Part shown: one piece after another, positions 1-64,000 of the stretch
Layout of the letters: the number at the start of each line of letters is the position of its first letter
Position numbering within the stretch: the stretch's first letter is position 1
Assembly: GCA_963662265.2 (NCBI GenBank)
Contig: CAXXHA010000001.1
Span: 247,672 to 311,671, forward strand
Direction: 5' to 3'
From: Spirochaetia bacterium
GTDB taxonomy: Bacteria; Spirochaetota; Spirochaetia; CADAEX01
Length of the DNA stretch: 64,000 nucleotides
Program-made: the position numbers and the translations under genes
Notes under the pieces: model-generated
Database searches by the model: none
What the model was told of the DNA's origin: nothing
What the model saw: the letters and a program-made list of their open reading frames with translations, nothing else

Positions 1-379
1 CAATTGTTCCTGTAATATACACAATAGCATGATAAGCTCTCAGGAATTTCGAATATCCGTATCGGTATTCGATGTAATCCGGGGGAGTAATTCCATTTGT
101 GATACTTCTGAATTTGCCGGCAACAAATGCAGAAATAAAACAAGCGATACCCAGACCGATACCGGCATACATACCGGGCCAGACACCTTTTTCAACACCC
201 CATTCAATACCACCTACAAAGCAGCCCCCTCCGAAGTGTGTAGCAGCAATGGTAAATGCTACAATAATAAGAGGCATACTTCTTCCTGCAACAAAAAAAT
301 CAGTTGCAGTTTTAACTTTTTTAGAAACCATATAACCAATTGTTATATAGACTGCACAAAAAACCAACAAAACAATCAT
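1..379 (-). CDS. Sodium:solute symporter (SSS) family protein, 5' part (runs off the window edge; absent from the ORF track)
   Basis: Manual translation from ATG 379 (GGAGG RBS upstream): MIVLLVFCAVYITIGYMVSKKVKTATDFFVAGRSMPLIIVAFTIAATHFGGGCFVGG...TPPDYIEYRYG. The DFFVAGR and T-x-x-D-Y-x-x-x-R-Y motifs are typical of SSS transporters. Confidence 0.85.
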   Translation of the reverse strand, partial: MIVLLVFCAVYITIGYMVSKKVKTATDFFVAGRSMPLIIVAFTIAATHFGGGCFVGGIEWGVEKGVWPGMYAGIGLGIACFISAFVAGKFRSITNGITPPDYIEYRYGYSKFLRAYHAIVYITGTI

Positions 380-459
380 TAATATTCCTCCTAAAAATAT
401 TACTAATTAAATCTCAAAAAATTAAATAAAATCCTCCTTTTAAAAAGTATTCAGCTCAG

Positions 460-2559
460 TTACCTGTTTTCTATCACTAACGCGTCTACGATACGGACAC
501 CCTTACCTTTCCCGTAAACAAAAACAGGATTCAGATCAATTTCCCTGACCAGATCCTTGTTTTCAGAAGCGAAAGAAGCAAGGTCCACAATAAGGTCACA
601 CAACGCATCAACATCATGCTCACTTCCTCCTCTGTAACCTGAAAGAAGCTTGAATGCTTTTAATTCACTGATCATACTGAGTGCTTCTTTTTTACTGACA
701 GGTGCAGGATAAAGAGAAATATCTTTGAAGACTTCAACAAATACACCCCCCATACCTACAAGAACAACCGGTCCGAAAGTCTGGTCATTTTTAATACCGA
801 CAATCATTTCAGTTCCCGGCTCAAGCATTTCCTGAACAAGCACTCCATTCAGGACAGCTGACGGATTATATTCTCTGCAGCTGGAAATAATCTGATCAAA
901 GGCTTCTTCTCCCTCATCAGAATTCATGATATTAAGCCTGACGCCTCCGGCATCTGTCTTATGAAGAATATCTGCTGAATTGATTTTCATGACATATGGC
1001 GCTTTCAGCCGGGACATTGCTTCTCTGGCTTCTTCTCTGGAATTAACAACAATATACTCAGGCACAGTTACACCATGCTTTGAAATCAGATTTTTACTGT
1101 CAGCTTCTGAAAGGGGTTTTGAACCTGATGCGTTTTTTTCGGGAACAGCAATTTCAAGCGTTCTGCTTTCATGGTCATATTCAGAATATTCCGCAAGATA
1201 ACTTATGCATGAATATCCGGACTGGCCGCCCGAAACAAGAGGTATACCTGCATTTTCAAGCTTCAGGCGGAGTTCTTTGTTTCTTGAAGCTTCATATGAC
1301 GGTACGGCAAATATAGGGAACATGTCTTTTTCCCCGGCAGCATCTATTAATGCATCTGTAAAGTCATGCATTCTCGGGCTTGCGTTCCCTTCAATATTTG
1401 TACCAAGCACAACTGCAGAAATGTTTTCATCCCTGCGGGCAGCCTTAATAATTCCAGCTATCGCTTCCTTGTTTCTGAACAAGTCTGTTGTTGCATCAAG
1501 AGGATTCTGGGCAGTAGCAAATCCCGGCAGATATTTTTCCATTTCAGATACTGTTTCATTCCTGAAATCAGGAAGATCAATACCGTAATACTCACAAAGA
1601 TCTGCACAGATTGCATTTTCCCCTCCTGAAAGGTTTATACCGCAGAAAGAATTGCTCTTCGGATAATTGCCTTTCAGTACACTGAACATCTGGGCTGTAG
1701 TCATGAATTCCTCAAGATCCCTTACACGGATAACTCCGTACTTTTTAAACACTGCTTCAAAGGATGAATCTGAACCTGCAAGATTACCTGTATGGGAAGC
1801 TGTTGCAGCAGCACCTTTAGCAGACTTGCCTGTTTTCAGGACTATGACAGGCTTTCTCTTCCTTGCTGCTGTTTTCAGGGAATCGGCAAATTTCCTGCCG
1901 TCTTTTACACCTTCAATATATAGAGCGATTACTTTCGTATTATCATCATTCACAAGAAAATCAAGATACTCTTCAAACTTGACAATATTGCCGTTTCCTG
2001 AAGATATGCAGTAGGAAACATTCATGTAGTCTCTCATCATGATATGCTGAGCAATAAATCCGCTCTGTGCCACAATTCCGATTCCTGTCGGCCTTGTGTT
2101 CATGTCAATGTTTAAAGTGAGACCCCATAAGTTTATTTTATCAACATTATTCAATATTCCGGCACAGTTAGGTCCCAGAAGAGCAATGCCGTATTCTTCA
2201 CAAATTTCAGACATTACCTTTTCAAGAGCCAGACCTTCATCTGAATGTTCTTCTGCAAAACCGCTTGCATATACTATTGCAGCCTTTACACCTTTTTCTC
2301 CGGCCTGCTTCAAAATAGGAACAACAGCAGGTTTCGGAGTACATATAATAACACAGTCAATTGTGTCTTCGATTTCATCAATTGACTTGAAGCATTTCCG
2401 TCCGTTTAAAGTATCACGGGCAGGATGAACATAATAAACCCTGTCAGCCACAGAACTTGCAGCAGTACCAACTGCTGCAGCGCATCCGAAACTTCCGGGC
2501 CTGTCAGTAACACCTACTACAGCCACGCTTTCCGGTTTTATAAGCTTTTTTATATTCAT
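460..2559 (-). CDS. ADP-forming acyl-CoA synthetase (acetate--CoA ligase family), fused alpha/beta
   Basis: CoA-binding N-terminus (PESVAVVG, ASGFAE, GPNCAG), phospho-His motif ASHTG, C-terminal ATP-grasp (HKTDAGGV, EIDLNP). Confidence 0.9.
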   Translation of the reverse strand: MNIKKLIKPESVAVVGVTDRPGSFGCAAAVGTAASSVADRVYYVHPARDTLNGRKCFKSIDEIEDTIDCVIICTPKPAVVPILKQAGEKGVKAAIVYASGFAEEHSDEGLALEKVMSEICEEYGIALLGPNCAGILNNVDKINLWGLTLNIDMNTRPTGIGIVAQSGFIAQHIMMRDYMNVSYCISSGNGNIVKFEEYLDFLVNDDNTKVIALYIEGVKDGRKFADSLKTAARKRKPVIVLKTGKSAKGAAATASHTGNLAGSDSSFEAVFKKYGVIRVRDLEEFMTTAQMFSVLKGNYPKSNSFCGINLSGGENAICADLCEYYGIDLPDFRNETVSEMEKYLPGFATAQNPLDATTDLFRNKEAIAGIIKAARRDENISAVVLGTNIEGNASPRMHDFTDALIDAAGEKDMFPIFAVPSYEASRNKELRLKLENAGIPLVSGGQSGYSCISYLAEYSEYDHESRTLEIAVPEKNASGSKPLSEADSKNLISKHGVTVPEYIVVNSREEAREAMSRLKAPYVMKINSADILHKTDAGGVRLNIMNSDEGEEAFDQIISSCREYNPSAVLNGVLVQEMLEPGTEMIVGIKNDQTFGPVVLVGMGGVFVEVFKDISLYPAPVSKKEALSMISELKAFKLLSGYRGGSEHDVDALCDLIVDLASFASENKDLVREIDLNPVFVYGKGKGVRIVDALVIENR

Positions 2560-3104
2560 TTTTCTTCCCTCTGGATGTCATACCCTGACTCAAATGCAGC
2601 AGTATTCAGTTCGTTGAATTTTTCCTTGCCCTTATCCTTAAAAAATCTGTTCATGGATAAAAGAGCCTGTTCTCTGGTAAAAAGCTCACAATTCCTGATA
2701 AGCGCTCCTATAGCAACAAGGTTTGCACCTTTTGGATTATTAACCTTCCCTGCAAGGGTAATACACGGGACTTTAACAATATTCACATTGTCAGGGTACT
2801 GCTGCTGATCTGCGACAATATCACTGTTGACAATTATATAACCACCCTCTTTGACAAGAGCTCCATACGCATCGACAGAAGGACTGTTCATTGCAACAAG
2901 AATATCTATTTCTTCCATATTGGGACTGCCGATTATTGAATCGCTGAATTTAACAACACTGTGCGCTGTTCCGCCCCTCATTGTAGGCCCGTATGCAGGC
3001 ATCCATGTCACTTCTTTATCTGAATCGACTGCCATCTGGGAAACAACCAGACCTGCTGTTAAAACCCCCTGTCCGCCAAAACCTGAAAAAACCAGTTCTT
3101 TCAT
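2556..3104 (-). CDS. 2-oxoacid:ferredoxin oxidoreductase gamma subunit
   Basis: GFGGQG and YGPTMRGG motifs. Start moved to ATG 3104 (MKELVFSG), just after the beta-subunit stop. Confidence 0.9.
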   Translation of the reverse strand: MKELVFSGFGGQGVLTAGLVVSQMAVDSDKEVTWMPAYGPTMRGGTAHSVVKFSDSIIGSPNMEEIDILVAMNSPSVDAYGALVKEGGYIIVNSDIVADQQQYPDNVNIVKVPCITLAGKVNNPKGANLVAIGALIRNCELFTREQALLSMNRFFKDKGKEKFNELNTAAFESGYDIQREEK

Positions 3105-3105
3105 T

Positions 3106-3849
3106 TTATTCCCCCTTCCTGGATTTAAACTCGCCTGTCGGATAATGAGGCAGCATATTTTTCTCAACCCAGTCCAATGACTCAATTGGGGGAATTCCCC
3201 AGTTTGTAGGGCATGGCGCGAGGAATTCAACTATAGAATACCCTTCTCCGTTCAACTGTGCTTCCAGAGCATTCTTGATATATTTTCTTGTCTTATTGAT
3301 TTCCTTTGCATTATGAACCGCTCCCCTTGCTGCATATGCAACATTGAACTGGGAGGAAATAATCTCAACAAGTTTTATAGGATCTCCGGTCACCGAACAA
3401 TCACGCCCTTTAACTGATGTCTTGGTCTTCATACCCGGCAGTGTTGTCCAGGACATCTGCCCGCCTGTCATGCCGAATAATGCATTATTAATCACAAATG
3501 CAGTAATCTTTTCATTTCTGTAGGCAGCATTCAGAGTTTCAGCTATACCTATAACAGCTGCATCGCCGTCACCCTGGTATGTCATTACAACAGATTCAGG
3601 AGATACTCTTTTCATTCCTGTAGCCATAGCTGCAGGTCTTCCATGGGCGCACTGCATCTTATCCCCTTTAAAGAAATGATGAAGATTGCAGCTGCATCCA
3701 ACACCAAGGCTGAACATGAAATTGTCCAGTTGCCCGAGCTCTTCCAGAACTTCAGCAATAAGCCGTGTTACTATTCCGTGTCCACAGCCGGTGCAGAACG
3801 GATGATGTGTTTCCCCCCAGATTGCAGGAGCTTTTTTTACCTTAGCCAT
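3106..3849 (-). CDS. 2-oxoacid:ferredoxin oxidoreductase beta (TPP-binding) subunit
   Basis: FCTGCGH, GCS, HGR, YQGDGD..IG, NN..FGMTGGQ and PCPTNW motifs. Start at ATG 3849 (GGAGG RBS). Confidence 0.92.
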   Translation of the reverse strand: MAKVKKAPAIWGETHHPFCTGCGHGIVTRLIAEVLEELGQLDNFMFSLGVGCSCNLHHFFKGDKMQCAHGRPAAMATGMKRVSPESVVMTYQGDGDAAVIGIAETLNAAYRNEKITAFVINNALFGMTGGQMSWTTLPGMKTKTSVKGRDCSVTGDPIKLVEIISSQFNVAYAARGAVHNAKEINKTRKYIKNALEAQLNGEGYSIVEFLAPCPTNWGIPPIESLDWVEKNMLPHYPTGEFKSRKGE

Positions 3850-3850
3850 A

Positions 3851-4912
3851 TTAGAAGACCTCCTTGATATTTCCATCTTTCGCAGCATAATATTTTTCAA
3901 CAACTTTTTTCACAGAAGGCAATGTTCTCCCTGCCGCATAACTGTAAACAGGCATTGATTTCTCCTTAAAAACAGCTTTGGCAGTCAAAGCCACATCTTC
4001 AACCATCTGCCCCAGGTCATTTGATTCAACAGATATCAGACCCTTTACACCGGGACCAAGCTGTTCAAAAGCCTTTACAGGAAAAGGCCACAGTGTAACA
4101 GGCCTTATTAAACCTGCTTTCTCCCCTTTTTCCCGCAGTTTTCCAACTGCATCTCTACAGACCCTGCTCGGCAGCCCGAAAGAAACAAAAATATATTCAG
4201 CATCTTCTGTCATATAGCTTTCCCACCGCTGCTCATTCTTCTGCATTATTTCTCTTTTTTTTCTGACAGTTTCAGTCATCTCCATCTGTGAACCGAAACC
4301 ATGATCTCTTGTTCCTGTTCCGTCAAATCTCCAGTCAGGAAGCTTTTCCGCTTTTTTATAATCAGGCATTATGCATGGTTCCATCATCTGCCCGAGGGCT
4401 GCTTCTGATAATATTAAAACAGCATTTCTGTATTTTTCAGCTATATCAAAAGATTCATACATCAGATCCACAAGCTCCTGAACTGATGAAGGAGCAAGAA
4501 CTATGGTATTATAATCTCCATTTCCCCCGCCGCGGGTTTCTCTCCAGTAATCGCACTGTGATGTATCAAGCGATCCCAGTCCTGTCCCCCATCTCTGGAC
4601 ATTAAGCATTACATAGGGAAGACTGTATCTTGCAGCATATGAAATCCCCTCCTGCTTGAGCGCCATTCCGGGACCTGATGAAGAAGTCATAGCCCTTCGA
4701 CCGCAGACTGCAGCACCAATAACCATGTTTATTGCTGATATTTCATTTTCAGCCTGAACAAATGATCTTCCCTCCTGCGGCATTCTGTATGAAAAATGCT
4801 CAAGAACTTCAGTTTGCGGGGTAATCGGATATCCTCCATAAAAATCAAGCCCGGCCCTTACTGCTGCTTCCGCAACAGCAATATTTCCTTTCATCATTTT
4901 TTTTGTACTCAT
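3851..4912 (-). CDS. vorB: 2-oxoacid:ferredoxin oxidoreductase alpha subunit (VorB-like; substrate not determined)
   Basis: MKGN-AVAEAA, YPITPQTE, QAENE and TSSSGPG motifs. Start at ATG 4912. Confidence 0.85.
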   Translation of the reverse strand: MSTKKMMKGNIAVAEAAVRAGLDFYGGYPITPQTEVLEHFSYRMPQEGRSFVQAENEISAINMVIGAAVCGRRAMTSSSGPGMALKQEGISYAARYSLPYVMLNVQRWGTGLGSLDTSQCDYWRETRGGGNGDYNTIVLAPSSVQELVDLMYESFDIAEKYRNAVLILSEAALGQMMEPCIMPDYKKAEKLPDWRFDGTGTRDHGFGSQMEMTETVRKKREIMQKNEQRWESYMTEDAEYIFVSFGLPSRVCRDAVGKLREKGEKAGLIRPVTLWPFPVKAFEQLGPGVKGLISVESNDLGQMVEDVALTAKAVFKEKSMPVYSYAAGRTLPSVKKVVEKYYAAKDGNIKEVF

Positions 4913-4925
4913 TAAAGCCTCTCCT

Positions 4926-5126
4926 CTACTCATCAATACTGAAAACACCGTCAGGGCAAACAGTGTAGCAAATACCGCATAGTATGCAGGGTTCCTTATT
5001 TACCTGAATATAATTATATCCGCTCTTATTAAAATCACTTGTCATTGATATTGCTTTTTTTGGACATGAAACAATACAAAAACTGCACCCTTTGCATCTT
5101 TCTTTATCTACAAAAAGATTTCCCAT
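4926..5126 (-). CDS. 2x[4Fe-4S] ferredoxin (oxidoreductase delta subunit)
   Basis: Two CxxCxxCxxxCP motifs, GGAGG RBS, first gene of the operon. Confidence 0.92.
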   Translation of the reverse strand: MGNLFVDKERCKGCSFCIVSCPKKAISMTSDFNKSGYNYIQVNKEPCILCGICYTVCPDGVFSIDE

Positions 5127-5215
5127 TTTCCTAACAACCTCCTAGCTGATCACATACCTTAAAGGTAAAATATATAAATACACGCATTATTTCATATTAT
5201 CCTGCAACCGACTAA

Positions 5216-5245
5216 ATTATATACATGTACTATTTTAATTGTCAA
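5216..5245 (-). promoter_or_regulatory. sigma70-type promoter of the oxidoreductase operon
   Basis: Minus strand TTGACA (5245-5240), 18-bp spacer, TATAAT (5221-5216). Confidence 0.7.
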
Positions 5246-5326
5246 CATTTTTTTATACACGTACTATTTTTAATATTATTTGACACAGAATCATAATCAT
5301 GCTATCTTACTTTAGTACACGTACTA
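5222..5326. promoter_or_regulatory. Three copies of a putative repressor operator TACAYGTACTA (best copy is the near-palindrome TAGTAC-AC-GTACTA)
   Basis: Copies at 5222-5232, 5256-5266 and 5313-5326, lying in or next to both divergent promoters. Confidence 0.6.
5280..5308 (+). promoter_or_regulatory. sigma70-type promoter of the MFS gene
   Basis: TTGACA (5280-5285), 17-bp spacer, TATCTT (5303-5308) preceded by TG (extended -10). Confidence 0.6.
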
Positions 5327-5373
5327 TATTCATATTTCCATGCACCATATTTAAGAAAAGGGAGTTTTACTTA

Positions 5374-6669
5374 ATGACATATCAAGTTGAAAAAAGCCTG
5401 AAAAAAGCACTCAGCTACAGATGGATCATATATATCCTTCCGGCGAGTGTCTTTTTCTTTGCTTTTCTGCATAAACTTGCTCCAAGTGTAATAAGGAACG
5501 AGTTGATGGAATCCTTCGGTCTGACATCAACAGGATTTGCAAACTTAAGTGCAATGTTTTTCTATGCATATATGCTTATGCAGATACCGGCGGGAATTCT
5601 TGCTGATACACTTGGAGCAAAAAAGACTATTATTGCAAGCTGCATTGTTACTGCTGCCGGGTTAATTCTTCTGGGATCAGCAACAACAATTCCGGTTGCA
5701 ATGATATCAAGGCTTATAATGGGTCTCGGGACATCTGTGGTTTTTATATCTGTTCTCAAAATACAGACGCAGTGGTTCAGGGAAGATGAATTCGGCACAA
5801 TGACAGGTATCAGCGCCTCTATCGGGAATTTCGGAGGGGCAGTATCCCAGGCGCCCCTTGCGGCAGTTGTTGCTTTATTAACATGGAGGGCAACATTTAT
5901 ATGGATGGGTATTATTACACTTGCACTTGCAGTACTGGTATTTATCTTTGTGGAAAATAAGCCTGAAGATAAAGGTTTTCCGGCAATATCAAATTCTGCT
6001 TCCCGGAAAAAAGCAGCATCTTTCAGTGATATTCTAAACGCTTTAATGAATATTATAAAAAATTTTCACAGCTGGCCGATGTTTTTTATAACAATATGCC
6101 TTGGAGGCAGCGGTTTTACACTGAACCTGTGGGGCGTAAGCTATATTATGGATGTTTACAACTACACAAGTATACAGGCTGGTAAAATTACGCTTCTGCT
6201 CGCCATAGGTACCGGTACTGGAGCAATCCTTTTCGGATTTATTTCAGACAAAATCAAAAGCAGAAAAATACCGTATTTAATATGCGGATCACTGGTGCTT
6301 CTTTTATGGGTGGTTCTCCTTGTATTTTATAAAGCAAAACCCCCAATAGCCTTTCTTACAGCATGGTTTTTCTTTATAGGTTTTTTCAATGCAACAGCAA
6401 CACTTGCATGGTCAACTGGAAAAGAGGTAAATGATCCGAAATATTCAGGTATGGCGACATCTTTTATCAGTTTCGGAACATTCCTGGGGGCAGCTGTTAT
6501 TCCTGTAGTTGCAGGTATGGTGATTGACAAATATTCAATGCTGGAAAATGCTGTGGATATTTACAGAAAAGCTTTTTCCATGAATATCACGCTCAGTTTA
6601 ATCGCATTTATCCTGATTCTTTTTGTAAAAGAAACAAACTGCAGAAATATTTATAAAACATCCGAATAA
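5374..6669 (+). CDS. MFS transporter
   Basis: About 12 hydrophobic segments, motif A GILADTLGAKK and second-half GFISDKIKSRK. Start at ATG 5374 after GGGAG. Confidence 0.9.
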   Translation: MTYQVEKSLKKALSYRWIIYILPASVFFFAFLHKLAPSVIRNELMESFGLTSTGFANLSAMFFYAYMLMQIPAGILADTLGAKKTIIASCIVTAAGLILLGSATTIPVAMISRLIMGLGTSVVFISVLKIQTQWFREDEFGTMTGISASIGNFGGAVSQAPLAAVVALLTWRATFIWMGIITLALAVLVFIFVENKPEDKGFPAISNSASRKKAASFSDILNALMNIIKNFHSWPMFFITICLGGSGFTLNLWGVSYIMDVYNYTSIQAGKITLLLAIGTGTGAILFGFISDKIKSRKIPYLICGSLVLLLWVVLLVFYKAKPPIAFLTAWFFFIGFFNATATLAWSTGKEVNDPKYSGMATSFISFGTFLGAAVIPVVAGMVIDKYSMLENAVDIYRKAFSMNITLSLIAFILILFVKETNCRNIYKTSE

Positions 6670-6749
6670 CTCAGGCAGTGTAGAACACTCATGATATTCA
6701 TAAACAGGACAAAATAACTGCCTTGATAATTTTGTTGTCATATATAGAA

Positions 6750-6773
6750 AAGGGACTCCCTGTGGAGTCCCTT
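6750..6773. terminator. Likely bidirectional intrinsic terminator between MFS and hydA
   Basis: AAGGGACTCC-ctgt-GGAGTCCCTT hairpin between convergent genes. Confidence 0.75.
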
Positions 6774-6807
6774 AAACTTTTTAACATATATCCTTAATCT
6801 AGAAAAT

Positions 6808-8802
6808 TTATGGAAGATTCTTTTTTATCTCTGCAAGGACCTCATCCGTATCTGTCTTGTAGAGAGTTTTGTTTCCTATCCTTACAGTCGGTCCCCTGTC
6901 GCATGTTTCCCTGCAGAATGATGCCTGTACAGAGACTTTTCCGCTGAAACTGCTTTCAGCTTCTTTAATCACACTTGATAATATTGCCTGGGATCCCCTG
7001 AGGAAGCATCCTGTACCGACACATACTTTGACTTCAAGAGGATTTTTGACATCTGTTTTTACAAGACTGTATTCAGCAGTCTGTATCCTTTTTCTGCTTT
7101 CAAATGAAGTATGAAGAAGGCTGTGAGCCTCACTGCTTCCTGCCTTGCCGCCAAGATATCTGGTATAAACAGGGTCAATGAAAGGGTTCTGAGCTGTATT
7201 TTTTACAGGTTCCCGCCTGTCAATTCCGTCAAGAGCACTTGAACGCTTCAGCCTCATCTTTCCTTCAGGATCAACCGGCTGGCCTGCCCCTCCGACACAT
7301 CCGCCTGGACATGCCATTACTTCAATAATATCATATTCACAGCTGCCATCTATGACAGATCTTGCTACCTTATCCGCATTTTTAAGTCCCTGGACTGTGC
7401 AGACTCTAACAGTCTCCCCATTCAGCAATATGTTCATGACTGAAATACCGGGATTGTCTTCAGGGTGTTCACAGCTTAAATCCTGACTGGAGATATCTTC
7501 ACCTGATTTTGCAACAGTATACCTGATCACAGCTTCTGCAACTCCCCCGGATCTGCCGAATATGCTTCCGGCTCCTGAACTTGAAGACATTGGGAGATCC
7601 ATTGATGACGGTTCAACTTCATCAAACAGAATACCAGCCTGCATAATCATTTTTCCGAGTTCCTGTGTTGTAAGGACATTATCAACAAGTTGATTTCCAT
7701 CAACAGAAAGCTCTTTACGGTCTTTTTCAAATTTTTTCGCAGTACACGGCATCACAGATACCATTTTTATCTTCCTGCCATCTACAGCCTCCTCATCTGC
7801 AAGGATTTTCCTTCCTATACTTGCTGTCATTGACTGCGGAGACATACATGAAGAGAGGTGGTTAAGAAGTTCAGGATATGACTGCTCTGCAAATTTCACC
7901 CAGCCTGGACAGCATGATGTAAAAAGAGGCAGCCTGCTTTCATTTTTTCTTTCCAGAAACTCATTTGATTCTTCAATTACAGTGAGGTCAGCACCGAAAG
8001 CTGTGCTGTACACCCTGTCAAACCCCAGAGCTTTCAATGAGGCAACTATCCGCCCTGTTACATCCTGACCAGTCAGGTTAAACATCTCACCGAGAGCTGT
8101 GCGGACAGCCGGAGCTATCTGGACGGCAGTGAATGTATTTTCATCTTCAATAAGACTCCATACTGCATCAACCTCGGAACGGGGAACAATAGCGCCTGTG
8201 GGACAGACAGCAGCACACTGGCCGCAGTTAACACAGTCCACTTCTGAAAGACTCTTATTGAATGCAGGTGTTACCTTTACTTCCTCGCCTCTGTAGGCAA
8301 AATCTATAGCTCCGATTCCCTGTATTTCCGAACAGTACCTCACACAGTCTCCACAGAGAATACATTTATTCGGGTCCCTGACAAGGGCCGGTGAACCGGT
8401 ATCAAGATCCATCTTTTCCCTTGTTTTTCTGAACCGGATATCGGAAACTCCCAGTTTTGATGCAATGCTCTGAAGTTTACAGCTCCCCTCCTTGCTGCAT
8501 GAAGGACAGTTCATCTCATGGTTTGCAAGAAGAAGTTCCATTGTCATTTTTCTTATATCACGAAGTTTTTTTGTTGATGTTTTTATCTTCATTCCGTCCC
8601 GTGGAGGTGTTGAACAGGAAGCCATTACCCCCCGACCTTCAACCTCTACAATACAGAGACGACAGGCCCCGTATACACTGAGCTCTGAATGATAGCAGAA
8701 AGTAGGCAGTTCTATTCCTGCTTTTCTTACTATTTCAAGAAGATTTTTTTCATCCTCTATAGGTATTCTTTTATTGTTAACAGTTACAAAACCTTTACTC
8801 AT
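6808..8802 (-). CDS. hydA: [FeFe]-hydrogenase catalytic subunit HydA (group A, trimeric type) with C-terminal thioredoxin-like [2Fe-2S] domain
   Basis: H-cluster motifs TSCCPGW, MPCTAKKFE and EVMACPGGCVGGAGQP. N-terminal 2Fe-2S, His-ligated 4Fe-4S and 2x4Fe-4S domains. C-terminal CVGTGC...CRETC. Confidence 0.95.
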   Translation of the reverse strand: MSKGFVTVNNKRIPIEDEKNLLEIVRKAGIELPTFCYHSELSVYGACRLCIVEVEGRGVMASCSTPPRDGMKIKTSTKKLRDIRKMTMELLLANHEMNCPSCSKEGSCKLQSIASKLGVSDIRFRKTREKMDLDTGSPALVRDPNKCILCGDCVRYCSEIQGIGAIDFAYRGEEVKVTPAFNKSLSEVDCVNCGQCAAVCPTGAIVPRSEVDAVWSLIEDENTFTAVQIAPAVRTALGEMFNLTGQDVTGRIVASLKALGFDRVYSTAFGADLTVIEESNEFLERKNESRLPLFTSCCPGWVKFAEQSYPELLNHLSSCMSPQSMTASIGRKILADEEAVDGRKIKMVSVMPCTAKKFEKDRKELSVDGNQLVDNVLTTQELGKMIMQAGILFDEVEPSSMDLPMSSSSGAGSIFGRSGGVAEAVIRYTVAKSGEDISSQDLSCEHPEDNPGISVMNILLNGETVRVCTVQGLKNADKVARSVIDGSCEYDIIEVMACPGGCVGGAGQPVDPEGKMRLKRSSALDGIDRREPVKNTAQNPFIDPVYTRYLGGKAGSSEAHSLLHTSFESRKRIQTAEYSLVKTDVKNPLEVKVCVGTGCFLRGSQAILSSVIKEAESSFSGKVSVQASFCRETCDRGPTVRIGNKTLYKTDTDEVLAEIKKNLP

Positions 8803-10694
8803 TATACAACTCCTACAGCATCAAATTTACATGCATCAGCACATGCACCGCACTTTATACACAGATTCTCATCAATCACATGCGGCTCCTTGCGTTCACC
8901 TGAAATCGCTCCGACAGGACACTTTCTCGCACAGAGAGTACAGCCCTTGCACTTTTCAGCATCTATACTGTAGACAGCAAGTGCACTGCAGTTTCCTGTA
9001 GGACACTTTTTATCAACAACATGGGAAAGATATTCTTCCCTGAACTGTTTCAGTGTAGATAAAACAGGAGACGGGGCTGATTTACCGAGACCGCACAGCG
9101 AAGCTGTTGCTACAGTTTTGCTGAGTTCTTCAAGCAGAGAGAGAGTCTCTTCAGTCCCTCTTCCTTCAATTATGTCATCAAGAAGTTCCAGCATCTGCCT
9201 TGTCCCTTCCCTGCAGGGAACACACTTTCCGCATGATTCATGCTGGGTAAATGCCATGAAAAACCTTGCAACCTGAACCATACATGTGCTGCTGTTCATC
9301 ACCACAAGTCCGCCTGAACCTACCATTGCCCCGACCTTGCCGAGCGAATCAAAATCAAGAGGTATATCAAGATGTTCTTCTGTAAGACACCCTCCTGAAG
9401 GCCCTCCTATCTGCACAGCCTTGAAATCACTGTTATCGAGTTCCCCTTTTTCATTGATAACACCGCCGCCGATATCAAAAATTATCTGACGGAGAGTTGT
9501 CCCGAAAGGAACTTCTATAAGACCTGTATTTACTACATGGCCGGTAAGTGCAAAGGTTTTAGTTCCGGGAGATTTTTCTGTGCCTGTTTTGCTGTATGAT
9601 TCCGAACCATTCAGAATAATCAACGGAACAGCAGCAAGTGTTTCAACATTGTTTACAACAGTCGGCTTTTCCCAGAGTCCCTTCTCAGCTGTTCTCGGGG
9701 GTTTCGGCTTGGGCATTCCCCGGTTACCCATTATGCTGGATACCATTGCGCTTGCTTCACCGCAGACAAATGCTCCCGCACCTTCCATGACATGAAGCTT
9801 GAGAGAACTGTCAGTTCCGAAAATGTTGTTTCCGATAATTCCAGCCGCTTCAGCATCTGCAATAGCATTTCTTATTCTTTCAACAGCCAGCGGATATTCT
9901 GTTCTTACGTAGATATATCCTTCATCAGAACCTGTGGCACGGGAAGCAATCATCATTCCCTCTATAACTGAATGAGGATTTCCCTCAAGAATACTCCTGT
10001 CCATAAATGCGCCGGGATCCCCCTCATCACCGTTGCAGATTATGTATTTCTTATCACTTTTCTGCCAGAGAGCAAGTTCCCATTTCCTGCCTGTCGGGAA
10101 TCCCCCGCCGCCTCGGCCTCTGAGGCCGGAAGCTTTCATTTCATTGCAGATTTCTTCAGGTGTCATCTGAAGATAGGCCCGCCTTGCAGCTTCATACCCG
10201 TCTGAAGCTATATATTCATTGATATCTTCAGGATCACAATTTCCGCAGCTTTTCAGGACTGTACGCTTCTGTTTTGCATAGAAAGGTATATCGCCCTGCC
10301 CCCGGCATTTCCTATCTGTTGAAGGATCAGTATAAAGCAGCCTTTCTATAACCTCATTCCTGATTATTGTTTTTTCAACAATCTCCTCAACATCTTCCGG
10401 TTTAACATGAGCATACATTATTCCATCCGGTTCAATTGTAACAAGTGGCCCTACCTGGCAGAATCCCTGGCATCCGCTTCCGGATACAAGTACTTCGGGA
10501 GATTTTTCCTCCGGCTTCAGTTTTACATCGACACGGATATTTCTTTCCTTCTGCAGGCTGACAAGGAGGTCATAAATTTTTCTGGATCCGTTTGCAAGAC
10601 AACCGGTTCCCGCACAGACAATAATTCTCCTGTCTATATCTTTTCTCGCAGAAATATATTTGCTTTTTATTTTATCAAGATTTGCAACAGCCAT
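8802..10694 (-). CDS. hydB: NADH/FMN-binding hydrogenase subunit HydB (NuoF-like)
   Basis: GRGGGGFPTG, GDEGDPGAFMDR, FVCGE and ESCGKCVPCREG motifs, N-terminal 2Fe-2S and C-terminal 2x4Fe-4S. The 630-aa size fits electron-bifurcating HydB. Confidence 0.95.
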   Translation of the reverse strand: MAVANLDKIKSKYISARKDIDRRIIVCAGTGCLANGSRKIYDLLVSLQKERNIRVDVKLKPEEKSPEVLVSGSGCQGFCQVGPLVTIEPDGIMYAHVKPEDVEEIVEKTIIRNEVIERLLYTDPSTDRKCRGQGDIPFYAKQKRTVLKSCGNCDPEDINEYIASDGYEAARRAYLQMTPEEICNEMKASGLRGRGGGGFPTGRKWELALWQKSDKKYIICNGDEGDPGAFMDRSILEGNPHSVIEGMMIASRATGSDEGYIYVRTEYPLAVERIRNAIADAEAAGIIGNNIFGTDSSLKLHVMEGAGAFVCGEASAMVSSIMGNRGMPKPKPPRTAEKGLWEKPTVVNNVETLAAVPLIILNGSESYSKTGTEKSPGTKTFALTGHVVNTGLIEVPFGTTLRQIIFDIGGGVINEKGELDNSDFKAVQIGGPSGGCLTEEHLDIPLDFDSLGKVGAMVGSGGLVVMNSSTCMVQVARFFMAFTQHESCGKCVPCREGTRQMLELLDDIIEGRGTEETLSLLEELSKTVATASLCGLGKSAPSPVLSTLKQFREEYLSHVVDKKCPTGNCSALAVYSIDAEKCKGCTLCARKCPVGAISGERKEPHVIDENLCIKCGACADACKFDAVGVV

Positions 10695-11197
10695 TACTCT
10701 GCAGCCTCCTTTTCTCTGATTTCTTCAATCAGTTCATTCATTTTTGCCTCATCAACCTGTCCGTACACCTGATCATTGATAACAACAACAGGAGCCAGGC
10801 CGCACGCTCCAAGACAGGATACTGTCTCCAGTGTAAAAAGCAGATCCGGAGTACTTATTTCCTTTCCGGTAAGTCCCAGACATTTTTTAACCATTTTTAT
10901 GATATTGCCCGAACCTTTTACATGACAGGCAGTACCGTCACAGACCTTGATAACATATTTACCTTTCGGCTCCAGTGAAAAATGGCTGTAAAATGTTGCT
11001 ATACCGAAAACTTTAGCCGGAGACATTCTCAGCACAGATGCAACAAGAATCATTACCTCTTCAGGCAGATATCTGTATTCTTCCTGAACAGCCTGAAGTA
11101 TAGGTATAATTTTTCCCGGATCAGAATCATACCTGTCCAGAATTTCCCATACCTTCTGCAGTCTTACTGCTTCTTCAACAGTCTTTAAATCACTCAT
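10694..11197 (-). CDS. hydC: [2Fe-2S] hydrogenase subunit HydC (NuoE-like)
   Basis: ATFYSHF, CDGTAC and CLGACGLAP motifs. ATG 11197 lies 6 nt after AAGGAG. Confidence 0.93.
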   Translation of the reverse strand: MSDLKTVEEAVRLQKVWEILDRYDSDPGKIIPILQAVQEEYRYLPEEVMILVASVLRMSPAKVFGIATFYSHFSLEPKGKYVIKVCDGTACHVKGSGNIIKMVKKCLGLTGKEISTPDLLFTLETVSCLGACGLAPVVVINDQVYGQVDEAKMNELIEEIREKEAAE

Positions 11198-11212
11198 ACT
11201 CAACTCCTTAAA

Positions 11213-11247
11213 CGCTTTCGAGCACTTTCATGTCAGAAAGTCTCTGC
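11213..11247 (-). promoter_or_regulatory. Conserved pre-RBS hairpin element, copy 1 (before hydC)
   Basis: mRNA GCAGAGACUUUCUGACAUGAAAGUGCUCGAAAGCG, about 31/35 identical to 19116-19149 with a compensatory stem change. Confidence 0.6.
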
Positions 11248-12431
11248 TAAATGTAATCAACCTTGACTTCTTTCAATAAGTTGTTTGACAGGATGTCAGC
11301 TATCCGTCTGACAATATTCCTCCTTATTTCAAGCCCGACAGGGACATTCGGATCCTGATGGGCTTCATTAATTCTGGTCCCTACCAGAAACTCTATTTCA
11401 TCGCTGTCACGGAGAAGTTCAACCACTGCTGTGGCGCTGTTTTCTTTCCTTATTTCATCCAGGTTCTCTTCTTCAAGAATCTCTGCAACCCTGCTGAGGG
11501 TGAATATACCCTCTGTAACAATTTCAATTCCCTCCATCGATGCAGAGGGGGGGAGATCTGAATCCAGATTTGACATTTTTGTATCTACCGGGCGGTCAAG
11601 CTCTCTTGAAATAATATTTGCAGTTGTCCCGCCTGAAATAACAACCCTTCCGTTAAACTTATCTATTCTTGCAGCCAGCAGGGAATCCTTTTCCCTGTCT
11701 ATGGGGGGACCTGTCGCAATAAGCAGTTTTCTCGGTTCCCTGACATAGAAAACAGCAGCTGTAATATCATCCTTTGCTGTATAAATATCATTTCTCACAC
11801 CCCTGTTTACAATTTCACGGGCCAGGTTTCGTGCAGAGATATTTCCGTTGCGGCGGATAAGAGAAAGAATCCATTCACTGATTTTTTCATGTTCCCATCC
11901 GAACGGGTATGAGGCATTGCCCATTCCCGACTGTGTAACTCCATCGGAAAAAATAACTATTCTGTCCCCGGTCTGGAGCCTGAAACGGGATGAAAAGAGC
12001 GTGTTTCTTGAACTGACAGGGCTTTCAATCTTTACAGGTGTCCTTTCAGGACAGACAACCTCTCCTCCGCGGATAAGAATGTAGGGAGGATTATCAAATT
12101 CCACAATTTTAACAGATCTGTCATTTTCAATTTCAACTATTGTAAATGTTGCATAACTGATTTTCCGGATACTGCAGACAGGCAGGGACTGCATGATTAC
12201 CTGGGCAGTTCTTTTTGGGGATACCCTGCCGTCGATACATTTTGCGGCAAGAGTTGTTGTAAGAGTTGCAAGCACATTTGCCTTAACCCCGCTGCCGAGA
12301 CCATCGGAGAGAACAGAGACAGTCCTGCTTTCATCGCAGCTTCTCTGGGATAAAAAAACATCTCCTCCCACAAGCTGCCCTTTCTTGTAAATCTGGGCAG
12401 AATCAATTTCCAGAAAATAGTTGTCAGACAC
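11247..12431 (-). CDS. SpoIIE/PP2C-family Ser/Thr phosphatase (HfsC-like)
   Basis: GGD, LSDGLGSG, FSDG and DDIT motifs. GTG start coupled to the hydS stop. Confidence 0.88.
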   Translation of the reverse strand: MSDNYFLEIDSAQIYKKGQLVGGDVFLSQRSCDESRTVSVLSDGLGSGVKANVLATLTTTLAAKCIDGRVSPKRTAQVIMQSLPVCSIRKISYATFTIVEIENDRSVKIVEFDNPPYILIRGGEVVCPERTPVKIESPVSSRNTLFSSRFRLQTGDRIVIFSDGVTQSGMGNASYPFGWEHEKISEWILSLIRRNGNISARNLAREIVNRGVRNDIYTAKDDITAAVFYVREPRKLLIATGPPIDREKDSLLAARIDKFNGRVVISGGTTANIISRELDRPVDTKMSNLDSDLPPSASMEGIEIVTEGIFTLSRVAEILEEENLDEIRKENSATAVVELLRDSDEIEFLVGTRINEAHQDPNVPVGLEIRRNIVRRIADILSNNLLKEVKVDYI

Positions 12432-14176
12432 TACATGTCCTCCCCGGAAATATCCTTGCCTGAAAAAGAATCAATTATTTCATTGAGAATAACTTCATTT
12501 TCACCGGCATTTTCACCCAGGAGATAGGCAATTTTCTGTACAGTTTCAAGATTCTTATGAATAACTTTACGGGCATCGTTTATAACCCTGTCCCGGTTGA
12601 CCCAGGGTTTTGTAACATCCTGGATAATTGCGCCTGTTACCTGCCCCTTGTGAACAGGGAAAACAGTTATTGAAAGCACCTTTTTCTTGAATTCAACTTT
12701 CCTGTCTATGATTTCCCTGCCTGATTCAGCAACCTGGTTAAAAAGACCTGAAAAAGGGATCATCTTTTCAAGATTTGCCCCTGACAGATTGGGCCTGCTC
12801 TCCCACAGGAGAAGTGTTTCTTCACCCAGGAGTTCTGCAAAATTACGGTTGCATTCAATTATGGAAAGAGAACTGTCAGCAATAACAACACCTGAAGGCA
12901 TTTTTTCAATAATCGCATTTGCCTTTTTCTGTGCAAGAGTTCTCATGTAGGAGACACACATCAGGGATTCAGCTTTGTTGTCAAGGACAGCCCTGGCAAA
13001 ATCCCGGCAGGTATTATATCCGCAGCCGCCGCAGTTAAGCTCATCCTCGGGAGAATACTTGCCGATAGATTCCATTACTCTTATCAGCTCCAGGTCGGAA
13101 TGTGTTTTCCTTTCAGGAACAGATATATTTCTGCTGCATGTGACGGGAAAATAAGAACTTTTAGATAGAATTTCATTGAAATCAGGGCTGAAGTCTGTAC
13201 TTTTATCCCTGTACTGCTTCAGGACATCTCTTCTTTTTCGTACAGTCTCGCCCCTTTTGCAGCTCTTGGGACCATTGATACAACCGCCCCTGCATGCAAG
13301 AAGTTCAAGAAATAAATTTTCATCTTTTTCCGGTAACGGGATATTATCAAGCGCCGATTCTATCTCAGTCATACCGGAAATACTCATAAAAACAGTGTTA
13401 CTGCATTCGGAAAAGCTTTTTATGCTCTCACACATGCCGCCGTCAATAGGATAGAGAGCTCCCTTCCCCGCCTCACACGGGAAAAACTCATGCTTTTCAG
13501 ATGAGACAGTATCCGGGTTGATTCCCTTTGCATTGAAGAGATCCCGTATATCCTCAAATGTGACTGCAGCTGAAATAAGGTCGGGATTGTCATCAGCTTC
13601 TCTTTTTTTTGAAAGGCAGGGACCTGCAAAAACTATCTGGAAACTGCTGTCAATCTCTTTAAGCATTCTGCAGTGTGCTGTAAGGGGAGAACCTGTATCG
13701 GAAATATATTCTGAAGCCTTGTTTCTGTATTTGACAATATATTCTACAGCTGACGGGCATGCTGAAGATATAATAATACGTCCGCTTTCTTTTTCAAGCA
13801 TCTTTGAATATGCGGATGATACTATTTCAGCTCCCAGGGCTGTTTCTGAGACTGCTGAAAAGCCCAGTTCAAGCAACCCGTTTACAAGCTGGTTTCTGGA
13901 AAATTCAGGAAATTCCCCGGGATAGGAAGGGGCAAGTGAAAGTACAATCTTATCACCGCTCTCAAGAAGCGCCGATATTCTGCCGAGTTCATCCCGTCCC
14001 CTCTTGGCATGGGAGGGACAGACAGAAACGCACTTTCCGCAGTATATACAGAGGTCAGGATCAATTCTTGCATGCCCGTTATTGAAGCTTATCGCCTTTA
14101 CAGGGCAGTAGCGGACACATTTAAAACAGTCATGACATTCAGTCTTTTCAGTATATACAGGAAAAAGAAAATCCAT
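12431..14176 (-). CDS. hydS: Putative sensory [FeFe]-hydrogenase (group C, HydS/HfsB) with Fe-S and PAS domains
   Basis: 2x4Fe-4S N-terminus, variant H-cluster motifs SSACPS, GPCLSKKREA and ELLACRGGCINGP, then CGGCGYNTC FeS domain and a C-terminal PAS-like region. Confidence 0.88.
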   Translation of the reverse strand: MDFLFPVYTEKTECHDCFKCVRYCPVKAISFNNGHARIDPDLCIYCGKCVSVCPSHAKRGRDELGRISALLESGDKIVLSLAPSYPGEFPEFSRNQLVNGLLELGFSAVSETALGAEIVSSAYSKMLEKESGRIIISSACPSAVEYIVKYRNKASEYISDTGSPLTAHCRMLKEIDSSFQIVFAGPCLSKKREADDNPDLISAAVTFEDIRDLFNAKGINPDTVSSEKHEFFPCEAGKGALYPIDGGMCESIKSFSECSNTVFMSISGMTEIESALDNIPLPEKDENLFLELLACRGGCINGPKSCKRGETVRKRRDVLKQYRDKSTDFSPDFNEILSKSSYFPVTCSRNISVPERKTHSDLELIRVMESIGKYSPEDELNCGGCGYNTCRDFARAVLDNKAESLMCVSYMRTLAQKKANAIIEKMPSGVVIADSSLSIIECNRNFAELLGEETLLLWESRPNLSGANLEKMIPFSGLFNQVAESGREIIDRKVEFKKKVLSITVFPVHKGQVTGAIIQDVTKPWVNRDRVINDARKVIHKNLETVQKIAYLLGENAGENEVILNEIIDSFSGKDISGEDM

Positions 14177-14178
14177 AT

Positions 14179-14418
14179 TTAATTCTCCCTGAGTGAATTT
14201 CTGAGAAGATCTGTCAGAACAACAGGATCAACATTGTAATATCTCTTTCCGTCTATGGAGATGACAGGGCCTCTGCTGCATTCTTCCATACATAAACAGC
14301 CTGTAAGTTTTACACTACCTTCAATACCGTTATCCATGACAAAGTCTTGTGCAATCCGGACATTTTCCCTGTTTCCGCGCGAATGGCAGGAGCTTCCCAT
14401 GCAGATGACAATTTCCAT
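14179..14418 (-). CDS. Thioredoxin-like [2Fe-2S] ferredoxin (HfsA-like)
   Basis: CMGSSC...CLCMEECSRGP; first gene of the hydrogenase operon. Confidence 0.85.
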   Translation of the reverse strand: MEIVICMGSSCHSRGNRENVRIAQDFVMDNGIEGSVKLTGCLCMEECSRGPVISIDGKRYYNVDPVVLTDLLRNSLREN

Positions 14419-14420
14419 AA

Positions 14421-14480
14421 AAACCAGCCTTATAAGGATATTTTCTTATCGATATATTTATATCCTTATAAGGCTGGTTT
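14421..14480. repeat. Perfect 21-bp inverted repeat (18-bp spacer) overlapping the hydrogenase-operon promoter and RBS region
   Basis: AAACCAGCCTTATAAGGATAT (14421-14441) and ATATCCTTATAAGGCTGGTTT (14460-14480). Minus-strand TTGACA (14485-14480), 17 bp, TATAAA (14462-14457). Confidence 0.85.
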
Positions 14481-14675
14481 GTCAATAGCTACATTTTTAT
14501 CGATACGCAATTATTGTTTAAGAGCTGAAGAATATAAGCAAAAGAACGATATGAGATTCCAAATTAAATTGTATTAATAAAAAATGATAGTGAGGATGCA
14601 AACAGGATATCTGAAATGAAATACAGTATACAGAAATTAAAATTATCTATAATTATCCTTAAAATATAAGCTGTG

Positions 14676-17210
14676 TCAGGTTTTAAAATGATTTATTCCC
14701 CGCTCAAGTTCATCACCTATTTCACTGATTTCATCGGTAAGCTTTTTGACAATAAACATTGCATCGGATATTTCCAAAGTACCATTCTGTATTTCACTTA
14801 TCGCATGATCAACTTCATTTGAAATATTTTTCACCATTCCCATCGAAGATGCGACCTCCCCGGTACCGGCTCCTATTTCCGTTGCGCTTTCCCTTACCCT
14901 GACAGAAATATCCTGCAGAGAATTCACTGCTGTTAGTATTTCATCAGTCCCTGTTCTGAGTTCTTCAGTATTCATCTGAATTTCAGAGAGGGCATTTATA
15001 ACAGACCCCACTTCATCTGAAATTTCACTGAATGCTGAATTCATATCATCGCTTGTCCGGTCTGCATTCTGGATTTTCTCAATAATAGTCTTTATTGTCT
15101 TTGTTATCTCACCGGAATTTTTCTGTGAAGATTCAGCAAGCTTACGTATTTCATCTGCAACAACAGCAAAACCTCTCCCCTCATCCCCCGCATGGGCAGC
15201 TTCAATTGCCGCATTCATGGCAAGAAGGTTAGTCTGTTCAGATATTTCATTAATAACACGAGCCATATCGCTTATACTGTCAACATTTTTATTTATCTCA
15301 TCTATCAGTTTTACTGTAAGAACAAGTTTCTCCCCGCCGTTCCTTACAGTATTATTCAGTTTTCCGGCAGCTGCTATTTTGCTGTCTGTGATATCAGCAA
15401 CCATTTTGATCGATCTGATCATGGCTGAAACAGATGCTGTTGACTGCTCAACCATTGATGCCTGATTATCTATCTGGCTGTTGAAAGAATTAACACTGCT
15501 GCTTATCTCTTCTACAGCAGATGTTGATGTGGAAATGCTGCTGTTGAGTATATGAATCTGCTTCAAAATACTGTCAATATTTGCCTTTATCTGTACAACA
15601 GCAGCAGATGTTTCCTCTGTTGTTTCGATAAGGTTTTTCTTGACATCAATATTTCTTGAGGATGAATTTTTGATCGATAAAATTGATTTTTTAAGCTTGC
15701 CTGTAAGCAGGTTGAAATTACGCGCCAGTATTCCAGTTTCATCAGAATTTTTATCGCTTTTATATACACGGCATTCTGAGCAGTTATTATGAAAACCTGA
15801 TTCAAGATGCCTGCAGATCACCTTCCTGCTGTGATCAGGAGCGAAACTCCCTATTTCATCCCAGCAGGAAAGTCCCTCTTTCCCGGATATTCCCGGCTCA
15901 AGATCAGAACCTGCAGCTTTTTTACTGATAACTATATTACGTCTTAAATCCCCTTCTGCAACAACTTTAGTCATATCAGCAATCTTTGTTATGGGAAGCG
16001 TTATTGTGCTGATAACAAAACCACTCAGGAAAATTACTGCCAGTATGAGAAATGCGGTAATACCGACAGTTATCAGCATGGTCCTGACAACATCAGATCT
16101 CACTGATACTTCCCTGATCTTTATCTGTTCATTTATATCATCGATATATACACCTGTTCCGATAATCCAGTTCCAGGGACTGAAAAGCCTGATAAAGGAT
16201 TCCTTGGGCTGATCAAGAGTGGTGCCATCCTCTGTCGGCTTGGGCCAGAGGTATTCAACAAACCCGGATCCCGATTTTTCAGCAACTTCAACAAAAGCTG
16301 TAAAAAGATTTTTCTTTTCCTCTCCGACAACATTATATTCCGGGTTACTGAGAACCTGACCGTCAAGAGAAGGGATTACAGGATGCATTACCATTTCAGG
16401 ATAAGGCTTCGAAGTATTGTTGATCCAGAAATAGCCAACACCCCTGTCATATCTCATCCTGCTGATTATCCCGATAGTATCACTCTTTGCCTGATCAACA
16501 GCATCATCAATATAGATACCAGTCCCTATAATCCAGTCCCATTCATCTATCAGCCTTACATAGGAAAGTTTCGGCTGCTCTTCCGTGACACCTCCGGGAA
16601 CCGGTTTAGGCCATAAATACCTGACAAATCCTTCCCCCTTTTCACTGCAGACCCTGTTGAATACAACAAAGAGGTTTTCCCTTTCCTCCCCGACAGTATT
16701 GTATTTTTCACTGTCAAGGATTTCTCCGTTCAGAGACGGGCTTATCGGGTGCATTACCATTTCAGGATAAGGCTCCAGAGTATTGTTGATCCAGACATAT
16801 CCCGTACCGCCGTCATATCTGATATTGCGGATCCGGCTCACTGCCCTTTCTTTAGCCTCTTCCTCGTTCCTTACCCCTTCTTCATAATCAGCAATTTCTT
16901 CCCTGATTATTGTCTCTGCAATTTCAACCGTACTCTTAAGCCTGCTTCCGTATTTGCCGGACAGATAATTATCACTTCTTGTGTTTTCATAGTTTGATTC
17001 AATAATGTTATATACGACATCGATCAGGTCTTTAAGATCGCTTCTCACATCTTCGATATTCTCTTTCCTGTACATTGCTATTTCATCTTTACTGCGGTTT
17101 AGAAGTGTCAGAATATTTATTGCAGCCAGTGATACAGAAATGATAAGAATTGATACAACAAGGGTAAAATTTATCTTGTTCAGAATTTTCCATTTTTGAA
17201 ATTTTCTCAT
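14676..17210 (-). CDS. Methyl-accepting chemotaxis protein with two tandem Cache-type sensor domains and a Cys-rich insert in the HAMP domain
   Basis: Two TM segments, duplicated GYx[14 protein letters not shown]...YLWPKP...WIIGTG, and signalling motif [33 protein letters not shown]. Confidence 0.93.
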
Positions 17211-17355
17211 CTTTATAAACTCCCTGTCTTATGCGGCAGCCATGATGAAATAATCATATTTAAATGTAGATAAGGAATAGTATAGGATTTAAATATTTCA
17301 AATTCAATTTTTTGAGAGAAAAAAGGAAATTACTTTTATCAAATGAGCTTAGCTT

Positions 17356-17395
17356 AAAAAAAGCAGAGGCTTTTGATTTAAACAAAAACCTCTGC
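17356..17395 (-). terminator. Intrinsic terminator after the nfeD-floA operon
   Basis: GCAGAGG...CCTCTGC stem followed on the minus strand by a 7-U run. Confidence 0.65.
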
Positions 17396-17403
17396 CGAAT
17401 AAT

Positions 17404-18084
17404 TCAGATTTTTTCAGATACCGGTTTATCAAGGATCTCCTTGAGAACAACAGCTTTCTGTATATCGGGATAACGGGAAAGTGTATCAAGTATCCCCCCT
17501 TTTTTCCTTCTGCCCCCGGATACAGAAGCAGTCTTTAACCCGGAAAGTGAACGGATGTCTTTCTTTCCGGCAGTTTTCTTTTCCTGCCCCCTGGAATATT
17601 TTTCAGATTTTTTCTTTTTATCAATCCAATCATCAGGTATATCTTCCCTGTCCTCTTTACGGTAGTCTTTCTCCGGAGTATCATCCTTTACATCATATTT
17701 TACAAAACTTTCACGGGAATAGACTGTTTTAAGGAATTCCTTACCCTTATAACCTCTGGCATCAGCATAGGAATCCTGATGTACTTCTTCTGCATCAGGA
17801 TAAGCAGCTTCTTCTGCCTCTTCCCGGTAGGCAGTTTCATATTCTCCGTCAGGCATGAATGCTGATTTGAAATCACGATCAGCATCTTCAGCATGCTGCC
17901 CCTCTTTCTTGAGCCGTTCTGCCTCTTCCATGCTCTTTATAAGCTCTTCAAGCTTGTCCCTGAGCGGAGGAGATTTTGCTCCGGCAGATTTCTTTTTATC
18001 TCCGCCGGAAGCAGCTTTTTTTATCTTGTTCATCACCCTGACAATGAAAATAATCATGGCAATGAAAAATATCAAACCTTCCAT
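17404..18084 (-). CDS. Hypothetical membrane-anchored charged protein (third gene of nfeD-floA operon, YqfB-like position)
   Basis: N-terminal TM helix and C-terminal IQKAVVLKEILDKP; synteny with floA. Confidence 0.7.
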   Translation of the reverse strand: MEGLIFFIAMIIFIVRVMNKIKKAASGGDKKKSAGAKSPPLRDKLEELIKSMEEAERLKKEGQHAEDADRDFKSAFMPDGEYETAYREEAEEAAYPDAEEVHQDSYADARGYKGKEFLKTVYSRESFVKYDVKDDTPEKDYRKEDREDIPDDWIDKKKKSEKYSRGQEKKTAGKKDIRSLSGLKTASVSGGRRKKGGILDTLSRYPDIQKAVVLKEILDKPVSEKI

Positions 18085-18095
18085 AACAGTTTGCC

Positions 18096-19100
18096 CTATT
18101 CGCCGTTTTTACCTTCGGCTGATTCATCTCCGGCCCTGCTGATCGCATCTCTCATGCTTGTATCAGATTCAATGTTCTTGAGCCTGTAATAATCCATTAC
18201 ACCGATTTTACCGGTTTTAAGCGCTTCTGCCATTGCAAGAGGAACCTGGGCCTGAGCATCGATAACCTTGGCCTGCATCTCCTGTGCCCGCGCCTTCATT
18301 TCCTGTTCCTGGGCAATAGCCATTGCCCTTCTGGTTTCAGCCCGTGCCTGGGCAATCTTGAGATCTGCTTCTGCCTGGTCAGTCTGCAGAGCTGCTCCGA
18401 CATTATCACCGACATCAACATCAGCAATATCTATTGAAAGGATCTCAAAAGCTGTACCTGAATCAAGACCTCTTTCAAGCACTACCTTGGAAATAAGATC
18501 CGGATTTTCAAGAACTGTCTTGTAGCTTTCTGAAGAACCGATTGCAGAGACAACACCTTCGCCTACACGGGCAATAATTGTATCTTCAGTCGCTCCGCCG
18601 ACCAGATTTGCAATATTAGTCCTTACTGTAACCCTTGCCTTCCCTTTCAGCTGTATGCCGTCTTTTGCAACAGCGCTTATCATTCCGCTCTTGGGACAGT
18701 CGATAACTTTCGGGTTTACAGAAGTCTGTACAGCTTCAAGCACATCACGGCCTGCAAGATCTATAGCCGCAGCCATGGAAAAATCAAGATTTATCTTTGC
18801 CTTGTTTGCAGCAATAAGAGACTGTACAACTTTCATTATCTGCCCCCCGGCAAGATAATGGGTTTCAAGCATATTTGTTGTTATATCAATTCCCGCTTTC
18901 TGCGCTGAAATAAGCGCCTCGACAATAAGTTTAGGGGGAACTCTCCTGAATCTCATCAGAAAGAGCTGAATAAGAGATACTCTTACACCGCTTGCTACAG
19001 CACTGAACCATAAAGGTATTGGTATGAAGCTGAAAAAAATTACAAGAAAAAGTATGACAAGTATTGTCATGATAATAACTAGAAAAGGGAAACCAATCAT
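18096..19100 (-). CDS. floA: Flotillin-like protein FloA (YqfA family)
   Basis: [56 protein letters not shown] and GVMDYY motifs. Confidence 0.95.
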
Positions 19101-19115
19101 TTAAACCTCCAATAT

Positions 19116-19149
19116 CGCTTTCGAGCACTTCCCTTCAGGAAGTCTCTGC
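19116..19149 (-). promoter_or_regulatory. Conserved pre-RBS hairpin element, copy 2 (before floA)
   Basis: mRNA GCAGAGACUUCCUGAAGGGAAGUGCUCGAAAGCG, at the same distance from SD and AUG as copy 1. Confidence 0.6.
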
Positions 19150-19175
19150 CGCTGCTGATAAAAAACAAGTTTTTA

Positions 19176-20495
19176 TCAGTTTTCTGTTTTTTCTCTGGCA
19201 ACAACAATATTGTTGCTTTCTATTTTTTGTACAATAACTATTGTGTTTTTCTCGATATAACTCCCGTTACTTACAGCCTGATATATCATTCCCCCGATAT
19301 CAACCTTTCCCGAGGGTCTGAGAACAGTCACTGCTGTTCCTTTCATTCCGACAAGGGAGGTGTCAGTTTCCACCTTGAGATTCATGTCTGTAGAGGGATC
19401 ATCCTGAAGAGTAAGACGCCTGAATGTCTTCGTCTTTATGACTGTCTTATAGCTCAGCACAAGAAAAATCACTGACATGAGTATAATAGTGCTTAAGGCT
19501 GCCCCTGCAGCCGCATAATCAGACATATAGGGAATATCAGAGATCATGGAGAAATAAAGACCGCCGAAAACAAGTATAATGCCGGAAATCCCGGCAAAAC
19601 CGAATCCGGGAATGACAAAGACCTCAAGAACAAGAAGTATTAGGCCCAGAATAATTGCACTGATCTCAATCCAGTTAGCCATTCTCAATATGTAATGACT
19701 CATTATAAAAGCGGTAAATGCAAGGATTCCGATTATTCCGGGAAACCCGAATCCGGGGCTTCTCAGCTCGAAGAAAATACCGACCATGCCAAGTGTCAGG
19801 AGAATTGATGCAACAGCAGGATTGGTAAGCAGCCTTACAATAGTCTCCTTCAGAGAGACAGTAACATCAGTACTGTTTTTAATTTCCAGATATTCAAAAA
19901 GTTTATCTTCATCTTCTATGATTTTATCCGCAAATCCAAGCTCAAGGGCCTCCTCTGCAGTAAGAGTCAGAAGCTTCCCCTCTTCAGAGATATCAGGAAT
20001 AACAATACTCTCATCAACCATAGCCTCCCCGACAAGGGGGTCCCTTCCCTTTGCCTCACATGTCGACCTCATCTCTGCCCTCATGTATGAAACCTGCTTT
20101 TCTGTAAGTTTCTGTCCCTGCTGATTCACAGGTGTTACTGCACCTATTGTGGAACCTTTAGTCATGAAAACCTGGTCGCAGGAGAGAGTAATAAGAGCAC
20201 CTGCAGAAATTGCCCTGCTGTTGACAAATGCGGCTGTTTTGATTTCCGTGCCAATAATTGCATCCTTGATTTCTGTGGCAGCATCAACCCTGCCCCCGAA
20301 TGTGTTGATAAGAAATACAATATAATCTGCTTTTTTATTTTCTGCTTCCTCGATTCCCCGCTTCACAGTGAGCGGAAGCCCCAGATCAATCATCCCTTCG
20401 ACAGGGATAACAATGCTTTCTGAAAAGATATTACCTGAAACTGTTACAAGAAACAGGAAAAAAAATATTTTAAAATATGCTGTTTTTTTTATCAT
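19176..20495 (-). CDS. nfeD: NfeD-family membrane-bound serine protease (ClpP-class domain, TM region, OB fold)
   Basis: INTFGG, AISAGALI, LLTLTAEEA and LRPSGK motifs; adjacent to floA. Confidence 0.9.
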   Translation of the reverse strand: MIKKTAYFKIFFFLFLVTVSGNIFSESIVIPVEGMIDLGLPLTVKRGIEEAENKKADYIVFLINTFGGRVDAATEIKDAIIGTEIKTAAFVNSRAISAGALITLSCDQVFMTKGSTIGAVTPVNQQGQKLTEKQVSYMRAEMRSTCEAKGRDPLVGEAMVDESIVIPDISEEGKLLTLTAEEALELGFADKIIEDEDKLFEYLEIKNSTDVTVSLKETIVRLLTNPAVASILLTLGMVGIFFELRSPGFGFPGIIGILAFTAFIMSHYILRMANWIEISAIILGLILLVLEVFVIPGFGFAGISGIILVFGGLYFSMISDIPYMSDYAAAGAALSTIILMSVIFLVLSYKTVIKTKTFRRLTLQDDPSTDMNLKVETDTSLVGMKGTAVTVLRPSGKVDIGGMIYQAVSNGSYIEKNTIVIVQKIESNNIVVAREKTEN

Positions 20496-20728
20496 ACTTA
20501 ATTATAGTCTTATAAAAGCTGTTAGTACAATAGAGTTTTTTCTGCTGGCAATATTGCTGAAGAGTAAGTCCTTTTTCCATTAAAACAGTAAAAATAAATA
20601 CAATATTCGGCAATACATAGCGTTTTCCTTATATACCTGCTGTTTCTAAAATTGACAACAACAGGTAAAAGAATGTATAAAATAAATATTACTGAAACTG
20701 CTAACCGCTTTCATTACAAAACAACAAC

Positions 20729-21496
20729 TTGCTGTATCATATGGAAAAAGGATTTCTGCTTTTGAATAAAAAAAGTATTATCAAAAGAACTGCAAAAAAA
20801 ACAACATTCCTGGTCTTTTTCACACTGTTTATAACAAATTTGGTAATTTTCATATTCAAACCTGTAGTTCTCAGGGGAATGATAATTGGAAACCTTCTTT
20901 CATTTTTCATCCCTGTTCTTGTGGGAATTATCTTTCTTTATGAAATTGAACTGAATACAGAAAAAATCAATTCTCTGAACAAAGAACTGAAAAAAAGGGC
21001 TTACAGGGATTACCTGACAGATCTTTACAACAGGAGAAAACTGTTTGAAACAACGCCTCAGCTTATTGAAATTGCAAGGAGATACAGTCAGCAGGTTTCT
21101 TTCTGCCTGTTTGACATAGATGATTTTAAAATTATCAACGACACAGAAGGACACCTTGAAGGGGATAATCTTCTTATTGAAATTGGAAAAATCATGAATA
21201 AAACATTGAGAAAATCAGATATCCCCGGCCGATTCGGAGGAGATGAGTTTTATATATTTTTCCCGTTAACAGAGGAAGAACAGGCTCTTTCAGCAGTTAA
21301 TAAAATCAGGCAGAAGATAGAGAAGGTTACAACCCCTTCCGGCAGGAAAATAACCTGCAGTTTCGGAATAACTTCTTACAGGAGTGATGAAATACCGGAG
21401 ATTTCATTTATATTGAAAAAAACTGATGATGCATTATATGCTGCAAAAAACAACGGGAAAAACAGGATAATTACCAATAATTCAACTGTTGCCTGA
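20729..21496 (+). CDS. Membrane-anchored diguanylate cyclase (GGDEF); start codon uncertain
   Basis: Two TM segments, DYLTDLYNRR, DIDDFK, RKSD I-site and intact RFGGDEF. Confidence 0.9.
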   Translation: MLYHMEKGFLLLNKKSIIKRTAKKTTFLVFFTLFITNLVIFIFKPVVLRGMIIGNLLSFFIPVLVGIIFLYEIELNTEKINSLNKELKKRAYRDYLTDLYNRRKLFETTPQLIEIARRYSQQVSFCLFDIDDFKIINDTEGHLEGDNLLIEIGKIMNKTLRKSDIPGRFGGDEFYIFFPLTEEEQALSAVNKIRQKIEKVTTPSGRKITCSFGITSYRSDEIPEISFILKKTDDALYAAKNNGKNRIITNNSTVA

Positions 21497-23374
21497 ATTT
21501 TCAAGCTCTTCCCACCTGCCATATTTATCTTCAATAAGGCTGATTACCTCTTTATAGCGGGAATCAGCATTTTTAAGTTCCTCAGATCCCGGAGCTTCTG
21601 TAATAAATACTTTTTCAAGCTCCTCTTTTTCAGTTTCAAGAGCAAGTATATCATCCTCAATAGTTTCAAGTTCCCTCTTTTCCCTGTAAGAAAGACCTCT
21701 TGAACTCCTGTTGACAGCTTTTCCCGAACCTCCATTATTTTCCTTTTTCGGCAATGTATCCTTTGCAGTATCCTGATTCAGCTTTGACGGAAGATCGCTG
21801 AAGTATTCTGTAACATCGCCAGAATAACCTTTAACATTCCCCGAACCATCCAGAATGAAAAGCATATCTGCAGTCCTGTCAAGGAAAAACCTGTCATGGG
21901 AAACAACAACTGTGCATCCTGCAAACCCTGAAAGGAAATCCTCAAGCACAGACAGTGTCTGAAGATCGAAATCATTTGTCGGTTCGTCAAATATAAGAAA
22001 ATTGGGATTTTCAAGGAGTATTTTAAGTAGAAAAAGCTTTTTCCTTTCTCCCCCAGAAAGATTTGATATTTCTGTATAAAGAAGATTTTTAGGAAAGAGA
22101 AACATCTCAAGAAATCTTGAAGGGGAAACCGTACTTCCATCCTTCAGTGTTATTACTTCCGCTGTTTCCTCAATATAATCAACAGCCCTCATGTCTCCGG
22201 GCAGTTCCCTTGACATCTGGTCATAATAACCGATCTTCGTATTTATTCCCCTGTCGACAGTACCGCTGTCCGGTTCTGTCCTTCCTGCTATAATATTCAG
22301 GATAGTACTCTTGCCGCTGCCGTTTGGTCCGATTATGCCTATCCTGTCACCTTTTTTGAAACTGAAAGTAAAATCACTTACAGCTGTAATACCGGGGTAT
22401 TTTTTTTCAATATCCATCATATCAAGAATCTTACCGCCCAGCCTCTTTCCTGATACCTGAAAAGATGCAGATGATTCTTTTTCTCCCGTGAGCCGCATCT
22501 TGAGATCAAAATAACGTTCCTTACGCTTTTTGTCCTTTCCTGCCCTTGCCCTGGGACCCCGTTTTATCCATTCCGATTCATTTCTGAGAATATTTTTTAT
22601 CCTGTCATTTTCTCTTGCTCTGGAATTTTCCCTTTCAAAACGTGTAACAAGATACCTGGAATAATTTCCATCATAGGAATAGAGAGTTTTATCCTCAATT
22701 TCAAGAATTTTTCCGCAGACAGCATCCATGAAATACCTGTCATGAGTAACAAGAAGAACAGCTTTGCCGCATCCTGCAAGGTATTTTTCAAGCCACCGGA
22801 TTGTTCCGATATCAAGATGGTTTGTAGGCTCATCAAGAATAATAAGATTTGAATCTATGACAAGTGTTCTTGCTATTGCAGCTTTCTTTATCATTCCACC
22901 GGAGAGAGTATCCATTCTCTGTGAAAGATTATTAATTCCGAGTTCTGATAAAATTGAATGAATCCTGCTTTCAAGAGACCAGCAGTCAAGACGGTCCATT
23001 TCCTCCATAACAGCAGAATACCTGTTGATTAATTCCTCATCACCATCTTTAATCAGGAATGAGAGTGTTTCATACTCCCGGATGACACTGATATCTTCCG
23101 ACTTCCCTGAAAGAATGAAATCAGCAATTGTTTCAGATTCCTTAAAAACAGGATGCTGTTCAAGAAATGTGCATTTAAGAATGCTGTTACAGGCAACTGT
23201 ACCGGATTCCACCCCTCTCATCCCTGCAAGAAGCCTGAGAAGTGTTGATTTGCCGCATCCGTTCCGGCCGAGAAGGGCAATCTTCTCCCCTTCATTTATA
23301 CCGAAAGTTATATTGCTGAATAATTCTCTTCCCCCCTCGGTATGGGAAAGACTGTTTACAGATATCAGGTTCAT
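21482..23374 (-). CDS. ABC-F family ATPase (Uup-like)
   Basis: Two ABC cassettes (GRNGCGKS, LSGG, LDEPTNHLD; GPNGSGKS, DEPTND), no TM segments, C-terminal LSYREKRE...RWEELE tail. Confidence 0.9.
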   Translation of the reverse strand: MNLISVNSLSHTEGGRELFSNITFGINEGEKIALLGRNGCGKSTLLRLLAGMRGVESGTVACNSILKCTFLEQHPVFKESETIADFILSGKSEDISVIREYETLSFLIKDGDEELINRYSAVMEEMDRLDCWSLESRIHSILSELGINNLSQRMDTLSGGMIKKAAIARTLVIDSNLIILDEPTNHLDIGTIRWLEKYLAGCGKAVLLVTHDRYFMDAVCGKILEIEDKTLYSYDGNYSRYLVTRFERENSRARENDRIKNILRNESEWIKRGPRARAGKDKKRKERYFDLKMRLTGEKESSASFQVSGKRLGGKILDMMDIEKKYPGITAVSDFTFSFKKGDRIGIIGPNGSGKSTILNIIAGRTEPDSGTVDRGINTKIGYYDQMSRELPGDMRAVDYIEETAEVITLKDGSTVSPSRFLEMFLFPKNLLYTEISNLSGGERKKLFLLKILLENPNFLIFDEPTNDFDLQTLSVLEDFLSGFAGCTVVVSHDRFFLDRTADMLFILDGSGNVKGYSGDVTEYFSDLPSKLNQDTAKDTLPKKENNGGSGKAVNRSSRGLSYREKRELETIEDDILALETEKEELEKVFITEAPGSEELKNADSRYKEVISLIEDKYGRWEELENSGNS

Positions 23375-23544
23375 GAAAACAATCTAGCAGATTAAAGGGA
23401 ATTAGACCATATTATTGATAAAAACCAGCCTGTTATCTGCCTGATCGTATACAGCCTCAATAAACATAATCAAAAACAATTATTCATTCTTTATCTTGAC
23501 CAATGTTCTGGTAAAACACATCTTTTTTCTCTAATATTATATAT

Positions 23545-26034
23545 ATGAAAGAGAGAATATCTATTCTGCTCATTTTCCTGCTGCTCATTTTATCCTCCTG
23601 TATGAAGGGAGCAGGCAGCAATGAAAAAACAGATATTACACCGGAAGAAATAAGATGGCTTGACAACAATATAAACAGCATTGTCTTCACACCTGACCCG
23701 GCATTCCTGCCGTTTGAAGCATTTGACGGCAGAGGAAATTTTATCGGGATAGGAGCTGATTTTCTCTCTGAATTTGAAAAGCGGCTGTCTGTTAAATTCA
23801 AAACAAGACAGCTTAAAGACTGGAGCGCCGTATTAAAACAGCTTGAAAGCGGTGATTCATCAGGAGTCATGGCAATAACAAAAACACAGGAGAGAAGCAA
23901 ATATCTTGATTTTTCAGAACCATATATAAATGTTCCTGTAGTTATACTCAGCAGAGAGGAACTGAAGCCGTTAAAACAGCTGAACAGGGCATTATCATAC
24001 AAGACAGGAATGACAACCGGGTATGCATATTTCAACGCAGTTAAAGATCAATACAACTACCTTAATTATGTAGATTTTGATACTGATATTGAAGGGATAA
24101 AACAGCTTGCCTACGGAAATATTGACCTGCTTGTAATAAATATAGCAAGCGCGTCATATTACATCACCGAATATGGATTGACAAATCTGAAGGTATCGGA
24201 AGAAACAGATTATTCTTTTAAACTTACCGTTGGTATAAACAGGAATATGCCCGAGCTTCTTTCAATTTTCAATAAAATACTCTCAGCCATGCCGGAAAAT
24301 GAAAAAAAGCAGATAATAGACAAATGGATAAGTCTGGGTCAGCCATGGTATGAAAAATATCCAAAGCTGTTTATTTTCATCATTGTTGATATAATTGTCC
24401 TTTTTATAGCATTTTTCTCCTTTTTCCTTGTTATGATAATTAACAGGACTCTTAAAAAAAGGGTGGAAGCACAAACTGAGGAACTGTTAAAAACAGAAGA
24501 ATTTCTTAAAGAGCTTCTTGAAATCATACCGGATCCTGTCTTTGTAAAAAACAGCAAACATCAGTATATACTTGTAAACAAGGCATTTACAGAAATACTG
24601 GATAAAAAACCTGAAGAATTAATCGGTAAAACAGAATTTGATATTTTTTCAGAAAAAGATGCTGAAAGATTCATTGTTTCTGATTTGGCAGTCTTGAACA
24701 AGAATACAATTCTCACATATGAAGACACCCACAGGACAAAAGAGGGAAAAATCCTCAACCTGATTGCAAAAAAAACAGCATTGACAAGGTATTCAGGAGA
24801 AAAAAACATAGTAACAATTCTTCATGATATTACAGAGCTGAGGGAAAAAGAAAAAGAGCTTATGCAGGCCCAGAAGCTTGAAACAATAGGTAGGCTGTCA
24901 GGAGGATTTGCGCATGATTTCAACAATATTCTGGGGGGAATTATAGGGCCTATTGAACTCATTGAATATGAAATAAACAGTGAAGATGAAATCCCGGTAA
25001 AGGAAATTATGGAATATACAGCACTGGCAAAAAAATCATCTGAAAGGGCAAAAAAAATAATACAGCAGCTGCTAAGCCTCTCACGGAAAAATCAGAAAAA
25101 ATTTGAACCTGTTGAGGTCAAAAAAGCTGTTCAGAATGTTATTGATATTGCCTCATACAGTTTTGACAAGCAGGTTGAAATTAAAACAATTACAACAAAC
25201 TCCCCGTACTATATCATAGGCGATTATTCCATGCTTGAGCAGGCACTTTTAAACATACTGATAAATGCCTGCCATTCAATGACAATTATGAGAAGTGACA
25301 AAAGAGAATGGGGCGGAACAATAACAATTGAAATTTCAGAAAAAAATATAGCAAAAGAAGAAGAAAAAACAGAAACAGGATCTCTTGCACCTGGAAAATA
25401 CTGTATTGTCAGGATATCAGACACAGGGATAGGGATGGATAAAAAGACCAGAGAACTTATTTTTGAACCTTTTTACAGCACAAAAAAGGGAGAGGGAAGC
25501 GGTCTGGGACTGACAATGGTTATAAATATTGTAAACAGTTTCAGCGGTTCCATAAAACTGGAATCTGAAAAAGGAAAAGGAACAGAGTTCACACTTTTTT
25601 TTCCTGTAATTAAGATTAAGCCGGATAATGAAGAATCTTTTAGCAACAGTATAATAAGAGGCAGCGGAAATATTGTTATTATAGATGACGAGGAAAGCAT
25701 AAGATCGACTTCCTCAACAATGCTTGAACTCTGCGGATATAAAACAAAGGCATTTTCAAACGGAAAAGACGCACTGGAATATATTACAAAAAACAGCGAA
25801 TCTGTCGACATGGTTTTACTTGATTTTATCATGCCGGGATTATCTGCACAGAATACCTACAGGGGTATAAAAGAGATAAATCCGGAAATTGCCGTCATAC
25901 TGATCTCTGGGTCCAGCAACGATGAAAGAATTAAACCGCTGCTTGATGCAGGTATAGACAGTTTCATTCCAAAACCTTTCACCCTCCAGGCACTTTCAGA
26001 AGAAACCGCAAAAATACTGTTCAGGAAAAAATAA
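23545..26034 (+). CDS. Hybrid sensor histidine kinase (periplasmic solute-binding domain, PAS, HisKA, HATPase, receiver)
   Basis: AHDFNNIL H-box, NILINA N-box, DTGIGM, FEPFYSTK, GSGLGL and receiver DD...LLD...KP motifs. Confidence 0.93.
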   Translation: MKERISILLIFLLLILSSCMKGAGSNEKTDITPEEIRWLDNNINSIVFTPDPAFLPFEAFDGRGNFIGIGADFLSEFEKRLSVKFKTRQLKDWSAVLKQLESGDSSGVMAITKTQERSKYLDFSEPYINVPVVILSREELKPLKQLNRALSYKTGMTTGYAYFNAVKDQYNYLNYVDFDTDIEGIKQLAYGNIDLLVINIASASYYITEYGLTNLKVSEETDYSFKLTVGINRNMPELLSIFNKILSAMPENEKKQIIDKWISLGQPWYEKYPKLFIFIIVDIIVLFIAFFSFFLVMIINRTLKKRVEAQTEELLKTEEFLKELLEIIPDPVFVKNSKHQYILVNKAFTEILDKKPEELIGKTEFDIFSEKDAERFIVSDLAVLNKNTILTYEDTHRTKEGKILNLIAKKTALTRYSGEKNIVTILHDITELREKEKELMQAQKLETIGRLSGGFAHDFNNILGGIIGPIELIEYEINSEDEIPVKEIMEYTALAKKSSERAKKIIQQLLSLSRKNQKKFEPVEVKKAVQNVIDIASYSFDKQVEIKTITTNSPYYIIGDYSMLEQALLNILINACHSMTIMRSDKREWGGTITIEISEKNIAKEEEKTETGSLAPGKYCIVRISDTGIGMDKKTRELIFEPFYSTKKGEGSGLGLTMVINIVNSFSGSIKLESEKGKGTEFTLFFPVIKIKPDNEESFSNSIIRGSGNIVIIDDEESIRSTSSTMLELCGYKTKAFSNGKDALEYITKNSESVDMVLLDFIMPGLSAQNTYRGIKEINPEIAVILISGSSNDERIKPLLDAGIDSFIPKPFTLQALSEETAKILFRKK

Positions 26035-26089
26035 AAAAACAGTCAAATCAATGATTACATCAGACAAACAGACTCTTACGATATTATTT

Positions 26090-26156
26090 TATCGATATTT
26101 TGTTGCAATATAATATAATTCATGTATAATAAAAAGTTGATAAGTGCCTATCGATA
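26090..26156 (+). promoter_or_regulatory. rex promoter flanked by two TATCGATA palindromes
   Basis: TATCGATA at 26090-26097 and 26149-26156. TTGCAA (26103-26108), 16 bp, TATAAT (26125-26130). Confidence 0.55.
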
Positions 26157-26170
26157 AATCAGGAGGTTGA

Positions 26171-26794
26171 ATGAAAGCACCGCTTCCTACAGTGAAAAGA
26201 GGTCCGCTTTATATGCGGATACTGAGAGAATATCAGCAGAACAGTATTGAATGGATTTCTGCAACAGATATCGCATTAAGATTCAAACTCACTCCTATCC
26301 AGGTAAGAAAAGACCTGGCCCTTACAGGGGTAACAGGAACTCCCAAAAAAGGATTTCAAGTTGATGAACTTTTAATAGCATTAAAAGAATTCCTCGGATG
26401 GAACAACACGAATGAAGCGTTTCTTGTCGGGGCCGGGCAACTAGGTTCAGCTCTGCTTGGACACAAGGGTTTCGCAGATCACGGTCTCAGTATAGTTGCG
26501 GCATTTGACACAGACCCTGAAATAATCGGAACAGAAATCCATGGAACAAAAATCATGGATATAAGCAAGCTTGAACTTCTTGTAAAAAGAATGGGTATAA
26601 AAATCGGGATAATCACTGTTCCGGCAGTCTTTGCGCAGGCGACAGCTGAACTGCTTGTCGATGCCGGAATAAAAGGGATATGGAACTTTACCAGCGCCAA
26701 GCTTAAACTGCCTGATAATATCATTGTCCACAGGGAAGATCTTGCTGCAGGCTTTGCAGTGCTTTCTGCGAAGATATCCAAGTTGGAGAATTAA
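26171..26794 (+). CDS. rex: Redox-sensing transcriptional repressor Rex (divergent paralog-type)
   Basis: Winged helix with QVRKDL, Rossmann GAGQLG, IITVP and GIWNF motifs; AGGAGG RBS. Confidence 0.92.
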   Translation: MKAPLPTVKRGPLYMRILREYQQNSIEWISATDIALRFKLTPIQVRKDLALTGVTGTPKKGFQVDELLIALKEFLGWNNTNEAFLVGAGQLGSALLGHKGFADHGLSIVAAFDTDPEIIGTEIHGTKIMDISKLELLVKRMGIKIGIITVPAVFAQATAELLVDAGIKGIWNFTSAKLKLPDNIIVHREDLAAGFAVLSAKISKLEN

Positions 26795-26809
26795 TTAAAT
26801 CTTCTGTTT

Positions 26810-28441
26810 TTACTTTACAGTTATGTTTATTTTTTTATTTTTCAGCCCGTCCTTCCTGACGTGATAAAAATAAAGGCTGGCTCCTTTTTCAAGACCGGTG
26901 ATATTGATCAGCCTGCTTTCACTGTTGTCCACATATCCTGATGAACTGTAGGAGCCCTTATCGACATCTATGAATTCAAACCTTTCATCCTCATTTTCAT
27001 AATTATCAACAATAAGCTCAATATTTCCAGCTTCTTTCATAACATAAACAAAATATGAAATATCTGAACCTGAAATTTTTATCCTGTTTTTACCTTCATC
27101 AAGAACTTCAGGATTACTGCTGTAATTATTCAGCATCCTCACACCTAAAGGATCAAGAAGAGGATCTACCTGTATATCAATATAATATTTCTCACCTTCC
27201 GAATAGCTGTCGCTGATATCATTCACAGTAAAATAAAGGAGATCACCTTTCCGGGCGGCATATTCCTGAAAATCAAGCTCGCCGCCCTCTGATCCGGTAG
27301 TCCAGTCTTTGTAACTGTAATCATTTCCGTAATAGTAAAGTTCCGCAAGTCCTTTAAAATCCCGGACAGTGCATTTTACATCACCCTGTTCAGGTACTTC
27401 GAAAAAATAATAACTTACCCCTTCAGCTTCAACACTTCCTTCCCATACCTCATCAACGCTCAGTTTTACAGGATCATCAGGTGTCCCTTCCGAATATGCG
27501 CTTCCGGATTCCGGAATATCTGCAGAACCGCCGCCTGTGCTGTAGGCCGGAAGCTCATGGGGGCTGTCTTCAGTAATCTTTCTCTCTGCCCCTGAAATCC
27601 ATTCAGTAATTTCAGCAACAGTAGTCCTGTTCATTATTATTCTTACAATTCCATGAGGCAGTTCAGGAGTATACCAGACATCAAGAGTCCCGGTTCCTCC
27701 ATTATCAGGGATTTCCCCCTGGTAATGAACAGCCTCTATTTTTTTCCCTCCAGCCTCGACAACTTCAACACCTATATTTTTTATATTTTCATAGACAGGC
27801 ATCAGTTTCTGGACTGCATATTCATCACGTTCTTCATCCAGCTTTTCCTGAATCTCCTTATCACTCATACTCAGCATGGCATCAAGCACACTTTCCCCGA
27901 ACATAGTATCGCGGCTGAACGCTTCACCTGTTTCTGAATTTCTGAAACGGACAGTAACGGGGACGGAAAAACGGTTAGTCAGAACTTCATAAAAAACAGG
28001 CTCCTCCCCTTCCCTGGTATGTTCTGTCTGCCACCAGATTTCACCTTTGCCGTTTGTTTCAATTACAGATCTTCCAATTGTTTCCCTGACCTGTCCGCTA
28101 CTGTCATAAACAGAAATCACACATCCATCACCGGTTCTGTATACGGAACTGTCAAGACCGTAAATTATTGTAAGATAATCCTCAAAAATATAATCTCCCC
28201 ATGTAAACTGGTTGAAATAATCAAAACTATTAATAAGTTCATGAAACTGGACAAGAGATTTTCTCAATGTAATCTGAGAATAGGGTTTCTTTATTTTCAT
28301 TACACGGGCCTTTTTTACCGTAGAACTTTCCGAAGAAGAGAATGAAACAGCCTTATTACCGGCAGTAGTCGCACATGACAGGATAATAAAAAATGAAAAT
28401 AAAAAAATAAGCCTGCCTGCTGTTTTAATAACATTGCACAT
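26810..28441 (-). CDS. Hypothetical lipoprotein with beta-rich C-terminal domains
   Basis: Lipobox-like ILSC after a hydrophobic signal, GGAGG RBS, long ORF. Confidence 0.7.
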   Translation of the reverse strand: MCNVIKTAGRLIFLFSFFIILSCATTAGNKAVSFSSSESSTVKKARVMKIKKPYSQITLRKSLVQFHELINSFDYFNQFTWGDYIFEDYLTIIYGLDSSVYRTGDGCVISVYDSSGQVRETIGRSVIETNGKGEIWWQTEHTREGEEPVFYEVLTNRFSVPVTVRFRNSETGEAFSRDTMFGESVLDAMLSMSDKEIQEKLDEERDEYAVQKLMPVYENIKNIGVEVVEAGGKKIEAVHYQGEIPDNGGTGTLDVWYTPELPHGIVRIIMNRTTVAEITEWISGAERKITEDSPHELPAYSTGGGSADIPESGSAYSEGTPDDPVKLSVDEVWEGSVEAEGVSYYFFEVPEQGDVKCTVRDFKGLAELYYYGNDYSYKDWTTGSEGGELDFQEYAARKGDLLYFTVNDISDSYSEGEKYYIDIQVDPLLDPLGVRMLNNYSSNPEVLDEGKNRIKISGSDISYFVYVMKEAGNIELIVDNYENEDERFEFIDVDKGSYSSSGYVDNSESRLINITGLEKGASLYFYHVRKDGLKNKKINITVK

Positions 28442-28601
28442 AAAAAACCTCCGTCCTGAATATAATTATAACTGTAAATAGATCAGATTTAAAATATTTT
28501 TTTAGGGATATATTATCTTGTTTGATCCTGTATAAATCTGGCAGGAAAGTATTTTCAGTTTAATCTTCAACATCAAATCAATATCACTTTCCCATATGCA
28601 T

Positions 28602-28991
28602 TTATTTCACTTTTTTAAGTGGTGGATACAGAATGAAAAGCAGTAATACAAGAAAAAGGAAGAATGTGTATGACGCGATAAAATATGCAAATGGAAGATC
28701 ATAGTATATTATTTTCTCTATCCAGAATTCCATAAATGATTCACTGTAGCGGCTGCTTCCCGCCCTGGCCCTGAACAGGTTTTCAAGATCTGTAAGAGGG
28801 CAGATTCTTCCGATCCATGACTGGACTGTTACAAAAATAACAGCGCATAAATGAATAATCCTGAACATGAAATTACGGGGAGCTGAAAGCTTCAGAAAAT
28901 ACCCTGCAGCGGTATAAAGGAAGCCTGAAACAACAAATAAAACAAAGAGAAAATGGATAAACAGAACTGATGCAGATAAAAAACTGAACAT
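28602..28991 (-). CDS. DUF2784-like membrane protein
   Basis: HFLFVLFVV, RIIHL and ICPLTDLENLFR motifs. Confidence 0.75.
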   Translation of the reverse strand: MFSFLSASVLFIHFLFVLFVVSGFLYTAAGYFLKLSAPRNFMFRIIHLCAVIFVTVQSWIGRICPLTDLENLFRARAGSSRYSESFMEFWIEKIIYYDLPFAYFIASYTFFLFLVLLLFILYPPLKKVK

Positions 28992-29149
28992 TTAATTCCT
29001 GTCATAATATAAAATTATTTTAAAGCGCAGGTTTTCAAATAAAATGATGAAGCATTTATCTGACAGGGCGGGAATGTTATAATAAAGTTTTTCAGCTAAA
29101 CATGTCTCTGCAGAACACAGAAAACCGGTAATCAGGCCCTGAAAACATG

Positions 29150-30490
29150 TTATGGAATTATCTTTATACCCGCAGTAAGATAAAAACCGTCAGGGTCAAT
29201 GTCTGGCGTATCGCCGACCGCATCATGCCTTGTCCTGTCTTCCCCTTCGCCTGTGAAATATGACCAGTCCATCAGCTGAACCGGGTAAAAAAAGTAATCA
29301 GCTGCGCAGAAAACTGCAATCTTTTCATTCAGATAGGAAGTAGCTATTGCTCCAATGGAAAACTGGAGTTCAAGGCTTGAAATCCTGTGATCCTCATCAT
29401 CCCTCACGCCGTAGAGAAAAGTTACACCGCCCCCTCCCCTTATGCCGAAATCAAAAACATCGCCAAGAAGAGGTTTATAGACAGCAAATATATTTGTCCT
29501 CAGGAAATCCGCTTCAGGATCAGTAACTGTAAAAAGAATATCAAATCCCCCGGAAAACGGGCTGAAAGTGTTGAATTCCACAGAAAAATCAAGTGCTGTT
29601 ATCCTGTCTTCAAAATCCCTTGAGACTGCGGCAGAAATTGCTGTCTCCGGGAATTTATTGATCCGCTCTTCAAGCAGATATCCCGGTTCAATCGAAGCAA
29701 AACCTTTGAGTATTCTTGCAACAGAGGAATCGGGAGAGGTTTTTTCGACAAGGACAAGCCCTTTTCTGTTGAAATCACCAATAGATGCCATTACATCGAA
29801 TTTCATCCCTTTTTTCACACCTATATTTTCACCGCCTGACAACAGGATATATTTTCCCCTCACTTCAGAGACTTTCAGAAGAAGAGGGTAAAATTCCTTG
29901 AGGCTGGAATAAAGCCTGCTCCTGAGAGTTCTGAATGCCTCTGCCTCTGCAGAAGCAGAACTCCCCGCACTGCCATCACCTGAAACAGTTATTGTCTTCA
30001 TTGTGCGGGCAGTATTAATCTCAAACTGCCTTACTGTTATATCGATTACTGAATCATATACTGTCTCATACCTGACCTGAACAGAGTCATCTGTTTCAAC
30101 CTCTATCTTTTTCTCAGACTGGGTCGTATTGAATGAAACAAGGTCAACAAGCATTCCGATATCTGATGAAAGAACTATCCCCAGTTCAATCACAGCTTCA
30201 TCATCTGTAAGCCCGTAGAGCTTGAGTTTCAGCTCCTCCATCTTCTGCTCGGTTGTTCTTCTGTCAATGACTTCAAAGCGTCCGAGACGTTCCATCTGCT
30301 CAATAGTCATATTGAGAATCCCTGTCAGATTACCCGAAGGGCGCAGGGTATCCGACGACTGAATAGATCCGGACACAGATGAATCTGCCCCCGGAAGAAC
30401 AACAACCCGCATCTTCTCATATGTAACATCCTGAGCATAGAGGGCGGAAAAACCGGCTGCCGCCAGGATAATAAGCATTAATTTCTTCAT
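29150..30490 (-). CDS. Exported protein with CsgG/TolB-N-like domain and probable C-terminal beta-barrel
   Basis: Signal peptide from ATG 30490 (GGAG RBS), RFEVIDR...MEELKL...AVIELG motif and amphipathic beta-strand C-terminus. Confidence 0.6.
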   Translation of the reverse strand: MKKLMLIILAAAGFSALYAQDVTYEKMRVVVLPGADSSVSGSIQSSDTLRPSGNLTGILNMTIEQMERLGRFEVIDRRTTEQKMEELKLKLYGLTDDEAVIELGIVLSSDIGMLVDLVSFNTTQSEKKIEVETDDSVQVRYETVYDSVIDITVRQFEINTARTMKTITVSGDGSAGSSASAEAEAFRTLRSRLYSSLKEFYPLLLKVSEVRGKYILLSGGENIGVKKGMKFDVMASIGDFNRKGLVLVEKTSPDSSVARILKGFASIEPGYLLEERINKFPETAISAAVSRDFEDRITALDFSVEFNTFSPFSGGFDILFTVTDPEADFLRTNIFAVYKPLLGDVFDFGIRGGGGVTFLYGVRDDEDHRISSLELQFSIGAIATSYLNEKIAVFCAADYFFYPVQLMDWSYFTGEGEDRTRHDAVGDTPDIDPDGFYLTAGIKIIP

Positions 30491-30620
30491 AATTTCTCCA
30501 GTATATAACATACTATAATCAAATTATTATTCCAGTATCATTAAAAATGCAATTAAATATTAAATATTTCAGTACAGTTCTCTTGACAACAATTACCTGC
30601 CGGGTATAGCATGTTGCTGT

Positions 30621-30758
30621 ATTTTTCGGGGCAAGGTGAGCTCATCTTAATGAAGAGCAATTCCTGACCGGCGGTTAAAGCCCGCGACTCTTCCTTACGG
30701 AAGATTGAATCGGTGAAATTCCGATGCCGACGGTACAGTCCGGATGGGAGAAGAAAAA
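30621..30758 (+). ncRNA. FMN riboswitch (RFN element)
   Basis: TTCGGGGCAAGGTGA...AATTCCTGACCGGCGGTTAAAGCCCGCGA...GGTGAAATTCCGATGCCGACGGTACAGTCCGGATGGGAGAAGA upstream of the rib operon; TTGACA at 30583. Confidence 0.97.
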
Positions 30759-30784
30759 TATTTGTCTTTCCATGAATTAATTAC

Positions 30785-30823
30785 GCCCTGAGCAGAATTT
30801 CTGTCTGTTCAGGGCTTTTTTTT
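30785..30823 (+). terminator. Riboswitch expression-platform terminator
   Basis: GCCCTGAGCAGA...TCTGTTCAGGGC followed by T8. Confidence 0.9.
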
Positions 30824-30870
30824 ATGGATCCCGTCGTATATGTCCCGTCTTGTTTATAACAGGAGGGAAA

Positions 30871-31989
30871 ATGAATCATGAATACTATATGAAAAAAGCC
30901 CTTTCCCTGGCATCAAAGGGAAAAGGAAAAACATCGCCCAATCCCATGGTCGGAGCTGTCCTTGTAAGGGACGGGGAAATAATAGGAAAAGGGTATCACA
31001 GAAAGCACGGTTCGCTGCATGCGGAAATTGAAGCTATCAATAATGTTTACAGGAATCATCCGGATACTGACTTATCAGATAATGTCATTCTCTATGCAAC
31101 ACTGGAACCATGCTGCCACAGAGGTAACGGGAAAATTAATCCCCCGTGCTGTGAAAGAATAATTGATGAGAAAATAGGGAAAGTTGTGATTGCATCTGTC
31201 GATCCCAATCCTGCTGTTTCGGGAAAAGGGATTAAAATGCTGGAAGATGCAGGGACAGCAGTAATATCAGGAATCCTGTCAGATGAGGAGAAAAGGCTGA
31301 ACAGGGTCTACCATCACTGCGCAGAAACATCCTCCCCGTTCATCCACCTGAAAATGGCGCAGACTCTGGACAGCTTCATTGCAAGAGTGGATGGAAGTTC
31401 TAAATGGATATCAAACAGGGAATCAAGAAAAACTGTTCATAAAATGAGGGCAGAGTATGATTCTGTCCTTGTGGGCCTGAACACAGTTGTTGCGGACAAC
31501 CCGGAGCTTACTGTAAGGCATGTTAAAGGGAGACAGCCTTTGCGGCTTGTACTCGACACATCGCTGAAGATTCCGGAGGCAAGCAGGCTGCTCAATGACA
31601 ACTATACAGGCCTTACACATATTTTCTACAGCCCCGAAACAGCTTCAGAAGAAAACATAAAAAAACATACCGGTAAAAAATATTCAATCCATCCTGTAAT
31701 GAGAAACAGTTACGGTAAGCTGTCACTGCCTGATGTGATGGGGAAAATCACCGACATGGGAATAAGATCTGTTCTTGCAGAGGGGGGGAGTTTACTTGCC
31801 TCGGAACTTGTATCGGAAAGATTTGTTTCAAGGATTTCGCTGTTTATTTCGCCGCAGCTTTTCATAAACGGGATTCCATCTTTCCGCTTTCAGGATACGG
31901 AAACTCAGGCACCGTTTATTCTTGAAGAGGTGGAGATAAATAAAATCGGAGACAATGTTCATATATCAGGAAGACCGGAATTCGGTTAA
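30871..31989 (+). CDS. ribD: Bifunctional riboflavin deaminase/reductase RibD
   Basis: PNPMVG, HAE, TLEPC..PPC and EGG motifs. ATG 30871 after AGGAGG. Confidence 0.96.
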   Translation: MNHEYYMKKALSLASKGKGKTSPNPMVGAVLVRDGEIIGKGYHRKHGSLHAEIEAINNVYRNHPDTDLSDNVILYATLEPCCHRGNGKINPPCCERIIDEKIGKVVIASVDPNPAVSGKGIKMLEDAGTAVISGILSDEEKRLNRVYHHCAETSSPFIHLKMAQTLDSFIARVDGSSKWISNRESRKTVHKMRAEYDSVLVGLNTVVADNPELTVRHVKGRQPLRLVLDTSLKIPEASRLLNDNYTGLTHIFYSPETASEENIKKHTGKKYSIHPVMRNSYGKLSLPDVMGKITDMGIRSVLAEGGSLLASELVSERFVSRISLFISPQLFINGIPSFRFQDTETQAPFILEEVEINKIGDNVHISGRPEFG

Positions 31990-32002
31990 GGAGAAATAAA
32001 AT

Positions 32003-32650
32003 ATGTTTACAGGTTTGGCTGAAACAAGGGGAATAATAAAAAAAATATCAAAAGGCTCGGGGAAATATGATATCTGGATTGAATCTGCACGGCTTGCCCC
32101 GGATCTGAAACCGGGAGATTCTGTTGCTGTTGACGGAGTCTGCCAGACAGTTGTCACAGCAGGGGAAAAAGAATTTATGGTGCAGGCGGTTGAGGAAACT
32201 CTCAAGAAAACAACTTTCAGCAGCTTCTCAGGCAGCAGGGAGGTAAACCTTGAGAAATCACTCACCCTGAGCAGCCCTCTGGGAGGCCATCTTGTCCAGG
32301 GGCATGTGACAGGAACCGGAGTGATTGAAGAGATTGCAGGGGAAACAGACAGCAGATATATGAGGATATCTGCAGTAGAGGAGATACTCAAGTACTGCGT
32401 AAATGAGGGGTCTGTCTGTGTAGACGGGATCAGCCTGACTATTGCAGATACAGACGACAGATCTTTTCTGCTGAATATTATTCCGGAGACCTGGGAGAGA
32501 ACAACTTTCAGCAGCAAAAAAGTAAAGGAAAAAGTAAATATTGAAACAGACATCATAGGCCGCTATGTTGTCGCATTTCTTGAAAAAACATCCGGATACG
32601 GAAATAAAAACAGTCTGAAAATTTCAGATTTGAATAAATGGGGGTACTGA
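32003..32650 (+). CDS. ribE: Riboflavin synthase
   Basis: MFTG N-terminus, [13 protein letters not shown] and GGHLVQGHV motifs. Confidence 0.96.
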
Positions 32651-32651
32651 A

Positions 32652-33278
32652 ATGAATACAATGGTAAGGGAAAGCGTTTTTACAGATATAAGTAAAGCTG
32701 TTGAAATAATCAGAAAAGGCGGAATGGTTATCATGATAGATGATGACAGCAGGGAAAATGAGGGCGACATAGTCCAGGCTGCTGAATATGCGACAAAAGA
32801 GTCTGTCAATTTTATGGCTTCGTTCGCTAAAGGGCTGATATGTGCCCCTATGAGCAGAGAAAAAGCGGAAAAACTTAGCCTCCCGCTGATGGTGGAGGAC
32901 AATACATGCATCCATTCAACAGCTTTTACAGTATCTGTCGATGCAAAAGAGGGTACAACAACAGGAATTTCCGCGGGAGAAAGGGCGGAAACACTGAGGC
33001 AGCTTGCTGATGATTCAAGCAGAGGTGATGATTTCAGAAGACCTGGCCATATTTTCCCTCTCATTGCAGCTGAAAAAGGGGTTCTTGAAAGAAGGGGGCA
33101 TACAGAAGGCTCTGTTGATCTTGTAAAGCTTGCAGGGCTCAAGCCGGTATCAGTCATATGCGAGGTAATGAAGGATGACGGGGAAATGGCAAGAGTGGGA
33201 GATCTTGAAATTTTCGCTGAAAAACACGGATTGAAAATTGTCACAATCGAAGATCTTGCATCATTCAGAAGAGGGTAA
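32652..33278 (+). CDS. ribB: 3,4-dihydroxy-2-butanone-4-phosphate synthase
   Basis: [27 protein letters not shown] and RRGHTE motifs. Confidence 0.96.
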
Positions 33279-33284
33279 ATAAAT

Positions 33285-33893
33285 ATGAAAGAAAAAATAA
33301 ATAAAATAAATTTTACACCTACAACAGGGATAAATCTTCCGACTGATTACGGTGATTTTGAAATGATTGCATTTGAAAACCCGGAAAGCACTGGTGAACC
33401 CCCGTTTGCGCTGATCAGCGGGCCTCTTTCTCCTGACAGGGAAGCAACAGTAAGGGTTCATTCAGAATGCCTTACAGGCGATATTTTTCGTTCAAAGAGA
33501 TGCGACTGCGGAAACCAGCTGGAAAAATCACTCTCAATTATTTCAAGAGAGGGGGGCGCACTCATATACCTGAGACAGGAAGGCAGGGGAATAGGACTCA
33601 CAGAAAAACTGAAAACCTACCACCTTCAGGAAAACGGAGCTGATACAGTCGAGGCAAATGTAATGTTGGGACATGAGCCTGATTTAAGAGATTACAGCGA
33701 GGCTGCAGCAATTTTAAGGCTTCTGAACATAAAAAAGATCAAACTTCTCACAAACAATCCTGACAAGGTGAATGCGCTTGCAGATGCAGGCTTTGATGTA
33801 AGAAGAGAGAATATTTTTACAGAAGTTCACAAACACAACAGAAGATATCTTTCTGTAAAGAAAGAGAAAATGGGACATCTGCTTGCTGTCTGA
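33285..33893 (+). CDS. ribA: GTP cyclohydrolase II
   Basis: RVHSECLTGD, RCDCG, QEGRGIG and LLTNNPDK motifs. Confidence 0.96.
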   Translation: MKEKINKINFTPTTGINLPTDYGDFEMIAFENPESTGEPPFALISGPLSPDREATVRVHSECLTGDIFRSKRCDCGNQLEKSLSIISREGGALIYLRQEGRGIGLTEKLKTYHLQENGADTVEANVMLGHEPDLRDYSEAAAILRLLNIKKIKLLTNNPDKVNALADAGFDVRRENIFTEVHKHNRRYLSVKKEKMGHLLAV

Positions 33894-34011
33894 GAGAAAA
33901 CAGATTTCACAAGAAGCAGTTTAAACAGCTGCCGGGAACTCTGCTTGGGGATAAGTTAAAGCGGGGTTTTTATAAAGGGCAGCGAATAAATATTTATAAG
34001 GAAAAGATCAA

Positions 34012-34485
34012 ATGAAAGAATATAATGCACAGCTTACTTCGGAAGGTAAAAAATTTGCTGTAATAACAGCAAGATTCAACGAACTTATTTCAGAAAAACT
34101 TACAGAAGGGGCAAAAGACTGCCTGATAAGGCATGGATGCACATCAGATGACATAGAACTGATAAGAGTTCCCGGCGCTTTTGAAATTCCACTTGCAGCA
34201 AAGGCTGCAGTGAAAAAAAACAGGTATGATGCTGTTATCTGCCTGGGGGCAGTAATACGGGGTGCTACAACACACCATGAGTATGTTGCCTCTGAAGCGG
34301 CAAAGGGGATAGCCCAGGTTTCCCTCTCCGAGGATGTTCCTATAACATTCGGAATACTGACAACTGAGACGCTTGAACAGGCTATTGAACGGGCAGGAAC
34401 AAAGGCGGGAAACAAGGGATGGGATGCCGCGCTCTCTGCCATAGAAATGGCAAACCTTATGGAAATGCTTAATACTGGAAATTAA
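34012..34485 (+). CDS. ribH: 6,7-dimethyl-8-ribityllumazine synthase
   Basis: [29 protein letters not shown] and GNKG motifs. Confidence 0.96.
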
Positions 34486-34591
34486 AAACAGGTATAAACA
34501 GATTTCTGCGACCAGAATAGAATTAAGATACCCGGCCGGCTGTTCAGCTATGAATTTAATCATGTAAGCCTGAGCAGCAATTATCAGAATC

Positions 34592-34638
34592 AGGCTGCAA
34601 AGACCCGGTATTGTATCAGTGACTTGCAGCCTTTATTT
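34592..34638 (+). terminator. Probable terminator after the rib operon
   Basis: AGGCTGCAA...TTGCAGCCT followed by TTATTT. Confidence 0.5.
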
Positions 34639-34706
34639 CGAATATGCATGTCATAAAATAAATCGCAATACTCAGAAAACAGCTTAATACTTTAAATCAA
34701 TATACC

Positions 34707-34727
34707 CTCTTCACATTCTCTTCACAT
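34707..34727 (+). promoter_or_regulatory. 11-bp-period direct repeat CTCTTCACAT x2 (possible OmpR/PhoB-family binding site)
   Basis: Exact copies at 34707-34716 and 34718-34727, about 50 bp upstream of the 34776 ATG. Confidence 0.5.
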
Positions 34728-34775
34728 ACAGGGTTTAGATTCTCTTTGTAAACAAAATTACAAGGAGAAACATAA

Positions 34776-35285
34776 ATGAAAAAAACAATTATTATTTCAG
34801 TAATACTGCTTTCTGCAGCTGCACTTACTTTCGGACAGAGTAACTATGGACGACAGGGCGGTAATTTCAGGGGGATGAACAATGCACCGGCTCAAGGCAG
34901 GGGAGCAGTTGTTGAAATAGTTGAACTCAAAGGCAGGATAACTTTAAATGAAAATACATTCCCGTCAATACAGTCCGGCAAAGAGGATTTCACACTTATA
35001 ATCGGTCCTGCTTCAGTTGAATCACTAAAGCTTAAAAGCGGTGATACAGTTTCAGTTGAAGGCTTCAAAGTTCCTGGACCTGACTGGGCAGTTGACGGAA
35101 AATCAGCCCTGAAGGTGAGAGAAATAACTGTCAACGGAAAAACCTACAGAGTTGCTGGAGGCAGAGGAATGGCTGACAGAGGCCCGGGTATGAACAATTT
35201 CCGCAACAATCAGTGTTATGAAAATTACGGATCAAACAGGAATTTCGCACCGGGTTATGCCCCTTCAACAAAAGGAAGAAGATAG
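34776..35285 (+). CDS. Small exported protein with OB-fold-like core and Gly/Asn/Arg-rich tails
   Basis: Signal peptide, LKSGDTVSVEGF motif, AAGGAG RBS. Confidence 0.7.
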   Translation: MKKTIIISVILLSAAALTFGQSNYGRQGGNFRGMNNAPAQGRGAVVEIVELKGRITLNENTFPSIQSGKEDFTLIIGPASVESLKLKSGDTVSVEGFKVPGPDWAVDGKSALKVREITVNGKTYRVAGGRGMADRGPGMNNFRNNQCYENYGSNRNFAPGYAPSTKGRR

Positions 35286-35344
35286 GGTTTACAAGCAAAT
35301 CTCTGATAAACTTTTCAATACCTGATACAGAACAGGATTTATAC

Positions 35345-35377
35345 AAAAGCTGTCTGAAATTATTTCAGACGGCTTTT
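35345..35377. terminator. Bidirectional terminator
   Basis: AAAAGCTGTCTGAAAT-t-ATTTCAGACGGCTTTT between convergent genes. Confidence 0.8.
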
Positions 35378-35441
35378 AATATTTGGCAGCTGTATTATCT
35401 GCAGTGTTTTTACAAAGGGTCTGAAAGCAAAAAAGTAAATA

Positions 35442-36662
35442 TCAGTCAGGATACTTGTTTCTGACAGCATTTAGAAGATCAACTATTTCAAAGAAAACAT
35501 CGACAAGCTCAGGATCAAATTTACTCCCTGAGAGTTTTCCTATCTCTTCAAGAACATCATTCTCATTCCACGCATCCTTATATGCACGCTTTGAGTTCAA
35601 TGCATCAAATACATCGGCAATTGCAACGATTCTCCCGAATATACTTATTTCATCCCCTTTTCGGGGAACTGCTTCTCCTGATTCTGCTGTTTTTAAAGGC
35701 ATTCCTGTCTCAACATCAACATAGCCGGGATATCCGGTACCGTTCCAGTTTTCATGATGAGTCAGCGCAACATCAGCAGATATCTCGTCAAGCAGAGAAT
35801 GTTTGTTCTTGAAAAGACCCGCCCCGATATATGTATGACTCTTCATTACAGAATATTCATCATCTGTAAATCGTGCAGGTTTCTTGAGAATTGTATCAGA
35901 AATCGCAATCTTTCCCACATCGTGAAGCATAGCCGCTATCCTGAAAACGTCCCTTGTTTTTTCAATTTCATCTTCAGAATAACCTTTTTTTCTGGCCCAG
36001 CTCTCATATATTTCCACAGAATATGAAGCTACCCTGTTTACATGGGCCCCTGTCTCCTTGGGATCCCGGAGCTCCGCCATCTTTATCATCCTGAGGACCA
36101 GTGACCTTGTCATCTGTGCACGCTGAAGAACAATACTTGCAGAACTTGCAAAGTGGTTGATATAAAGCTCATCCTCATCTGAAAATTTTGTAATCTCCCC
36201 ATCAGGTGTAACTGCATTTATCATCTGGAGAACGCCGAGTACTTCTCCTGTTAAGTCTTTGAGCGGAAATGTGAGCATTGAATGTGTTTCATAACCAGAT
36301 TTTTTATCAAATGTGGAATCAAAATGATATGGATGGTCATCCCCTATAGTATATACATCATCAATACATAGAGTTTCCCCGGTAAAAGCCACATAACCGG
36401 CAATAGACTGCCTGTTTACCGGAACTTTAAATGAATTATATATGAGTTTTTTACCGTAGGGGAGTTTTTTCTGTTTCGTGTCGTTCTGGGCATGGGCAAA
36501 AACCAGGAAATCACCCTCTTTAAGGTAAATTGTGCCTGCATCCGCACTCACGAATTTCCGGGCTTCAAGCAGTATTCTTTCAAGAAGGATATCCACATCC
36601 TGTACAGTGTTGAGTTCTGTTCCAAGCTGAAGAACTTTTTTCAGTTTTTCATTTCCATCCAT
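35442..36662 (-). CDS. GAF + HD-GYP phosphodiesterase
   Basis: GAF N-terminus, ETGAHVNRV, LHDVGK, HHENWNGTGYP and IADVFDAL..KRAYK motifs. Confidence 0.92.
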   Translation of the reverse strand: MDGNEKLKKVLQLGTELNTVQDVDILLERILLEARKFVSADAGTIYLKEGDFLVFAHAQNDTKQKKLPYGKKLIYNSFKVPVNRQSIAGYVAFTGETLCIDDVYTIGDDHPYHFDSTFDKKSGYETHSMLTFPLKDLTGEVLGVLQMINAVTPDGEITKFSDEDELYINHFASSASIVLQRAQMTRSLVLRMIKMAELRDPKETGAHVNRVASYSVEIYESWARKKGYSEDEIEKTRDVFRIAAMLHDVGKIAISDTILKKPARFTDDEYSVMKSHTYIGAGLFKNKHSLLDEISADVALTHHENWNGTGYPGYVDVETGMPLKTAESGEAVPRKGDEISIFGRIVAIADVFDALNSKRAYKDAWNENDVLEEIGKLSGSKFDPELVDVFFEIVDLLNAVRNKYPD

Positions 36663-36812
36663 AATTTGCTGAGCCTTTATTTATTATTGCGTCAGAAAGT
36701 ATAATGTGTCAAATCTCTTTTTGATATTTCGGTTTTATAAAATTAAAGTATTTAAAGAATATTCAAATACTTTATTGACAATTGACCGCCACTCTATAAT
36801 AATCGAAATAGG

Positions 36813-37322
36813 ATGTTTAAAAATAAAGAGACTATTGTCAAATATTTAAGAGAAAATACTGTTTTACGTTCAATAGAAGCCCCGGAAATCGGGAAATTCA
36901 TTGATACAGGCGGAATCAATTTCTATAACGAAAATGATCATATACTGACAGAAGATGATGCAGGAAATACAATCTACTTCATTATCAATGGTAATGTAGA
37001 TGTTATAAAAAGTGAAGAGGCAAAGGAAGTCTATATCTGCACACTAGGTACAGGTGAGTTTTTCGGAGAAGCCGGGCTGTTCACGACAATGAAGAGATCA
37101 GCAACAGTGAGAGCTTCTTCAGATACATCAATCCTGAAAATAGACAGGGGGAATTTTGTATCTTTTATAAAAGCAAATCCCTCTTCCGGTATTAAAATAC
37201 TGATGCTGATTATTTACAGCCTTCTCAAAAAGCTTAAAACTGTGAACGCTGAACTTGCTTTTGAGAGAAAACTTGATATCGGTCAGGATGATATAGATGC
37301 TCTCATCAATTCCCTGCTGTAA
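36813..37322 (+). CDS. Cyclic-nucleotide-binding domain protein (no HTH evident)
   Basis: GEFFGEAGL...RSATVRA phosphate-binding cassette. Confidence 0.85.
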   Translation: MFKNKETIVKYLRENTVLRSIEAPEIGKFIDTGGINFYNENDHILTEDDAGNTIYFIINGNVDVIKSEEAKEVYICTLGTGEFFGEAGLFTTMKRSATVRASSDTSILKIDRGNFVSFIKANPSSGIKILMLIIYSLLKKLKTVNAELAFERKLDIGQDDIDALINSLL

Positions 37323-37380
37323 ACAGAAAATACATTAAATCAACCCTTTCTCCGCAATACAGGAGAAGCTTGCCAATAAA

Positions 37381-37419
37381 AAAGGCTGATTCATCATGAT
37401 TAATATGAATCAGCCTTTT
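37381..37419. terminator. Bidirectional terminator
   Basis: AAAGGCTGATTCAT...ATGAATCAGCCTTTT between convergent genes. Confidence 0.8.
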
Positions 37420-37436
37420 AAAATTCCGCATGATAG

Positions 37437-38999
37437 CTATTGTATATAATGGCAGCCTGTAGAACGTTTATTACGTATTGCAGCGCCTACAATCAGCGAT
37501 GAACAGACTGACGCGTTTCTGAGTTCAATAATACCTGTATTCAGCTTTGCCTGCTGATAAAATTTAATAATCCTGTGTGAATAGTAATTAAGGTCAGCTT
37601 TTGCCCTCTCAAGCCCTTTTCGGGTCCTTATAATCCCTGCATAGTTCCACATTGTCAGCTGTATTGCCTTCATATCCTGATCAACGAGCAGCGGATCAAA
37701 AACCTGGTTTCTCTGTGGATCTTTCCAGTCGGGAATACGCCCTACCCGGCTGATATCAACTTCCTTATTATCACGGATTATTGAATCAGCGGCTCTCTTG
37801 CCCCATAAAAGGCCTTCGAGAAGAGAAGTGGATGCAAGCCTGTTTGAACCGTGAAGCCCTGTACAGCTTACCTCCCCCACAGCATAGAGATTCTGAAGGG
37901 AAGCCTTCCCGTCAATTCCAACCTTAATACCGCCGCAGAAATAATGTGCTGCAGGTACTATCGGAATCATCTCCCTGGAGATATCGACTCCCCCCTTATT
38001 ACAGGTCTGGTAAATCTTTGAAAACCGCTTCTGAATCGGAGGCTTACCGTCATAATAATTAAAAAGATCAAGAAACATATATTCCTGGCCAGTTTTAGCC
38101 ATTCTGTCGAAGATAGCACGGGCAACAACATCCCTGGGCGCAAGATCCTTGAGAGGGGAGTAATCTTTCATAAACTCATACCCGTCATGATCCTTAAGCC
38201 TGGCACCTTCACCTCTCAAAGCTTCTGAAATAAGAAACCGTTTTACATCTTTGTTGAAAAAGGATGTCGGGTGGAACTGCACAAACTCAGCATTAATAAT
38301 GTCGGCACCTGCCTTATATGCCATGCTGAGTCCGTCACCGGTGGCTGAATCAGGATTTGTCGTATACTGGTAAATATTCCCTAGTCCCCCTGTCGCAAGA
38401 ACAACAGAACCTGAGAAGAAAGTATCAACCTCGCCAGTCTGGTTATTGAGAGCATAAATACCCATGACTTCCCTGGGCTTATACATTTCCTGTGTATCAT
38501 TTGAATGATGGTTGTTTGTTATTATATCTACAGCAGTATAGTTGCAGGCAATCTTGATACCCAGCTTCTCTGCATATTTAATAAGCTCAAGTTCAATCTT
38601 GTCGCCTGTATGATCCTCATAATGGACAATACGCCTCACCTGGTGGGCAGCCTCTTCAGTGTAATCTATTTCTCCAAGCTCATTTTTACTGAATTCAATT
38701 CCTGCTTCATTAATCAGAAAATCAAAAACAAGCTGGGGCCCCTCCTTTGCAAAGACCTCAACTGCTTCCATCCTGTTATACTCATTGCCTGCAAGCAGTA
38801 CATCTTCTTTCAGCATCTCAGGAGTATCTGTTTCCCTTGAAGCTATAATACCACCCTGGGCATAATATGTATTTGATTCCTCAGGTCTTGCTGTTTTAGT
38901 CAAAACAGCAACATTCAGTCCAGCCTTCTTTAAATATATTGCAGATGTCAGACCGGCTATCCCGGATCCGACAATTATCGCCTCGTAATAATATCTCAT
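37437..38999 (-). CDS. nadB: L-aspartate oxidase
   Basis: GSGIAG, YAQGGI, QFHPT, LISEALRGEG, LAPRDVVAR, HYFCGG and GLHGSNRLASTSLLEG motifs. Confidence 0.96.
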   Translation of the reverse strand: MRYYYEAIIVGSGIAGLTSAIYLKKAGLNVAVLTKTARPEESNTYYAQGGIIASRETDTPEMLKEDVLLAGNEYNRMEAVEVFAKEGPQLVFDFLINEAGIEFSKNELGEIDYTEEAAHQVRRIVHYEDHTGDKIELELIKYAEKLGIKIACNYTAVDIITNNHHSNDTQEMYKPREVMGIYALNNQTGEVDTFFSGSVVLATGGLGNIYQYTTNPDSATGDGLSMAYKAGADIINAEFVQFHPTSFFNKDVKRFLISEALRGEGARLKDHDGYEFMKDYSPLKDLAPRDVVARAIFDRMAKTGQEYMFLDLFNYYDGKPPIQKRFSKIYQTCNKGGVDISREMIPIVPAAHYFCGGIKVGIDGKASLQNLYAVGEVSCTGLHGSNRLASTSLLEGLLWGKRAADSIIRDNKEVDISRVGRIPDWKDPQRNQVFDPLLVDQDMKAIQLTMWNYAGIIRTRKGLERAKADLNYYSHRIIKFYQQAKLNTGIIELRNASVCSSLIVGAAIRNKRSTGCHYIQ

Positions 39000-40081
39000 T
39001 GTTCTTCAACTATTTTTATCATCTGGTCAAGCGCCTTGAGAGCATTGCCTCTGAATTCATCTTTGACAGAAACAGGGTACAGAAGTTCACCTTTTCCCTC
39101 TTCATAAAGCTCTACAGAGTTAAGTGATTCTGCGAGGTTTTTCATTGTTATCTTGCTCATATTGCCGCAGAATGAGGTCCTTATGGGAACAATTGTCATT
39201 TTCCTGAATTCCTCAGCCAGTCTCTCGACAAATTTCGCCTCTGTTGCTATTCCCCAGACAGAACCGGAAGGAGATTCCTTTACAACATTGTAGATTTTCT
39301 GTGTGGAACCGTGCATATCTGCAAGCTTTTCCACAGAAGGATCAACTTCCGGATGAACAATTATTTTCCCGGAAGGATGATTTTTCCTGAAATCAGCAAT
39401 ATCGTTTTTCAGGAATTCCTGATGCACATGGCAGAAACCGTCCCAGAGAAATACCTTGACATCTTCAGGATTACCGTTGAAATCTATTGAAAGATCATTC
39501 CTGATGAGAGCTGTCTCATTTTCCTTAAGCCTGAGTGCATTTGAAATATTGGTTCCGAGATTTGCATCGGGAAAGAAAAATACTCTCTTACCCCTGTCCA
39601 GGTAATATTTAAGAATTTTCTCGGCATTTGAACTTGTACAGACAGCACCTCCGTACTCCCCGCACAGGCTTTTTGAATCTGCATACGAGTTCATGTAAAC
39701 AACAGGTACCGGCTTTTCCCCTGTATATTTTTCCGCTTCAGCAAGGGCCTTTCTTCCCGATTCAATATCTGCCATATCAGCCATAGGGCAGCCTGCTGAA
39801 AGATCGGGAATAAGCACCTTTTTATCAGGTGAAAGAATATCAACCCCCTCAGCCATGAATCTTACTCCGCAAAAGACAACCCATTCAGCATCGCATCGTG
39901 TTGCATCAACTGCAAGTTTGTATGAATCTCCCGAAACATCTGCAAACTGAAAAACGTCAGAACTCACATAATAATGAGCAGGAATCAGGAGTCTTTTCCC
40001 GAACCTTTTTTTAATATCATTGATATAGCTCTTAAGCATATCTTCATTGTAATTGTCGAAATCAATTTTTCCGGCACACAT
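38996..40081 (-). CDS. nadA: Quinolinate synthase
   Basis: AHYY, FCGVRFMAE, AGCPMA, YMNS, CTSSNA, CHVH, HPE and CGNM motifs. Confidence 0.95.
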   Translation of the reverse strand: MCAGKIDFDNYNEDMLKSYINDIKKRFGKRLLIPAHYYVSSDVFQFADVSGDSYKLAVDATRCDAEWVVFCGVRFMAEGVDILSPDKKVLIPDLSAGCPMADMADIESGRKALAEAEKYTGEKPVPVVYMNSYADSKSLCGEYGGAVCTSSNAEKILKYYLDRGKRVFFFPDANLGTNISNALRLKENETALIRNDLSIDFNGNPEDVKVFLWDGFCHVHQEFLKNDIADFRKNHPSGKIIVHPEVDPSVEKLADMHGSTQKIYNVVKESPSGSVWGIATEAKFVERLAEEFRKMTIVPIRTSFCGNMSKITMKNLAESLNSVELYEEGKGELLYPVSVKDEFRGNALKALDQMIKIVEEQ

Positions 40082-40095
40082 CAATAATCCTCCGA

Positions 40096-40983
40096 TTAAC
40101 CTTTCTTAAGGCTGAAATCAAATGCCTTAATAGTATGTGTAAGTTCTCCGAAAGAGATGTAGTCAACACCTGTTTCGGAAACCTCTTTTATTCGTTCAAA
40201 ATTCATATTACCTGAAGCTTCAGTTTCAGATTTTCCGCCAATAAGCTTTACTGCTTCTGCAGTTTCTTCATTGCTCATATTATCAAGCATAATTCTGTCA
40301 GCTCCTGCAGAAAGAGCTTCCCTGACCTCTGCAAGTGTCCTGGCTTCTATTTCAATTTTAACCTTTCCGCCCCATTTTTCTTTAATCCTGCCGGCTGCAG
40401 CTGTTATGCTTCCTGCAGCATCTATATGAGTATCTTTTATCATGGCCATATCATAAAGGCCTGTCCTGTGATTTGATGCGCTGCCGCATTTTACAGCATA
40501 TTTGGAAAGTGACCTGAAGCCTGGAATAGTTTTTCTCGTATCGAGAACAACTACTTTTCCGCCTGCCTGCTGCATGAAAAGGTATGCTTTTGTCGATATT
40601 GCGGAAAGAAGGGAAATAAAGTTGAGAGCGGTCCGCTCCCCTTTAAGTATTGAAACAACTCTGCCGTCGATAGAGGCTATTCTGTCGCCCTTATTAATTC
40701 TGTTTCCGTCGCTGAAATGTTTTACAATCCTGACTGAACTGTCTACAGTATGAAACACCCTGGTAAAGGTATCAATACCGCAGAGAATGCCGGAATCTTT
40801 TGAAAGAAGATAGTAGGATCCTTCTTCATCAGTGAAAACTGCTTCTGATGTTACATCATGTCCGGCACAGTCTTCAGGTGCCTCGGAGGCAGATTTTCCT
40901 GGATCAAAACCGGATAAATAGCGGCTTCCGAAATCCTCTTCAAGCGCCAGTTTAATAAGTAATTCTTCGTTGTCCAGAGGCAT
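40096..40983 (-). CDS. nadC: Quinolinate phosphoribosyltransferase
   Basis: ERTALNF, DTRKT, NHR, IKDTH, IMLDN and EASG motifs. True start is ATG 40983, 7 nt after AAGGAG; the ORF-track extension is translated leader RNA. Confidence 0.95.
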   Translation of the reverse strand: MPLDNEELLIKLALEEDFGSRYLSGFDPGKSASEAPEDCAGHDVTSEAVFTDEEGSYYLLSKDSGILCGIDTFTRVFHTVDSSVRIVKHFSDGNRINKGDRIASIDGRVVSILKGERTALNFISLLSAISTKAYLFMQQAGGKVVVLDTRKTIPGFRSLSKYAVKCGSASNHRTGLYDMAMIKDTHIDAAGSITAAAGRIKEKWGGKVKIEIEARTLAEVREALSAGADRIMLDNMSNEETAEAVKLIGGKSETEASGNMNFERIKEVSETGVDYISFGELTHTIKAFDFSLKKG

Positions 40984-40991
40984 AAACAAAC

Positions 40992-41148
40992 TCCTTGGCA
41001 GATGCCTCAAAACCTTTACAGGTTTTCTCATTCGACATCATGCATACAGGAATCGCTCTTTGGGGATTCCTTGGCAGATGCCTCAAAACCCTGCCGGGTT
41101 TTCTCATTCAGCATCATGCATACAGGAATCGCTCTTTGGGGATTCCTT
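40992..41148 (-). ncRNA. Tandem 2 x 76-nt structured leader upstream of nadC-nadA-nadB (candidate riboswitch)
   Basis: 76-bp period, 70/76 identity, all differences compatible with the predicted stems; fills the 5' UTR between promoter and SD. Confidence 0.7.
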
Positions 41149-41159
41149 AAAGTCAGTCT

Positions 41160-41188
41160 ACTTTAGTCCTTTTGATGGTAATTGTAAA
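41160..41188 (-). promoter_or_regulatory. Probable promoter of nadCAB
   Basis: Minus strand TTTACA (41188-41183), 17 bp, TAAAGT (41165-41160), which places +1 near 41153. Confidence 0.5.
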
Positions 41189-41274
41189 GAGATCAGGATT
41201 TATTAAAAACAAGATGGAAAAAAGCATATAATAATTACATATTCTTATCTCTTATAAAGAAACTATGAGAATTA

Positions 41275-41958
41275 TTAAGATCCTGTATATTCCCCCTGTA
41301 TCATGTGTCTTTTCTTCCCATACCCTTTCTTTCTTTTTATGAAAAAACCAGCCTCCCTGAGTCCTTTCTTGACATCACCCTTTGATGTATATGTGGCTAG
41401 AGTAGTCCCTTTGTGCGACTTATTACCAACAAGGCTGAAAATATCGCTGCTCCACATATCAGGGTTTTTTTCAGGGTCATGGCCGTCAAGAAACCAGACA
41501 TCCCTTTTTTCTCTGATGGAAGGAAGACCGGAAGATGCATCCCCGTAATAATAGGTCAGCCGGATTTTAATTGAGAAGAGTTCAAACTCAAAACTGTTCA
41601 ACCCGGGAGAAACAGAACCGTAGACATCTTTGTAGACATCCATGTATTCTGAAAGGATTGCTTTTTTTTCACAGAAGAGAGGATCAAGTAGTTTTTCAAC
41701 CTGCTCCGGTGTCAGCGGATATTTTTCACAGCTGAAATAATCAAGAATCCCGGAATATCCCCTTATTGTTCTCCCTATATAATCACAGAGAGCAAGAAAA
41801 TTAAGCCCTGTTCCAAATCCGGTTTCACCCGCATATATATCATCGGTTGGAGAAAAACGGTCTATCCTGTTGCCTTCAACAAATACCCAGAGAGATTCCT
41901 CAAGCCCCCCCTCTGTGCTGAAGAAACAGTCATTGTAATAAGGATTAAAGTTATCCAT
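41275..41958 (-). CDS. mnmD: tRNA (mnm5s2U34) methyltransferase MnmD (stand-alone MnmC methyltransferase domain)
   Basis: YNDCFFS, GETGFGTGLNFL, WFLDGHDPEKNPDMWS and GYGKKRHM motifs. Confidence 0.88.
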   Translation of the reverse strand: MDNFNPYYNDCFFSTEGGLEESLWVFVEGNRIDRFSPTDDIYAGETGFGTGLNFLALCDYIGRTIRGYSGILDYFSCEKYPLTPEQVEKLLDPLFCEKKAILSEYMDVYKDVYGSVSPGLNSFEFELFSIKIRLTYYYGDASSGLPSIREKRDVWFLDGHDPEKNPDMWSSDIFSLVGNKSHKGTTLATYTSKGDVKKGLREAGFFIKRKKGYGKKRHMIQGEYTGS

Positions 41959-42060
41959 ATCTATTGATAATATAAGTCAATGATGATGTCTATAACCAGT
42001 GTAAAAAGTATTTCACAGGCATGTTATAAAGGGAGGATTCCCCTGGGGACAAGCATCAAA

Positions 42061-42096
42061 GGAAAAAACTCGCGAAAGCGATTTTTTAGAGGTCCC
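42061..42096 (+). repeat. Partial copy of the MITE-like element right end
   Basis: GGAAAAAACTCGCGAAAGCGATTTTTTAGAGGTCCC resembles 44049-44084. Confidence 0.5.
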
Positions 42097-42209
42097 TATA
42101 AAATCAAACTGAAAAATTTCACCCGGATAAAGCATTGTTTTCAGCGGAATAATGCCAGAATATTCAAATGTGTAAGATAAGAATAATAAACAGCCATCAG
42201 AATAACAGA

Positions 42210-42239
42210 CAGCAGCCCTGACAGGAAACAGGGCTGCTG
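42210..42239 (-). terminator. Hairpin downstream of the Na/Pi cotransporter gene
   Basis: CAGCAGCCCTG-acaggaaa-CAGGGCTGCTG. Confidence 0.6.
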
Positions 42240-42258
42240 AAAAGAGTATTATTTACGG

Positions 42259-43944
42259 TTACGCAGAATGATATGCCGGATCTATGACAGAAACAGCAAG
42301 ATTGTCTGCATGATCACCAACCCTTTCAAGATTTCTGATAATATCGAGAAAAACAATGCCTGAAGAGGGTTTGCATCTGCCTTCATCAAGCCGGTTGATA
42401 TGCTCCTTTCTCAGTTTTTTCTCCATATTGTCAAGCAGCGGTTCCTGCTTCATAACAAGCTCTGCAATATCCCTGGAATCACTTTCAATAGCAGAGAGAG
42501 AATCCTTCACCATTTTAATTGAAAACAACCCCATCTCCTCAAGCTCCCTTACAGCATCTTCTGAAAAACAAAGCCTGTTATCAATACTGAAATCAGAAAG
42601 TTCAGCAATATTCTCGGCATGATCGCTGATCCGTTCAATATCCTTGATAATACTGAAATAATTATCAATTGTTTCCCTGTCTTCAATTGAAATCTGCATA
42701 TTTGACAGCCGCACAAGATAGTCAGTAATAGCATTTTTCATTTTGTCTGCAGATTTTTCAAGCCTGAAAACCTCATCGCTGAAAGAGGAATCAAGAGAAA
42801 TAAACCCTTTTATTGATTTCTCAAGAGAACTGAAAGCAACCTCGCCCATATGAAGGACCTCTTTCTTGACCTGGGAAAGTGCAACAGGAGGTGTAACAAG
42901 AAACCTGTCATCAAGATATTTTACAGCTATGGCCTCTTTTTCATTCTCAGTTACAGGAATAATTTTTGTAACAATAAAAACCAGTGCAGAAATAAAGGGA
43001 AGCATCAGCAGAGTATTGAAAACATTAAAAAGGAAATGGGCAGCAGCAAGTTGAGTAGCCTCAACAGAGGTAATATTCATCATCCTCATGAAAGTGTCAA
43101 TAAAAACAGAAAGCTCTTTTACTGTGTATATTATCACTCTTGAAAAGAAAAGTGCAAAAACGACGGCCCCGATTACATTGAACAGCAGATGAATGAGTGC
43201 TGCCCTTTTAGCTGTACGGCTTGCCCCCAAGCTTGAAAGCATGGCAGTCACGCATGTTCCGATATTTGTCCCGAGAAGGACAGGAAACGCAGCCTCTATA
43301 GGGAGAAGGCCCTGTGTTGCAAGTGCAATCATAATCCCTGTAGTCGCACTTGAAGACTGTATAACTGCTGTAACAGCAAATCCTGCAAACATGGCAGCAG
43401 CAGTATCTGTAAATGAACCGCTTCCGAACTCTGACAGTATTGTCACCAGCCCTTCCCATTCCCTGAGCGGTTTTACTGCATGCTTCATGGAAGCCATACC
43501 TGTGAAAAGAATACCGAAACCGATCAGAATCTGGGCATATCTTCTGCTTTTCTCCTTCTTGCATGCCAGCATAATCAACATACCTGAACCTATTGCCAGG
43601 GGAGCAAGTTTTGCAAGGTTCAGAGAAACAAGTATTGCAGTGACAGTCGTACCTATATTTGCTCCCATAATAATGCCTGCAGACTGTGCAAGGTTCATGA
43701 TACCGGCATTAACAAAACCGACAACCATTACAGTTGTAGCACTTGAACTCTGTATTATGGCAGTAACAGCCGCCCCGACAAAAACTGCAATAAACCGGTT
43801 TTTAGTAAGGATTTCTATGATATTTCTCATTTTATTACCAGCTGCATTTTCAAGCCCTTCCGCCATCACATGCATACCGTAGATAAAAAGCCCGAGACCT
43901 CCGAAAATTTTTACCGCTGTTTCAAGCGCAATAAAATCAGTCAC
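42259..43944 (-). CDS. Na+/phosphate cotransporter family protein with PhoU-like C-terminal domains
   Basis: Two QSSSATT repeats, GANIGTT/GTNIGTC and two ERxxDHAxN motifs; GTG start after AGGAG. Confidence 0.93.
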   Translation of the reverse strand: MTDFIALETAVKIFGGLGLFIYGMHVMAEGLENAAGNKMRNIIEILTKNRFIAVFVGAAVTAIIQSSSATTVMVVGFVNAGIMNLAQSAGIIMGANIGTTVTAILVSLNLAKLAPLAIGSGMLIMLACKKEKSRRYAQILIGFGILFTGMASMKHAVKPLREWEGLVTILSEFGSGSFTDTAAAMFAGFAVTAVIQSSSATTGIMIALATQGLLPIEAAFPVLLGTNIGTCVTAMLSSLGASRTAKRAALIHLLFNVIGAVVFALFFSRVIIYTVKELSVFIDTFMRMMNITSVEATQLAAAHFLFNVFNTLLMLPFISALVFIVTKIIPVTENEKEAIAVKYLDDRFLVTPPVALSQVKKEVLHMGEVAFSSLEKSIKGFISLDSSFSDEVFRLEKSADKMKNAITDYLVRLSNMQISIEDRETIDNYFSIIKDIERISDHAENIAELSDFSIDNRLCFSEDAVRELEEMGLFSIKMVKDSLSAIESDSRDIAELVMKQEPLLDNMEKKLRKEHINRLDEGRCKPSSGIVFLDIIRNLERVGDHADNLAVSVIDPAYHSA

Positions 43945-43969
43945 TTAATCACCACTCCTGTAAATACAA

Positions 43970-44084
43970 GGGAATCTCTAAAAACATATTTTTTTTCTTA
44001 TAGATTCGCTTGAGGGAAAACATCCAGGCCACTTGTCCCGGCTTACCGGGAAAAAACACGCAAATGCGAGTTTTAGAGGTACCC
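43970..44084. mobile_element. Putative 115-bp MITE / IS-end remnant
   Basis: Imperfect terminal inverted repeats GGGAATCTCTAAAA and TTTTAGAGGTACCC, no ORF, second partial copy at 42061. Confidence 0.45.
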
Positions 44085-44445
44085 ATAAATAATATTAAAA
44101 CCAGATAATAAAAAAAGCTTATGAATTCCCTGATATTTAAATCAAAAGATTTCAGCTGTCACGGAATTTTCCTGATTATCCGTGATTGAATTTTCAGATT
44201 CTGTATAAAAATTATTTGTTAGCCCAGTATTCAGATTCTGTTAGTTCTTATTTAAATTTAACAAATAACTGAAACAGCCTCATCGTTTTACAAGATTTAA
44301 TAATCGGCTGAAGAATTTTCGTCACAAACAGATTAAATTCTGTTCTGATAATTTTACAGATATCCGGTATACAGCTTCGGGAAATTTTAAATGATTGGAT
44401 TTTACACCAATTATTATTTAGACTTTATAATATCAGGAGGGGTAA

Positions 44446-45459
44446 ATGGATAAAATAGATATTGTTATTCTTGCCGGAGACAGAAGAGCAAGTCTTCTTA
44501 TTGACGATGATAACAAGGCATTTGTTTCAGTAAACAATAAGCCATCTATTGTCCACACATTGAAATCATTTCTCTCTGCAGAACATACAGGAAACATTGT
44601 GATCGCAGGCCCTAAAACCCGTCTTGAAAAAACCCTGACAGAACATAATCTCTTTCCAGACAGAAGGATCAAAATTATAGAGCAGAAGGAAAGCCTGATA
44701 GAAAACGGGGAAGCGGGATATATAGAAGCCCTTAAATTCAATGATTCTGATCAGAATCATGAAAATACAGATAGTGTTTCTGACAAACATATAAATCTGA
44801 ACTACCTTGACAGGGAAAAGTATAAAGAGAAAGCGATACTGATAAGCTCCTGTGATATACCTGTAATAACATCGCATGAAATTGATGAGTTTATATTAAA
44901 TGCAGACCTTTCAAAATATGATTACATAATAGGTTTATGCGGAGAGGAATCACTTAAATACTACTACCCTAATAACACATTTCCCGGGATGATACTTAAT
45001 TATTTCCATCTGAAAGAGGGGAACTACAGGGTCAACAACATGAATATAGTCAAGCCGCTTAAAATTGAACGGCTTGATTATATAGAAAAAATGTATGAAG
45101 TACGTTACCAGAAAAAATTTTTCAACATGATTAAACTGCTTATAAGCATAATGTTCAGCGGACGCGGTGTCCTCAGGGCTTTTTTCAAGGCGCTGAAACT
45201 TCATCTTGCTCTCTACTGTTATGACAGGGGATATGAAAAATTCTATCCGAGGTTCAAGGAATCGGTAAGCATTGAAAAAATATTCAGAAGTATAGGAAAA
45301 ATCCTCGGAACAAGAGCGTCATATATTATTACAAGTTACGGAGGCGCGGCGCTTGATATTGATCATCCAGAAGACAGGGATGTTATTGAAGAAATGTATG
45401 AAAGCTGGGTCAGCCACCAGAAAGAACTGCATAATATTATTTCAAAAAATCATATTTAA
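44446..45459 (+). CDS. MobA-like NTP-transferase family protein
   Basis: IVILAG...NKAF, SCDIP and DIDHPED motifs; AGGAGG RBS. Confidence 0.75.
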   Translation: MDKIDIVILAGDRRASLLIDDDNKAFVSVNNKPSIVHTLKSFLSAEHTGNIVIAGPKTRLEKTLTEHNLFPDRRIKIIEQKESLIENGEAGYIEALKFNDSDQNHENTDSVSDKHINLNYLDREKYKEKAILISSCDIPVITSHEIDEFILNADLSKYDYIIGLCGEESLKYYYPNNTFPGMILNYFHLKEGNYRVNNMNIVKPLKIERLDYIEKMYEVRYQKKFFNMIKLLISIMFSGRGVLRAFFKALKLHLALYCYDRGYEKFYPRFKESVSIEKIFRSIGKILGTRASYIITSYGGAALDIDHPEDRDVIEEMYESWVSHQKELHNIISKNHI

Positions 45460-45470
45460 GGTATAAGCTT

Positions 45471-46532
45471 CTATTTTTCAAATGGATGGAACTTGTGGTA
45501 GAAACTGCCGGGAACCAGAAAATCCATTGCCCGGGGCAGTATTGATATTTTAATCCTGTCAGTATCTTCTGTATTATATAACTCACCATCAACATGAAAA
45601 TCGCATCCCCTTCCTGTCTTTATAACAACCTCTTTAACCTCATAGCGTTCTATAAGCGGCTTTCTGTTTTTTACAAGCCTCCCGTTAATCCGGTTATGCC
45701 AGCCGTTCCACAGCGACATGAAATTTACAACAACAGACATGTGATTTGTAAACTGGAAAAGATAAGCATCCATGTTGCCGTCATTGCAGACAACATCAGG
45801 GCAGATCCTGAAAAGCTTTCCGTAATAGGGCCGTGTCCCTATTTCAATCATTGCAGAACGTGTTTTCCTGTTAAGTGTTCTGAAAGGATATTCAGCATTA
45901 ATCTTGATCCCTTTAAGTGCATACTTGCCTCTTTTGAAGGTTATTTCTGTCTCTTTCACCTTGCTGAAATCAAAATCCCTGTAAAGCTTCATTCCGGCAA
46001 GGAGATATGTCTTTATGCCGGGTTTAACTGTGTTGAGTTTTTCCTTGAAGTAGAAAAGTTTTCTTATTTTAAGGACCTGAACATCAACTCCCAGACCAAG
46101 TAGCTGGCCATAGATTATTTTTTTCCCAGCCGTAATCTTCAATAGATCAACAGATTCAAGATAATTGTTCCTGACACTGTCTATATATGAATCAATCTGA
46201 TTTGAAAGAAGAAAAGGGATCTCATAGGAATCCTGAATGCCGTTTCCTGTTCCGCCCCTCAGAAAACCGAGCGATTTACCGCTGTGCTGGTTCTCCATCA
46301 TGGAATTGAATGCCTCATGAACCGTTCCGTCCCCTCCCCATATGACAATATACCTTGAATCAGATTCACAGAATTTCCTGACCTCATTCTTGAGATCATT
46401 CCTGCTTTCCGCTTCAATTATCTTCGCAGAAGTCTTTCTCTTCAAAAGCTTCTTGAGAACCCTTATGGAAGAGGGATGCCTTGTGGGATTAATCAGAAAT
46501 GTGCATTTATCCATTGGATTAACTGAAATCAT
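45471..46532 (-). CDS. Diacylglycerol/lipid kinase family protein
   Basis: INP, GGDGTVHE, GGTGN and HVDGE motifs. Confidence 0.85.
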   Translation of the reverse strand: MISVNPMDKCTFLINPTRHPSSIRVLKKLLKRKTSAKIIEAESRNDLKNEVRKFCESDSRYIVIWGGDGTVHEAFNSMMENQHSGKSLGFLRGGTGNGIQDSYEIPFLLSNQIDSYIDSVRNNYLESVDLLKITAGKKIIYGQLLGLGVDVQVLKIRKLFYFKEKLNTVKPGIKTYLLAGMKLYRDFDFSKVKETEITFKRGKYALKGIKINAEYPFRTLNRKTRSAMIEIGTRPYYGKLFRICPDVVCNDGNMDAYLFQFTNHMSVVVNFMSLWNGWHNRINGRLVKNRKPLIERYEVKEVVIKTGRGCDFHVDGELYNTEDTDRIKISILPRAMDFLVPGSFYHKFHPFEK

Positions 46533-46732
46533 CCTATAATTAATACTAATACAGGAAGTTGTGATTTAGAAAGCTTTTAATTGATTTTTAACAATATCAC
46601 TTTAATTGGGGGGCCTGAATTCCCTGTTGAAATAAACATATCTTCAATATAAACTATTCTTATAACAAACAGATAAAGTCTAATCGTTCAGTCAAATTAT
46701 ATTATATGGATAAAATATCGGGGAGAATATAA

Positions 46733-47179
46733 ATGAATATTAAGCTTGTTCCAGTAATGCTCTTAATCCTTACTGCTTTCTTTATTCAATGCAGCAATTC
46801 AGATTCCGGCAGCGATGGTCCGGATCCTGCAGAAGAATTGTATGGAAAGACATGGCAGTCAAACTGCACAACACAGGGTGTTGATCCCGGAAAATCCCAG
46901 AGGATAGACATGACATTTTCTTCAGGCGGAGGATTCACAAGAGTTGAAGAGATAAGCAGTGATGATGCCTGCTCTGCACTTGAATCTACTACCAATATAG
47001 ATAAAAGCTTTACATGGGTTGAGAAAACTGCTGATCCCGAGATAAAAAAGCTTACATATACAGATGAAAGTGATTCGACTGTATATGCACTCTACAAGAT
47101 AGAAGGCAGCACTCTGAAATTTGCAGAGAGTGATTCAGCCTACCCGGCAGACCTTACAACTGCTATTGACTTCAACTGA
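46733..47179 (+). CDS. Hypothetical lipoprotein
   Basis: Signal peptide ending FIQC, Ser/Asp linker, LYGKTWQSNC; GGGGAG RBS. Confidence 0.7.
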   Translation: MNIKLVPVMLLILTAFFIQCSNSDSGSDGPDPAEELYGKTWQSNCTTQGVDPGKSQRIDMTFSSGGGFTRVEEISSDDACSALESTTNIDKSFTWVEKTADPEIKKLTYTDESDSTVYALYKIEGSTLKFAESDSAYPADLTTAIDFN

Positions 47180-47217
47180 TTGTGAAGCACAGACAAGTTA
47201 TCAGCATATAATTCAAG

Positions 47218-47964
47218 CTATTCCCTTATACTGAATTTCCATGCGCAGTAGCAGTCGTCAGGATGGCTGTCAGGGGGGCAGAAAAGGCATTCAGTTTCTA
47301 TCCGGCTGTCTATGGCTTTCGCAAAATAGGGATATTCAACCATGCCTCCTGATCTGCAGGGGTAATCATCAAGTTTTTTCCTCTTTCTTGCCTCCTGCAC
47401 CCTGCACCTGTTCATCCTGAAGATAAAACTGTCTTCTTTTTCATTACTGAATGACTGCTCGTTTACAAAAGAGTAGAGCCTGAAATTAAGTGCTCTTTTA
47501 AGCCCCATAAGTCCCGGATTGTCAGAAAGTCCCAGAAACCTTTTAACAGAAGCAGCTTCCACAGGTGAAAACTGGCCCCAGCATGAATCATTGCATCTTT
47601 TTGCGTCTGTCATTCCGTTTTCAAATTCTACAGCCTGAAACCATACACCGTCATTTGCAAGCCAGTTTACGGAAATATTACGGAGCAGTTCATCAAGTGA
47701 GGAATCATCCATATCAATGAGAGATTTTGGAATACTGTCTTCAAGTTCGAAATCAAACTGACCGGCAAATCTCTTCATCATAATCCCCATGCTTCTTTCA
47801 GAGGATTTCCACAGAAGAGACAGGGCCGTATCCATTCCCATCTGATGCTTTATCTCATCAAACCAGAGCACATGATGCATAATCATCCTGTGAAAGAGAT
47901 CTATGACAAGTTCAGCCTTTTCTTTTTTAGAAAGTTCAGAAGGAGAGTTTTTATCTGTTTTCAT
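47218..47964 (-). CDS. DUF6125-like protein (4-vinyl-reductase/hydrocarbon-binding-like fold)
   Basis: DGVWFQAVE, CRVQEAR...YPC and CLFCPPD..CYCAWKF motifs. Confidence 0.65.
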   Translation of the reverse strand: MKTDKNSPSELSKKEKAELVIDLFHRMIMHHVLWFDEIKHQMGMDTALSLLWKSSERSMGIMMKRFAGQFDFELEDSIPKSLIDMDDSSLDELLRNISVNWLANDGVWFQAVEFENGMTDAKRCNDSCWGQFSPVEAASVKRFLGLSDNPGLMGLKRALNFRLYSFVNEQSFSNEKEDSFIFRMNRCRVQEARKRKKLDDYPCRSGGMVEYPYFAKAIDSRIETECLFCPPDSHPDDCYCAWKFSIRE

Positions 47965-48230
47965 ATTTCCATACCCCGGTACAATGCAGAATGAGTTTTA
48001 TCCAAAAACTTCTTCTATTATAGATTAATTACGGCTGTCAGGACAAATCATTCTTACACTTAAAATTGTGCGGCTATATGGTTCTCCAGCCTGGAGAGTA
48101 ATAAACAAATATCCAGGGCATCAGAAACATCCTGTTTCTGATTTGTGAAGTGCAAAAAGAATAATGAATTACAGCTGAGATATAATATTCATTATTGTCA
48201 GAAAAGCTTCAGCAGTGTTATGATTCTGCC

Positions 48231-49340
48231 ATGAGAGTTACAAAAGCAGTTATTAACCTTGAAAATCTTGCATACAACCTGTCACAGATAAGGGACAGGA
48301 TCGGCCCTGACAGAAAAATATGCATGGCTGTCAAAGCAGACGGATACGGGCATGGCGCCTGTAGAATAGCAGAGAGAGGCCTGAAAGAGGGGGCGGAATT
48401 CCTCGGTGTCGCGGCAGTAAACGAAGCTGTTTCTTTGAGAGGATACGGGATTAATGCGCCTGTGCTGCTTTTCAGCCTCTGCAGCATAAACGAGATTGAA
48501 GATCTTTTTAAATACAACATCACCCCTTTCACTGCATCACAAAGTTTTCTGAAAGAACTTGAAAATACAGCAGAAAAGAAGGGAATAAAAAAAGCAGTAC
48601 ACCTTAAAATTGATACAGGAATGAACAGGGTCGGCTGTAAAATCGAGGACAGCCTTGAAATAGCACGTTACATAGACAAAAGCCGCTGGCTTCACCTTGA
48701 GGGGATATGCACCCATTTCCCGGTATCAGATACAGTTGACAGAAGCTTTACAGAAAAACAGATTGAGAGATTCAAATCTGCTGTTGAAAGGATTAAAGCG
48801 GATTCAATCAATCCGGGAATCATCCATGCTGCCAACTCTGGAGGAATTATCCAGTATGAAGATTCCTATTTCGACATGGTCAGGCCTGGAATCATTCTGT
48901 ACGGGTACTCGCCAGACAGATCCATAGAACATAAAATAAATTTAAAGCATGTTATGAGTTTTGAATCTGAAATCCTTTTCACAAAAAAAATCAGAAAAGG
49001 AGAGAAAGTATCATACGGCTTGACATGGGAAGCGGAAAGAGACACCTGGATAGGGACAATTCCGGCAGGATATGCAGACGGAGTAAACCGGCTTCTCAGC
49101 AGCAGGGGAAAAGTTCTCATAGGGGAAAAACTCTATCCTGTTGCTGGAAGAGTATGCATGGACCAGTTTATGGTAGATCTGGGACCGGATAGTGAATGCA
49201 AAGTAAACGACAGAGTTGTAATATTCGGATATGATTCCGGAAGTCAGGGTGCGGATGATAATGCAGATATATGCGGTACAATTTCATACGAGATACTTTG
49301 CAATATAAGTAAAAGAGTTGAGAGAATTTATTTAAATTAA
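48231..49340 (+). CDS. alr: Alanine racemase
   Basis: AVKADGYGHG (PLP Lys), KIDTGMNRVG, VRPGI, GYADG, GRVCMDQ and TISYE motifs. Start at ATG 48231. Confidence 0.97.
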   Translation: MRVTKAVINLENLAYNLSQIRDRIGPDRKICMAVKADGYGHGACRIAERGLKEGAEFLGVAAVNEAVSLRGYGINAPVLLFSLCSINEIEDLFKYNITPFTASQSFLKELENTAEKKGIKKAVHLKIDTGMNRVGCKIEDSLEIARYIDKSRWLHLEGICTHFPVSDTVDRSFTEKQIERFKSAVERIKADSINPGIIHAANSGGIIQYEDSYFDMVRPGIILYGYSPDRSIEHKINLKHVMSFESEILFTKKIRKGEKVSYGLTWEAERDTWIGTIPAGYADGVNRLLSSRGKVLIGEKLYPVAGRVCMDQFMVDLGPDSECKVNDRVVIFGYDSGSQGADDNADICGTISYEILCNISKRVERIYLN

Positions 49341-49384
49341 CAAGAAGACAGGCTTTATCAAATCGCCCTGTATATAAAACAGCA

Positions 49385-49417
49385 AAGCCTGCTTCTTAAT
49401 AACAAAAAGCAGGCTTT
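49385..49417. terminator. Bidirectional terminator
   Basis: AAAGCCTGCTT...AAGCAGGCTTT between convergent genes. Confidence 0.7.
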
Positions 49418-49447
49418 ATTCTGATAATATCTGTAAACCAATAGTAT

Positions 49448-49831
49448 TTACCTGTTCATTTCTTTCCTGATTTTTTCAATCTTCTTCGAAAGATCATTGA
49501 GCCGGAATTCTATGGAATTAAGTATCCAGAACTGGAAATGTTCAACTTTTGTCTGCTTATGCATCATCCAGATAATTTTAAGTGACACCAGGAAAACCCC
49601 TATTTCAATTGAAAACATTGTAGGGAGGGGAACATAAATATGAAAAACATGTCTCGATATATCCCCCATGAAAAGAACTGTCAGGGCTGAAATAAAAATA
49701 ATATTGATGACAGCATCCTGCCTGGTCTGCCTCGAACCGCCGACCTGTTCCATGATTTTCCGGATTTTTTCCTTTTCCTGCCGAAAACTGTTCAACTCAT
49801 CTTTCAGATTCTGTATTTCAAATTCATCCAT
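49448..49831 (-). CDS. Hypothetical 2-TM membrane protein
   Basis: Coiled-coil N-terminus, two hydrophobic segments, HFQFWILNSIEFRLN. Confidence 0.7.
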   Translation of the reverse strand: MDEFEIQNLKDELNSFRQEKEKIRKIMEQVGGSRQTRQDAVINIIFISALTVLFMGDISRHVFHIYVPLPTMFSIEIGVFLVSLKIIWMMHKQTKVEHFQFWILNSIEFRLNDLSKKIEKIRKEMNR

Positions 49832-49911
49832 ATAATAAAACCTTTGGGCAATTTTTTAAGAATTATATTATAATAACATGTAAAATCAATATTTAAACCA
49901 GGAGTTTTTTA

Positions 49912-50283
49912 ATGAAAAAAAAGATCTTAGTCCTTTTACTCCTTATAGCTGCAGTATTCACTGTTTCAGCTCAGGATTTCAATCCGGGAGAATTTGTAGT
50001 CGGTAAATGGATAGACAGTAATTATGATGCTGTATGGGAATTTACAGGAGATAATATCAGAATTCTCACACTTGATGAAAATGATGTATATTATGATTTC
50101 AGGGATAAAACTATTGAAGATTTTACAATAGGTGTTAAGGATAAAATGCCTTCACTTTCTTTCTTCTGTAAAGAGACAGGAAAGGAATATACTTTCAAGA
50201 AACCTCTGACAGGAAAAGATCTTGTACTGGAAATTATTCCCCCTTCAAAAGTTTTTTACAGTGTGAAAATGAAATATAAATAA
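49912..50283 (+). CDS. Small exported hypothetical protein
   Basis: Signal peptide (VSA/QD), AGGAG RBS, GKWIDSNYDAVWEF. Confidence 0.75.
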   Translation: MKKKILVLLLLIAAVFTVSAQDFNPGEFVVGKWIDSNYDAVWEFTGDNIRILTLDENDVYYDFRDKTIEDFTIGVKDKMPSLSFFCKETGKEYTFKKPLTGKDLVLEIIPPSKVFYSVKMKYK

Positions 50284-50297
50284 ACATAATAAAATTT

Positions 50298-50382
50298 AAA
50301 AAGGCTGTTCATAGGTTGAGGTGAATCCCTGAGAAGAACCTCTTTTAGCCGGACATAAATCCGGCAGAACAGCCTTTTTTTT
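50298..50382. terminator. Branched terminator-like structure
   Basis: AAAAAGGCTGTTC...GAACAGCCTTTTT stem enclosing two small hairpins, followed by a T-run. Confidence 0.6.
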
Positions 50383-50446
50383 GTCAGAAAAAATATAATA
50401 AATTACATTTTCAAGATCTTAATTAATCCCCCGTTAAACGCCTGAA

Positions 50447-51703
50447 TCAGTTAATACTGCTTATAATTTCTCTTATTCTGCCTTCAGATTCATCAAGATC
50501 AGATATTATATTTTCAACCCCTGTTCCTATTTCTGATGAACAGTCTTCAATTTTCCCGATTATTGCAGGGAACATATCAACAACCTGGCTGTATTTATTT
50601 TTTCCTGCGTTTATCCTGTCTGCAGATTCAATAATCTTATTTGAAGCAGTCAAAACCCTGTTGCCCTCTTCAGACTGCTGCTTGATAGCTCCTGTTATAT
50701 CTTTGACTATATCCTCTGTCCTGTGTACTGAGTCCATTATAGCTTTCAAACCCTCAGATGCGTTTTCCGCATTTGAAGTCATATCAATAATTGCAGATGA
50801 TACATTTTTGACAAGATCAGAGATTTTACCGGAGCTTTTGCTTGTTTCTTTTGACAGCTTCTGTATTTCCCCTGCCACAACAGCAAAACCCTTTCCAGCA
50901 TCTCCTGCATGGGCAGCTTCAATCGCGGCATTCATTGCAAGAAGATTTGTCAGTTCTGTTATATTGTCAATAACTGCAATAATTTCTGAAATCTGTCCGG
51001 ACAGCTGTTCAACGGCGGAAATAAGTGCTATTGTCTTGGAAATATCATCCCCGCCTGATCTCACAGTATGTGTCATAGTAGTTGATATTTCTTCAGCTTT
51101 GGATGCAATAAGCGCTTCTCTTTCTATTGAATCAATCAGGTTTCCAATAATCCTGTTGAGATTTTCTGCAGATTCTGTCTGATTGCCTGCAATTTCCTGT
51201 ACAGAGGAATCATAGCTCAAATAATTATTCTCAATATCCTTGATTGATATTAGAAGATCTTTGATTTTACCTTTCAGGCACAGCAGTTCCTCTGCAGAAT
51301 GTTTCTGCAAAGCAATCTCTTTCTTGACTTTTTCAAGCTCAGCCTGCATTTTCAGATTTGCCGCTCTATAGCTTTCCGAGCTGTTTTCTGAAACAGATAT
51401 TTTCTTCGTCAGATCAGAAATTGTATTTTTTAAATATTCGAACTTCTCAGCTTCAGAATATTCATTTTCAATATCAAATCCGGAAAGTTCAAGCATTTCC
51501 CCGATCCCTGTCGCCGACCTGATATTACGGGAAGAAACAGCAGAAACTATTCCAATCAGAATTATCTGAACAGTAATAAAAATAATCGTGTGAATTAAAC
51601 TTATATTATAAACTTTATTTAAATAAATCATTCCGGTAATATTCAACAAAAGAAACAGCAGGGCAGGATAATACATTATCCGACAGATTTTTTTTCCAGA
51701 CAT
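50447..51703 (-). CDS. Methyl-accepting chemotaxis protein (2 TM, no periplasmic domain)
   Basis: [34 protein letters not shown]. Confidence 0.9.
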   Translation of the reverse strand: MSGKKICRIMYYPALLFLLLNITGMIYLNKVYNISLIHTIIFITVQIILIGIVSAVSSRNIRSATGIGEMLELSGFDIENEYSEAEKFEYLKNTISDLTKKISVSENSSESYRAANLKMQAELEKVKKEIALQKHSAEELLCLKGKIKDLLISIKDIENNYLSYDSSVQEIAGNQTESAENLNRIIGNLIDSIEREALIASKAEEISTTMTHTVRSGGDDISKTIALISAVEQLSGQISEIIAVIDNITELTNLLAMNAAIEAAHAGDAGKGFAVVAGEIQKLSKETSKSSGKISDLVKNVSSAIIDMTSNAENASEGLKAIMDSVHRTEDIVKDITGAIKQQSEEGNRVLTASNKIIESADRINAGKNKYSQVVDMFPAIIGKIEDCSSEIGTGVENIISDLDESEGRIREIISSIN

Positions 51704-52079
51704 AGAAACCTCATTCTGAGAAATGTAATATAATATAGTTTATGGATGTATAATAATACATTACGTTTTGTAAAAAAGATACTTTTTTTTCATCCACTTT
51801 TCACAAGGGGGCCTGATTACTTATTTAAACGGAAAAAGAGTATAAAAGTTTAGCAAAATAAACTTTTTCCGGTATTTAAGGATTTTTTAATAATCAGGTG
51901 AAATGCTTTTCCTCTTATCAGTTAATAAAGAACTTCGGGAAAAGCTGTGCAGAGAGAAACATTAAATTACATAAGCGGTACATGGTTTGTGTAAATATGC
52001 CGAATATTTAGATAAATACCTGATATTTGACACTGTGAATGTAATTAAGGATAATTTATTATACAGGAGAAATATATAT

Positions 52080-53606
52080 ATGATTAAAACAGCAAGGATA
52101 ATAATGCTGATTTTTATACTCTTGCCGCTTCCCGGTTTTTCTGAAGAAGTCATGCCGCCGGAAAAGCTTAAAATTGCTGTTTTTCCTGTTCTGAATGAAT
52201 CAGGACACACCGAACTGAATAAAGCTTCAGAAAAAATAAAATCTGTAACAGAACAGACACTCCTGCTGCTCGGAAATTACACTCCTGTCATTGAAAACAA
52301 TCCGGTTTCTCCGGAATCATATTATAACTACTGCACACAGAACAAAATTGATTATATTTTCCACGGGAACCTGATCAAGGAGGAAAGAAATATAATAGTC
52401 GAAATTTCTGTTTACAGCAGGAATTCTGCCAGAGAAATTGCAGCTGCAAGAGAAACAGCTGTTTCACCTGTTTTTCTCAGAGATGCGGTTAAAAAAGCAG
52501 TATCAGGAGCACTTGAGGGGATAACAGGAGAAGAGATCAGTTTTACATCATTGGCATTCACAAATATGACTGATGAGAAGGGAGAATATTATGTCTATAT
52601 TGATGATATTCTCTTTGGAAAGAATGTTGAATACCTGGAAACACTGCTCTCTGGAACCCGTAATGTTAAAATCCTGCAGGAGAGGATCTTTGGAACATAC
52701 AATGCAGGGGAGGTAAATGCAGTCCTGATACCGGAAGACAGGGTCAGTATTGAATTTAAAATTCCCCCGCTTCTGGACAGGGAAAAAAAATATATAGACA
52801 GAAGCAGAAAGACAATAGATAAACATATAAATGATAAATATTACAGCCAGAAAACAGCCGGATCGTTCAGAAGACTCTTCAAACTGCTGGAAAATCCTCA
52901 ATTCAGCGATACAGCTACAGCTGTAAAAGAGAAGTATTCGGAGAAATACAATTTATGGCTTTCACACATGGAAAAATGGGGTGCTGACAAGGGATTTACA
53001 TCTGCTGATAAACCTCTGTCTCTCGGCTTCAAATCAATGTTCCTGGTTTCATCATTTGATATTACTGACTGGGACATGGGAGGAACAGATCCTGACGGGA
53101 GCAGCGGAACATCCATGGGGTTCGGGTTTACAGGTTCTGCAGATATTTTTAAGATGCTGGGAATCCAGGCGGAAGTGCTTGTCTGCAACCAGAAAACAAA
53201 AACACTTTACCCTTCAGGTTATCCTGTCCTGAACCTTTCTGAGATAGAAACTTCAACATGGTTTACAGAAGCTCCTGCCATCATATATTTAAGAGCACCT
53301 GAAAACCTGATAAAAGCATATGGAGGTGTTTCATATAAATACAGGCTGACCCCCCTCAGAATGGAAGGTATAGTTGCAGGCACAGGAGAGTCTGTGAGTG
53401 AAAAATATGATGATGAGCTTATGAGAATGCACCTCCCGTCATGGCTTGCAGGTTTTGCCATGGAATTCCCGTTTCAAAGCAGTATTTTTACATTTGATTT
53501 CAGGTATAACAGGGATTTCAAAAGCTGGTTCAGGAACGGGACTCCTGAAGAGGACTACATTGCCAGTTACTTTGCAATTTCATTAGGCTATTCTGCAAAA
53601 TACTGA
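52080..53606 (+). CDS. Exported protein with TolB-N/PEGA-like region and C-terminal outer-membrane beta-barrel
   Basis: Signal peptide from ATG 52080 (AGGAG), IAVFPVLN, YYVYIDD, and barrel-like strands ending AISLGYSAKY. Confidence 0.6.
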   Translation: MIKTARIIMLIFILLPLPGFSEEVMPPEKLKIAVFPVLNESGHTELNKASEKIKSVTEQTLLLLGNYTPVIENNPVSPESYYNYCTQNKIDYIFHGNLIKEERNIIVEISVYSRNSAREIAAARETAVSPVFLRDAVKKAVSGALEGITGEEISFTSLAFTNMTDEKGEYYVYIDDILFGKNVEYLETLLSGTRNVKILQERIFGTYNAGEVNAVLIPEDRVSIEFKIPPLLDREKKYIDRSRKTIDKHINDKYYSQKTAGSFRRLFKLLENPQFSDTATAVKEKYSEKYNLWLSHMEKWGADKGFTSADKPLSLGFKSMFLVSSFDITDWDMGGTDPDGSSGTSMGFGFTGSADIFKMLGIQAEVLVCNQKTKTLYPSGYPVLNLSEIETSTWFTEAPAIIYLRAPENLIKAYGGVSYKYRLTPLRMEGIVAGTGESVSEKYDDELMRMHLPSWLAGFAMEFPFQSSIFTFDFRYNRDFKSWFRNGTPEEDYIASYFAISLGYSAKY

Positions 53607-53660
53607 TACAGCAGGGTTAAGAACAGGATCGTAAATATTTTATAATTTCAATATACACAG

Positions 53661-53696
53661 AGACTGCTGCCATAAAGTCAGCAGTCTTTTTTATTT
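53661..53696. terminator. Intrinsic terminator
   Basis: AGACTGCTG...CAGCAGTCT followed by a T-run. Confidence 0.7.
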
Positions 53697-53732
53697 CAAA
53701 TCTTACTGCAGATAATTACCAGGTATAAATAT

Positions 53733-54365
53733 CTAATAACCGTAGTTTTCACCTACCAGCAGTACTTTTATTCTCCCCTCGAAAATGGAATTCCGGGTTA
53801 TCACTGTATGGGAGCAGATAGTATTGCCCAGGCAGTCTGCACATTTTCCTGTTCTCGAACATGGGGTGTCTCTTGAAAGCCTGAGAGCATTGACAGGGGA
53901 AGCATAGTTTTTAATCCTTGTTACTGCTTCAGCCTCATCAGTAACAACCTTGTTCATCCCTGCAATCACAATAACATTGGAAGGACCATAGCAGAGGGCT
54001 GCAACACGGTTTCCGGTTGCATCAATATTCACCAGTTTACCATCCATGGTAATTGCATTTGAACCCATGAAATAGTAATCAGCATTAAGAGCTTCATGAA
54101 ATATTCTGTGAAGTTCATCAGGTCCGGAAACAGAGTCCCTGTCAAGCACCATGTATTTTCCGGATTTCAGAAGTTCTGAAGTCCCGGTCTCTTTCAGAGT
54201 CATTGAGCCTCCCCAGGATACAACAGCTTTTTCAGGGAGCAGCTCTTCAAGGTAATGAAGAAGCCCCTCTTTGTCTTCAAAATAAAGAGCTTCAATATTT
54301 CTTTTTTTAAATTCCTTTATAAGGTTTTCAGATACATTTTTATAGTAATTTTTAACAGGTTCCAT
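53733..54365 (-). CDS. LUD-domain (lactate utilization LutC/YkgG-like) protein
   Basis: WGGSMTL, NAITMDGKLVNIDATGNRVAAL, GMNK and TPC..TGKCADC motifs. Confidence 0.85.
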   Translation of the reverse strand: MEPVKNYYKNVSENLIKEFKKRNIEALYFEDKEGLLHYLEELLPEKAVVSWGGSMTLKETGTSELLKSGKYMVLDRDSVSGPDELHRIFHEALNADYYFMGSNAITMDGKLVNIDATGNRVAALCYGPSNVIVIAGMNKVVTDEAEAVTRIKNYASPVNALRLSRDTPCSRTGKCADCLGNTICSHTVITRNSIFEGRIKVLLVGENYGY

Positions 54366-54531
54366 AATTCCTCCATATCAGTATTGAAATTATTCTTAAA
54401 GTAATTTTATCTTAATTATATTAAAACAGTATATTTGTTTTGCCGGTAAAAATTTTAAATCAGAAGATGTTTAAAAAATTCAGCAGAGGTATACAGGATA
54501 CAGACAGGAAAAAATACCTGGCAGAACTCTT

Positions 54532-55263
54532 TTACCTGATCTCAGTGACCTTTCCCCCTGTCCCTGAAGTAAAGACCTTTTTTTCGGGAGAGCCTTTATA
54601 ATAAATGTGGGATCCCAGACCTGAACTGCCGTCTATTGATTCTGAGGCATTAACCCTGACTATCCCCCCTGAGTGGGCAAAAGCGCTGACTTTTCCGGCA
54701 GCAAGTTCAAAGCAGTCAATTTCCGAACCGGAATCAGCCTGTACATAGAGCTTCCCGCTTTCCCCCTTAAGTGTTATCCGGGAGGTTCTCAGTGAACGGG
54801 CTTCAATATTATCAGATTCTATAAGAATATCAGCAATCCCCCCAGATACTGCTTCAATCAGTATTCTATCAGATTTCAGCTTTCTTATATTTTTAACAAG
54901 AGCCTTCCTCCTGCATAGAACTGAACTGATTTCATCGCTGTAATAGACAACTATTTTTATATTCCTGAAATCAGGAAAAGATGATTTTTTGGACAGGATT
55001 AATGTCTTTACCGATATATACCAGGTAATATCATCAATGCTTCCATTGTCAATTTCAATATATAGCCCCGGTGTATTCCGCTTCTCAAGAACAACAGTCA
55101 TGCTTCCGGATACTTCAATCTTGCGGAAATCTGAAATATCATAGTTATAACTGTCAGCTGCAAAAGTAAAAAAAGGGATTATAAAGAGTAACACAGCTGT
55201 AAAAACTACTGCTTTGACCGGAGTGTAATTAGTCTTAACAACAGTTTCACAAGTTATCTTCAT
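54532..55263 (-). CDS. GIN-domain (DUF2807) exported protein
   Basis: DFRKIEVSG, repeated xxSGG beta-solenoid units and IYYKGSP. Confidence 0.75.
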   Translation of the reverse strand: MKITCETVVKTNYTPVKAVVFTAVLLFIIPFFTFAADSYNYDISDFRKIEVSGSMTVVLEKRNTPGLYIEIDNGSIDDITWYISVKTLILSKKSSFPDFRNIKIVVYYSDEISSVLCRRKALVKNIRKLKSDRILIEAVSGGIADILIESDNIEARSLRTSRITLKGESGKLYVQADSGSEIDCFELAAGKVSAFAHSGGIVRVNASESIDGSSGLGSHIYYKGSPEKKVFTSGTGGKVTEIR

Positions 55264-55295
55264 AATCCCATATTAAATACTTTTACCAAAGCTGG

Positions 55296-56072
55296 TCAAG
55301 AAAAAATATTATTTCTCAGATTTTTAAGAAATTTTGCCATCTCTTCCCTGTCCTTTGCATTAATAATATGCGTCAGGTAGGTCAGCTGGGAGTTAATCTT
55401 TCTCAGCTGCTCAATTGTGTACTGATTAAACATGATTTCTGTCAGGAGATTATCATCCTCGCTTAAAAGCCCTTTTGCAGTTTCCATATGCTTTTTAAAT
55501 GTTGTTCCCGGGGCATCCTGAACTTCAAGACAGGCTGCAAAAACCATTGAAGAGGCAAACGGGGTGGATAGAGAATATGCAATTGTTTTGTCATGCTCTT
55601 CGAAAGAGTTGTCAAAAATCTTCACATGGAGAGATTCATAAAGATCATAAAAGAATTTTTTACCCTTTTCACATGATTCCTTGATTATAATGGCATTTTC
55701 ATCCCTAAGGTCCCTGATATTGGCAAATGTCGGCCCGAACATGGGATGAGTTGAAACAAAATCCCGCTTGATTTCATTATAGAATTTTTCAAGCTCCCCC
55801 TTAACAGATGCAGCATCCGCAAGAATGCATTTCTTTGAAATAAAGGGAAGTACAGCCTTAAAAGATTCAATTGTATTCTGAAGTGAAACTGTATTGATAA
55901 CCATTTCCGGGTTGAATTTCTTAACCTCTTCAAGCTTCATGAAACGCTGAACATTAAAGAAGTATTTCATTTTCCTCGGATCTGTATCAAAGATAGCCAG
56001 TTCATGATCATGACACAGCTCCTCAATAAGCCAGGAACCGATATGACCGGTTCCCATTACAAATATTCTCAC
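55296..56072 (-). CDS. tyrA: Prephenate dehydrogenase
   Basis: GTGHIG, DAASVK, STHPMFGP and EEHD motifs; last gene of the aro operon. Confidence 0.9.
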   Translation of the reverse strand: MRIFVMGTGHIGSWLIEELCHDHELAIFDTDPRKMKYFFNVQRFMKLEEVKKFNPEMVINTVSLQNTIESFKAVLPFISKKCILADAASVKGELEKFYNEIKRDFVSTHPMFGPTFANIRDLRDENAIIIKESCEKGKKFFYDLYESLHVKIFDNSFEEHDKTIAYSLSTPFASSMVFAACLEVQDAPGTTFKKHMETAKGLLSEDDNLLTEIMFNQYTIEQLRKINSQLTYLTHIINAKDREEMAKFLKNLRNNIFS

Positions 56073-57127
56073 TACATGCTCCTTTCGTTGTAAAATCCGA
56101 GGATTTTAATATTAGTTGTAACTTTTGAAAGACTTTCAAAAATATTTTTCATCTGTTCAGATCCCTCTTCTGCCTGAAAATCGAGGAAAAAAGCGAATTC
56201 GCCTGGTTCTGATGGAACAGATTCAATACGAGTAAGGTTGATTTTTGCCTTTGCAAACTGATCAAGGACAGAAAAGAGAGTTCCGGCCTTATGTTCAGTT
56301 GAAAAAACTATTGAACATTTGCTTCCTTTCACTGTTTTTACAGCCTCTTTTGAGATAATGAAAAACCTTGTCCTGTTATTATCCCTGTCCTGAATATTTT
56401 CCTTGATAATCTCCAGGTTATAGAGCTTTGCAGAAAGCTTGCTTGCAATAGCGGCACTTCCTTTAAGCTGCTTCCTTGAAATCATCCTTGCAGCCCCTGC
56501 TGTATCATAATAGGGGATTGATTCAAGCTTGTTTCTGCTCAGGAATTCCCGGCACTGTGAAAGAGCCTGGCTGTGGGAATAGGCATTTCTGATCTCCCTG
56601 TAATCTGTTCCGGGAAGCATCATCAGGCAGTGGGATACTGCTATATCGAGAGCATCAATTACTTTCAGATCCTTTTTCAGAAGAAGGCTGTTTACCTCGC
56701 CGACAATTCCCCCCAGGTTATTCTCGACAGGGACAATACCGTAATCAAAAAGACCTGCTTCGACACCTTCAAAAACATCTGCAAATTCAACACATGGGAC
56801 TGTGACAATATTTCTGTTCCATACCTTGGCAGCCTCTTCGCTGTATGCGCCATGCTCCCCCTGGAATCCTATAATCATTTTCTTTTCATTCTGAAGTTTT
56901 TTACTTTCTTCTATAATAAGCCTGTAAAGTTTTTCAGTGAAATCAGGATCCAGGAGTCCTGTTGAAGAATCCCTTATTTTTTCAATAACATTCTCTTCCC
57001 TTCCTGTATCTTCAACTTTTTCCTTGAGTTTCCTGCTCATTACAGCCTGTTCCATCCTGTCATTCAGAAGCTTAATAAGTTTCTGGTCAATAATATCAAT
57101 GTTTTCCCTGAGTAAGTTTAACTTCAT
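56072..57127 (-). CDS. pheA: Chorismate mutase / prephenate dehydratase
   Basis: LRENIDIID CM domain, FQGEHGAYSE, PVEN, SHSQALSQC, NRTRF and NLTRIES motifs. Confidence 0.95.
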   Translation of the reverse strand: MKLNLLRENIDIIDQKLIKLLNDRMEQAVMSRKLKEKVEDTGREENVIEKIRDSSTGLLDPDFTEKLYRLIIEESKKLQNEKKMIIGFQGEHGAYSEEAAKVWNRNIVTVPCVEFADVFEGVEAGLFDYGIVPVENNLGGIVGEVNSLLLKKDLKVIDALDIAVSHCLMMLPGTDYREIRNAYSHSQALSQCREFLSRNKLESIPYYDTAGAARMISRKQLKGSAAIASKLSAKLYNLEIIKENIQDRDNNRTRFFIISKEAVKTVKGSKCSIVFSTEHKAGTLFSVLDQFAKAKINLTRIESVPSEPGEFAFFLDFQAEEGSEQMKNIFESLSKVTTNIKILGFYNERSM

Positions 57128-58122
57128 CCCTCTTCTCCTCTATAATTCAGACTCTTTGATAATAGATAAAGATCTGCCATTGCTATCAAAGCTGCAGACT
57201 CTATTATTACCGGAACCCGGCGGGCAAAACAGATATCATGTCTCCCCTTACCTTCAAGCTCCATCATTTTTTTCTCTTTAAAATTAAATGTATTCTGGGC
57301 AATACTTATTGTAGATGTAGGTTTGACAGCAACTCTGAACAATATTTCATTGCCGTTGGTTATCCCGCCATTAATTCCACCATGGGAATTTGTAGCAGTC
57401 TTTCCCTCTGCATCTGTAAAAATATCATTGTGCTCACTTCCCTTCATGGAAGCTGCGCTGAATCCTGAACCGAATTCTATTCCCCTGATTCCGGGAATGG
57501 AAAATACCAGGTGGCTTATCAGAGATTCAGCTGAATTGAAAAACGGCTCTCCAAGTCCTGCCGGAACATTATTAATCCGGCACTCAACAATGCCGCCTAT
57601 TGAGTTTTCCTCTTCAACAGCTCTCTCAATTGCCTCATCTGCATCCTGACTTCCCCCTGCTTCGACAAGCTCTGCTTCAACATCCAGAAAATCACACACT
57701 TTTCTCGCAACAGTTCCTGCAGCTACAAGGCCGATTGTTATCCTTCCTGAAAAATGGCCGCTTCCCCTGGGATCGTTGAATGATCCGTATTTAATCATTG
57801 AGGAAAAATCGGCATGTCCGGGACGGGGATGATTTCTGAACCTGTCATAATCCTCAGACTTTGTATTTGTATTTCTGAAGAAAATATTCAACGGGCTTCC
57901 GGTTGTAAAGCCTTTGAAACAGCCGCTTAATATTTCAGGAAGATCCCTTTCAATCCTGGGAGTTGTTCCTGCAGCACCGGGTCTTCTCCTTGCAATATCT
58001 CTTTCAAAATCCTCTTCAGATATTTCAACCCCGGGAGGACATCCGTCTATTACTATACCCACGCCTGTTCCGTGTGATTCCCCGTAAATCGAAATTCTGA
58101 ATACAGTACCGAAACTGTTCAT
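57124..58122 (-). CDS. aroC: Chorismate synthase
   Basis: GESHG, RPGHAD, SGR, GGINGGITNG, KPTSTI and GRHD motifs. Confidence 0.96.
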   Translation of the reverse strand: MNSFGTVFRISIYGESHGTGVGIVIDGCPPGVEISEEDFERDIARRRPGAAGTTPRIERDLPEILSGCFKGFTTGSPLNIFFRNTNTKSEDYDRFRNHPRPGHADFSSMIKYGSFNDPRGSGHFSGRITIGLVAAGTVARKVCDFLDVEAELVEAGGSQDADEAIERAVEEENSIGGIVECRINNVPAGLGEPFFNSAESLISHLVFSIPGIRGIEFGSGFSAASMKGSEHNDIFTDAEGKTATNSHGGINGGITNGNEILFRVAVKPTSTISIAQNTFNFKEKKMMELEGKGRHDICFARRVPVIIESAALIAMADLYLLSKSLNYRGEEG

Positions 58123-59372
58123 TCCACTTTTCCCCCTAAACTTTCAAGATCTTCAAAAAAACCGGGATAGGATTTTGCAACTGCGCCGGAATTGCTGATT
58201 GATATTTTCCCGCCACACCTGAGCGCTGCAGCTGCAAGAGCCATAGCTATCCTGTGATCATTTCTCGAATCAGCTTCACAGGAACTAATCCTTCCCCCCT
58301 TAATCCTCATCACATCATTATCAGATGTTATTTCTATACCTGCTTTTGCAAACTCCTCTGTAAGAGTTTTTTCCCTATCTGATTCCTTATGCTTGAGTCT
58401 TGATACCCCTTTTATTTCGGATATTCCTCTGCATCCAGTGGCAAGGGAAACAAGGGGAGGAAAAAGGTCAGGAGCATCTGTCGCATCGAAATAAAACGGG
58501 TTAAGCTCCCCGCTTCTTCTGATTTCAACTGAATTATCTCTGAAATCAACCATGCATCCTACCTGCCTGATAACATCAATTACTGCCCTGTCAGACTGCC
58601 GGGAATCCTCCCTTAAATTAAAAATTTCCACGCTTCCTGAAAGAGCCGCTGCAACAGCGATAAAAGAAGCTCCTGACCAGTCACCTTCACAAAAGACTCT
58701 CCCCGGGCTTTTATATTTCTGCTTCCCCTTTATGGTGAATTTTTCATAGTTTTCATTGATGACTTTTCCGCCGAAGAGTTCTATCAGCTCTATTGTCATA
58801 TCGATATAGGGCCTGCTCTTAAGGCTGCTTACCCGGATCACTGAATCATCCTCTGCAAGAGGAAGAGAAATCAGAAGACCGGTCAGCAGCTGTGAACTGA
58901 GTGATCCGTCTATCTTTATATCCCCCCCTTTTAGAGGGCCTTTTATCCTTACAGGGGGATATTCACCGTTAAGACCTGCATCAACACCAAGTGAAACAAG
59001 AGCATCCCGGATAATAACTGCAGGCCTTTTTTTAAGTGATCCTTCAGCAACAACTTCATGTTCAATCCCGCTAAGTGCCGCGAGAGGAGAAAACATCCTT
59101 ATCCCCAGTCCCGATTCACCGGGATTCAGTACCCTTTCAGGTCCCCTGTTTCCGGGAACAACTTTAATGGAAGTTCCTGATATCTCAACATCTGAACCAA
59201 GACTTTCTATAATGGAAAGAGCAGACTTCACATCTTCAGAATATGTCGCCTCTTCAATTGTCACTTCCCCGCCGCACAGGTGTGAAAGAGCAATTATCCT
59301 CTGAAGTGCGCTCTTGGAAGCCGGTGCTTTTAACTTGCCTGAGATTTCAGATAAACTCACTGATTTCTTCAT
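58119..59372 (-). CDS. aroA: EPSP synthase
   Basis: PASKS..QR, GESG..IR, SSQ, SRPYIDMT, RLKHKESDR, DHRIAM and KSYPGF motifs. Start at ATG 59372. Confidence 0.95.
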   Translation of the reverse strand: MKKSVSLSEISGKLKAPASKSALQRIIALSHLCGGEVTIEEATYSEDVKSALSIIESLGSDVEISGTSIKVVPGNRGPERVLNPGESGLGIRMFSPLAALSGIEHEVVAEGSLKKRPAVIIRDALVSLGVDAGLNGEYPPVRIKGPLKGGDIKIDGSLSSQLLTGLLISLPLAEDDSVIRVSSLKSRPYIDMTIELIELFGGKVINENYEKFTIKGKQKYKSPGRVFCEGDWSGASFIAVAAALSGSVEIFNLREDSRQSDRAVIDVIRQVGCMVDFRDNSVEIRRSGELNPFYFDATDAPDLFPPLVSLATGCRGISEIKGVSRLKHKESDREKTLTEEFAKAGIEITSDNDVMRIKGGRISSCEADSRNDHRIAMALAAAALRCGGKISISNSGAVAKSYPGFFEDLESLGGKVE

Positions 59373-60744
59373 ATATTCTCCCTGCTGTCTTACCAGCATT
59401 TCTTGTTTCAGAATTTATTATCAGCTCGGAGACTGATCCGTATAAATCTATCCGCATCTTGAACAGGGAGACAGCCTTCTCATACCTCTCTGATGTTTCA
59501 AGAAGTGGGCGGCTGTTATCTGTTATCCTTGAAAGTGAAACTTCTGGTGATGCGAGAAGCCAGACAGGAAGGCTTTTTTCCTTAAGCAGATTCCTTATAC
59601 AGCTGTCGCCGACAACACCGCCTCCGCAGGAAATTATTTTCCTGCTGCCGCCTGACAGAATTTCAGAAAGAACTTCCCTTTCCATATTCCTGAAATACGG
59701 CTCACCTTTATTTTCAAACATTTCACTGATACTCATCCCTGCCCTGTTTTCAATAACTGCATCTGTATCGACAAACTCATAGCCGGTAAGCTCTGCAAGT
59801 TTCCTGCCAGTCGCACTTTTCCCGCTTCCCATGAAACCTATCAGAGATATGCTGCTGAAACAGGGGGAAGATGAAAATATTTCATCAGCTTCTTCGATCA
59901 GCCCGTCACAGCAAGAATCCGGGCAAACCATACCGTTATCCGCAGCATCATTATTTAAGTCCGCTGCCTTGCCGGATTCAGGCATGTTTTTCAGACATGG
60001 TGCATTCCTTTTGAAAATACTGTACGCTGCTTCAGCCTGCCCCAGAAGCCACTCCCTGCCGTCAATATACCTTAACCCCATTTCTTCAGCCGGCTTTTTA
60101 AGCGGGCTGTATTTATAATTGGCATCAAAAAGAACAGCATCTTTCAGCAGTAATTCCGGATTGAAGAATATATCAGCTACCGGAAGTGTATGGATCACCA
60201 GGGAGGCATCCTTTACTGCACTGTTGATATTTTCAAGAGATTCCGCAGTGCAGTTCCTGATTCCCTGAATACTTTTATATGCATTCTCAACTGTCCTGTT
60301 AACCATGACTGTATTGAAACCCATTGATGAAAGAGCATAGCAGGCAGCTCTTCCCGCTCCCCCTGCGCCTATCACAACAGCTTTCAGCCCTGCAGCTTGA
60401 GGGAACCGTCTGGAAACCGCCCCCGACACTCCGACAGGATCTGTGTTATCTGCAGTTATACACCTGCCTGCAAAGCAGAGAGTGTTTGAAGCAGCAAGGA
60501 AATCAGCTGTTCTGCTTTTATTATCCGAGACACTGTATGCGTTATTTTTAAAAGGGGCAGTTACATTAATTCCTGTAAGAGAAATTATCTCTGCGCACTT
60601 TTCAGCTTCCTCAACTGTATCTGCTGCAATTCTCGAATAAAAACCGTCAACCGACATCTTTTCAAATATTCTGTTGAAAATCTGGGGACTCCTGCTGTGC
60701 ATTACCGGCTTGCCTGTTACAGCAAGCCTCATCCTACCATTCAT
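59347..60744 (-). CDS. aroE: Shikimate dehydrogenase - shikimate kinase fusion (AroE-AroK)
   Basis: HSRSP, NVTAPFK, DNTD and GAGGAG (AroE), then GFMGSGKS, DTD, FRNME, GGG and RPLL (AroK). Start at ATG 60744. Confidence 0.92.
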   Translation of the reverse strand: MNGRMRLAVTGKPVMHSRSPQIFNRIFEKMSVDGFYSRIAADTVEEAEKCAEIISLTGINVTAPFKNNAYSVSDNKSRTADFLAASNTLCFAGRCITADNTDPVGVSGAVSRRFPQAAGLKAVVIGAGGAGRAACYALSSMGFNTVMVNRTVENAYKSIQGIRNCTAESLENINSAVKDASLVIHTLPVADIFFNPELLLKDAVLFDANYKYSPLKKPAEEMGLRYIDGREWLLGQAEAAYSIFKRNAPCLKNMPESGKAADLNNDAADNGMVCPDSCCDGLIEEADEIFSSSPCFSSISLIGFMGSGKSATGRKLAELTGYEFVDTDAVIENRAGMSISEMFENKGEPYFRNMEREVLSEILSGGSRKIISCGGGVVGDSCIRNLLKEKSLPVWLLASPEVSLSRITDNSRPLLETSERYEKAVSLFKMRIDLYGSVSELIINSETRNAGKTAGRIYEEISEFI

Positions 60745-61384
60745 CACATAGCCTCTTCTGTTTACCAAGCAGCTCTGAATAAGAAATCTGGCCCGGAGCC
60801 ACAGCCTCACCGTCATCCTGTGACGCATATGTAAAAAGGCTTTTTACAAAAGGAGACAGAGTTCTAATTCTCCCCCCCATGCTTCCCATCCCTGCAATAA
60901 CAATATTGTTCCTGTCTGAAGGGAGGCATAAGAGCCTTTCAATCTCTTCTGAAGATTCTGCCCTGCATGCAATCTTGATTATATCACCACCCAGCAGTTC
61001 TGCTTTTTCAATAATCTCATCAAGAAAAGCAAGTGAGGGAGTTTCATCAAAATTATGATAGGAAACTATCAGCGATGCTCCTGTTTCAGAGACAGCATCA
61101 GCAACTCTTCTTATAAAAGAAGGATCATTGTTTATATCTGCATCTGCATAAGCTGCGCCTGATTCAAGAGCAGCTTTTATCATACAGAGCCTATTATTAT
61201 CAGAAACAGAATCTTTTTTCCTGTATGTTACAATTTTGATTCCGCTGCCTGATGAAAAAACAGACGAAACTGCCTCTTCAGAAATATCTTCAAGATAATC
61301 AAGCCTTATTTCTGTGAACGGGTATCTGCATGCATTATCAGCAGCATTTTTCCATTTCGTCTCACCTACCGATACACAAATCAT
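60734..61384 (-). CDS. aroD: Type I 3-dehydroquinate dehydratase
   Basis: EIRLD, SYHNFDETP, IIKIA, MG..G..R and APGQ motifs. Confidence 0.92.
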   Translation of the reverse strand: MICVSVGETKWKNAADNACRYPFTEIRLDYLEDISEEAVSSVFSSGSGIKIVTYRKKDSVSDNNRLCMIKAALESGAAYADADINNDPSFIRRVADAVSETGASLIVSYHNFDETPSLAFLDEIIEKAELLGGDIIKIACRAESSEEIERLLCLPSDRNNIVIAGMGSMGGRIRTLSPFVKSLFTYASQDDGEAVAPGQISYSELLGKQKRLCDEW

Positions 61385-62419
61385 CAAGAGCCTCCAGAAG
61401 ATCATTTATTTCAATCTTTTCAATTACAGGTCTGCCAATCCCTTTGAGAAAAACAAAGTAGATACTGCTATCTTCCCTCTTCTTGTCATGAAGGATAATT
61501 TCCTTAAGCTGCTTCCTGTCTGCAGTAACTTCATGTTCAGGCAGGATCCTCTTTAAAATGGCAGTAATTCTTTCAGCCTCATTTACAGTAATAAAACCCT
61601 TTTTAACAGAAAACTGGACTGCAAAAATAATCCCTTTAATAACCGCCATTCCGTGGGGTATATTTTCAGCAATCTCTACAGCATGTCCGAGTGTATGCCC
61701 GAGATTTAATAAACGTCTTCTTCCCTGTTCCTTTTCATCATCCGCGACAACAGAAGCCTTGACTTTTATAGAACTTAAAATAAGTTCATCAAGAGATTCT
61801 TTTTCCTTCTCTGCTAATTCAGAAGGAATAAACTCATTTCCTATAACACTTTCCAGAACATTTTCTGCATCATTTCCATCAAGAAAAACATGCTTAACAA
61901 GCTCCCCCATTCCGAAATAATCTCTTTTTCGGGAAGTGTTTTCAGAAGAGATGTGTCTGCAATGACAAATTCAGGCTGGTTTATTGTGCCTATCATATTT
62001 TTTATATTATTGAAATTAATGCCGTTTTTCCCGCCAACCCCTGCATCTACCTGGGACAGGAGTGTTGTTGAGACAAATCCGTATGGAATACCTCTCATGA
62101 ATGTTGAAGCTGCAAATCCGGTAATATCTGAAACTATACCTCCGCCTACACCTATCAGCAGGGTATTTCTGTCAGCAGAAAATGAAATCAGTTTTTCATA
62201 GATATATTCAAGTGTCGGGAGTGTCTTGTTATCTTCCCCTTCACCTATTACTATTTTTTTATAATCTTTAAAAATGCTGCCGTAGAGAGAATAAACTGTA
62301 GTATCTGTAACTATGACTGTATTTCTTCCTGCCGCATAATCTGAAATATTTTTCAGAGACTCACCTACATATATTTCAGATCTGCTGCTGCCTGTATTGA
62401 TTACCAGCTTCTTTTTCAT
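61362..62419 (-). pseudogene. aroB: 3-dehydroquinate synthase split by a 1-bp frameshift near 61912 (possible sequencing error)
   Basis: The N-half (GGG..DITGF, TTLLSQVDAGVGGKNG, KNMIG, LKTLP) and C-half (ELVKH, RRLLNLGHTLGHA, HG.AV, DKK) lie in different frames. Adding one G at TCG-GA restores ISGMGELVKH. Confidence 0.85.
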
Positions 62420-62431
62420 TTCAATATCCTG

Positions 62432-63256
62432 TTATTTCCCTTTTATAATCTGCTCATGGCTTTTCTTGAGCTTTCTTATCTGCGCAGTAAGTATTGCAAA
62501 TTCATCAGGTTTAAGCTGCTGTGCAGCATCAGACAGAGCATTAGCCGGATCAACATGAACTTCAACAAGTATTCCGTCAGCCCCTGCAACAACAGATGCC
62601 ATAGCCATAGGAGCAACAAGACTTAAACGGCCTGTTCCATGTGACGGGTCAACCATGATGGGAAGATGTGTGACTTCCTTAACTGCCGGAACAATACTCA
62701 GATCCAGAGTATTCCTGGTATAGGTTTCAAAAGTCCTGATTCCCCTTTCGCACAGAATAACATCGGGATTACCCTCTGCCAGAATATATTCAGCACAGTT
62801 AATCCATTCAGAAAGAGTCGAGTACATTCCCCTCTTGAGAAGAACAGGTTTTCTTGCGCGGCCTGCTTCCTTTAGAAGCGAGAAGTTCTGCATATTTCTT
62901 GCGCCGATCTGAATAATATCAGCATATTCACATACCCATGAAACATCCCTGGCATCAACAACTTCTGTAACAATAGGAAGACCTGTCTCTCTCCTGGCCT
63001 TGTCGAGTATCTTGAGACCTGTCATTCCCAGCCCCTGGAAATCATAAGGAGAGGTCCGGGGTTTGAAAGCACCCCCTCTAAGCATGTCGCCTCCCCCCTT
63101 TTTTACAGCAATTGCAGTTTTTATTGTCTGCTCTTCTGTTTCAACACTGCAGGGTCCTCCGATAACTACAAAATCCTTACCGATTTCCACATTTCCAACC
63201 TTAATGGTTGTACGTTCTTTTTTTGCATCAATTGAAGCAAGTTTCAGTTTGTTCAT
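62432..63256 (-). CDS. aroF: DAHP synthase, type I-beta, short form
   Basis: [37 protein letters not shown] and DPSH motifs. Confidence 0.95.
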
Positions 63257-63464
63257 TTTCTCTCTCCTGGCAGCCGGCCTCTTTCTATTGCTTATTATAA
63301 AACAAGCTGTTAATAATCAGGCCGGTATTATTCACTCCGCTAAGCGGTCATTTCCTTAATTACAGCAGTCGGTTTCAACACCGGCTATCCGCATACTATT
63401 TTACACACATACAGGGTCTGCAGCCCTCACATCCTTCGGGACAGGTGACTTACATCCTGTAAGT

Positions 63465-63501
63465 AAAAAAAAAGAGCCGTGATCCCTAGATCACGGCTCT
63501 T
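63465..63501 (-). terminator. Attenuator terminator of the aro operon
   Basis: mRNA AAGAGCCGUGAUC-uagg-GAUCACGGCUC-U9, about 25 nt after the leader-peptide stop. Confidence 0.9.
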
Positions 63502-63525
63502 ATATTATTCCTGTGACTTCAGGTT

Positions 63526-63591
63526 TCAAATATCGCGAGTTCCGTAAAAAAAATAAAAATAAAAGCTGTTAGTTCTGCTTACTGCATTCAT
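63526..63591 (-). CDS. Phe/Tyr-rich attenuator leader peptide MNAVSRTNSFYFYFFYGTRDI
   Basis: Manual translation: 21 aa with 7 consecutive Phe/Tyr codons, directly upstream of a terminator and the aroF...pheA-tyrA operon. Confidence 0.85.
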   Translation of the reverse strand: MNAVSRTNSFYFYFFYGTRDI

Positions 63592-63975
63592 AATATATGT
63601 AATTTTCTCCAAATGTAAAACTATCTCTTTAGTTAATGATTAATTAGTACTTTTATAATTTTTTGTCAATAGATATTATTCATTTTTCAGGTGTTTCTTT
63701 GCAAAAGAACACAATTATACCGTATTCAAGCAGCAAAACAGAATATATTTCAATTTTATGATAACCAATGACTTTAAATTATACAGCTTTATATATTATC
63801 CAATGTCTGAATATCTATTTATTATATCACTGTTTTCACAGAATATTAACATACATATTAAAATGTTCCGGAGTTTTAGATGTTAACTGCCATGTTTTTT
63901 TAAACATTTTTTATTGTATTCTGAATATATTTGTTTTATCTTATATATAACGAACTATTTTTATAGGAAAATATT

Positions 63976-64000
63976 ATGAAGAAAAAAGAAACAGGAACTC
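63976..64000 (+). CDS. Possible start of a gene running off the window (MKKKETGT...)
   Basis: AGGA RBS-like sequence then ATG; only 8 codons visible. Confidence 0.3.

Follow-up and report, generated by a model that had tools for sequence, protein, structure and literature searches.

The two similar hairpins that precede hydC and floA in the 64,000-nucleotide stretch of spirochaete DNA analysed here (the window) are members of a dispersed, REP/MIRU-like family of insertion elements. This assignment follows from the many copies of the motif, their non-conservation in relatives and the absence of a common function among the genes downstream, and on the same grounds we do not uphold the original prediction that the hairpins form a module dedicated to hydC and floA. 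The reading that best accounts for the observations, and in which we have good confidence, is that of a lineage-specific miniature insertion element that is directed to Shine-Dalgarno (SD) sequences and co-transcribed with its host genes.

A modular repeat family

The repeat unit is ~70 nt long and consists of a short purine tract, hairpin A, an AGCGRCA linker, hairpin B, and the sequence GAAAGCG followed by 3-5 nt. Hairpin A is variable and AT-rich, and usually opens with ATG and closes with CAT, whereas hairpin B is conserved, with 9 bp and a bulged G. The genome-wide search that had been proposed for the original motif revealed many copies, often in tandem: we estimate ~63 copies at 41 loci, based on 64 nhmmer matches that fall into 41 clusters and 63 covariance-model matches. 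The 13-mer core has 17 exact matches in the genome and the long pattern 30, with no matches to a reversed-pattern control. Loci contain from one to four copies, arranged as single units, hairpin B only, B-B, A-B-A or tandem arrays, and units are sometimes partial or shuffled. Tandem units range from 64 to 97 nt, with length variation that is not in multiples of three.

Comparison with Rfam, also proposed for the original motif, matched the repeat to no family: at the gathering threshold the window contains an FMN riboswitch elsewhere and no other match, and a permissive scan of four element loci gave a best E value of 0.43. A search of papers outside subscription journals found the 13-nt core on neither strand. 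Single exact-pattern matches in Blautia, Eubacteriales, Algoriphagus and Pseudomonadota records lack the flanks of the family and are taken as chance. One MAG match (L049) has a GAAAGC-like tail.

The hydC and floA sites

The sequences, the spacing and the compensatory stem change originally described at these two sites are all present on the minus strand. In mRNA sense, the hydC site reads GCAGAGACTTTC-TGACAT-GAAAGTGCTCGAAAGCG-tttaa-GGAG-ttgagt-ATG (11247..11195 (-)) and the floA site GCAGAGACTTCC-TGAAG-GGAAGTGCTCGAAAGCG-atatt-GGAG-gtttaa-ATG (19149..19098 (-)); both have 5 nt before GGAG and 6 nt between GGAG and ATG, and a U-A pair in the stem of the hydC copy is represented by C-G in that of floA. 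The pattern GAGACTTYC-N4-8-GRAAGTGCTCGAAAGCG has two matches in the window and none in 100 shuffles, and a match with two mismatches (18470-18482) falls within the floA coding sequence and is attributed to chance. Pfam upheld the gene labels, with a NuoE-like 2Fe-2S HydC (PF01257, E=6.5e-52) and FloA (PF12127, E=7e-158) downstream of the hairpins, and a SpoIIE/PP2C phosphatase, a HydS-like hydrogenase and NfeD upstream.

The copy before hydC consists of hairpin B alone, whereas that before floA contains both hairpins (Table 1). Base 1 of the hydC copy is the G of the TAG stop of the upstream phosphatase gene, and covariance model R1 matches this copy with 48.7 bits (11210-11274(-)). The same model matches the floA copy as a full unit with 85.6 bits (19113-19183(-)), and the nfeD stop TGA (19176-19178) lies inside the 5' arm of its hairpin A. 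The 31/35 identity of the two hairpins is due to common descent within the repeat family, because the motif occurs genome-wide and the floA copy has a second hairpin upstream.

Table 1. Features of the hydC and floA sites (window coordinates)
Feature	Position	Strand	Details
Hairpin-B-only copy before hydC	11213..11247	-	GCA, GAGACUUUC / GAAAGU-G-CUC, bulged G, GAAAGCG tail
Resident SD (GGAG), 6-nt spacer and ATG of hydC	11195..11207	-	CDS 10694-11197
Hairpin A of floA copy	19155..19179	-	CUGAUAAAAAC-UUG-UUUUUUAUCAG; seen in MFE fold
Linker CAGCG-GCA, hairpin B and GAAAGCG tail of floA copy	19116..19154	-	hairpin B is GAGACUUCC / GGAAGU-G-CUC
Resident SD GGAGG, spacer tttaa and ATG of floA	19098..19110	-	CDS 18096-19100; identical to GGAGGtttaaATG in G001

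Empty sites in relatives

Conservation in relatives, which would be expected of a dedicated module, was not observed. The closest relative, a member of the same genus (G001), has an empty site at all eight loci compared, namely floA, hydC, C11:40771, C10:260452, the C16 array, skp, ftsY and a permease, and a further genome (G002) is empty at both of the loci viewed. The hydC junction of G001 reads TAG-cttGAGGAGtttttATG, without the element and with the SD and start codon in place, and the whole floA unit is missing from G001 and G002. At each locus the SD and spacer of the empty allele match those to the right of the filled junction. The empty junctions of G001 are compact, with stop, SD and start tightly packed or overlapping (TAAATG, ATGA, TAGGAG). 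Across the 19 other genomes of the family or order there were no matches at E<=1e-4, and the covariance model detected one marginal, decayed copy (in G001). The element is present in four of six sampled genomes of another family in the same class, all belonging to one genus. One of these (G061) has 18 matches with the same arrays and with an SD and ATG at the array ends, and between the two families there is almost no difference in hairpin B or its unpaired flanks.

Of four DNA samples compared, X1 contains the whole stretch and may be its source. Contigs from a second sample (X4) span the hydC and floA sites, and both insertions are present, whereas the contigs of X6 and X7 bridge neither site. 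No presence/absence polymorphism within the species was seen in these contigs, and current mobility is therefore unproven.

Orientation and the Shine-Dalgarno junction

Within each of the 41 clusters all copies are on one strand, and the downstream gene shares the orientation of the element in 36 of 40 clusters (35 by automated calls and one by a missed 49-aa ORF), genes being called by our own ORF-based caller (3243 genes, minimum 60 aa). Clusters are enriched in co-directional gaps (32 observed against 24.6 expected), and within these gaps 30 are sense and two antisense (p=2.5e-7). Orientation follows the genes and not replication or GC skew: on the putative lagging strand 9 of 12 clusters are still co-oriented with the gene, and the leading to lagging split of 28:12 is in line with the 68% strand bias of genes.

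An SD core is located 2-7 nt past the tail in ~14 of 41 clusters (null 4.2%, p=6e-10), a count curated by hand from the 15 given by the script, with three array-internal false matches removed and two diverged copies missed by the anchor added. The insert usually lies directly 5' of the resident SD core and leaves the SD, spacer and start codon unaltered, while the upstream ORF now stops at or near its 5' edge. Random orientation or position, which the original prediction had named as evidence against itself, is thus not what we find, but the many copies and lack of conservation that it named alongside are. In some cases the AGGAG-type motif beside the element precedes no gene: it is in the loop of a terminator-like repeat at four loci of G000 and at one decayed copy in G001, and C35:98417 provides another example. 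Most copies are between co-transcribed genes. The downstream genes are mixed, including rplI, rplS, yidC, ftsY, bamA, skp, leuA, asd, coaBC, transketolase and transporters, and there is no regulon theme since these are unrelated housekeeping genes.

By inspection the element has no terminal inverted repeats, its consensus ends being a purine tract followed by ATGAT... and ...GAAAGCGTTA. The left purine tracts at the eight junctions (GAGAA, AGGAAGA and GAA, for example) can be read either as degenerate SD copies or as belonging to the element, so that target-site duplication, which at a fixed length would together with terminal inverted repeats mark a MITE, is at best ambiguous. We also considered whether the 5' arm of hairpin A is a copy of the start of the downstream gene, as L047 and ftsY, the latter with a 12/14 nt match, might indicate. 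For L047 we discarded the idea, since a further B module intervenes before the start of the real gene, and the ftsY match is uninformative because A-rich gene starts are generic.

RNA structure

That the motif is a structured element, as first proposed, is borne out by covariation in both helices. In an alignment that was itself fitted to the model, 93.3% of cells are paired, compared with 79.5% in shuffles and ~50% with slid partners, and changes on both sides are seen in 14 of 19 pairs (9 of 10 in the hairpin A helix). Pairing on the sense strand fits these data, since G.U pairs outnumber A.C mismatches (38 to 13). Hairpin B folds with -9.7 kcal/mol (z ~-1.8) in the hydC copy and -11.6 kcal/mol (z ~-1.9) in that of floA. 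In the predicted MFE fold of the floA site both hairpins form and the SD is free. The fold of the hydC context is unexceptional (z=-0.66), with an alternative pairing that takes over the base of hairpin B. A possible outer 2-bp helix closing the GRCA/GAAA internal loop (GC 37, AU 2) is not established, as two sequences are changed on both sides and there are five broken cells per pair.

It could be argued that the repeat is primarily a selected cis-acting RNA module serving ~35-40 genes, for instance in RNase processing or stabilisation, as an enhancer or insulator of translation, or by binding an RNA-binding protein peculiar to the lineage, with its spread being secondary. The covariation of both helices, the sense orientation and fixed SD junction, the SD predicted to be unpaired at floA, and the conservation of the unpaired flanks AGCGRCA and GAAAGCG with their possible closing helix would all suit such a role, as would the enrichment in co-directional gaps, in which the element is unlike the pneumococcal repeats, described in PMC3049150 as enriched between convergent genes. 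A selected RNA function would likewise predict the near-identity of the core between two families and the excess of G.U on the sense strand. We nevertheless regard this as unlikely: G001 and G002 do without the element at the same genes, copy number and unit composition vary from locus to locus, no functional theme unites the targets, the AGGAG-type motif next to some copies is not followed by a gene, the predicted fold of the hydC context is unexceptional, and selection alone leaves the lack of insertions at neutral sites unexplained. An RNA function is not exclusive of an SD-directed insertion element, since an inserted element can be exapted.

Relationship to known small repeats

Our search for literature on SD-adjacent repeats, which covered sources outside subscription journals, returned only analogues, namely MIRU, REP2/IR-A, BOX and REP. 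MIRUs, according to PMC12548453, are thought to be mobile and to be placed with little disturbance of host expression; like the present repeat they are short, often tandem and operon-internal, and run in the sense direction at the region where translation of the downstream gene begins. They insert at start codons and carry an ORF coupled to the host start with a -4 overlap, whereas the repeat described here is positioned 5' of the SD, has two RNA or ssDNA hairpins and possesses no conserved frame or ORF. A small ORF that couples the upstream stop to the downstream start might be suspected from the tandem units of 64-97 nt, from the many units that open with ATG after an SD-like purine tract, and from the 75-nt C16 unit, which is open in frame. 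This reading is barely credible and we rejected it, as 28 of 58 distinct units lack the ATG or the anchor, the frame of the core relative to ATG in the other 30 is distributed 11:10:9, 13 of the ORFs stop after 6-8 codons, and unit lengths do not vary by threes.

The REP2 repeats of Neisseria and the IR-A/IR-B repeats of Borrelia plasmids, the latter also in a spirochaete host, share with this element the lack of terminal inverted repeats, two internal stem-loops and a location just upstream of ORFs, but are 120-150 bp long and carry their own promoter, RBS and ATG (PMC3184786). The present repeat is shorter, is chromosomal, mostly operon-internal and often in arrays, and its RBS and ATG are resident. 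It is therefore very improbable, despite the shared architecture and spirochaete lineage, that we are dealing with a cassette of this type: no sigma-70-like promoter was found inside the element (none at the floA junction, the sole match at L014 lying outside the array, ~100 nt upstream), the empty alleles have the same SD, spacer and ATG, and most copies lie between co-transcribed genes.

The pneumococcal BOX elements resemble the repeat in being modular with a variable number of modules, co-transcribed, predicted to form stable RNA structures and lineage-restricted. They differ in that BOX, RUP and SPRITE are enriched downstream of coding sequences and between convergent genes, while the present repeat occupies co-directional gaps and abuts SDs, and in that the terminal modules of BOX resemble IS ends, whereas no IS relative was found here (these features of BOX being taken from PMC3049150). 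The REP/BIME and ERIC elements of proteobacteria are small extragenic palindromes that are transcribed and, depending on orientation, can affect how stable an mRNA is or how it is processed, as outlined in the same source (PMC3049150); the present repeat has no GTAG/CGTC tag, inverted pairs or link to RAYT, and is strictly in sense orientation at the SD.

In the case of a REP/RAYT-type repeat, or of an IS200/IS605 miniature (PATE), a Y1 transposase would recognise the hairpins, move the element as ssDNA and insert it beside a short target. The bottom-strand position of the element, directly 3' of CCTCC/CTCCT, resembles the target choice of IS200/IS605; the element is also hairpin-based, without terminal inverted repeats or clear target duplication, and G000 has three Y1_Tnp genes. 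The case is still quite improbable. No mobilising enzyme was found: Y1 transposase homologues occur in G000, G001 and G002 but none adjoins an element, and their numbers do not track it (five in G001, which is nearly element-free, one in G002 and five in G061), so that neither correlation nor adjacency identifies a Y1 transposase or RAYT as partner. Moreover, hairpin A varies freely and does not resemble hairpin B, every cluster is made up of direct copies with no inverted pairs of the REPIN/BIME type, and orientation tracks genes and not the replication strand. The consensus also lacks the GTAG or CGTC tag that serves as a criterion for such repeats in PMC3733652.

A possible route of spread

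It seems fairly probable that the SD-directed element has been mobile, and perhaps still is, and that its targets are AGGAG-type motifs on one strand; such targeting would explain how it is oriented, where it lies and why the spacing is constant, with no need for a function. Its copies could have been spread by an enzyme acting in trans, or else through template switching or recombination, for which the purine tracts resembling an SD on the flanks of each unit would be the sites. Self-BLAST of the genome detected no IS and no large repeat beside the clusters. After insertion, the co-transcribed element is predicted to form two hairpins just 5' of an unpaired SD, and tight stop/start coupling would be replaced by independent initiation. 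The hairpins may serve as an RNase barrier or processing site, although the effect on expression is probably small or locus-dependent.

A more specific proposal, which is possible but which we advance with some doubt, is that of a non-coding element that homes to SD motifs and inserts strand-specifically at the 5' edge of AGGAG, using the ribosome binding site as a genome-wide safe harbour. Such an element could have passed between two bacterial families, and the conserved bulged hairpin with its purine-rich flanks would be recognised by a putative factor. If this is true, a by-product of homing is that paired genes once coupled in translation are initiated independently, at dozens of housekeeping operons.

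Implications

It is usually the 3' end of a gene that tolerates small dispersed repeats. A repeat that is positioned in sense orientation and almost exclusively at the 5' edge of the SD, within operons and at essential genes such as rplI, rplS, yidC, ftsY, bamA and skp, is unusual, and its placement points either to the SD motif itself determining the choice of target or to a portable RNA module. For annotation, the family provides a warning: hairpins that covary and keep a constant distance to start codons can be copies of a repeat and not dedicated regulators. The repeat may have a putative effect on processing, stability or translation, and the eight pairs of filled and empty junctions constitute a natural experiment, in which tight stop/start coupling has been changed into a hairpin-forming intercistronic region of 35-230 nt.

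A dispersed, modular repeat at the hydC and floA leaders

The two hairpins that the original prediction had placed before hydC and floA agree exactly with our re-reading of both leaders, and a joint hairpin pattern gives 2 matches in the window versus 0 in 100 shuffles. Their gene context is supported by Pfam, which recognises HydA, HydB and HydC (NuoE-like) downstream of a SpoIIE/PP2C phosphatase and a HydS-like hydrogenase, and FloA downstream of NfeD. The window (G000:C1:247672-311671) belongs to a draft genome of 3.77 Mb in 41 contigs with 38.5% GC (G000), in which the 13-nt core occurs exactly 17 times, a profile search returns 64 element hits in 41 clusters, and a two-hairpin covariance model (R1) returns 63 matches. 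Each unit consists, in order, of a short purine tract, hairpin A, the linker AGCGRCA, hairpin B, GAAAGCG and 3-5 more nucleotides. Hairpin A is AT-rich, typically ATGATAAAAAC-TTG-GTTTTTATCAT with the variants GCAAAAC/GTTTTGC, CTGAAAAC/GTTTTCAG and GTCAAAAAC/GTTTTTGAC, and hairpin B has the form GAGACUUYC-loop-GRAAGU-G-CUC, with the G bulged. Units occur singly, as B only, as B-B or A-B-A, and in tandem arrays that reach four units and have periods of 69-77 nt; the hydC copy is hairpin B only, and the floA copy is a complete A+B unit, with the nfeD stop codon inside the 5' arm of its hairpin A. The genome also holds tracts of dense, internally repeated DNA that are unrelated to the element (see table).

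Features discussed in the text (G000, source genome; G001, same-genus relative; G061, MAG of another family; C, contig; L, extracted locus)
Feature	Location	Strand	Sequence or content
hydC leader	window 11247..11195	minus	GCAGAGACTTTC-TGACAT-GAAAGTGCTCGAAAGCG-tttaa-GGAG-ttgagt-ATG
floA leader	window 19149..19098	minus	GCAGAGACTTCC-TGAAG-GGAAGTGCTCGAAAGCG-atatt-GGAG-gtttaa-ATG
Hydrogenase cluster	window 6808-14418	minus	79-aa 2Fe-2S thioredoxin-like protein, HydS-like sensory [FeFe] hydrogenase, PP2C/SpoIIE phosphatase, HydC, HydB, HydA
FMN riboswitch (RF00050)	window 30618-30759	plus	100.9 bits; sole Rfam gathering-level match of the window
nfeD-floA, G000	window 19098-19183		nfeD stop and floA start 75 nt apart
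nfeD-floA, G001	L057:1340-1510		nfeD stop abuts floA start (TAAATG); floA SD within nfeD coding sequence
floA junction, G001 empty			...caaatcGGAGGtttaaATG
floA junction, G000 filled			...gaaaacTGAtaaaaac[about 70 nt]gcgatattGGAGGtttaaATG
C10 junction, G001 empty			atatataGGAGGctgcaATG
C10 junction, G000 filled	C10:260452		atatata[GAGAAATGAT...GCATTAT]GGAGGttgcaATG
ftsY junction, G001 empty			cttgaacAGGAGAgaaaATGAaaaat
ftsY junction, G000 filled			ctgaa[AGAATGAAAAAAAC...two units...gtgatac]AGGAGaaaaaATGaaaaat
Permease junction, G001 empty			atgaaaTAGGAGaaacatTTG
Permease junction, G000 filled			atgaaaTAG[...]tattaTAGGAGacacatTTG
Terminator-like repeat, intact	G000 C7:14560, C35:51234, C41:31126		CCACC-act-AGAGGAGGTGG-CTTTTGCTTTAGT
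Terminator-like repeat with element	G000 C10:332101, C14:25608, C15:38834, C29:66876; G001 L035:1490-1590
49-aa Cys-rich ORF	G000:C1 ~22834-22983 (outside the window)	minus	MANIAVILVLLGII...CIGCPYSG...SCSCL
Dense repeated DNA	G000 C8:20-77 kb, C24:41-53 kb, C32:65-81 kb		1-6 kb segments, 2-9 copies (genome self-BLAST)
Split hairpin A	G061 L047:265-380	minus (view)	ATGGGCGAC...CCCAT, split by ~80 nt of extra, partly self-complementary sequence

Structure and covariation

In an R1-fitted alignment of 64 copies (58 distinct, those of the second organism included), a fitting that itself leans towards the structure of the model, 93.3% of paired cells are complementary, versus 79.5% after column shuffling and 43-57% when partners are slid. 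Both sides change in 14 of the 19 pairs (9/10 in hairpin A and 5/9 in hairpin B), and the excess of G.U pairs over A.C mismatches (38 versus 13) is consistent with pairing selected on the sense strand. Both hairpins are predicted in the 96-nt floA leader, leaving the Shine-Dalgarno (SD) sequence unpaired (-22.9 kcal/mol, z=-2.25); the fold predicted for the hydC context does not stand out (z=-0.66), and in it the base of hairpin B takes up a different pairing. The sequence also hints, weakly, at a 2-bp helix that might join linker and tail. Comparison with Rfam, proposed with the original prediction, yielded no family matching the element.

Filled and empty junctions

The same-genus relative G001 is close enough for junctions to be compared directly (FloA is 96% identical, and flanking DNA 71-85% identical over long flank alignments), and it has an empty site at all eight loci compared, as has G002, a further genome of the family, at both loci viewed. 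Compared with G001, the nearest relative, the copies are insertions. The SD core at the compared junctions comes immediately after the insert and, because the SD and spacer there match the empty allele in every case, both are resident and not borne by the element. The purine tract to the left of the insert may be a degenerate duplication of the target or may belong to the element. At junctions whose empty allele has overlapping or adjacent stop and start codons (TAAATG, ATGA, TAGGAG), the upstream ORF of G000 stops at the 5' edge of the insert, often at the TGA of ATGA(T/A)AA. The last residues of NfeD differ between the genomes (AEDKSEV* in G001, AREKTEN* in G000). G002 lacks a close HydC orthologue, its best match being 44% identical.

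Orientation and placement

Gene positions were taken from our own ORF-based calls in G000 (3243 genes). Copies within any one cluster all lie on the same strand, and the downstream gene is co-oriented with the element in 35 of 40 clusters by automated calls, or 36 of 40 after addition of a 49-aa ORF missed by the 60-aa ORF threshold. This ORF, which has a strong SD and lies directly behind the C1:23028 cluster, resembles a small, Cys-rich membrane protein. Co-directional gaps hold more clusters than expected (32 observed versus 24.6 expected), 30 of them sense and 2 antisense (p=2.5e-7), and divergent (5 versus 10.5) and convergent gaps (3 versus 4.9) hold fewer than expected. The G-rich strand holds 68% of genes and the clusters divide 28:12, with 9 of the 12 on the other strand still co-oriented with their gene; the orientation of the element tracks genes, not replication.

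In about 14 of the 41 clusters the SD core of a gene starts 2-7 nt past the tail (null 4.2%, p=6e-10), a curated count in which 3 array-internal hits were removed from the 15 returned by script and 2 diverged copies were added by hand; many other clusters have a partial module between tail and SD. The downstream genes include rplI, rplS, yidC, ftsY, bamA, skp, leuA, asd, coaBC, transketolase and ortA, together with an HslV-like subunit, Usp, transporters, hydC and floA, a mixture of housekeeping targets with little resemblance to a regulon.

A second small repeat family consists of a terminator-like hairpin (CCACC-loop-GGTGG) followed by CTTTTGCTTTAGT, often with a GTGCGGCAAAAGCCGCAC hairpin ahead of it; the terminator-like loop contains a AGAGGAGG motif, and it is here that the two-hairpin element is inserted in four G000 clusters and in the single, decayed G001 copy. 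Downstream of the element comes the AGGTGG-type motif of this repeat, 4-7 nt away at C14:25622 and in the G001 copy and ~20 nt away in the remaining three cases; the SD of a gene plays no part in any of them. At C35:98417 the last module adjoins AGGAG with no start codon behind it. Such gene-less AGGAG-type sites speak for the motif itself being chosen rather than for selection on a translational role, although as few as one or two insertions may account for the four G000 copies.

Distribution among genomes

The exact long pattern is absent from all 40 relatives sampled. Under stricter filters R1 finds 58 matches in G000 and a single marginal one in G001 (E=0.003), and 59 other genomes yield nothing; nor does it match in any of the 19 remaining genomes of the order, which in this case is the same as the family. 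Across a class-wide sample of 151 genomes (E<=1e-5), matches are confined to G000 and four genomes of a single genus in another family (13, 4, 2 and 1 matches), these being four of the six sampled from that family. An exact-pattern scan of all species representatives found one multi-copy holder, a MAG titled Spirochaetes bacterium (G061, identical to G076), which the exact pattern matches 10 times and the model 18 times. Its core, AGCGGCAGAGACTTTCC...GGAAAGTGCTCGAAAGCG, is the same as in G000, as is the layout of stop codon, [A-B] units, SD and ATG; its hairpin A differs in being GC-rich or very short. This patchy distribution is compatible either with horizontal spread or with an old low-copy family expanded in G000. 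One split hairpin A in G061 suggests a nested insertion or a rearrangement within the array. A further MAG record (L049) matches the exact pattern once, with a GAAAGCG-like tail (GGAAAGC) behind the match, and may hold a genuine copy of the family in a third lineage.

Comparison with known repeats and interpretation

Several other readings of the element were considered. It contains no sigma-70-like promoter, and it has no conserved mini-ORF, as the distribution of frames (11:10:9) and the lack of an ATG or anchor in 28 of 58 units indicate. Inspection of the consensus revealed neither terminal inverted repeats nor a GTAG or CGTC tag, and self-BLAST of G000 showed no IS or large repeat adjoining the clusters. 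A Y1 transposase was rejected as partner, since such genes, none of them next to an element, also occur in G002 and in G001, where the element is all but absent. The closest analogues include MIRUs, whose defining coupled ORF (PMC12548453) is absent here, and Neisseria REP2 and Borrelia IR-A/IR-B, whose own promoter, RBS and ATG (PMC3184786) are likewise absent. The 13-nt core was not found in the collection of papers searched.

The repeat is structured, modular and lineage-restricted, and its copies sit in sense orientation at the 5' edge of SD motifs. The original prediction of a cis-acting RNA module is supported in part, as regards a structured, sense-oriented and SD-linked sequence, but this is a dispersed insertion element and is not dedicated to two genes. 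We infer that its placement reflects where it inserts and not only which insertions survive, because copies of a random inserter would survive in neutral convergent gaps as well, and in either orientation, like the pneumococcal BOX, RUP and SPRITE repeats (PMC3049150). At the RNA level, insertion would exchange stop/start coupling for a hairpin-containing intercistronic region that leaves the SD free. The main point is the strict, SD-abutting and sense-only placement of the element inside essential operons.

What the first reader, a model, noticed from the sequence alone, without database searches (positions are those of the whole stretch)
40984..41188. Tandem 76-nt structured leader with an anti-SD register switch in front of nadC-nadA-nadB: candidate NAD-pathway riboswitch
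Seen: the nadC 5' UTR (predicted +1 near 41153, SD AAGGAG at 40996-40991) is almost entirely two 76-nt units. The distal unit reads AAGGAAUCCCCAAAGAGCGAUUCCUGUAUGCAUGAUGCUGAAUGAGAAAACCCGGCAGGGUUUUGAGGCAUCUGCC, and the proximal unit differs at only 6 positions. All 6 keep the hand-predicted fold. GAUGCU and GAUGUC both pair with GGCAUC (C-G/U-G swaps). AAAACCC-GGCA-GGGUUUU becomes AAAACCU-GUAA-AGGUUUU (C-G to U-A covariation, G-N-N-A loop kept). The purine-rich internal loop GAAUGAG/GA and the CCCAAAGAGC segment are invariant. The SD sits where a third unit would begin (AAGGAGUU vs AAGGAAUC). GAUUCCU can therefore pair locally with its own AGGAAUC (SD free), or with the next unit's AGGAAUC and the AGGAGUU SD (7 bp, SD blocked). 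Established: NAD+-I (nadA motif) riboswitches are tandem and translational, and NAD+-II (pnuC motif) riboswitches also exist. From memory I do not recognise either consensus here. Inference: a new or highly divergent tandem sensor for NAD+/NMN/NaMN/quinolinate, or a binding site for a regulatory protein.
Basis: partly seen in the sequence, partly recalled or inferred. Interest (0 to 1): 0.9.

Follow-up and report, generated by a model that had tools for sequence, protein, structure and literature searches.

The report
Dispersed structured RNA repeat, not NAD-specific
The two 76-base units in front of nadC are real, folded RNA modules, but they belong to a small repeat family that also sits in front of unrelated genes in this spirochaete and one sister species, so they are unlikely to be a sensor dedicated to NAD.

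Summary
Window 40997-41148 (- strand) is two 76-nt units differing at 6 positions. They lie between a promoter-like site and the AAGGAG Shine-Dalgarno (SD) of nadC-nadA-nadB. No Rfam family matches.

The element is not NAD-specific. The same unit occurs 14 times at 6 loci in this genome. It abuts the AAGGAG SD of a secreted protein and a response regulator, lies in an ankyrin gene's leader, and forms three non-leader arrays. One sister species has it before nadC; a second sister has the same promoter and SD with no units. Four other loci are empty in both sisters.

The fold has covariation support: 13 of 23 pairs show compensatory changes and 96.3% of cells pair. The nadC units are 80-86% identical between species, while fourfold sites of nadC are saturated at 34.8%.

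Best reading: a lineage-restricted, modular cis-acting RNA element that spreads between leaders, read by an unknown factor. An NAD riboswitch is unlikely (about 5%).

The parts
41160..41188 (-). promoter-like site TTTACA-17 nt-TAAAGT; predicted +1 about 41153, some 5 nt before unit 1
   Evidence: 9 of 12 consensus matches; a consensus match only. The same hexamers stand before nadC in G001 and G002.
41073..41148 (-). unit 1 of the 76-nt module. P1 is 41147-41141 with 41130-41124. P2 is 41119-41110 with 41082-41074. P3 is 41102-41096 with 41091-41085.
   Evidence: CM R2 scores it 95.0 bits, E 4.4e-19.
40997..41072 (-). unit 2 of the 76-nt module; 6 differences from unit 1, all keeping the fold
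   Evidence: CM R2 scores it 95.3 bits, E 3.6e-19.
41131..41140 (-). P1 loop CCCAAAGAGC of unit 1. It is the best-conserved unpaired stretch of the family. RNAalifold adds a C-G pair that closes a CAAAGA hexaloop.
   Evidence: Alignment A4: 11 of 17 units have exactly this loop, read. Extra pair at columns 10-17.
41055..41064 (-). P1 loop CCCAAAGAGC of unit 2
40991..40996 (-). Shine-Dalgarno AAGGAG, starting at the base after the last unit, where a third unit would begin
   Evidence: The same junction (unit end directly followed by AAGGAG) is seen in the P0001 and response-regulator leaders and in G001 nadC.
40096..40983 (-). nadC (quinolinate phosphoribosyltransferase), 295 aa from ATG 40983
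   Evidence: The start agrees with the orthologues. The longest ORF, from ATG 41031, begins inside unit 2 and is probably an over-extension.
38996..40084 (-). nadA (quinolinate synthase)
   Evidence: NadA 6.2e-86.
37437..38999 (-). nadB (L-aspartate oxidase type flavoprotein)
   Evidence: FAD_binding_2 3.6e-76, Succ_DH_flav_C 1.2e-4.

Best explanation
The two units are copies of a small, lineage-restricted family of structured RNA modules.

Each module of about 76 nt has two hairpins. P1 is 7 bp and carries a nearly invariant 10-nt loop, CCCAAAGAGC. A short conserved linker (YGWAUGCA) leads to a second hairpin, in which P2 and P3 are separated by a purine-rich asymmetric internal loop.

Modules occur singly or as 2-4 head-to-tail copies. 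Every array starts at the same phase, the 5' arm of P1. In mRNA leaders the arrays end directly against an AAGGAG Shine-Dalgarno.

The family is not tied to NAD. One array entered the nadC leader before this species and one sister split. It has been kept since by selection on the RNA fold. Other copies were added later, in this lineage only, to the leaders of unrelated genes and to non-leader intergenic sites.

Inferred mechanism (not shown): the array is transcribed as almost the whole 5' UTR and acts in cis after transcription. A stable folded module sits about 5 nt from the 5' end, and another sits flush against the SD. Together they set ribosome access and/or mRNA lifetime. A trans-acting factor probably reads the invariant P1 loop and internal loop. 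I judge a protein more likely than a metabolite.

Tandem copy number changes by slippage or unequal exchange between the AAGGA-type unit starts. It is not a fixed two-domain sensor.
For: Family and distribution:
- CM R1/R2 and BLAST find 14 units at 6 loci in G000.
- The 6 loci are: nadC leader (2 units); leader of P0001, a 374-aa protein with a signal-peptide-like start and no Pfam family (3 units); leader of a response-regulator gene (1 unit); leader of an ankyrin-repeat gene (about 1.5 units); a 4-unit array antisense between two genes; and a 3-unit diverged array near groEL.
- G001 has 3 units before nadC and 1 intact unit followed by a terminator-like hairpin.

RNA structure:
- 96.3% of 356 cells pair.
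- 13 of 23 pairs have changes on both sides.
- 0 of 500 shuffles reach any of the five measures.
- Slid controls pair at 23-53% with 3-4 such pairs.
- RNAalifold returns the same helices.
- G-U outnumbers A-C 20 to 5 in paired cells, which favours the gene-sense strand.

Selection:
- G000 and G001 nadC-leader units are identical at 61-65 of 76 positions.
- Fourfold sites of nadC are identical at 39 of 112 (34.8%).
- An 86-nt stretch upstream of the promoter aligns at 49 of 86.
- The differences are compensatory (G-C to A-U in P1; P3 re-paired) or lie in loops.
- Arrays in the same genome are only 45-86% identical to each other, yet they still pair.

SD adjacency:
- In 4 of 4 intact leader arrays the last unit is followed at once by AAGGAG (G000 nadC, P0001 and response regulator; G001 nadC).

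Gains:
- The orthologous sites of P0001, the response regulator, the ankyrin gene and the 4-unit array are empty in both G001 and G002.
Against: - No expression data exist, so transcription, the 5' end and the strand are all inferred.
- Three of 8 loci (G000's six plus G001's two other intact or decayed sites) are antisense to their neighbours. They have no promoter-like site on the unit's strand. A purely leader-based function does not explain them.
- One G001 copy lies just after a stop codon and is decayed.
- G002 needs no unit for nadC.
- Predicted SD accessibility varies from 0.32 to 0.77 among leaders, with no common switch.
- No trans factor has been identified.
- Only two species carry the family, so the copies are related. 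The alignment was also fitted to the model, and both facts inflate the covariation counts (caveats).
- Conservation between species could partly reflect conversion among copies rather than host-level function.
Confidence: 0.5

Rival explanations
1. The family is a selfish or neutral small interspersed repeat, in the manner of pneumococcal BOX elements, ERIC or REP. The hairpins serve the element's own spread or are tolerated. Its effect on nadC is incidental: a structured insertion in the leader that the cell lives with.
For: - Presence/absence at orthologous sites: 4 G000 loci are empty in both sisters, and nadC is empty in G002.
- Arrays have defined ends and a common starting phase.
- Units occur in both orientations relative to neighbouring genes and in 3' positions.
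- Tandem number is variable and includes a 76-nt-shorter allele.
- Decayed copies exist.
- The 4-unit array is 94-100% identical within itself, so it was amplified recently.
- BOX elements likewise carry variable tandem boxB modules, fold as RNA and can alter neighbouring gene expression (PMC3049150, passages seen).
- Y1 transposase genes (PF01797): 3 matches in G000, 5 in G001, and 1 weak match in G002.
Against: - There are only 6 loci, and no near-identical master copy exists. The best between-array identity is 86% across species (G000 nadC versus G001 nadC) and 84% within G000 (nadC versus P0001). So divergence happened after insertion while pairing was kept.
- The nadC array was retained at 80-86% identity while synonymous sites saturated.
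- All four intact leader arrays end exactly at the SD.
- There are no terminal inverted repeats or boxA/boxC-like end modules (read).
- No transposase gene is adjacent. The nearest Y1_Tnp match is about 9 kb from the C39 array.
Confidence: 0.27
2. The unit is a small-molecule riboswitch aptamer. Either it senses NAD+ or a precursor, and the other copies are spill-over. Or it senses a global signal that links the different downstream genes.
For: - It has covarying helices with conserved unpaired nucleotides in a loop, a linker and an internal loop, the usual signature of an aptamer.
- Its position against the SD resembles translational riboswitches. The nadA-motif class is also tandem with the RBS in a helix of domain 2 (PMC6859854, passages seen; PMC7708056, abstract).
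- The nadC copy is the only leader copy shared by both species.
- No 3H-domain (NiaR-type) protein was found in G000, which is 90.6% complete. Nothing tested here supplies another NAD regulator.
- In this nadC leader the minimum-energy fold pairs the last unit's 3' P1 arm with the SD.
Against: - Gene association is incoherent: 1 of 4 leader gene sets is NAD-related.
- G002 lacks the element before nadC.
- Copy number varies between 1, 2 and 3.
- Non-leader and antisense copies keep the fold.
- There is no match to any Rfam model at E<=10.
- The ACANCCCC bulge between coaxial helices that defines the nadA motif (PMC7297122 abstract) is not present.
- The register switch is not conserved.
Confidence: 0.12
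3. The repeats act as double-stranded DNA. The inverted repeats would be operators for a transcription factor that sits downstream of the nadC promoter.
For: - P1 is a 7-bp inverted repeat with a 10-bp spacer, placed a few bases after the predicted +1.
Against: - The arms covary instead of being conserved: GGAAUC/GAUUCC, GAAAUU/AAUUUC and GGAGUU/AACUCC occur within one genome.
- G-U pairs outnumber A-C pairs 20 to 5, an asymmetry that double-stranded DNA would not show.
- Copies lie in 3' and antisense positions, away from promoters.
Confidence: 0.04

Closest known systems
NAD+-I riboswitch (nadA motif)
   Same: - Tandem, similar stem-loop domains in the leader of an NAD biosynthesis operon.
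- The ribosome binding site lies at the 3' end of the last domain.
- Control is translational (PMC6859854, passages; abstracts).
   Different: - No covariance-model match.
- No ACANCCCC bulge.
- Each unit here is two hairpins, not one bulged stem-loop.
- The nadA motif is reported only upstream of nadA, in Acidobacteria. This element precedes unrelated genes, in a spirochaete.
- The units here are near-identical repeats with variable number.
Pneumococcal BOX elements (boxA-boxBn-boxC) and similar small interspersed repeats (ERIC, RUP, SPRITE)
   Same: - Dispersed intergenic copies.
- A variable number of tandem internal modules.
- Predicted RNA stem-loops.
- Length variation between strains.
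- Reported effects on neighbouring gene expression and transcript stability (PMC3049150, passages).
   Different: - No sequence relation.
- No terminal A/C modules or inverted ends.
- Only 6 loci, against many copies in the pneumococcus.
- Leader copies end exactly at the SD.
- The orthologous nadC array has been conserved far beyond the neutral expectation.
Tandem riboswitch or aptamer architectures in general
   Same: Repeated, similar structured domains in one leader; conserved unpaired nucleotides with covarying helices (PMC9481103, abstract only).
   Different: - Known tandem aptamers have a fixed number of diverged domains and coherent gene associations.
- Here the number varies from 1 to 4.
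- Copies within an array are homogenised: 75-100% identical within intact arrays.
- The downstream genes are unrelated.
CsrB/RsmZ-type multi-site decoy RNAs with CsrA-type leader sites (comparison recalled, not from a call)
   Same: The same short module occurs both in mRNA leaders overlapping or abutting the SD and in multi-copy stand-alone arrays. GGA-containing purine loops are present in several units.
   Different: - The invariant loop is CCCAAAGAGC, not a GGA loop.
- The G000 nadC units have no GGA in the internal loop.
- No promoter-like site was found for the stand-alone arrays.
- Binding was not tested.

Membership tests
NAD+-I riboswitch (nadA motif) | Match to the family's covariance model | tested here: not met
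   cmscan of 40900-41300 on both strands against all 4227 Rfam 15 families at E<=10 returned only snoR25, CRISPR-DR60 and MIR7991, with E 3-7.9. The whole window at gathering thresholds returned only FMN. That Rfam holds a nadA model is my recollection.
NAD+-I riboswitch (nadA motif) | [quoted passage not shown] | tested here: not met
   The unit is two separate hairpins. Its run AAUCCCC spans the 5' arm of P1 and the hairpin loop; it is not a bulge between helices.
NAD+-I riboswitch (nadA motif) | Found exclusively upstream of nadA/NAD genes (PMC6859854 abstract) | tested here: not met
   Only 1 of 4 leader-associated gene sets in G000 is NAD-related. The others are P0001 (no Pfam family), a response regulator and an ankyrin protein. 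Three further loci are not leaders.
NAD+-I riboswitch (nadA motif) | The last domain's helix sequesters the ribosome binding site | tested here: inconclusive
   The minimum-energy fold of the G000 nadC leader pairs the 3' arm of P1 with the SD. The other three leaders do not. SD unpaired probability is 0.32-0.77. These are predictions only.
NAD+-II riboswitch (pnuC motif) | Match to the family's covariance model | tested here: not met
   Same searches, no match. That Rfam holds the model is recalled.
Riboswitch (any class) | Direct, selective binding of a small molecule that changes the fold and expression | not testable with these tools
   Needs in-line probing or ITC and reporters.
Riboswitch (any class) | Conserved unpaired nucleotides framed by covarying helices | tested here: met
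   13 of 23 pairs are compensatory and 96.3% of cells pair. The P1 loop is identical in 11 of 17 units, and the linker and the first G of the internal loop are conserved.
BOX-type small interspersed repeat | Multiple dispersed intergenic copies, with presence/absence between related genomes | tested here: met
   6 loci in G000. Four are empty in both G001 and G002, and nadC is empty in G002.
BOX-type small interspersed repeat | Variable number of tandem internal modules | tested here: met
   Arrays have 1, about 1.5, 2, 3, 3 and 4 units. One 207-nt contig of run X10 skips exactly 76 nt, from 41020 to 41097 (a single contig at depth 2.25).
BOX-type small interspersed repeat | Distinct terminal modules (boxA, boxC) with inverted-repeat ends (PMC3049150) | tested here: not met
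   Arrays begin directly with the 5' arm of P1 and end with the 3' arm of P2. No shared flanking module is visible in the 8 junctions read.
REP / RAYT system | Y1 (RAYT) transposase gene flanked by the repeats; many short GC-rich palindromes | tested here: not met
   PF01797 matches lie at C39:58668-59024, C35:213443-213787 and C29:88580-88918. The nearest unit array, C39:67904-68131, is about 9 kb away. The unit is 76 nt, 34-53% G+C, and occurs at 6 loci.
PyrR binding site (RF00515) | Match to the covariance model | tested here: not met
   In G000 the best matches are 29.7 and 26.6 bits, against a gathering score of 54 bits, and both lie at other places. None falls on a unit. There is no match in the region.

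The most novel reading that the evidence does not exclude
The module would be a new kind of portable riboregulator. It is a compact two-hairpin RNA domain, read by a lineage-specific protein or a small molecule. It copies itself next to Shine-Dalgarno sequences and so recruits new genes into a post-transcriptional regulon: nadCAB first, then a secreted protein, a response regulator and an ankyrin protein. Stand-alone arrays would act as decoys or small RNAs. If so, these two species show a regulon being assembled by the spread of a cis-RNA element.
Probability: 0.2. Interest if true: 0.7.

Novelty: new member of a known kind. Interest (0 to 1): 0.4.

Why it matters
This removes a tempting but probably wrong call of a third NAD riboswitch class. 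The association with nadCAB is one instance of a wider repeat family.

What remains is modestly interesting. The repeat is unannotated and confined to two related spirochaete species. It is clearly shaped by selection on RNA structure. In four of four intact leader arrays it ends exactly at the ribosome binding site. It has also been gained at several genes since two species split. If a factor reads its invariant loop, it would be a rare natural case of gene regulation spreading by duplication of a cis-acting RNA module.

There is also a practical point. The repeat misleads ORF callers: the longest nadC frame starts inside unit 2. It also breaks short-read assemblies, since contigs end within it.

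Tried and rejected
- Known RNA families. The whole window at gathering thresholds and the 401-nt region at E<=10 gave no relevant family.
- PyrR lead. I recalled a likeness between the apical hexaloop of P1 and PyrR binding loops. RF00515 in G000 gave only two sub-threshold matches elsewhere, so I dropped it.
- NiaR-type repressor. No PF02829 match in G000, which is 90.6% complete. This neither supports nor excludes other NAD regulators; NadR and NrtR were not searched.
- Wider distribution by CM:
  - R1 on 61 genomes matched 2, counting G000.
  - R2 on the 20 genomes of the family matched 3 at E<=0.05. The third is a 23.6-bit match in G008 whose alignment lacks P2, and I count it as chance.
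  - R2 on 151 genomes of the class matched only G000 (strict filters, 31 candidates scored per genome).
- Wider distribution by pattern:
  - A degenerate pattern covering 12 of the 17 aligned units (checked by hand, not by a call) found only one other record in genome contigs. It is a 3.79-Mb Spirochaetia MAG chromosome, presumably G001.
  - It found 2 stretches in metagenome contigs and 2 in viral contigs. Neither metagenome stretch scores with R2 (the best match is E 0.23, and it lies beside the pattern match), and the viral stretches give no R2 match.
  - blastn against plasmids found nothing.
- Extra copies in G000. A script for P1-like hairpins found 27 candidates among 1416 loop-motif occurrences. 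Fifteen are the known units. The other 12 look like chance, and C40:34283 lies in the start region of a gene on the other strand.
- Expression. No RNA holder was listed among 12 runs. Contigs laid on the stretch break inside the repeat in all four runs. Nothing can be said about transcription.
- Register switch as a conserved mechanism. It was seen only in the G000 nadC fold.
- Stand-alone arrays as small-RNA genes. No promoter-like site was found on the unit's strand at the three loci scanned. One has a terminator-like hairpin right after the unit. This stays open.
- Orthology of the groEL-neighbourhood copies. They lie on different sides of a small gene in G000 and G001, although they are each other's closest relatives at 79%.
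- Literature. Two full-text searches on NAD riboswitches and BOX elements, and one on spirochaete interspersed repeats, stem-loops and SD (20 papers held 3 of the 4 terms, 8 were listed, none relevant by title or abstract). These searches turned up no description of this element. That is weak evidence that none is in print. Supplements were not consulted.
Full report
WHAT IS THERE.
On the - strand the nadC leader reads as follows: a promoter-like TTTACA-17-TAAAGT (41188-41160), about 12 bases, then two head-to-tail 76-nt units (41148-41073 and 41072-40997), then AAGGAG (40996-40991) and ATG (40983). Tandem Repeats Finder reports period 76, 2.1 copies, 92% matches and score 272. Each unit folds alone into the same two hairpins, with z -2.9 and -3.7 against shuffles. 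The genes that follow are nadC, nadA and nadB. No Rfam family matches, at gathering thresholds or at E<=10 on the region alone.

THE UNIT IS A FAMILY, NOT A nad FEATURE.
A similarity search of the window's own genome (G000, 41 contigs, 90.6% complete) found the tandem element on two other contigs. Covariance models built from the units (R1; R2) find 14 units at six loci:
- Locus 1: the nadC leader, 2 units.
- Locus 2: C39:67904-68131, 3 units ending directly at AAGGAG-N7-ATG of a 374-aa protein (P0001). It has a signal-peptide-like start and no Pfam family.
- Locus 3: C35:5349-5423, 1 unit ending directly at AAGGAG-N7-ATG of a response-regulator gene.
- Locus 4: C32:134972-135050 plus a partial second unit, in the leader of an ankyrin-repeat gene.
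- Locus 5: C32:115701-116008, 4 nearly identical units starting right after the stop codon of a DUF5612/ACT gene, in antisense orientation to both neighbours.
- Locus 6: C32:172010-172216, 3 diverged units antisense to their neighbours, near groEL.

A script for P1-like hairpins found no further convincing copy.

DISTRIBUTION.
- Sister species G001 has 3 units before nadC, the last with an internal deletion. It also has one intact unit followed by a terminator-like hairpin between groEL and a small gene, one decayed copy just after a stop codon, and one marginal match.
- Sister species G002 has none.
- Nothing convincing was found in the other 17 genomes of the family, in 150 other genomes of the class, or in 59 further relatives.
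- A degenerate pattern scan of 185,579 species genomes returned only one other record, titled as a Spirochaetia MAG.
- Pattern matches in metagenome and viral contigs do not fit the model. Plasmids gave nothing.
- These searches have limited sensitivity, so I say 'not found in those searched'.

THE FOLD IS SELECTED, AND ON THE GENE-SENSE STRAND.
- On the 17-unit alignment, 96.3% of 356 cells pair and 13 of 23 pairs carry changes on both sides.
- None of 500 column shuffles reaches the observed values. Sliding the partners by 1-3 columns drops pairing to 23-53%, with 3-4 such pairs.
- RNAalifold returns the same three helices, plus a C-G pair that closes a CAAAGA hexaloop inside the P1 loop.
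- Examples within one genome: P1 is GGAAUC/GAUUCC, GAAAUU/AAUUUC or GGAGUU/AACUCC; P2 is GAUGCC/GGCAUC, AACACU/GGUGUU or GUUGCC/GGCAAC.
- G-U pairs outnumber A-C 20 to 5. This points to the strand that matches the downstream genes in the leaders.
- Unpaired nucleotides are conserved. The P1 loop is CCCAAAGAGC in 11 of 17 units, and the linker and the first G of the internal loop are also conserved.
- Caveats: the alignment was fitted to the model, the copies come from two genomes, and tandem copies are not independent.

HISTORY.
The three species share the nadC promoter hexamers and the AAGGAG SD, but G002 goes from promoter to SD in about 13 bases with no unit. At the orthologous sites of P0001, the response regulator, the ankyrin gene and the 4-unit array, both G001 and G002 are empty. 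By protein identity G002 is the outgroup. These four are therefore most simply gains in the G000 lineage, and nadC is an older gain shared with G001. The response-regulator and nadC sites already had AAGGAG in the empty state, and the unit lies immediately 5' of it. At P0001 the sisters have GAGGTG or AGAGGT where G000 now has AAGGAG. All arrays begin at the same phase, the 5' arm of P1 (A-R-G-R-A-A-U-Y). This arm resembles the SD, so each leader array is flanked by two AAGGA-like words. That would make slippage or unequal exchange easy. It fits the variable copy number and the one contig in run X10 that skips exactly 76 nt (a single low-depth contig). How copies reach new sites is unknown. 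Y1 transposase genes are present (3 matches in G000, 5 in G001, 1 weak in G002), but none is next to a unit.

IS IT FUNCTIONAL OR JUNK?
The strongest argument for function comes from the comparison between G000 and G001.
- Fourfold-degenerate sites of nadC are identical at 39 of 112 (34.8%), which is saturated.
- An 86-nt stretch above the promoter aligns at 49 of 86.
- The leader units are identical at 61-65 of 76.
- The differences are compensatory or lie in loops.
- Within G000 the arrays are only 45-86% identical to one another, and there is no near-identical master copy. Yet they still pair, so structure was kept after insertion.

Against a purely leader-based function:
- Three loci are antisense to their neighbours and have no promoter-like site on the unit's strand.
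- One copy lies in a 3' position and is decayed.
- G002 does without the element.

I therefore put a cis-acting, post-transcriptional RNA module read by an unknown factor first (0.5). A selfish or neutral interspersed repeat of the BOX/ERIC kind comes second (0.27).

WHY NOT AN NAD RIBOSWITCH.
- The gene association is incoherent.
- Copy number is not fixed.
- One congener lacks the element before nadC.
- The defining features of the nadA motif are absent. These are the covariance model, the ACANCCCC bulge, and exclusive nadA association (abstracts and passages).
- The proposed register switch is not conserved. It is the minimum-energy fold in this nadC leader only. Predicted SD accessibility ranges from 0.32 to 0.77 in four leaders. 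The G001 arm, AAGAAAUC/GAUUUCU, is a poor SD mimic and anti-SD.
- A riboswitch for some other ligand cannot be excluded. No NiaR-type protein was found, so another NAD regulator is not in evidence. I give all small-molecule readings 0.12 and the NAD-specific one about 0.05.
- A double-stranded DNA operator is unlikely, because the arms covary and G-U pairs are favoured.

HOW IT PROBABLY WORKS (inferred).
Transcription from the conserved promoter puts P1 of unit 1 about 5 nt from the 5' end. The base of P2 in the last unit lies one or two bases from the SD. The invariant loop and internal loop suggest a reader, either protein or ligand, that shifts this balance. None of these steps is shown, and there is no RNA run for this organism.

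LIMITS.
- Only two species carry the element.
- There are no expression data.
- CM searches scored only part of the first-look candidates.
- Supplementary files of papers were not consulted.

Noticed in passing
window 30618-30759 (+): FMN riboswitch (RF00050), 100.9 bits against a gathering score of 66.2, E 3.1e-22. It is the only Rfam match in the window at gathering thresholds.
   Followed up: no
window 40984-41031 (-): The longest nadC ORF starts at an ATG inside unit 2, 16 codons upstream and in frame. The orthologues start at the ATG at 40983. Automatic annotation may over-extend nadC into the repeat.
   Followed up: partly
window 40970-41206 (+); L003 1633-1983 (+): ORFs of 78 and 116 aa run antisense through the repeat arrays. 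They are probably artefacts of the repeat, as is reported for BOX elements (PMC3049150).
   Followed up: no
G000:C32:172605-174258 (-): groEL appears as two overlapping frames (172810-174258, 482 aa, and 172605-172994, 129 aa) in G000, while G002 has one 550-aa frame. This is a frameshift or an assembly error near the 3' end.
   Followed up: no
G000:C39:58668-59024 (+): A strong Y1 transposase match (144.8 bits) with one internal TAG, about 9 kb from the 3-unit array. Two weaker matches with 161-162-aa open frames lie elsewhere. G001 has five and G002 one weak match.
   Followed up: partly
L002 2002-2418 (-) = G000:C39:68480-68896: A YopX-family (phage-type) gene lies about 350 nt upstream of the 3-unit array before P0001.
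   Followed up: no
window 35442-37322: Just beyond nadB lie a GAF + HD/HD_5 domain protein (- strand) and a cNMP-binding-domain protein (+ strand). These are signalling genes with no shown link to the repeat.
   Followed up: no
window 41009-41149, metagenome runs X1, X3, X6: Short contigs carry unit-like sequence joined to flanks that differ from the nadC locus (loose ends). These may be the other arrays of this genome, or further copies in related strains.
   Followed up: no
G001:C1:625542-625614 (-) and G000:C32:172010-172216 (+): The copies near groEL are each other's closest relatives (79%), but they lie on opposite sides of the same small gene in the two species. Either the copy moved locally or there were two insertions.
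   Followed up: partly
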